Assembly: GCA_030539175.1 (NCBI GenBank) | Contig: JAUNSN010000019.1 | Location: 9,208-24,008, forward strand | Direction: 5' to 3' | DNA length: 14,801 bases | Source of the DNA: a bacterium | GTDB taxonomy: Bacteria > Bacillota_I > Bacilli_A > RF39 > UBA660 | In this document: positions 1 to 14,801 of the stretch, one piece after another | How the letters are laid out: every line of letters starts with the position of its first letter | How positions within the stretch are numbered: position 1 is the first letter of the stretch | The notes under the pieces: generated by a model | What the model saw: only the letters and a program-made list of their open reading frames with translations | The model's database searches: none | Told to the model about the DNA's origin: nothing | Translations under genes and position numbers: made by a program

Positions 1-1000
1 GCATATTGTCGTCGAAGCCCTTTGTGTCTACCGAATATCTTCCTGATATAGAAGAAACTTCATTTATCTTTTCAATCATCTTTATATACTTATAAGAACA
101 ATCTGGCAAAGTATCTCTACCATCAGTAATTACATGACAAAATACTTCTTTTACATCACTATTTTTTAAATATTTAACCATTTCAATATAATGATTTATA
201 TGACTATGTACTCCTCCATCACTAACTAGTCCGATAACATGAACTCTTTTATTTTTTATTTGATCATTTAATATTTTGTTATTAAATAAAGTTTTATCAT
301 TTACCTTTTCATCAATTCTTACCTTACTTTGATAACTAACTCGACCACTTCCAATAGTTATATGACCAACTTCACTATTACCCATTTGACAATCAGATAA
401 ACCAACAGCACGACCAGATGCCTCTAAACTACAATGAGGATATTTATTTAATTTATCTAAATTAGGAGTCTTAGCAGTTAATACTGCATTACCTTTTTTC
501 TCTTTTCTAATTCCTATTCCATCCATTATAAGTAATACTACTACTTTTTTATTTTTCTCTTTTAAAGTAGTAAGTATATCACTTGCAACATTATAAAAAT
601 TCTTATCTATATATTTTGCTAAATTACTCACTAATAACAAATTATATTTTTTCCCATTAGTAACCATTACTAATATATATACAACTAATAAAAGAAAAAT
701 TAAAGATATACCCAAACTACTAATAGTTAAAGTAGAAGATATTCCATCTATTTCATCTAATAAACTATAACTATTAAATAAAGATGAATTAAGTACTAAT
801 TTAGTAATAACATAATTAACAAAACAATCTACTAATCCTAAAACAACAGCTTCCATACACTTAATTCTAATAGTTTTTCTTTTAATATATATAAAATACA
901 TAACCAAAGGAATAAAGTAAGTAAGAACTCTAAACACTGGTATAAACACACTAATCATAAAGCCACTATACATAAACAAATACAATATATTATTCTTCAT
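1..1000 (-). CDS. gpmI: 2,3-bisphosphoglycerate-independent phosphoglycerate mutase (iPGM), 3'-truncated at the window edge, with an N-terminal multi-TM extension of about 150 aa
   Basis: Hand translation of the minus strand from ATG 1000..998 stays open for 333 codons to position 2. It is absent from the ORF track because it runs off the window. iPGM hallmarks are present: VVLLIMDGIG, TPNLDKL, CQMGNSEVGH (catalytic Ser loop), LVSDGGVHSH, ITDGRD, ISGRY. Four hydrophobic segments precede the catalytic core. The start overlaps the upstream ORF stop by 11 nt. Confidence 0.8.
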   Translation of the reverse strand, partial: MKNNILYLFMYSGFMISVFIPVFRVLTYFIPLVMYFIYIKRKTIRIKCMEAVVLGLVDCFVNYVITKLVLNSSLFNSYSLLDEIDGISSTLTISSLGISLIFLLLVVYILVMVTNGKKYNLLLVSNLAKYIDKNFYNVASDILTTLKEKNKKVVVLLIMDGIGIRKEKKGNAVLTAKTPNLDKLNKYPHCSLEASGRAVGLSDCQMGNSEVGHITIGSGRVSYQSKVRIDEKVNDKTLFNNKILNDQIKNKRVHVIGLVSDGGVHSHINHYIEMVKYLKNSDVKEVFCHVITDGRDTLPDCSYKYIKMIEKINEVSSISGRYSVDTKGFDDNM

Positions 1001-1490
1001 TGTTTACCTCCTTTTTCTTTTTTATAACATCTAACCCCTCACTCATTAAATCCTCTATTGATAATAAATCACTCTCTAACACTTCCCTTAAAGTATAATC
1101 TTTTCCATGCTTATATTCAATAAACACCTCATCTAACTTCTCACATGGTAAATAATAGTAATAATCAACAGATTCCCCTATTAACAAAGATGGTTCAACA
1201 CATTTATCTTTCTTATCAACTATTTCATAAGCAAAATAATTTTCATCATATTTTATATTAAACCAACCAATTATCCATTTCTTATGATATATTTCATCTT
1301 CTTTTATATTATATTTAATTATTTTATAATACAATCCATAGTATTCTATACTACCACCATCATCATGATAAACAAGTGGAGCACTAAATATCGGAACAAA
1401 GTTTATTAACATACAAAAGATATCTACTAATATTAAAGTTAATAAAAATATAATAATTCCCCTAATTGTTTTCTTAACTGTTTGTTTCAT
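990..1490 (-). CDS. Hypothetical membrane-anchored protein (single N-terminal TM helix), no recognised family
   Basis: ORF-track ORF 990..1502 begins at a GTG with no spacing to any RBS. The ATG at 1490 lies 9 nt after GAGGGTG and is the likelier start. The N-terminus IIIFLLTLILVDIFCMLINFVPIF is hydrophobic. The ORF overlaps the trmB stop and the gpmI start, implying an operon. Confidence 0.55.
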   Translation of the reverse strand: MKQTVKKTIRGIIIFLLTLILVDIFCMLINFVPIFSAPLVYHDDGGSIEYYGLYYKIIKYNIKEDEIYHKKWIIGWFNIKYDENYFAYEIVDKKDKCVEPSLLIGESVDYYYYLPCEKLDEVFIEYKHGKDYTLREVLESDLLSIEDLMSEGLDVIKKKKEVNNEE

Positions 1491-2118
1491 TTTCTTTAAC
1501 ACCCTCTAAATAGTTAATATTCATTCCTCTATTAACAAATCTATCTTCATATTCCGTTGTTATATTTTCTATATTTTCTCTATGCAAATCATTAGTTACT
1601 ACAATTAATTTATACCCATAATTACATAATACTTCCTTAGAATAATTAAATAAATCTATATTATCTGTCTTCATCTTAATATGACAATTACTTTTAAATA
1701 TTTTATCATACTTTTTTAAAAACATAATACTAGTTAATCTTCTTTTATGATGTTTCTTCTTTGGCCAAGGATCCGAAAAGTTAAGTAATATCATATCTAT
1801 TTCTTTGGAAAAAACATCTTCTATATTCAAAGCATCCATACATATTAGTTTTATATTATTAAGTTTTAATTTTTCTAACCTTTTAACTGCTTTTATCATA
1901 ACACTAGGATATTTCTCTATTCCAATATAATTAATATTATTATTAACAATTGCATTATCAATAATAAACTTTCCCCTACCCACACCTATTTCAACATATA
2001 TTAAATTATCATTATTAAAAACACTTTTCCATTTTCCCTTATAAATACTAGGATTCTTTATTACATAAGTAGAACTATTAACTATATCGCTAGCACCCTT
2101 TATATTTCTAAGACGCAT
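1474..2118 (-). CDS. trmB: tRNA (guanine46-N7)-methyltransferase
   Basis: N-terminus MRLRNIKGA, SAM-binding motif VEIGVGRGKF, IGIE, and the signature FSDPWPKKKHHKRRL. The size (214 aa) is typical of Gram-positive TrmB. Confidence 0.9.
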   Translation of the reverse strand: MRLRNIKGASDIVNSSTYVIKNPSIYKGKWKSVFNNDNLIYVEIGVGRGKFIIDNAIVNNNINYIGIEKYPSVMIKAVKRLEKLKLNNIKLICMDALNIEDVFSKEIDMILLNFSDPWPKKKHHKRRLTSIMFLKKYDKIFKSNCHIKMKTDNIDLFNYSKEVLCNYGYKLIVVTNDLHRENIENITTEYEDRFVNRGMNINYLEGVKENETNS

Positions 2119-2209
2119 ATAACCACCATCTTAATAATATCACATTAGACACTAAAAATAAATAAAAACATATAATTAAAGTAGGAGAATTAAAAGAAAG
2201 GGTGAAAAC

Positions 2210-2449
2210 TTGAATAGAGATATGTATTATAACAACTATGGATATCAAAAAGATATACCAAATCAAATGATGCTTCCAAATCAAATGATGAATCCTAATG
2301 CTATGCCATATAACAATATGATGATGGATCAATCTATTGAAAGTAGAATTAATAAAATGGAAAAACAAATTCAAAAATTAGAACAAAGAGTATCAAGGTT
2401 AGAAACTCCACATAACAATGAACCAGATAACTCTATGTATATGATGTAA
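2210..2449 (+). CDS. Small hypothetical protein: Asn/Gln/Met-rich N-terminal half plus a short coiled-coil segment
   Basis: TTG start at 2210, about 6 nt after AAGGGTG. A strong intrinsic terminator follows directly. The low-complexity N-half contains the repeated PNQMM motif; KMEKQIQKLEQRVSRLE is heptad-like. One of only two plus-strand genes. Confidence 0.5.
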   Translation: MNRDMYYNNYGYQKDIPNQMMLPNQMMNPNAMPYNNMMMDQSIESRINKMEKQIQKLEQRVSRLETPHNNEPDNSMYMM

Positions 2450-2450
2450 A

Positions 2451-2487
2451 AAGTATTAAGAAACACCTTCTTAATACTTTTTTATTT
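2451..2487 (+). terminator. Rho-independent terminator after the 79-aa ORF (possibly bidirectional)
   Basis: Perfect 12-bp stem aagtattaagaa / ttcttaatactt (2451-2462 / 2468-2479) with a 5-nt loop, followed by TTTTaTTT. Confidence 0.65.
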
Positions 2488-2545
2488 AAATATATGGCAA
2501 TTCAGTTAAAATATCTATCTTTAACAATACTTTTATTATTACCTT

Positions 2546-2585
2546 AAAATAGAACAAAGTTATTATAATAACCTTGTTCTATTTT
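2546..2585 (-). terminator. Candidate efp terminator hairpin overlapping the efp stop codon
   Basis: Long palindrome 2546-2585. The stem is 14 bp on minus-strand RNA (one G-U pair), plus an inner palindromic ttatta/taataa. The 3' arm ends in UAUUUU. The U-tract is partly inside the stem, so the call is tentative. Confidence 0.35.
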
Positions 2586-3136
2586 CTTGATACATACTTT
2601 CCATCTTTAGTTGAAATAATAATACTTTCATTTTCATTAATAAATAAAGGTACTCTTACTACTAAACCAGTTTCTACAGTAGCGTCTTTTAAAGCATTAG
2701 TAGCTGTATTACCTTTAACACCAGGTTCAGTTTCAGTAACTAAAACATCGATTTTTTCTGGTAATTCAACCCCTAACATTTCACTTTCATAAAATATAAT
2801 ACTAACTTCTAAACCTTCTTTTAAAAACTTACTTTCATATTCAATATCTTTTTTATTTAAAGATATTTGTTCGTAAGTCTCCATATTCATAAAGTTAAAC
2901 TCATCACCAGTTTTATATAAAAATTGCATCTTTTGTTTATCTATATGAGCAGTAGGTATCTTAATACCAGCATTAAAAGTATTATCTATGATAGCACCCG
3001 TTCTTAAATTCTTTAATTTACTTCTAACAAATGCTGGACCTTTACCAGGTTTAACGTGTTGAAATTCTAAAACTTGATAAATGTTACCATCATAATTAAT
3101 AGTTACTCCATTCTTAAAATCATTTACATTAATCAT
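2579..3136 (-). CDS. efp: Translation elongation factor P
   Basis: 185 aa. [47 protein letters not shown] is the canonical EF-P N-terminal KOW domain with the KPGKG loop. Confidence 0.95.
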
Positions 3137-3151
3137 TGCTTAAAACACCTC

Positions 3152-3319
3152 TTATTTTTTTTCTTTATGTGCAGTATTCTTACGACACCTTGGACAATAC
3201 TTATTTAACTCTAAACGGTCAGTTGTATTTTTTTTATTCTTACTAGTCTTATAATTTATTTCTTTGCACACAGTACATTGCAAATCAACTAAAGCCCTAG
3301 CTTCGCCTTTTTTAGCCAT
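3152..3319 (-). CDS. rpmG: 50S ribosomal protein L33
   Basis: The ATG at 3319 is preceded by AAGGAGGAGG, so the upstream extension in the ORF track is rejected. Zinc-ribbon pattern CTVC...CPRC and the L33 signature [10 protein letters not shown]...[19 protein letters not shown]. Confidence 0.9.
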
Positions 3320-3360
3320 AGTTTTCCTCCTCCTTAAATAACACACCCTATTATAACAAA

Positions 3361-5427
3361 TTATTTAAAAATTTCAAAGTATTTATGAGTTATTTGTGAA
3401 ACTAATCGTTTATTTATTGAATTAGAATAGTTTGAACCATTATGTTCATGAGAAATATTAGGAGATACAGCAACAATACTCATAACTGGATTATCAAATG
3501 GAGCAAATCCTCCAAAGGTTGAAGTAATTGTCTCTGTATCAACATTTCCATCTCCATCAGTATCTATAAAACTTTGAGAAGTTCCTGTTTTACCACCAGC
3601 ATTAGAAGAATAATCTCCCATATAACCACTTCCTAAAATACCATTCATTACTGCATTTAAACCTTGTCTTATTCGATTCATATATTGTTCTTCTAAATCT
3701 ACTTCGCCTTCTACTTTAACTTCAGCATTATATATCTTTGAACCAAGTTTTTCTTTTTCCGTACTTGGAGCATATACTTCTTTTAATAAATAAGGAGTTA
3801 CTCTAAGACCAGAATTAGCTAAAGTATTCATATACTTAGATAATTGAATAGTAGTATATGTATCATACTGACCAATTGCAAAATCAAGTAAATGTCCCCC
3901 TAACCTTGAAGTACCTTTATAACCTAAACTTTCAACTGGCAAATCAATTCCCGTTTTTTCACCTAATCCATAAGATAAATACATACTTCGATATTTATCG
4001 AAAGCTTCTTCATCAATAGAAATAGCATCATTTACAACGTATTCACTTCCCCCTACTCTAAGAGCAATTTTAAACTGATAGACATTAGAAGAAAGCTGTA
4101 AAGCCGTAATATCATTAACATAACCTAAATCTCGCCAAGAACATTTAGCAGGAGTTGCCTTAATATACAAACATTCATCAAACATTGTTTCACCTATACT
4201 AATAGCACCATACTTATAACCAACACTCATTGATGCCCCCTTAACTATAGAACCAGCAGTAACTGGTAAAGTTACAATACCAGGAGTATAATCTTGAATC
4301 TTCTTATTATTATTATCATCATAAACAACCTTTTTACCAGCCATTGCAAGTATCTCTCCAGTAGAAGGATTACTAACAATAACAAAAGAATGATCATAAT
4401 ATTCTGTATTAACATCTCCTTTAGCATTCATAACCTCATAAGACAATATATTCTCTACTTCCCGTTGTAAGTTTATGTCAATCGTTAAGACAATATCATT
4501 GCCCCTACTTCCCGCATCAACTAACTCATAACTATTATCATTAAGAACTCGATAAGTTGCCTTTGTACCTTTTAAATATTCTTCATATTGATATTCTAAA
4601 TAACTAATACCTACTCTATCATTTAATGCGTAGCCCTTATTAACATAATCTTCTGCTAATTCTGCTGGTATTCCCTGAGTATCACTAGAAACTTTACCTA
4701 AAATACTCTTAAAAACATCCCCATAAGGATATATTCTCACCCAATCTAACTTAGTATTAAAACCATCTAACTGACTAACATTCTCAGATATAATGGCATA
4801 TTCTTCTTCAGTAACATCAACATTCTTAATAGTTTTCTCATCATATGAATACCCCTTATTCATTAAATAATATAAATAAGCCGCATGTCTATCTTCTTCA
4901 TTAAACTTCTCGATATCTTCATTAGTCACTCTTTCTAACTTTATCTTCTCTATATCATCACTAGTTATTTTTCTCTCACTTAAACTTTTCCTTTCCTCAT
5001 CAGTAATCCTTGCCTTAGCTTCGTCAGGATTCAACTTAACCCAAAAGTTTTTCAATTGACTAGTAGTAAGTTTTGTATAATCAACAGTCAAATACGACAA
5101 CACCTTATAAGCAAGTTCTATTTCTTCTTTTACCGTAACACCTTTACTCTTCTTATAATATATTGTCTTTATAGCTTTATTATCTACTAATAAGTTATAA
5201 TTTCTATCATAAATTCTTCCTCTAGGAGCAGAACTACCCTCAACAGTAGTCTCTACTGCAGCAAGTAATTTTTCTTGATATGACTCACTATCAAGTATTA
5301 TTACAGAAAACAATTTAAAAGTTATTAAAGAAAATATCATTATTATTACAATTATTAAAAAAGTATATCGTTTCTCTATAATATCTTTTAAAAATCTTTT
5401 TTTCTCTTTTTTTCTTGCATTCTTCAT
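3361..5427 (-). CDS. Class B penicillin-binding protein (PBP2-type transpeptidase)
   Basis: 688 aa with an N-terminal TM anchor and the dimerisation-domain motif [10 protein letters not shown]. Transpeptidase motifs are SxxK (SIVK), SxN (SSN) and KTG (GGKTGTSQ). RBS AAGGAGGAG lies before the ATG at 5427. Confidence 0.9.
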
Positions 5428-5510
5428 AATTCTCCTCCTTACATATTTTATTATATAATAAATAATTAATATAATAAAGATATTTTACATAATATTAAAC
5501 AGGTGATTAA

Positions 5511-5759
5511 ATGAATAAATATTTTATTATCGAATATATTAACAAATTAACGAAAAACGATTATTATAAGTATTTAAAGAAAAATAATATTTCTATTGAA
5601 GAAAAAGATTTAGACTTTCTTTTTAATTATATTAAAAAGAACAAAGAACGCATTTTAGATAATCCCATAACACATTTAAACTACCTTAAAACCGTTCTTC
5701 CAAATAATACTTATAAAACATTAGAACAATTATATTATAAATATCAAACTTATTTATAG
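5511..5759 (+). CDS. Small conserved hypothetical, DUF2624/YqfT-like
   Basis: RBS AGGTGA before the ATG. 82 aa, helical and K/N-rich. It is convergent with nfo and overlaps it by 10 nt, mirroring the yqfT-yqfS(nfo) neighbourhood of Bacillus subtilis. The family assignment is from memory of the sequence pattern only. Confidence 0.45.
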   Translation: MNKYFIIEYINKLTKNDYYKYLKKNNISIEEKDLDFLFNYIKKNKERILDNPITHLNYLKTVLPNNTYKTLEQLYYKYQTYL

Positions 5760-6664
5760 TATGACCTAATATCATCAATTAAATTACTATTAAATTGCTT
5801 ACTTTTAATCATTTCTATTTCCGTTTTATAAGGAGGAAAAATGCGTTTTTTTTCCTCATTATTAATAGTAACATAAGGAGTTTCTAAAATTTTAGGAATA
5901 TTAGCAAATGCTTTATGATAGATAATTTTTAACAGGTTTTCAAATCCAATTGTTCCATAACCGATATTAGCATGACGATCTTTCTTTACACCTATTTCAT
6001 TATTACTATCATTAATATGTAAACATTGTAAATAGTTTAATCCGACTATTTTATCAAATTCTTCTATTACCTCATCTATCTTAGTAACATCGTAACCACT
6101 ATCATTAATATGACAAGTATCTAAACAAACACCAATTTTATCTTTATTACATATTCCATCAATTATAGTTTTTATATCAGTAAAATTTCCCCCAATTTCA
6201 TTACCTTTACCAGCCATTGTTTCTAATAATATCATTACATCATGATCATTAGCAAGAATAATGTTTAATGCTTCTATAATATTATTAATTCCCTCTTCTT
6301 TACTTATACCAACACTAGAACCAGGATGTAATATTATTTTTTTTACTCCTAGCTCAACACATCTTTTAATTTCTGATGTTAAAAAACTAATTGAAAAATT
6401 ATAATTTCTTTTAACTTTCTTATTAGCAAGATTGATTATATATGGAGCATGAACAACAACATTATTAATATCAATATTATTTTCTTTCATTAAATTATGC
6501 GCTTCTAAAGTATTAGTTTTAGATATTTCACTTCTTATCGTATTTTGTGGCGCGCCAGTATAAAACATAAAAGCATTTCCCCCATAACTAAGTATTTCTT
6601 GTACTGCACCCACTAAACCAGTATCTTTTTTAAAAGATACATGACTACCAATTATTAACTTCAT
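5750..6664 (-). CDS. nfo: Endonuclease IV (AP endonuclease, TIM-barrel)
   Basis: IGSHVS, HAPYIINLA, HPGS, LETMAGKGNEIG, CLDTCH, HINDS and DRHANIGYGTIG match the Nfo metal-ligand motifs. The ATG at 6664 is preferred over the TTG at 6676 because GGAGGT lies 5 nt upstream of it. Confidence 0.9.
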   Translation of the reverse strand: MKLIIGSHVSFKKDTGLVGAVQEILSYGGNAFMFYTGAPQNTIRSEISKTNTLEAHNLMKENNIDINNVVVHAPYIINLANKKVKRNYNFSISFLTSEIKRCVELGVKKIILHPGSSVGISKEEGINNIIEALNIILANDHDVMILLETMAGKGNEIGGNFTDIKTIIDGICNKDKIGVCLDTCHINDSGYDVTKIDEVIEEFDKIVGLNYLQCLHINDSNNEIGVKKDRHANIGYGTIGFENLLKIIYHKAFANIPKILETPYVTINNEEKKRIFPPYKTEIEMIKSKQFNSNLIDDIRSYYK

Positions 6665-6674
6665 TTCTACCTCC

Positions 6675-6697
6675 AAAAAAAGATGACTTATGTCATC
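6675..6697 (-). terminator. Short intrinsic terminator after the pilin-like gene
   Basis: Read on the minus strand: gatgac-ataa-gtcatc, a 6-bp stem at 6682-6697, followed by seven T (6675-6681). It starts 3 nt after the stop at 6700. Confidence 0.5.
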
Positions 6698-6699
6698 AA

Positions 6700-7158
6700 T
6701 TAACTACTTGTTTTTGGTGCTACACCACTGTATTTACCTGTTGTTGTTCCCACCAAAGTAACTATAAATTTACCACTTGCACTTTTAACAACATACGAAC
6801 ATGGAGGAGTACCGCCACTACTAGAATCATAATTTGCTAAACTTGCATCAGCACTAGCAATTAAGTATTCTGTAGTTACTAAATCTGCCGCTTCTGCCTC
6901 TTTAGTCGTAATACAACGTGCTTTCCCATCAGTAAAATCAGATAACACTTTCTCACTAGCATCTACTAAATTATCTTTAACATACTGATCTCCATAAAAT
7001 TTGGCCACAGCTTCCGCTGAAGATTGTAAAGCACTTTCTTTTGCCGTGTCACTTGCATCCAATACTGTCGGTACTGCTATTATTAAAATAATCGCTAATA
7101 TAACAATAACCGCTAATAACTCAATTAATGTAAAACCTTTAGAATTTAACTTTTTCAT
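6700..7158 (-). CDS. Prepilin-type (type IV pilin / pseudopilin-like) protein with N-terminal cleavage/methylation motif
   Basis: MKKLNSKG|FTLIELLAVIVILAIILIIAVP is a class III signal peptide with Gly-1, Phe+1 and Glu+5. There are two Cys residues (ARCITT, PPCSYV) in the C-terminal half. The Ala/Ser/Thr/Gly-rich composition is visibly less AT-rich than the neighbouring genes. Confidence 0.8.
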   Translation of the reverse strand: MKKLNSKGFTLIELLAVIVILAIILIIAVPTVLDASDTAKESALQSSAEAVAKFYGDQYVKDNLVDASEKVLSDFTDGKARCITTKEAEAADLVTTEYLIASADASLANYDSSSGGTPPCSYVVKSASGKFIVTLVGTTTGKYSGVAPKTSS

Positions 7159-7186
7159 TTCACATCCTCCTAATCTCTATAATCAC

Positions 7187-7215
7187 ATTTTAGCATACAA
7201 TTAAAAATAAAGCAA
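7187..7215 (-). promoter_or_regulatory. Candidate sigma-A promoter for the pilin-like gene
   Basis: Minus strand: TTGCTT (7215..7210), 17-nt spacer, extended -10 TGcTAAAAT (7195..7187). The RBS AGGAGGATG lies downstream. Confidence 0.35.
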
Positions 7216-7232
7216 GAATATTTTGCGGAAAT

Positions 7233-7904
7233 TTAAAGGCTTTTAGTCCTTACAAAATCAGTATCAAGAGCTTTATTATTTAAGGCATGTTCTTTCAATA
7301 TACACATAATTTTCTTTAATTTCTTAGTTATATAAGGGCGTGACAAATTAAAAATCGCACCTATTTCTCTATGCGTATAACATTTTCCATCATCCATACC
7401 AAAATATAATTCAACCATTTTTCTTTGATCTTCATCTAAGTAACTAAGTATTTTTCTAACTTCTTCACCCAGTACCTTTATTTCATAATTATAAACAACA
7501 TCCATTCCTAAATCAACAAAACTATAGTAGCGCTCATTCATCTTCCAATCAAAAGAAACACTATTTGACTTTTGTTTTTCCGACCTAAAAAGAGCTGTTA
7601 TTTCATTTTTTATACAAACAAATGCATAAGTAGAAAATTTATAATTTTTCTCGATACAAAAATTATCTACAGCTTTAATTAATCCAATTATTCCAATAGA
7701 AACTAAATCTTCTAAATCAAAACTACTATTAACAAAACTATTATAAACTATATTTATTACTAACTTTATATTATGATTAATAATTATATTTCTCGCATCC
7801 TCATCACCTAATACCTTATATCTATAAAAATATGTTTTTATCTGCTCATCTGTTAAACATTCTGGTAACTCCTGAAGTAAAAAACAACATTTATTATCCA
7901 TCAT
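7233..7904 (-). CDS. Sigma-70 family RNA polymerase sigma factor, SigE/SigK-like (group 3), without an obvious pro-sequence
   Basis: Region 2: GDEDARNIIINHNIKLV...EDLVSIGIIGLIKAVDNF...FSTYAFVCIKNEI. Region 4.2 HTH: YTHREIGAIFNLSRPYITKKLKKI. RBS GGGAGGTGA before the ATG at 7904. Confidence 0.85.
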   Translation of the reverse strand: MMDNKCCFLLQELPECLTDEQIKTYFYRYKVLGDEDARNIIINHNIKLVINIVYNSFVNSSFDLEDLVSIGIIGLIKAVDNFCIEKNYKFSTYAFVCIKNEITALFRSEKQKSNSVSFDWKMNERYYSFVDLGMDVVYNYEIKVLGEEVRKILSYLDEDQRKMVELYFGMDDGKCYTHREIGAIFNLSRPYITKKLKKIMCILKEHALNNKALDTDFVRTKSL

Positions 7905-7940
7905 TCACCTCCCATAACAAAATCAATTTTTCCCAAAGTT

Positions 7941-8801
7941 TTAATTTCTAGGATGAGTTCTATAATAAACTTCCATCATATGTTCATCAGTTACATGTGT
8001 ATAAATACTAGTTGTATTTAAAGATTCATGACCTAGTAATTCTTTAACACTCATTAAATCCATTCCATTATTTAATAAATGAGTCGCAAAAGTATGTCTT
8101 AATGTATGGACAGTTGCTTTTAATTCAATACAACTATTAACTAATATTTTATCAAAAACTTTCCTTACCCCTCTTGTAGTAATATTACCACCCATTTTAT
8201 TTAAAAAAAGATAATCACTATTATACTTATTTAACATACCACGAACATCTAAATAATTACTTAATGCTTTTTCACAATAACTTCCATAAAATACATATCT
8301 TTGTTTACTTCTTTTTCCCAATACTTTAATTGATAAATCATCATAATTAATATCACTTAATTTTATATTAACCAATTCACTAATTCTAAGACCAGTTGAA
8401 TATAACATTTCAATTATTAAATAATTTCTTTTCCCTAAAACAGTAGTAACATCAATCGTATCTAATATTTTATCAATTTCATCGATTCTAAAAAAAGTTG
8501 GTAAACACTTCTCATACTTAGGATTCTTTATTTCATCAAAATAATTATATTTAACAATTCTTTCTTTTAATAAATAATTATAATATCCACGTAATGATGA
8601 TAACTTTCTAGCAATTGTCTTCTTAGTTAATCCCCTATCATATAAAGCACTTAAATAAAGTCTAACATCATCATTAGTAATATCTTGATAATTAACACTT
8701 ATAAAAGCAATAAACTCTTTTATATCGCATTTATAACTGTTTATAGTATCAACAGAATACTTTTTTATTACTTTTAAATATTGTAAGTATTTATCTACCA
8801 T
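7941..8801 (-). CDS. Tyrosine site-specific recombinase, XerC/XerD family
   Basis: N-terminal SAM-like core-binding domain (YLxxL...SxxTIxSYxxDIxxF). The catalytic residues are the Arg in GLRISEL, HTLRHTFATHLL, LGHESLNTT and IYTHV. The C-terminus ends in HPR, as in Xer proteins. Confidence 0.85.
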   Translation of the reverse strand: MVDKYLQYLKVIKKYSVDTINSYKCDIKEFIAFISVNYQDITNDDVRLYLSALYDRGLTKKTIARKLSSLRGYYNYLLKERIVKYNYFDEIKNPKYEKCLPTFFRIDEIDKILDTIDVTTVLGKRNYLIIEMLYSTGLRISELVNIKLSDINYDDLSIKVLGKRSKQRYVFYGSYCEKALSNYLDVRGMLNKYNSDYLFLNKMGGNITTRGVRKVFDKILVNSCIELKATVHTLRHTFATHLLNNGMDLMSVKELLGHESLNTTSIYTHVTDEHMMEVYYRTHPRN

Positions 8802-9603
8802 TTTTATATCCTAAATCATCAAAAGTTAGTTGTTCATCAACAACATGTTTATTTTTATTATTATAAATATAAGATTTATTCAAAGAATCTTTATTAGAAA
8901 TACAAAAAGCTATTAAAGGATTAGTCGACCCATCATTTATCCATGTACTTAAAAAATCACCATACATCTTAAGTGTATATTTATTAAACTCTATACCATA
9001 TTTTAAAAAAGTATTCGCAACAGTATCAAGATTATAATAATCACACTCTTCTTTATAAGCTTCTCTTTGCTCTTCTACATCTTGCATTAAAACATCTTCT
9101 TTTTTCCGAGGATGTAACAGAAAATAAGCATCACGATATTTCCTATAAGTACTCAAATAAGAAGAAACTATTTTTCCTATCTCATATATCTCATTATCAT
9201 CACTATATTTCTCTACTTGAGAATTATAGTGATATACATACCAACATCTTCTCACAAAATCATTTTTACTTGTTAAGGTTCTTTTACAAGCAGATGGACA
9301 AATAAGTTTAATTAAACTATCAATATTATCTTTACTACTACATATATACTTTAGATATTCTAATTTTATAGACTCAGTTTCTTTTAAGTTTTTAGCATCA
9401 TTATTATAAACAATATTTAACTTTTTCTTCTCTTTATACCTAATAGTTACTTTACCTTTAGTCATACCATTATCATTAAGTAATTCTTTTACACTTTCAT
9501 ATTTAGAAGTATAGTTATCAATTTCTTTTAAATTACAATTACTCATTAATATTCTGCTCTTGCCAAATTCATCAATTAATACTAACTCATATGTTACTTT
9601 CAT
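8791..9603 (-). CDS. Hypothetical protein (270 aa), no recognisable family; translationally coupled to the Xer gene
   Basis: Long open frame in a stop-rich AT genome. RBS AAGGAGAG lies 7 nt before the ATG at 9603. The stop overlaps the Xer start by 11 nt. No TM segment or catalytic motif was recognised. Confidence 0.6.
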   Translation of the reverse strand: MKVTYELVLIDEFGKSRILMSNCNLKEIDNYTSKYESVKELLNDNGMTKGKVTIRYKEKKKLNIVYNNDAKNLKETESIKLEYLKYICSSKDNIDSLIKLICPSACKRTLTSKNDFVRRCWYVYHYNSQVEKYSDDNEIYEIGKIVSSYLSTYRKYRDAYFLLHPRKKEDVLMQDVEEQREAYKEECDYYNLDTVANTFLKYGIEFNKYTLKMYGDFLSTWINDGSTNPLIAFCISNKDSLNKSYIYNNKNKHVVDEQLTFDDLGYKNGR

Positions 9604-9632
9604 TAATATCTCTCCTTACATCAATTAGCAAT

Positions 9633-9662
9633 ATTTTACCACATTTATTAGTAAAATGACAA
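9633..9662 (-). promoter_or_regulatory. Candidate sigma-A promoter for the hyp270-xer-sigma unit
   Basis: Minus strand: TTGTCA (9662..9657), 18-nt spacer, extended -10 TGgTAAAAT (9641..9633). It lies about 30 nt upstream of the RBS and ATG at 9603. Confidence 0.4.
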
Positions 9663-9733
9663 CTAATATTAAAAATGTAGCCTACTGGTTTACATAACAG
9701 AAAATAATCATCATATATAATAATTAAAAAGAG

Positions 9734-9762
9734 AAAAAACATAATATTTATATAATATTATG
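9734..9762 (-). terminator. Intrinsic terminator after the XRE-family gene
   Basis: 9-bp stem cataatatt / aatattatg (9740-9748 / 9754-9762) with a 5-nt loop, followed on the minus strand by TTTTTTcTcTTTTT. Confidence 0.6.
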
Positions 9763-9778
9763 CAATAATTATCAAATT

Positions 9779-10033
9779 TTAATTATTTGGAACATACTCT
9801 AGTATATCTTCTATCTTACAATCCAACACATAACACAGTTTAGAAAGAACATCTAAGTCAACCCTTGTAAGTGGAGCATTTTTATAATATGATTGAACCG
9901 TTTGATGTTTTAATCCCGTAAGAATACTCAAACGATAAACAGAAATTTTACGTTCGTCCATTATTTTTTTAATCTTGATAATTATATTACCATAGTTTAA
10001 AGAATCGGTAATTTCTCTTTTTCTTGTATCCAT
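9779..10033 (-). CDS. XRE/Cro-CI family helix-turn-helix transcriptional regulator
   Basis: 84 aa. HTH segment ISVYRLSILTGLKHQTVQSYYKN and the typical C-terminal LSKLCYVLDCKIEDILEY. Monocistronic: terminators lie on both sides. Confidence 0.8.
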   Translation of the reverse strand: MDTRKREITDSLNYGNIIIKIKKIMDERKISVYRLSILTGLKHQTVQSYYKNAPLTRVDLDVLSKLCYVLDCKIEDILEYVPNN

Positions 10034-10115
10034 AAAGCCCTCCTAATACTATTTTATCACTATTACCTACCCCAAAAATATGGCTTTAGAACGGTACTGA
10101 CAAAGTGGTAGTACC

Positions 10116-10159
10116 AAATAAAAAACAATCAATTTAATTTAATAAATTGATTGTTTTTT
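10116..10159 (-). terminator. Intrinsic terminator after ftsZ (bidirectional shape)
   Basis: Stem caatcaattta / taaattgattg (10126-10136 / 10143-10153), flanked by an A-run and a T-run. On the minus strand the stem is followed by TTTTTTaTTT. It begins 3 nt after the ftsZ stop. Confidence 0.6.
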
Positions 10160-10161
10160 AT

Positions 10162-11259
10162 TTATAAATCAGACAAATCTGCTCGATTACGTAAGAAAGA
10201 TGGTATTTCCAAATCACTTTCGCCATCACTCATTGAGGATATCTTTTCACGTGATATTGGATCTCTTTCCTTGGTTCCTAAATTATGATATAGTGGATCA
10301 CTACGTTGCTCAAAACCAGTTGCAATAACAGTAACAATAACTTCATCAGCTAAATTTTCATTAATAATAGCACCAAATATTGTATTAATATCAGTATTAG
10401 CCGCACTTCTAATAACCTCAGCAGCTTCCTCTACTTCATACAAAGTTAAGTTAGAACCACCAGTAACATTAATTATTGCATCAGTCGCTCCACTTATTGA
10501 AGTTTCCAACAATGGACTAGATACTGCTTGTTTAGCCGCTTCAACAGCTCTATTATCACCAGCACCAACACCAATACCAATTAAAGCATTACCTCTATCT
10601 TGCATAACTGTTTTTACATCAGCAAAGTCCAAATTAACAAGTCCAGCAGTTGCAATTAAATCAGAAATAGACTGAACACCACGTAATAAAACATTATCAA
10701 CTTCACGAAAAGCTTCTAACATTGGAGTAGATTTATCTATCAATTCTCTTAATCGATCATTAGGTATTACTATTAAAGTATCAACATACTTTTTTAATTC
10801 TTCTAACCCAGCAAGAGCTTGTTCCATCCTTCTTCTTCCCTCAAAAGAAAATGGTTTAGTAACAATACCCACAGTCAAAGCTCCCAAATCTTGGGCAATT
10901 TCGGCAACTATAGGAGAAGCACCAGTTCCTGTTCCTCCACCCATGCCACAAGTAACAAAGACCATATCCGCCCCCTTTAGAACTTCTTCAATTTCTTTCT
11001 TACTTTCTAAAGCCGCCTCTCTACCAATTTCTGGATTAGCCCCAGCACCAAGACCATCCGTTAACTCACTACCAATTTGTAACTTATTAGTTGCTTGTGA
11101 ATTATTTAAAACCTGTAAATCAGTATTAGCAACAATAAACTCAACGCCTTTTAACCCTGACTCTATCATTCTATTTACTGCATTACAACCTCCCCCACCA
11201 ACACCAATTACTTTTATTTTTGCTAAATTATCCATTTCTAAACCAAACATATTTGTCAT
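10162..11259 (-). CDS. ftsZ: Cell division protein FtsZ
   Basis: [17 protein letters not shown], the tubulin signature GGGTGTG ([13 protein letters not shown]), NDRL, and the C-terminal conserved peptide DLEIPSFLR. The start overlaps the ftsA stop (TAATG), and the RBS AGGAGG lies inside the ftsA 3' end. Confidence 0.97.
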
Positions 11260-12512
11260 TATTTTTCCTCCTTACTACTAAATAAACCACCAAAAAGTTT
11301 TGTAATCTTTGTATCATCATGTTTCCGAGCTTTATCATCACTAGGAGTAACCAGTTGCAATTCTTCCAAAGAATTTACCATAGAATAGTCTTTACCCCTA
11401 ACTAACATCTTATGATGAAAATATTTTATCATCCCTAAACTTGTAGTATATTTATTATCTCTTACCCCCAATGTTGGTATTGAATATATTATAACATCTT
11501 TTCCAAAAATTTCATAGGCTAAATACTTAAATGATTTAATTTCTGTCATTCCCCCAGTTATTATAACATAACTAATACTTTGTTTAGTTAATGATAATAT
11601 TTGTTTTTTTACTATCGCCATTATCTCTTTTAATCGCGACATTATAACTTCACAAGTTTCTAATTGATTTATTTTCACCATCTCTCCATTACTATTTTTA
11701 ACCTCATAAACATCATTTAATTGAGTAAAACGTTTATGAGCACATCCAAACTTTTCTTTCATTTCTCGAGCATCAATTACATTAATTCCAAACACTACAG
11801 ACAAATCATTATCAATATTCTTTCCCCCTAGTTGAATTACTGAAGTATTCATTAATTTTGCCTTATTAACTATTGATACAGTAGTTGTTTGATGCCCTAA
11901 GTTAATAACTGCCCCTACTTGCTTATCTAACTGATTATTCCGAACTTCGTAATAATCTCCAATACCAGACAAAGTAATATCAACAACTTCTAATCCCGCT
12001 CCAACTACAACACTAACAACTGAATAAACATTTTTCTGGGGAACAGAAACAATAATACCTTTCATCAGCAATTTTTTTCCTTTAATACCAACTGGAAACT
12101 CTAAATTCTTAATATCATCAACCGTAAAATTAATTGGTATAACAGTAACCAGTTCAAAATCAGGATCTATCTTTTTATAAACACTATTCTTAATTATTTT
12201 ATTAACATCAAAACTAGTAACCCCCTCATCAGATAAATCTAATGACTCATTTACAAGTATAAACTTCACATCATAAGCTGGAACTCCAACAATAACCTTT
12301 TTAATTGGAATACCTAGTAAATTCTCTACTTCTTTACTACCATCTTTTATCGCATTAATTGCTAAATTGGCATCCACTATTAAACCTTTTCTAATTCCAG
12401 AAGATTTCTTAGCATAAGAAGCTAGTACTACAACCTCTTTACCAACCACTTCTCCAACTACAAACTTAATCGTATCCGTACCAATATCAATACTTGTATA
12501 AATCTTTCTCAT
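11259..12512 (-). CDS. ftsA: Cell division protein FtsA
   Basis: Actin-like fold N-terminus [18 protein letters not shown], an ITGGMTEI phosphate-2-like motif, and a C-terminal amphipathic tail KLFGGLFSS. Canonical position upstream of ftsZ. Confidence 0.95.
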
Positions 12513-12637
12513 CTATATCGAGCTCCCATTTTTCTATCTCAAAACAATTATAACCTAATTTTATAAAAAATAAAAGTGATTATTATAACAAATATCTAAA
12601 TATTTTACCCAACAACACCATTTTACTACATTTTTAC

Positions 12638-12666
12638 AAAAAAACAACTACCATTTACTAGTAGTT
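12638..12666 (-). terminator. Weak candidate terminator between the DGR operon and ftsA
   Basis: Minus strand: aactac-tagtaaatg-gtagtt (6-bp stem), then gTTTTTTTg (12638-12644). The stem is short and AT-rich, so confidence is low. Confidence 0.35.
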
Positions 12667-12697
12667 ATCATTTTTTTTACAATATCCTCAGAATCAT

Positions 12698-12742
12698 AAT
12701 TATATCAATCAATAAAATATCATTTTATTGATTGATATAATT
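12698..12742. repeat. Perfect 21-bp inverted repeat with a 3-nt loop, spanning the RT stop codon
   Basis: aattatatcaatcaataaaat (12698-12718) and attttattgattgatataatt (12722-12742) are exact reverse complements. The RT stop TAA (12727..12725) lies inside one arm. No U-tract follows on either strand. Confidence 0.9.
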
Positions 12743-13750
12743 TACTCGACTATTTACCTTCTTCATTAAGTTATAACTATTACCATGCATTGCATGACCA
12801 ACAATCGAGTTATAACTTAATATAAATCTCTTCTTATCTAACTTATTATCACTATATAACTTATTCCATAACTTTATTCTTTTATTAACATTCTTCTTAA
12901 AACTATTTCTTACTAATCGATATTCTTCATATATTCTATAACCACAAAAATTTATCCCCATCTTATTAGGATAATATCTACTTTTAGGATTTAATGTTAA
13001 CTTTAATTCTTTATTTAAAAATTCCTCTACTAATCTATATATTAACTTACTCTTTATTTTATCCTCTACCAATATAACAAAATCATCCATATATCTTACA
13101 TAATACTTAATCTTTAATATATCTTTTATATAAAAATCTAACTTACTTAAATATATATTAGCAAAATACTGACTACTATAAGCCCCTATCCCTATACCAG
13201 TAGAAGCATCATCCATATATATAAAACTCTTAGTTATCTCTAATATCTTCTTATCACTTATCTTATCCGCTAATATCTCATATAATATAACCTTATCTAT
13301 ACTATAAAAATATTTCCTTATATCTAACTTAATAACATAATACCCCGCATATTTTTCTCTCATCTTTCTCATATACCCCTGTAATACATCCACTGCCTTA
13401 TGTGTCCCCCTATTATCTAAACAAGCATAAGTATCTTTCTTAAACCTAACATCAAAATAAGGCTTTATCACCTCAAACGTATACCAATTATTAACAACCC
13501 TATCTCTATACGGCAGAGCCTTAATCACTCGTTCTTTAGGTTCATATATAACAAATTCTCTTGGTTTTCCCACTTTATAAGTATTATTCTTTAAACTATT
13601 TAATATATTAATCACATTAGTTTCAATATCCATATTAAAACTAAGAACTTCCTTAGTATTTTTACAACTAGAACTTACTCGATGCGATGCCTCTAACAAT
13701 TTGACAAAAGTACAACATTTGTCAAATTGGTTGCGAACAGTTTTTCCCAT
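12725..13750 (-). CDS. Diversity-generating retroelement (DGR) reverse transcriptase
   Basis: 341 aa and collinear with Bordetella phage BPP-1 bRT as recalled: MGK start, REFVIYEPKERVIKALPYRDRVV, TYACLDNRGTHKA, KLDIRKYFYSID, the DGR-specific GIGIGAYSSQYFANIYL (IGxxxSQ), YVRYMDDFVIL (YxDD), GINFCGYRI, and the C-terminal SIVGHAMHG. No intron maturase/endonuclease domain or retron-type domain is present. Confidence 0.9.
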   Translation of the reverse strand: MGKTVRNQFDKCCTFVKLLEASHRVSSSCKNTKEVLSFNMDIETNVINILNSLKNNTYKVGKPREFVIYEPKERVIKALPYRDRVVNNWYTFEVIKPYFDVRFKKDTYACLDNRGTHKAVDVLQGYMRKMREKYAGYYVIKLDIRKYFYSIDKVILYEILADKISDKKILEITKSFIYMDDASTGIGIGAYSSQYFANIYLSKLDFYIKDILKIKYYVRYMDDFVILVEDKIKSKLIYRLVEEFLNKELKLTLNPKSRYYPNKMGINFCGYRIYEEYRLVRNSFKKNVNKRIKLWNKLYSDNKLDKKRFILSYNSIVGHAMHGNSYNLMKKVNSRVNYINQ

Positions 13751-14090
13751 TTTTCATCCATCCATACAATAAATTAGTCACATCCGTTATCTTTCTTGCC
13801 CAAGCTTCATAATTTCTTACATTAATAAATCTTTGACTATAAGATATTCGAGATAATACTTTTATCATCTTAAGTTCAGCATCTATTTCATTAAATAAGT
13901 GATATCTATTAGTTTTATCAGATTCTTTATATGCTTTAATAATTAATCTCATCGTATTATAACTTACATTTTTAATTTGACTTACTAACGATAGTTTTTC
14001 ACTTTTAGGATATTTTTTAACTATCATCTCTGTATAGTATAAAAGACCCATCATTTGTTTATATATTAACAACCCATCAATACTATTCAT
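13722..14090 (-). CDS. avd: Avd-type accessory variability determinant (four-helix-bundle / 23S rRNA-IVS protein family)
   Basis: 122 aa and predicted helical. Family pattern YPKSEKLSLVSQIKNVSYNTMRLIIKAY and a C-terminal W..K...V..LLYGWMK. The ATGA overlap with the upstream ORF implies coupling, and there is a 29-nt out-of-frame overlap with the RT start. Confidence 0.8.
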   Translation of the reverse strand: MNSIDGLLIYKQMMGLLYYTEMIVKKYPKSEKLSLVSQIKNVSYNTMRLIIKAYKESDKTNRYHLFNEIDAELKMIKVLSRISYSQRFINVRNYEAWARKITDVTNLLYGWMKNGKNCSQPI

Positions 14091-14437
14091 ACCAATTCCC
14101 TTAATTCATTCAATTTTTTAAAAGCATCTATTGGTGTTAAATTATCAAAGTCTATTTCTTTTAACTTCTTAGTTAAAAGATGCTCCGCTTGTTCTTTATC
14201 TACTTCAACCATCACAATATCCAAATTCATATTTTTAAATATCAACAAATACTTATCCAAAGATTTAATAGGAAACCCACATCTTTTCATCTTACCAAAA
14301 TATCCCAACTTTAAAGTAGTAACTTGCGATATTTTAACTGCATCTTCTTCTAAAAATAAATAAAATATCCCACTTTTAAATAAATATATCTTATCTTTAT
14401 TTTCAGCCTTTAGTTTTTTATACTTCTCTTCGTACAC
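14087..14437 (-). CDS. MutS domain-I-like small protein (MSL-type DGR accessory ORF)
   Basis: 116 aa with a GTG start after [43 protein letters not shown] aligns with the E. coli MutS N-terminus [48 protein letters not shown] aligns with AGIPYHAVENYLAKL. No ATPase or clamp domains are present. Confidence 0.7.
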   Translation of the reverse strand: [116 protein letters not shown]

Positions 14438-14496
14438 TTTTCTTCTTCCCTTCTAACTTTCAATCAACTCTCATAACAGCATCATTTATAAGAGCC

Positions 14497-14536
14497 TTCC
14501 TAAAACCTAAAAGTAAAAACTTTTAGGTTTTAGGAA
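14497..14536. repeat. Perfect 17-bp inverted repeat with a 6-nt loop in the non-coding spacer upstream of the DGR operon
   Basis: ttcctaaaacctaaaag (14497-14513) and cttttaggttttaggaa (14520-14536) are exact reverse complements. Each arm contains a tandem cctaaaa heptamer. No U-tract follows on either strand. Confidence 0.9.
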
Positions 14537-14702
14537 AACAATAGTTTTCCCACAACATTCTAATGCGCAAATACTCTACTAACTAGTTTGTTGCTAGTAA
14601 ATGTTTATTACAATACCTAAAGATATCATAACAGGACATTGGTCTTGACTATCAGACTATTGATGTTAATCCTTAAACTAACATATTTAAAGTATATTTG
14701 AT

Positions 14703-14801
14703 AGTAATCGCAAGCCACAAAGGCCGACGCCCGCGAGCCGTTGTTATTGTTCGCATTGCCATTGTTGTTGTTAAAGTTGAACGCGCCCGCATTGGCACCA
14801 T
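14703..14801 (-). repeat. DGR template repeat (TR) candidate, truncated by the window edge; the alternative is an undiversified variable repeat (VR)
   Basis: Minus-strand frame from 14799 reads GANAGAFNFNNNNGNANNNNGSRASAFVAC. All 22 adenines in the first 30 codons sit in 11 AAY codons. About 54% G+C by hand count (14711-14801), against AT-rich flanks. Contains the GC block GGCTCGCGGGCGTCGGCC (14739..14722). Confidence 0.7.

Follow-up and report, generated by a model that had tools for sequence, protein, structure and literature searches.

An MSL-type DGR beside ftsA-ftsZ with its template repeat and an RT-14-like RNA placed upstream of the msl-avd-RT operon

Three overlapping genes next to ftsA-ftsZ

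The window, by which we mean the whole 14,801-nt stretch of DNA that was analysed, carries a chromosomal element with ftsA-ftsZ as its neighbour. Its features, in the order in which they are read, are as follows:

14712..14801, minus strand: template repeat (TR), 3' portion (GC content, blastn to the TRs of relatives)
14550..14711, minus strand: structured RNA, Rfam RT-14-like (Rfam RF02921, covariance model R1)
14495..14538, minus strand: 19-bp hairpin (sequence, RNAfold)
14087..14437, minus strand: msl, 116 aa, GTG start (ORF call, Pfam MutS_I)
13722..14090, minus strand: avd, 122 aa (ORF call, Pfam bAvd)
12725..13750, minus strand: DGR reverse transcriptase (RT), 341 aa (PDB 8ub7, RVT_1)
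12638..12738, minus strand: probable operon end (read from sequence, function presumed)

When we searched PDB sequences with the RT, the best match among solved structures was bRT of Bordetella phage (PDB 8ub7, E 5.7e-48), with residues 1-330 of the query collinear with residues 1-317 of the 8ub7 chain. The IGAYSSQ motif aligns with IGSLTSQ of bRT, YMDD is found in both, and the I-G-x-x-x-S-Q columns showed no variation across 37 homologues. We set the RT start at 13750 because residue 1 then aligns to residue 1 of the phage enzyme (MGKTVRN vs. MGKRHRN). Pfam RVT_1 matched at 9.6e-14, and 2179 RT homologues were found at E<=1e-20. We then considered that the enzyme might belong to a non-DGR retroelement, such as a group II intron, a retron, or an Abi/UG or DRT system, with its neighbours there by coincidence. 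This is what the NCBIfam ranking would suggest: group II intron RT/maturase came first (104 bits), followed by Drt3a (56.4 bits) and retron RT (50.6 bits), and no DGR-RT family was among the matches. However, these scores fall far under the respective cutoffs of 300, 200, and 235 bits, and among solved structures bRT, collinear from its first residue, is ahead of group II intron RTs (7.6e-13) and retron-type RTs (about 1e-10) by 35 orders of magnitude. The adjacent Avd and MSL genes and the A-biased TR/VR pairs of relatives, found in 115 loci, also speak against a non-DGR origin, which we regard as extremely improbable. An Rfam search found neither intron nor retron RNA near the RT. By its sequence the enzyme is of the DGR class, as an earlier note on this DNA had proposed from the motif and from collinearity with bRT.

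The avd product matched Pfam bAvd (PF22296) at 7.7e-18 and 65.4 bits, with a cutoff of 40, and NCBIfam DivGenRetAVD at 5.7e-17 and 61.9 bits, under the cutoff of 80. A PDB sequence search with Avd returned nothing meaningful. On the profile evidence the 122-aa ORF is Avd-like, which is how the note had read it. The first ORF matched Pfam MutS_I (6.7e-11, 42.9 bits, cutoff 20.6) and consists of MutS domain I alone, without the ATPase domain; its PDB matches were weak and confined to MutS N-termini, and against NCBIfam mutS1 it reached 33 bits, with a cutoff of 642. The GxFY motif is kept in 43 relatives, and the residue corresponding to MutS Phe36 is Phe in all of them. At the position equivalent to MutS Glu38 there is a Leu here, Ile or Leu in 38 of the 43 relatives, and Glu in none. 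The MSL of the cassettes described by Wu et al. 2018 (PMC5758913) is a small MutS-like protein of 112-283 aa that occurs with avd and without HRDC. Our locus has a 116-aa MutS-like ORF that overlaps the avd start, with no HRDC gene, and we identify it from these matches as the same MutS-domain-I protein.

The three genes form a translationally coupled operon. The msl stop and the avd start have ATGA at 14090..14087 in common (a 4-nt overlap, read from the sequence), and the avd 3' end overlaps the RT start by 29 nt (13722..13750) in a different frame. Both overlaps are as the note had described, and the avd-RT junction is physically too tight for a TR. An AT-rich palindrome, listed among the inverted repeats, spans the RT stop codon (12738..12702). 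Beyond it, ahead of the ftsA upstream region, lies a small hairpin with a T-run (12666..12638, aactac...gtagtt gttttttt). A terminator scan of the window found none; the scan demands 3 G-C pairs, and this hairpin and T-run were therefore unscored. A promoter scan returned 15 promoter-like sites in the window versus 17 expected by chance. Downstream of the RT, the 212 nt at 12513..12724 hold no TR-like segment by GC scan, in line with the note, and neither strand there matches the TR-associated RNA model.

A template repeat and a structured RNA at the window edge

GC content at or above 0.45 in 100-nt windows was found only at 14701..14800 and in a stretch inside ftsZ (10851..11025). The first of these holds the TR fragment, which is 52% GC in a window that is 27% GC overall. 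In the VR reading frame the fragment reads GANAGAFNFNNNNGNANNNNGSRASAFVA, and 11 of its 29 codons are Asn AAY codons. For comparison we sampled 83 relatives whose RTs are 43-56% identical. Blastn aligned the fragment to the TRs of 31 relatives, at roughly positions 57-137 out of about 145 nt, and to 1 VR. The 5' part, about 55-65 nt, is missing, since the ends of the window and the contig cut the TR. Searching contigs with the RT turned up just one more, L001 from Logan, which is identical and stops 9 nt past the window end. Two independent assemblies thus break inside the TR, as one would expect if the genome held a second near-identical copy, a VR. No second copy of the TR was found within the window by repeat search and blastn; the VR and the target gene lie outside it.

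About 275 nt separate the 3' end of the TR from the MSL start downstream of it, close to the 270 nt given in the note. Three lines of evidence place the TR 5' of the msl-avd-RT operon: the fragment matches 31 TRs versus 1 VR, its distance to MSL fits the 203-478 nt measured from TR end to MSL in relatives, and directly after it comes the structured RNA that also adjoins the TR in relatives. The note's proposal that the template RNA sits 5' of the operon is upheld on these grounds.

This RNA is composed, in order, of a long-range helix P1 that starts from the TR end, a hairpin with the loop UUUAAGGA, a UCCU motif, a second hairpin, AUAAACA, and a helix around GUUAGUA. A regex search for these motifs was too noisy, so we used a covariance model, R1, built without the window sequence. 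RNAalifold on the first MAFFT alignment gave two helices only; P1 and P5 were placed manually and then checked against controls. R1 found the window RNA at 38.3 bits (E 1.5e-5), the next-best match in the window being at E 0.21, and the alignment to R1 shows all four helices and the conserved loops in the window copy. The model matches 59 of the 83 relatives with scores from 34 to 139 bits, most of them above 55. In relatives, 92.9% of cells are paired, compared to 32-50% in slid controls, and 30 of 33 pairs have double changes. A pseudoknot from the loop to UCC is a candidate only, its columns being invariant and thus without covariation signal. Whatever the layout, the RNA begins right at the TR end (median offset -2 nt, n=49). 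Wherever a TR was detected, the RNA is beside it, never beside a VR. There is one per locus, except in L014, which has four tandem TR-RNA modules; despite these, Tandem Repeats Finder reported nothing on L014.

The window RNA aligns to the full length (1-144) of the Rfam family RF02921, RT-14, with E 1.6e-4. It has the same consensus helices and the loops UAAGG (hairpin), UCC, AUAAAC, and UAGUA in consensus order, and differs in that its 41.7 bits fall under the gathering score of 48.1. At this threshold Rfam did not detect the window RNA, nor that of the TR-upstream loci L005, L012, and L027 and the opposite-strand locus L060. RT-14 is above gathering in L067 (53.1 bits) and in L085, L087, L095, L096, L136, and L143 (52-78 bits). 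The last five are canonical loci in which it occupies the TR-to-RT spacer. In L085, an avd-RT-TR locus with no TR/VR pair detected, it lies just downstream of the RT gene, and in the related L086 the TR is downstream of the RT gene. According to Weinberg et al. 2017, RT-14 is a candidate structured RNA near RT genes; in that paper RT-10 alone was tied to a DGR, and RT-14 had no assignment. That RT-14 is placed directly 3' of DGR TRs is shown by the present analysis.

The AAY-rich segment at the edge of the window could also be the VR, forming the 3' end of the target gene, with the TR elsewhere. One reading frame runs without a stop from the window edge over about 30 AT-rich codons until a TGA near 14630, and relatives also have a VR upstream of MSL. 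However, in relatives more than 500 nt separate the VR end from MSL, and in five full-length targets that we examined the ORF stops 3-11 nt after the VR end. The excess of TR over VR matches, the density of AAY codons, and the adjoining RT-14-like RNA likewise disagree with a VR, and we consider this reading very unlikely.

Between the RNA and msl, at 14495..14538, is a hairpin with 15 perfect pairs and the arms CCTAAAACCTAAAAG / CTTTTAGGTTTTAGG. RNAfold of 14725..14438 gave a z of -6.98. The hairpin sits where many relatives carry a hairpin with a T-run, and the window copy has no T-run. Of 57 distinct downstream regions in relatives, 44 have a hairpin plus T-run no more than 130 nt from the RNA, by a crude pattern that includes some chance matches. 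The loss of the T-run, an RNA score of 38 bits where most relatives exceed 55, and the absence of the VR and target from the window would suit a decayed or orphaned DGR remnant, its target lost or its TR disrupted, in which diversification has ended. Against decay, the three ORFs are intact, with the catalytic YMDD and the conserved motifs, the four RNA helices and conserved loops are all there, and both independent assemblies break in the TR as a genomic VR copy would cause. A remnant is improbable, though somewhat less so than a VR at the edge. With considerable confidence we describe the locus as a chromosomal MSL-type DGR whose non-coding half, the TR and an obligatory ~160-nt structured RNA, lies 5' of the msl-avd-RT operon.

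Layout in relatives and a proposed mechanism

A TR between avd and RT was found in none of the 83 relatives. Wherever both genes were found, avd adjoins RT, with a gap of -13 to +43 nt. The TR and the RNA take one of two places, in front of MSL/avd or past the RT on the opposite strand: 20 loci read VR-TR-MSL-avd-RT, and 14 read MSL-avd-RT-(TR)-(VR). The target in relatives is a protein of 469-689 aa with the VR at its C terminus. The rarity of the layout implied by the note is not borne out, given adjoining avd and RT genes throughout the relatives; variant DGR gene orders, MSL cassettes, and opposite-strand TRs are already catalogued by Wu et al. In more distant, canonical avd-TR-RT elements, RT-14 occupies the TR-to-RT spacer, as Sp does in BPP-1. 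Since RT-14 is found in the canonical spacer too, the TR-RNA module changed place and the mechanism probably did not.

In BPP-1, cis-priming depends on the Sp RNA, which wraps around bRT-Avd; conserved stem-loops follow closely on the TR in 207 DGRs (bioRxiv 10.1101/2023.10.23.563531). We propose that the RT-14-like RNA is the equivalent of Sp. By analogy with BPP-1, transcription of the TR-RNA would yield either a 5' leader on the operon mRNA or an independent RNA that stops at the hairpin, and the structured part would be bound by RT-Avd, as in Handa et al. P1, which pairs the 3' end of the TR with a downstream segment beside a conserved unpaired A, would position a cis-priming site. Adenine-mutagenised TR cDNA would then replace the VR, which forms the 3' end of a target gene that we expect upstream, past the window end. 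Host MutS lowers retrohoming 5- to 10-fold (bioRxiv 10.1101/2024.11.15.621889). MSL, a mismatch-binding domain of MutS without an ATPase, probably has the mismatched cDNA:VR heteroduplex as its substrate and might, for instance, protect it from host MutS.

A bolder proposal, which we put forward as a conjecture that is rather doubtful as a whole, is that in this clade the TR and RT-14 RNA form a self-contained, relocatable transcription unit acting in trans on RT-Avd, that the hairpin sets read-through, and that MSL is a dedicated shield. The TR is on the opposite strand in a subclade, so co-transcription with RT is not needed. If this is true, the hairpin before msl would tune the amount of RT, Avd, and MSL via read-through in TR-upstream layouts, and the window hairpin, having no T-run, would give leaky or constitutive expression. 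MSL, which keeps the stacking Phe and is without the Glu and the ATPase, would hide the heavily mismatched heteroduplex from host MutS.

DGR finders that expect avd-TR-RT will miss the TR in a large, mostly gut-associated Bacillota clade. The rule that an RT-14-type RNA directly follows the TR, wherever the TR sits, finds TRs in all layouts seen. RT-14, an orphan Rfam family, would gain a function as the counterpart of Sp, serving many DGRs as an RNA for priming and as a scaffold, which favours the position of Handa et al. that RNA-guided cis-priming is general.

Comparison with known systems

The BPP-1 DGR (mtd-avd-TR-Sp-brt), for which cryo-EM structures of bRT-Avd with DGR RNA exist (PDB 8ub7 series), resembles the present element in its RT, which is collinear with ours and has IGxxxSQ and YMDD, in the presence of Avd, and in a structured RNA directly after the TR (Sp, Rfam RT-10, in BPP-1). 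It is phage-borne, whereas ours is chromosomal, by ftsA-ftsZ; our element has the extra MSL gene, and its RNA is RT-14-like rather than RT-10. The TR-RNA lies between avd and RT in BPP-1 and upstream of the accessory genes here, so the avd 3' end cannot provide a BPP-1-style Sp-pairing segment upstream of the TR.

In Wu et al. 2018, Architecture D is the MSL-containing group, with 16 of 372 DGRs. By gene content it shares with our locus a MutS-domain-I gene, avd, and RT, with no HRDC. The classes B2 (avd-RT-TR) and B3 (TR-(avd)-RT) and the cassettes with TR and RT on opposite strands, from the same paper, also have avd by RT with the TR outside, but no MSL; in B3, avd is on the reverse strand, and the class is typical of CPR organisms. 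The Bacteroides Bfr, Bth, and Bun DGRs (Macadangdang et al. 2024 preprint) have Msl in a cassette with avd and RT as well; they belong to another phylum and diversify pilus tip proteins. The element is thus an ordinary representative of the known MSL-DGR type and not a new type of system.

The operon and its genomic setting

The earlier note placed three overlapping open reading frames, MSL (a MutS-domain-I-only protein), avd and RT, on the minus strand. Its coordinates proved exact, and both its observation and its interpretation are correct overall.

Features of the window
14801..14712, minus strand: template repeat (TR), 3' portion
14711..14550, minus strand: structured RNA (covariance model 38.3 bits, full model length)
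14495-14538: 19-bp hairpin without a T-run
14437..14087, minus strand: MSL, 116 aa, GTG start
14090..13722, minus strand: avd, 122 aa
13750..12725, minus strand: RT, 341 aa
12702-12738: AT-rich 17-bp perfect palindrome over the RT stop codon
12666..12638: weak small hairpin with a T-run, after the palindrome
10162-12512: ftsA-ftsZ, adjoining the cassette

The msl stop codon shares an ATGA with the start codon of avd, and avd and RT have 29 nt in common, in differing frames. Against Pfam, MSL is MutS_I (6.7e-11) and avd is bAvd (7.7e-18), both over the cutoff, and RT matches RVT_1. The NCBIfam DGR-Avd model also hits avd, at 5.7e-17, which is under that model's cutoff. NCBIfam models for the RTs of group II introns, Drt3a and retrons were rejected for RT, as all score far under their cutoffs. 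The closest solved structure to RT is the Bordetella phage DGR RT (8ub7 series, 5.7e-48), collinear from residue 1 with IGAYSSQ and YMDD aligned; group II RTs come next, at 7.6e-13. The element passes every test of DGR membership that the window allows.

MSL aligns to MutS in the N-terminal mismatch-binding domain only and has no ATPase. The protein in the window (14087-14437) and those of 43 relatives retain a GxFY motif within the family pattern Y-L-F-K-S-G-x-F-Y-[IL]-F-L-x-[ED]-D-A. The Phe equivalent to the mismatch-stacking Phe36 of MutS never varies, and at the position of Glu38, in the Phe-x-Glu, 38 of the 43 relatives have I or L and none has Glu. In Bacteroides, host MutS cuts retrohoming 5- to 10-fold (bioRxiv 10.1101/2024.11.15.621889), and by analogy a putative shielding role of MSL is plausible.

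Past RT, the palindrome is followed by the small hairpin with its T-run and then by ftsA and ftsZ. The same two genes lie directly downstream of the cassette in two relatives' loci, L004 (11566-13909) and L032 (3640-5980). This shared neighbourhood suggests a chromosomal element that is inherited vertically at least in part. FtsZ of these two loci is 83-84% identical to that of the window, against only 49% for RT. The cause is either a conserved insertion site or fast evolution of the cassette within one lineage.

Layouts among relatives

A search for RT homologues at E<=1e-20 returned 2179. We collected a first set of 83 loci (RT identity 43-56%) and a second set of 80 viral-contig loci (34-42%). 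We screened them for repeat pairs with mismatches on the adenines of one copy, and 115 loci contain such adenine-biased pairs of TR and variable repeat (VR). In the first set avd abuts RT in every locus where both were found; the distance between them spans -13 to +43 nt and is mostly -1 to +5. The second set is mostly of the textbook form VR-avd-TR-RT, and avd ends about 250-520 nt ahead of RT in all but two loci with a detected avd.

Order of genes and repeats, first set
VR-TR-MSL-avd-RT: 20 loci, with 203-478 nt between TR end and MSL
MSL-avd-RT-(TR)-(VR): 14 loci, TR and target downstream of RT on the opposite strand
TR upstream, without MSL: 4 loci
TR downstream on the opposite strand, without MSL: 4 loci
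avd-RT-MSL: a few loci

The last layout includes a small subclade (L043, L045, L046, L049) with the MutS-like frame downstream of RT and not upstream of avd.

In a rough neighbour-joining RT tree, the loci in which avd abuts RT form one clade, the opposite-strand layout is a subclade nested within it, and the window falls among the TR-upstream members with MSL. The window's layout is thus no oddity but the one met most often in a large clade; the rarity implied by the earlier note was not borne out.

The TR itself is, besides one stretch inside ftsZ, the sole GC-rich stretch in a window of 27% GC. Read in the frame of the relatives' VRs, the fragment is GANAGAFNFNNNNGNANNNNGSRASAFVA and has 11 AAY codons. 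TRs that it matches occur in 31 relatives, against only one matching VR. Since it aligns to about positions 57-137 of these relatives' TRs of about 145 nt, its 5' third is cut off by the window end. Repeat and sequence-match searches of the window gave no second TR copy. The sole other contig with an exactly identical RT stops 9 nt past the window end, which is the usual assembly break within a TR/VR repeat.

Several TRs in one DGR are unusual. One relative without MSL (L014:3760-5090) has four tandem modules of about 330 nt upstream of avd, each a TR plus an RNA like that described below; the TR 3' ends and RNAs are near-identical, the AAY-rich cores diverge, the first core looks degenerate, and the last TR alone pairs with a VR in the locus. 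As for targets, that of a close relative (L027:3290-4846) carries at its N-terminus a prokaryotic methylation motif of type IV pilin-like kind (PF07963, over cutoff), and close to its C-terminal VR it gives a weak FGE-sulfatase/C-type-lectin match. Three other targets gave no Pfam match.

A structured RNA at the end of the TR

When aligned, the sequences 3' of the TRs share conserved blocks, along with helices that show compensating changes, in TR-upstream and opposite-strand layouts alike. We drew a five-helix structure by hand and tested it on 13 sequences, leaving out the window. Standard pairs fill 89.7% of cells (37-49% with slid partners), both sides change at 26 of 36 pairs, and none of 500 shuffles reached any observed measure. 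A covariance model made from this alignment, again without the window, matches 59 of the 83 relatives. In a filter-free search of the window alone, the RNA has an E of 1.5e-5; the next match is at 0.21. Across 63 model matches, in an alignment that is model-fitted and so leans to structure, 92.9% of cells are paired (slid controls 32-50%), with double changes at 30 of 33 pairs. Whatever the layout, the median start of the RNA, relative to where TR/VR homology ends, is -2 nt (n=49).

In Rfam the RNA is RF02921, 'RT-14'. The window copy scores 41.7 bits (E 1.6e-4), under the gathering score of 48.1; that of another relative, L067, is over it. Five canonical avd-TR-RT loci (L087, L095, L096, L136, L143) have RT-14 over gathering, exactly filling the spacer from TR to RT. 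In L085, of avd-RT-TR layout, RT-14 lies over gathering just downstream of the RT gene; our screen detected no TR/VR pair there, and its relative L086 has a TR at that place. A little past its RT, the viral contig of L095 also has a match to an Rfam Intron_gpII domain (7060-7130, 45.1 bits), on the opposite strand.

RT-1 to RT-19 were described as candidate RNAs near RT genes, of which RT-10 alone was tied to a DGR, as the BPP-1 TR-brt spacer; the authors speculated that other RT RNAs serve other DGRs (Weinberg et al. 2017, PMC5737381). Our literature search found no paper connecting RT-14 with DGRs. The rule that an RT-14-type RNA always stands at once 3' of the TR, and the functional assignment of RT-14 that follows from it, are two modest additions.

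Of 57 distinct downstream regions from relatives, 44 have a crude hairpin-plus-T-run pattern at most 130 nt from the RNA, some of these being chance matches in AT-rich DNA. In about half, no more than about 12 nt separate the RNA end from the start of the hairpin, and in TR-upstream loci the hairpin lies only 15-40 nt ahead of the msl start. From this pattern, the DGR RNA may be a separate transcript, and the operon may depend on read-through for its expression. The window differs in that its 19-bp hairpin lacks a T-run. A small hairpin (GGGAAAAC-TATT-GTTTTCC, 14533-14551) shares sequence with the 5' arm of the 19-bp one, so that only one of them can form at a time; the arrangement might act as a switch or might be a chance product of AT-rich sequence. 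A promoter scan of the window gave no assignable promoter.

Comparison with known DGRs

The TR of BPP-1 has on its 3' side the Sp RNA, which base-pairs with the end of the TR, provides the priming adenosine and wraps bRT-Avd; 207 other DGRs have conserved stem-loops just downstream of the TR (bioRxiv 10.1101/2023.10.23.563531). RT-14 is likewise a structured RNA directly 3' of the TR, and by analogy would be the Sp of this DGR group. Its helix P1 forms between the 3' end of the TR and a segment some 90 nt further on, and right after this segment comes an invariant unpaired A, which makes P1 a candidate template:primer duplex. What changed place in evolution is the TR together with its RNA, after which the protein genes closed up into the overlapping operon.

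MSL genes, non-textbook TR positions and opposite-strand TRs were already known from Wu et al. 2018 (PMC5758913). Their catalogue has 48 DGR architectures, among them avd-RT-TR and TR-(avd)-RT layouts as well as TR and RT on opposite strands. It lists MSL as an accessory gene in 16 of 372 DGRs, each of which also has avd, as 'Architecture D'. In gene content the element of the window is like Architecture D, with MSL and avd in both.

Follow-up and report, generated by a model that had tools for sequence, protein, structure and literature searches.

Which protein is encoded at the head of the DGR operon studied here, and what might so small a part of MutS do next to a reverse transcriptase (RT)? 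The gene that raises this question is located on the minus strand at 14087..14437 of the analysed stretch of DNA (14,801 nt, in the following called the window). It encodes 116 aa from a GTG start, as given by its ORF translation together with a Pfam MutS_I match, and a purine-rich GAAGGGAAG is found about 8-16 nt 5' of the start codon. The best explanation as a whole, to which we assign a probability of roughly 55%, is that the gene is the MSL gene of a chromosomal DGR and that its product is a mini-MutS that would shield the element's products from repair.

Genes of this kind have been listed before. Wu et al. 2018 (PMC5758913) report MSL (MutS-like) genes in 16/372 DGRs, with products of 112-283 aa, under the label 'Architecture D'; they also list three RTs with a MutS_I-like extension. 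Since only about 4% of the surveyed DGRs carry MSL, it has to be considered auxiliary. In the same survey, MSL always comes with avd. The published MSL (or Msl) genes and the window gene are alike in being small, homologous to MutS and placed inside the cassette together with avd. That is, the window protein is within the published length range, matches MutS_I, and its gene is placed together with avd in a cassette next to the RT gene. It is a member of the described MSL family of DGR accessory genes and a real, well-conserved gene. Regarding its identity and its anatomy, i.e., a MutS head followed by a MutS tail, we are close to certain. A parallel is provided by the HRDC accessory proteins, which likewise represent a small nucleic-acid-binding module that was borrowed from a DNA-repair/helicase protein into DGR cassettes; HRDC, however, is of another fold and family and never shares a cassette with MSL (PMC5758913). 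As had been stated in the original prediction for this locus, MSL ORFs were noted in DGR surveys with no mechanism assigned (Wu et al. 2018; Macadangdang et al. 2024). They have been on DGR accessory lists since 2017, and no experiments on MSL were found in the DGR literature that we searched.

The head of the protein, residues 1-80 (14198..14437, minus strand), is predicted to adopt the fold of MutS domain I, based on AlphaFold2 and Foldseek. Within the Pfam scan, MutS_I (PF01624) matches with E=6.7e-11 and 42.9 bits (gathering cut-off 20.6), whereby residues 3-85 are aligned to profile positions 4-91 of 113. NCBIfam's full-length mutS models reach 31-33 bits, with cut-offs of 480-642. The AlphaFold2 model, computed with eight homologues as input, has a mean pLDDT of 88.5 and shows for the head the order helix, beta-hairpin with the Phe, helix, beta, helix, beta. 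When this model is compared with the PDB by Foldseek, the best 50 matches are all MutS, MSH6, MSH3 or MSH2 chains and cover domain I. The best one is 5yk4_B (E=3.8e-5, rmsd 1.3 Å across 79 columns), and superpositions on MutS domain I are in the range of 1.3-1.9 Å. The similarity to domain I, which had been proposed by eye along with a check by structure and profile, is thus significant by both. The further claim that no connector, clamp or ATPase domains follow also holds: MutS_I is the sole domain reported in the Pfam scan of the whole protein, which ends at residue 116, while all five MutS domains were recovered for E. coli MutS as control. MutS2/Smr was dropped as an alternative identity, given that proteins of this type are without domain I.

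In MutS, the Phe of the Phe-X-Glu motif wedges against the mismatched base, and the Glu contacts that base. The alignments pair G23-I24-F25-Y26-L27-F28 of MSL with G34-D35-F36-Y37-E38-L39 of E. coli MutS; the codons for G23 to L27, i.e., the counterpart of E. coli G34 to E38, are found at 14357..14371 (minus strand). The wedge Phe is preserved as F25, which is located in the AlphaFold2 model directly past the beta-turn at the beginning of strand 2, while the glutamate is replaced by Leu (L27). This substitution had been noticed in the original prediction (GIFYLFL vs GDFYELF) and turns out to be family-wide. Among 146 stand-alone relatives, both G23 and F25 are found in 145/146, the residue after the Phe is Y in 119 and F in 23 cases, and the Glu position is occupied by I (100), L (30), V (9) or N (4), with Glu itself absent throughout. 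D32, A33, K52, C53, G54, F55, P56 and Y63 are near-invariant in the same set, and within MSL, conservation is highest in domain I. This strong conservation argues for a nucleic-acid-binding role. Regarding the lost glutamate, Lebbink and colleagues reportedly found in 2006 that Glu 38 of MutS serves both mismatch discrimination and the authorisation of repair. E. coli MutS with the mutations E38T, E38A or E38Q has been crystallised on a G.T mismatch (PDB 1wb9, 1wbb and 1wbd, according to their entry titles), such that the lost Glu does not speak against MSL sitting on a mismatch.

The original prediction described the protein as domain I only. This does not hold, because the remaining residues, about 81-116, are a homologue of the C-terminal dimerisation/tetramerisation domain of MutS, as judged from profile comparisons. 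The respective part of the gene is 14090..14197 (minus strand), and AlphaFold2 predicts for it a helix-loop-helix with helices at residues 81-93 and 102-115 that ends at the protein's C-terminus, as in MutS. We used profiles of the tail only, since from a broad profile of 106 full-length MSL sequences the MutS tail gains just 6-7 bits extra. Compared with the PDB, the top 3 matches (profile of 7 sequences) and the top 5 matches (profile of 28 sequences) are MutS chains that include the C-terminal domain. They comprise 2ok2 (the best, E=0.005-0.006), 3zlj_C and the full-length 7ou2, each aligned end to end at the C-terminus. When the 28-sequence profile was run against 5.8 billion proteins, 30 short proteins were retrieved (best E=8.7e-7), nearly all of which look like C-terminal fragments of MutS. 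Many of these fragments show the beta-clamp motif QLSFF and then ...LDVNNLTPIEALNKLNEIKK-stop, two of the 30 are named MutS by JGI, and several are annotated with Pfam PF27441 (MutS_C). One match is located at the end of a mutS gene with a frameshift, preceded by MutS_I to MutS_V.

Complete MutS proteins agree with this picture. MutS of Bacillus velezensis scores 25.0-27.3 bits against the tail profiles over residues 828-861 of 861, and for E. coli MutS, 16.4-18.1 bits are obtained. The former was picked via its N-terminal domain, so that its score is independent of the tail, and the choice of E. coli MutS was likewise tail-independent. As background, we scored 2,264 ORFs of Clostridia loci with a similar AT-richness, the best of which obtains 7.4 bits. 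A comparison of MSL tails with MutS tails by hhalign gives a probability of 98.4%, which is partly circular given that 9/11 of the MutS tails had been retrieved with the MSL profile. With the 35-residue tail as sole query, the Pfam scan reports nothing; the Pfam copy that was scanned is without a MutS_C model, and E. coli MutS has no match in it past residue 797. In the precomputed annotation of 120 MSL relatives, PF27441 (MutS_C) is assigned to 0/120 and only PF01624 is present. Since Pfam's MutS_C model is silent on these relatives, the assignment of the tail is based on our own profiles.

Taking head and tail together, MSL corresponds to MutS minus residues ~97-820, i.e., a 'mini-MutS' without the roughly 720 residues of the connector, core, clamp and ATPase domains. 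It resembles bacterial MutS in the domain I fold with its Phe wedge and in a helix-loop-helix at the same terminal position. Unlike bacterial MutS, it is without domains II-V and hence has no ATPase, clamp or MutL interface. It further differs from MutS in the replaced Glu of the Phe-X-Glu motif, in the last ~22 profile positions of domain I, which are missing, and in the QLSFF-type beta-clamp motif, which is absent from MSL. The calculated pI of the window protein is 8.8, with a basic head (9.1) and an acidic tail (5.7).

The C-terminal domain of E. coli MutS (residues 823-853, helix-loop-helix) stabilises dimers, mediates tetramers and matters for repair as well as anti-recombination (PMC1636413; PMC3783165). 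Mutation of its D835/P839 loop abolishes tetramers but not dimers (PMC3783165). Given this, MSL could work mainly by its tail: it would pair with the C-terminal domain of the host's MutS in mixed dimers or tetramers and thereby either poison tetramerisation and anti-recombination or hitch Avd-RT-cDNA to MutS and, via MutS, to the replisome, with domain I being secondary. Beside the homology of the tail to this dimer/tetramer-contact domain, the pattern of conservation speaks for such a role. The best-conserved tail positions form the loop [DN]-x-[DNE]-x-[LI]-[ST]-[P/I/V] plus the next Ala, and this part includes D98 and P102 of MSL, the counterparts of D835 and P839. In addition, a loss of tetramerisation by itself costs E. 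coli 5-10 fold in repair (PMC1636413). We nevertheless regard a mainly tail-based function as unlikely. The strongest conservation is found in domain I, where G23, F25 and D32 are invariant or nearly so, while R840 of E. coli MutS is not conserved in the MSL family and is Ile in the window protein. The idea is further weakened by members that have no tail at all: the tail is present in 129/160 family members, and 31/160 (~19%), among them fusions to Avd, lack it. That is, the tail is not universally needed.

The genes around MSL define the element. The window carries a chromosomal DGR in which MSL heads an operon of the order MSL-avd-RT, and the cassette as a whole reads TR-MSL-avd-RT. The avd gene (13722..14090, minus strand, 122 aa) matches Pfam bAvd with E=7.7e-18 and 65.4 bits (cut-off 40); NCBIfam DivGenRetAVD also matches with E=5.7e-17, which is under that model's cut-off. 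It is followed by the RT gene (12725..13750, minus strand, 341 aa; Pfam RVT_1, E=9.6e-14), which overlaps avd by 29 nt. Stop codon of MSL and start codon of avd overlap by 4 nt within ATGA (14087..14090, minus strand). Translational coupling of MSL and avd, as put forward in the original prediction, may be read from this overlap, which is its one basis. Downstream of the RT gene, ftsA, ftsZ and other housekeeping genes are found. The G+C content is 27%.

The 3' part of a TR is found at the very end of the window (the final 90 nt, 14712..14801, minus strand), with about 275 nt between it and the MSL gene downstream. This fragment is G+C-rich and contains many AAC/AAT codons. The fragment can be aligned to the TRs of three related loci (L009, L003 and L076), which show the order VR-TR-MSL-avd-RT and in which nearly all differences between TR and VR concern adenines of the TR. 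The window thus ends within the TR, with the VR and the target gene expected outside; a VR partner of the fragment was not found within its 14,801 nt. A Logan contig of 5.6 kb with the exact MSL protein ends 373 nt upstream of the gene, i.e., short of the remaining TR, the VR and the target.

To put the arrangement into context, we collected the MSL family by an exhaustive profile search. At E<=1e-3 it provided 2,633 cluster representatives, a set into which genuine MutS proteins will also fall; the number decreases to 363 with E<=1e-10 and to 74 with E<=1e-30. The family is visible only by such a search; a single-sequence word-index search found just 10 relatives. Almost all of the family representatives listed are stand-alone proteins of 100-145 aa. 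A locus scan with one genome per species resulted in 80 MSL loci, nearly all of them titled as Clostridia, Clostridium or Bacilli MAGs and many from gut samples. An avd and/or RT gene is found beside MSL in 66/80 loci (both in 60, one in 6). The most frequent order is that of the window (MSL>avd>RT, 36 loci), followed by a convergent one (MSL> <RT<avd, 13 loci), MSL>RT> <avd (10 loci) and a single divergent arrangement, while in 6 loci only avd or only RT is seen before the contig ends. In the 14 loci with neither gene, the contig mostly ends too early (12/14, at most ~1.6 kb from MSL). L081 and L065 have room on the contig, yet no DGR genes, and are the sole such cases among the 80 loci.

The short overlap in the window is in accordance with these loci, since MSL and avd overlap by 4 nt in 9/36 of the MSL>avd>RT loci and by 1-14 nt in most others. 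TR/VR pairs with A-specific mismatches are located within ~6 kb of the MSL gene in 39 of the MSL loci. The same picture emerges when starting from the RT: the window RT has five metagenomic relatives with 42-56% identity, and all four with sequence upstream (4/4) show MSL-avd-RT. The closest RT relatives belong to cassettes with A-specific TR/VR pairs. The linkage of MSL to DGRs is therefore strong, and both the proposed tie to avd and the expected conservation of the ORF next to related DGR RTs were found. A tblastn search against a phage collection gave no MSL match and IMG/VR gave 2 MSL loci only; the MSL subfamily of the window is thus essentially chromosomal. Finally, two family members (P0120 and P0139), which diverge from one another by more than 50%, are independent natural fusions of a tail-less MutS_I to bAvd. 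Such MSL-Avd fusions argue for a physical cooperation with Avd.

The fusions, together with the overlapping genes, put domain I into the RT-Avd complex and thereby suggest another role, namely in cDNA synthesis. Here, MSL would, with Avd-RT, grip the mismatched hybrid of template RNA and cDNA at adenine sites and either aid extension past misincorporations or protect the cDNA. This is in line with the established DGR mechanism, according to which mismatches arise first in the RNA:cDNA hybrid (Macadangdang et al. 2024). Most DGR RT-Avd pairs, however, perform mutagenesis without any MSL (PMC5758913). Furthermore, domain I of MutS is known as a binder of mismatches in duplex DNA, and we found no evidence for binding of RNA:DNA. 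A contribution to cDNA synthesis thus appears doubtful to us, and slightly more so than an action through the tail.

We therefore return to the shielding of the heteroduplex, for which the following course of events can be sketched. MSL would be made together with Avd and RT and would oligomerise via its tail or, in some relatives, be fused to the Avd oligomer instead. Via its Phe wedge, it would bind the distorted, densely mismatched duplex in which the adenine-mutagenised cDNA is paired with the variable repeat. There it would occupy the heteroduplex without signalling, such that the host's MutS is kept from restoring the parental sequence. The lack of an ATPase is central to this idea, as it implies no sliding clamp and no call for MutL, i.e., MSL would occupy its substrate silently. 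A binder that is multivalent and does not signal would suit a substrate in which mismatches are only a few base pairs apart, and MutS would be blocked locally. A point against this course of events is that much of the DNA affinity of MutS comes from its clamp domains; an isolated MutS domain I is not known as a good DNA binder and may bind only weakly.

That repair restricts DGRs is known from published data. In a Bacteroides DGR without Msl, a knock-out of mutS raises retrohoming 5-10 fold, in an all-or-none fashion (Macadangdang et al. 2024, bioRxiv 10.1101/2024.11.15.621889). An engineered E. coli DGR system, described in a 2026 preprint, adds a dominant-negative MutL and cites natural MutS-like genes as the reason. 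As a point against the shielding, MutS was reported as not required for retrohoming in a Bordetella phage (PMC5758913). The dominant-negative MutL E32K, as used in engineered DGRs and recombineering, is similar to the proposed MSL in its effect only, i.e., a co-expressed protein lets mismatched cDNA or oligonucleotides escape repair. In contrast to MSL, it is an unrelated engineered mutant that hits the ATPase function of MutL rather than the mismatch, and the effect of MSL on repair is hypothetical.

The earlier suggestion that the protein shields or marks the heteroduplex is plausible, and it fits both the restriction of DGRs by MutS and the use of dominant-negative MutL. In its general form, i.e., an oligomeric, ATPase-less mismatch binder that acts with Avd-RT and would shield the heteroduplex from the host's MutS, we hold the mechanism tentatively and at somewhat less than even odds; DNA binding, oligomerisation and repair antagonism are all presumed in it. 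A more specific version is possible at slightly lower odds still. Here, the DGR would encode in MSL a factor against repair that combines both ends of MutS, namely an array of Phe wedges that is either self-oligomerising or docked to MutS. Such an array would recognise the dense cDNA:VR mismatches by avidity and block MutS at this site, leaving repair intact genome-wide.

The same combination of a mismatch-binding head and a tail that could contact the host's MutS might also serve the opposite purpose, i.e., MSL could recruit host mismatch repair or orient it toward the cDNA strand, and so promote fixation rather than block repair. The published 'all-or-nothing' outcome of repair leaves room for such a choice of strand (Macadangdang et al. 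2024). We consider this very unlikely, since MSL is without the connector and ATPase domains by which MutS engages MutL, and since the mutS knock-out raises retrohoming in the sole system tested (Macadangdang et al. 2024). That the ORF is a functionless chance ORF or the decaying remnant of a mutS gene might be suspected from its annotation, as the identical 116-aa protein from a MAG is labelled only 'hypothetical protein' at NCBI, but this is refuted in practice by its hundreds of diverged relatives, which are of the same length and share invariant residues, by the conserved position in DGR operons and by the confidently predicted fold.

MSL bears on two questions of the DGR field, namely how mutagenised cDNA is fixed in the target and how the mismatched intermediate escapes repair. 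The two kept MutS modules and the Avd fusions turn the 'MutS-like' label into a directly testable function. If true, an anti-repair MSL would be the natural counterpart of the dominant-negative MutL used by engineers, and could offer directed evolution with DGRs a compact, locally acting replacement for global repair knock-outs. The MutS_C-like tail and the family-wide loss of the Glu are mentioned neither in Wu et al. 2018 and Macadangdang et al. 2024 nor in the 2026 preprint. As far as the searched literature shows, the MutS_C tail, the Phe-X-hydrophobic motif and the Avd fusions have not been described.

The spacer between TR and MSL holds one further feature, a 21-bp hairpin at 14494..14539 (minus strand) that was found by RNA folding. 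A function as terminator was rejected, given that no U-run succeeds the hairpin and no terminator-like site is called. Its folding energy is -28.7 kcal/mol, with z = -6.75 compared to shuffled sequences, and the hairpin is only partly conserved, namely in L003.

In the related loci with the cassette order MSL>RT> <avd (10 of 80; arrowheads give gene direction), we often find a second, more distant paralogue of the MutS-like accessory gene (MSL), which encodes 143-171 aa and is located directly upstream of avd. Examples are L011 (7728-8231, minus strand) and L028 (8034-8525, minus strand), and the paralogue is also present in L032, L050, L052, L060, L061, L069, L073 and others. It carries the motif G-x-F-Y..YGKDAYI, ends C-terminally in ..ERRKV and does not have the TP-type tail. 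That is, judged by sequence, some DGRs encode two different MutS-domain-I proteins.

Unusual architectures are also observed among the cluster representatives of the MSL family. The representative search revealed two natural single-chain MutS_I-bAvd fusions without the MutS_C-like tail, i.e., P0120 (237 aa) and P0139 (227 aa). P0148 is a predicted giant protein of 2323 aa with four MutS_I domains, three DUF285 repeats and an ArdC-N-like segment, and may either result from gene-calling read-through or genuinely exist as a multi-wedge protein. The MSL proteins P0028 (202 aa), P0048, P0051 and P0083 are longer at the N-terminus by about 70 residues, and in P0028 this additional segment is a Cro/C1-type HTH_26 domain. 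Since an internal MSK, the normal start of the family, is retained, a subset of these extensions may be start-codon miscalls.

In many related loci (L005, L008, L015, L017, L041, L045, L046, L049, L050, L061, L064, L075, L090 and L092), the RT gene is broken into two or three ORFs while MSL is intact. Such split RTs could reflect assembly-error frameshifts or decaying cassettes.

The closest locus sharing the gene order of the window is L009, whose DGR target is a 697-aa protein (3254-5347, plus strand) with the VR in its C-terminus (...GWYSDYGYVAFAPRPWFGRGGG...). By analogy, the target of the window's DGR, which lies beyond the window, is expected to be similar to this protein.

Between TR and the MSL start codon, the window contains a perfect 21-bp hairpin (14494-14539, minus strand; -28.7 kcal/mol, z=-6.75) with no U-run 3' of it. 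Among the related loci, L003 shows partial conservation of it. The hairpin could be part of the DGR RNA spacer or a regulatory element.

Immediately downstream of the DGR, and on the same strand throughout, follows ftsA-ftsZ (10162-12512, minus strand), with 212 nt (12513-12724) separating the RT stop from the ftsA start. A tyrosine recombinase gene (7941-8801) overlaps by 11 nt a 270-aa ORF without Pfam match (8791-9603, minus strand), which in turn overlaps a 51-aa ORF (9587-9742, minus strand); an HTH_26 gene (9779-10033) is located just upstream. This region may represent a small integrated element adjacent to ftsZ. A further ORF without Pfam match, encoding 170 aa, is found at 990-1502 (minus strand).

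Follow-up and report, generated by a model that had tools for sequence, protein, structure and literature searches.

At the very edge of the 14,801-nt stretch of DNA analyzed here (the window), where its contig also ends, lies a short GC-rich block in which adenine, read on the minus strand, seems to be confined to Asn codons. A preliminary description made from the letters of the window proposed that this block is the template repeat (TR) of a DGR, cut by the window edge. The question is whether the block is indeed a TR and, if so, what kind of DGR it belongs to and where the corresponding VR would lie. The analyses described below indicate that the block (14801..14707, minus strand) is, with high probability, the 3′ two-thirds of a functional TR in a chromosomal MSL-type DGR of an uncultured, gut-type member of the Bacillota.

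Adenine placement and base composition of the block

The features at the window edge are as follows. The 3′ boundary of the TR was taken from the start of the RNA element that abuts it.

14707..14801, minus strand: 3′ part of the TR, ~95 nt, assigned by its AAY adenines, its alignment to the TRs of the related loci L004/L005 and L009, a peptide match, and its position
14722..14739, minus strand: 18-nt G/C-only block GGCTCGCGGGCGTCGGCC, encoding GSRASA, at the adenine-free 3′ end of the TR

The minus-strand reading given in the preliminary description was exact. The 30 codons from 14799 to 14710 contain 22 adenines, all of which fall within 11 AAY codons (seven AAC and four AAT), and the other 19 codons contain none. 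The translation of the block is GANAGAFNFNNNNGNANNNNG. Placement of every adenine in an in-frame AAY codon was reproduced in 0 of 200,000 mononucleotide shuffles of the block. When 30-codon stretches were scored as the number of AAY codons minus the number of adenines elsewhere, the block reached +11, and the best other stretch in the six frames of the window reached −1. Given the same amino acids and the codon usage of the window, the chance of finding no adenine in the 19 non-Asn codons is 2.6e-4. The sequence GGCTCGCGGGCGTCGGCC occurs once in the window, even with three mismatches tolerated.

The unusual codon usage claimed for the block is also evident. Its GC3 is 0.73, compared with 0.11–0.25 in nine window genes, and 15 of its 19 non-Asn codons end in G or C. 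AAC accounts for 7 of its 11 Asn codons versus 7% of those in the window genes, where 93% are AAT. The GC content is 0.56 for the 90-nt block and 0.27 for the window.

The repeat is cut by the window edge. A Logan assembly of the same DNA (L001, 5,652 nt) is identical to the window over 5,643 nt and ends 9 nt beyond it (acgcgagta), still inside the repeat. This extension continues the frame as xAC GCG AGT AAT and includes one adenine outside an AAY codon, in AGT. The remaining 40–60 nt of the TR at its 5′ side are estimated to fall past the end of the window and contig.

A 42-aa ORF starting with ATG overlies the block in a different frame (14673..14801, minus strand). Public protein sets likewise hold “proteins” of 42–75 aa that are TR translations (P0123–P0132); these are spurious ORF calls, which could offer an inexpensive way of locating TRs in protein databases.

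Cassette genes and genomic context

Three ORFs follow on the same strand.

14087..14437, minus strand: MSL accessory gene, 116 aa, MutS domain I only (Pfam MutS_I, E = 6.7e-11)
13722..14090, minus strand: avd accessory gene, 122 aa, four-helix bundle (Pfam bAvd, E = 7.7e-18)
12725..13750, minus strand: DGR reverse transcriptase (RT), 341 aa (RVT_1, E = 9.6e-14)

All three are intact, co-directional, and overlapping: the MSL gene starts 269 nt downstream of the block, avd overlaps it by 4 nt, and the RT gene overlaps avd by 29 nt. The RT matched 8ub7_A, which was identified by tblastn as the brt of Bordetella phage BPP-1, over the full length (residues 1–330, E = 5.7e-48); group II intron and retron RTs reached 1e-13 at best. 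The IGxxxSQ motif typical of DGR RTs is present as IGAYSSQ, aligned to IGSLTSQ, and YMDD is aligned to YMDD. The presence of RT, bAvd, and MSL directly downstream on the same strand, together with the TR homology in relatives described below, supports the proposal that the block is a DGR TR. The Avd protein showed no significant match to PDB sequences, and Avd proteins are known to be poorly conserved (PMC5758913). No match to an HRDC gene was found in the cassette. The same proteins are deposited at NCBI as MDO5569257.1–MDO5569259.1 (locus tag Q4G04_04025), from a 24,114-nt MAG contig, under the names “reverse transcriptase/maturase,” “four helix bundle protein” (avd), and “hypothetical protein”; the present analysis identifies these genes as a hypermutation cassette.

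The MSL protein matched the N-terminus of MutS structures weakly, and MSL is also present in the cassettes of L002, L004, L006, and L009. The MSL proteins of the window (residues ~23–28) and of these four loci all read G-x-F-Y-(L/I)-F at the site where Escherichia coli MutS reads G-D-F-Y-E-L-F. Relative to the E. coli sequence, MSL keeps the mismatch-stacking Phe, and the Glu of Phe-X-Glu is replaced by a hydrophobic residue.

All genes of the window lie on the minus strand. The RT gene is followed by ftsA and ftsZ (10162..12512, minus strand), so that the cassette is found directly upstream of this pair, where a gene of the ftsQ/divIB type is usual. The rest of the window encodes a TrmB-type methyltransferase, EF-P, a PBP transpeptidase, an Nfo-like endonuclease, a sigma factor, and a XerC/D-type recombinase; the recombinase and a 270-aa ORF without a Pfam match are located downstream of ftsZ (7941..9603, minus strand). 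No phage structural genes were found in the window, and a blastn search of the cassette against a phage database gave no match. Based on the housekeeping genes of the window and the lack of phage structural genes among them, the cassette is considered to be chromosomal. In the relatives, the neighborhood is unrelated and includes, for example, spore germination genes or a sulfatase, which indicates that the cassette has moved.

VR/TR pairs in related cassettes

The nearest RTs among 5.8 billion proteins are 52–60% identical to the window RT, and that of L009, taken from the GTDB genomes, is 49% identical. The hosts are gut-type Bacillota, for example, Clostridium sp. CAG:921 and uncultured Clostridium MAGs. 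In the complete loci (L002, L004/L005, and L009), the order is candidate target gene with VR, TR, RNA, MSL (MutS_I), bAvd, and RT. Each of them contains one direct repeat pair, with copy 1 at the 3′ end of the target gene and copy 2 in the gap. The start-to-start spacing from VR to TR is 331–392 nt, and the downstream copy is the adenine-rich one. The mismatches between the two copies are concentrated at TR adenines.

L002: 14 of 15 VR/TR mismatches at TR adenines (binomial p = 2.7e-8)
L004: 22 of 25 (p = 1.1e-8)
L005: 21 of 24 (p = 3.1e-8)
L009: 16 of 23 (p = 5.1e-5)

L004 and L005 represent one element from two samples. Their TRs are identical, and their VRs differ at 27 positions, 20 of which are at TR adenines, with ~1% divergence across 17 kb. 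This turnover of the VR at TR adenines indicates that the family is diversifying in nature. Besides the VR, the target gene body of this pair (5001–6500) accounts for 82 of the 184 differences between the samples, a rate that far exceeds that of the flanks; this excess could be due to recombination or allelic variation of a surface protein, and the TR is not its explanation.

The window block aligns with the 3′ parts of the TRs of L004/L005 and L009, where L004 reads CCAATGCGGGC...TTCAAC..AACAACAACAATGGCAATGC.AACAA. It also occupies the position of the TR in the relatives, between the side of the target gene and VR, which is the contig end here, and MSL. In the search of 5.8 billion proteins, the block peptide matched ORF calls over the TRs of 10 other DGRs, whose TR translations share the motif NPWFxRGGNYNNGANAGAFNFNNNNGNANNNNGFRAVL. 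In the relatives, the VR equals the TR through the GFRxVL-coding segment and diverges just after it. The preliminary description had compared the position of the 18-nt G/C-only block with that of the GC-rich part of an IMH/IMH* element. The block is located where the VR/TR homology of the relatives ends, and its position may thus be called IMH*-like; the equivalent segment in the relatives is A-poor and not G/C-only.

The VR of the relatives forms the extreme C-terminus of the protein (...PWFxRGGyY..AG.F.F....G....GFRxVL). Of 40 family members, 36 matched FGE-sulfatase (PF03781), with a best E value of 9e-6 and most matches below the Pfam curated cut-off. A profile of the target family gave no match to PDB sequences, and an AlphaFold model of the variable protein built from a 40-sequence alignment had a pLDDT of 50.6, which is too poor for fold comparison. 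The resemblance to C-type-lectin/FGE proteins that had been suggested for the block is supported only at the level of the family.

The TRs are rich in GC relative to their surroundings (0.43–0.56 versus 0.19–0.27 in the flanks; window, L002, L004, L006, L007, and L009). The enrichment goes past adenine avoidance, with T-ending synonyms also shunned (GGC, GCG, GCC, TCG, and CGG are used, and AAC is preferred over AAT), and the cassette genes are AT-rich despite it. Duplex stability for priming or homing could be the cause.

Structured RNA downstream of the TR

The segment that separates the TR from the MSL gene contains the following elements.

14552..14706, minus strand: structured non-coding RNA, Rfam RT-14-like, abutting the TR (Rfam match, covariance model, and covariation)
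14663..14684, minus strand: 9-bp stem with a UAAG tetraloop, motif TTTAAGGA; candidate Avd-binding stem-loop (pairing and invariance)
14494..14539, minus strand: perfect 19-bp hairpin between the RNA and the MSL gene, without a T tract, in a terminator-like position

The match to Rfam RT-14 (RF02921) at 14704..14552 covers all 144 model positions and scores 41.7 bits against a gathering score of 48.1; because it lies below this threshold, the element is termed RT-14-like and not a member of RT-14. Full-length sub-threshold RT-14 matches also abut the TR in L007 (41.7 bits) and L004 (38.6 bits). The RNA of L006 had no Rfam match and was found with a covariance model seeded from L007 with the Rfam pairs; this model matched L006, L008, L009, and the window (14706..14552) over its full length. 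The positions of the RT-14-like RNA in the relatives are as follows.

L007: 204–345
L004: 7105–7249
L006: 88–238
L009: 4007–4164

The element is structured and shows covariation. In the alignment fitted to the model, which favors the structure, 91% of the cells pair, compared with 37–48% when the partners are slid, and in the same model-fitted alignment, changes on both sides are found in 28 of 37 pairs versus 3–13 in the slid controls. RNAalifold on a plain MAFFT alignment of the spacers recovered only part of the 3′ helix, and thus the model-guided alignment was needed. In L008 (HF991929.1, Clostridium sp. CAG:921), the RNA (2486–2649, minus strand) is found on the other strand, where it is downstream of a truncated RT ORF (230 aa) and ends at the contig edge; this arrangement reflects either another cassette layout, the presence of a second cassette, or an artefact of the scaffold.

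The TTTAAGGA motif is invariant in the RNA alignment. Its stem pairs at all nine positions in the window and at 7–9 of nine in L004, L006, L007, and L009, and at three of nine in L002 when no gaps are used. Among 278 Avd-containing DGRs, 207 are reported to have putative Avd-binding stem-loops, most commonly of 9 bp with a tetraloop, just 3′ of the TR, and the priming site in BPP-1 is provided by the spacer RNA that follows the TR (Handa et al., bioRxiv 10.1101/2023.10.23.563531). Weinberg et al. (2017) tied only RT-10 to a DGR, locating it in BPP-1 between the TR and brt, and gave a DGR role of the other RT motifs as speculation only (PMC5737381). No paper linking RT-14 to DGRs was found in the literature searched. 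The RT-14-like RNA is probably the spacer (Sp) RNA of MSL-type DGRs, and its predicted functions are priming and Avd binding. For RT-14, an Rfam motif published without a function, the present data provide consistent evidence that it is the TR-adjacent RNA of MSL-type DGRs.

The RNA fold of 14560..14438, a segment that includes the 19-bp hairpin, has an energy of −35.2 kcal/mol (z = −5.3). A scan for consensus promoters and terminators yielded nothing above the shuffle expectation and no terminator at this hairpin. In the relatives, a T run comes after the hairpin at the equivalent place. The hairpin may end or stabilize the TR transcript.

Search for the VR and alternative readings of the block

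No second copy of the block is present within the window. A pattern with N at every adenine (GGCNNTGCGNNCNNTNNCNNCGGCTCGCGGGCGTCGGCC) gave no match in the genome, viral, and metagenome contigs; as it missed even the TR itself, the organism is absent from those collections. The TR-peptide search of 5.8 billion proteins returned only ORF calls over the TRs of other DGRs, and an exhaustive phmmer search of representative proteins with the 30-residue TR translation gave no match. The best 120 of 1,713 matches to a profile of the relatives’ target domain included none from this MAG or with a GSRASAFVAC tail, and no protein with this tail was found in the 5.8-billion-protein search. Two assemblies of the locus end no more than 9 nt apart inside the repeat, and assemblies that break inside the TR suggest that a near-identical second copy exists in the genome. 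The short contigs of L003 and L006 also begin inside their own TRs; L003 is the same element as L002, so the VR of L003 is known to exist. A hypervariable FGE/C-type-lectin surface protein is predicted just past the contig end, next to ftsA–ftsZ.

The failure of the contig pattern, peptide, phmmer, and profile searches to recover a VR would also be expected of an orphan or decayed cassette, in which the TR is real but the VR that belongs to it is either gone or located far away in the genome. Remote targets of DGRs have been documented in Treponema (PMC5758913). We consider this improbable. The three ORFs are intact and overlapping with their catalytic motifs kept, and the perfectly kept AAY-only adenine pattern argues for ongoing selection. 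Every complete relative has its VR 331–392 nt upstream of the TR, and the assembly breaks inside the TR are as expected from a near-identical second copy in the genome.

Less probable still is the reverse assignment, in which the block would be the VR that a target gene carries at its 3′ end, with the TR located elsewhere. The frame of the block does stay open for 27 codons past it, to a TGA at 14631..14629, and the sequence upstream of the block lies unseen past the contig end. However, spurious open frames over the TR plus 20–30 codons are common in the family (P0123–P0132), whereas the VRs of the relatives meet a stop within a few codons and not the TTTAAGGA RNA. The copy beside MSL–avd–RT with an RT-14-like RNA after it is always the adenine-rich TR in the relatives. 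In a diversified VR, many AAY codons would be gone, but all 11 are intact here and match the TR consensus of the family.

Asn-rich stretches are common in AT-rich genomes, but such genomes use AAT. That the block is merely a low-complexity, Asn-rich piece of coding sequence, or a GC island gained by horizontal transfer, has next to no probability and was rejected for practical purposes, because the codon usage and adenine pattern of the block differ from those of the window genes and of its own shuffles as described above, and because only a DGR explains the Brt-type RT, avd, and MSL next to it and the TR homology.

Proposed mechanism

Here, we propose how the element would work with the block read as its TR. 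Of the features of a DGR, the RT clade, the TR, Avd with a further accessory gene, and the flanking structured RNA are present, and the 116-aa MutS_I-only ORF together with avd, without HRDC, makes the element an MSL-type (Architecture D) DGR. The cassette order would be target gene with VR (predicted to lie past the contig end), TR, spacer RNA, hairpin, MSL, avd, and RT. The TR and the RT-14-like RNA would be transcribed as a single non-coding RNA. A complex of RT and Avd would bind this TR RNA, probably via the candidate stem-loop of 9 bp with the UAAG tetraloop, and would reverse-transcribe the TR with misincorporation opposite the template adenines. The cDNA would then replace the homologous VR, presumed from the relatives, at the 3′ end of a gene for a surface protein of the FGE/C-type-lectin type. 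The adenine-free Gly, Ala, Phe, Ser, and Arg codons would stay fixed as a scaffold. Because all adenines of this segment are at positions 1 and 2 of AAY codons, the 11 codons can change to many amino acids but never to a stop. Cis-priming, a role of MSL, and current activity are presumed for this element.

A more speculative and rather doubtful extension would treat the MSL-type DGRs of AT-rich gut Bacillota as a mechanistically distinct subclass, in which RT-14 is the Avd-binding, cis-priming spacer, and MSL handles the adenine-mismatched heteroduplex of cDNA and VR so that the mutations escape or exploit mismatch repair. In this subclass, the GC enrichment of the TR and VR would stabilize the heteroduplex in a genome of 27% GC.

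The present case illustrates that a TR can be called correctly from adenine placement alone, without tools. Two by-products are of most use: RT-14 has been linked to MSL-type DGRs, and the TRs of this family have been found to be GC-enriched well past the level that adenine avoidance demands.

Comparison with known systems

Existing knowledge of DGRs is not changed by this element: DGRs are catalogued in the tens of thousands (~31,000, as cited in bioRxiv 10.1101/2023.10.23.563531), and a description of the MSL class dates from 2018. In that description, MSL genes that co-occur with avd define Architecture D, which comprises 16 of 372 DGRs (Wu, Gingery, Abebe et al., Nucleic Acids Res 2018, PMC5758913). 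The window cassette resembles Architecture D in combining a small MutS-like ORF (112–283 aa in the paper; 116 aa here) with avd and a DGR RT and in lacking HRDC. It differs in its RNA element, which the paper does not describe. The host here is an AT-rich MAG (27% GC), and the nearest RT among 5.8 billion proteins is only 60% identical.

With the BPP-1 DGR (mtd-VR, avd, TR, Sp RNA, and brt), the cassette shares an RT that is a full-length homolog, an Avd-family protein, a TR followed directly by a structured RNA, and adenines in AAY codons, and its stem-loop of 9 bp with a tetraloop resembles the proposed Avd-binding element. In contrast to BPP-1, the cassette is chromosomal and not part of a phage, has the extra MSL gene, and is ordered TR–RNA–MSL–avd–RT instead of avd–TR–Sp–brt. 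Its RNA is RT-14-like, whereas the BPP-1 spacer is RT-10, and the target family, as judged from the relatives, is FGE-sulfatase-like and not Mtd.

The RNA resembles Rfam RT-14 (RF02921, PMC5737381) in that all 144 positions are aligned with the same helices next to an RT gene, but the scores of 38.6–41.7 bits lie below the 48.1-bit gathering threshold. The predicted target resembles the C-type-lectin/FGE-sulfatase proteins of other DGRs, such as Treponema TvpA: in the relatives, the VR lies at the extreme C-terminus and ends in GFRxVL, and the proteins match PF03781. It differs from them in that these PF03781 matches are mostly sub-threshold and that no solved structure was matched by sequence.
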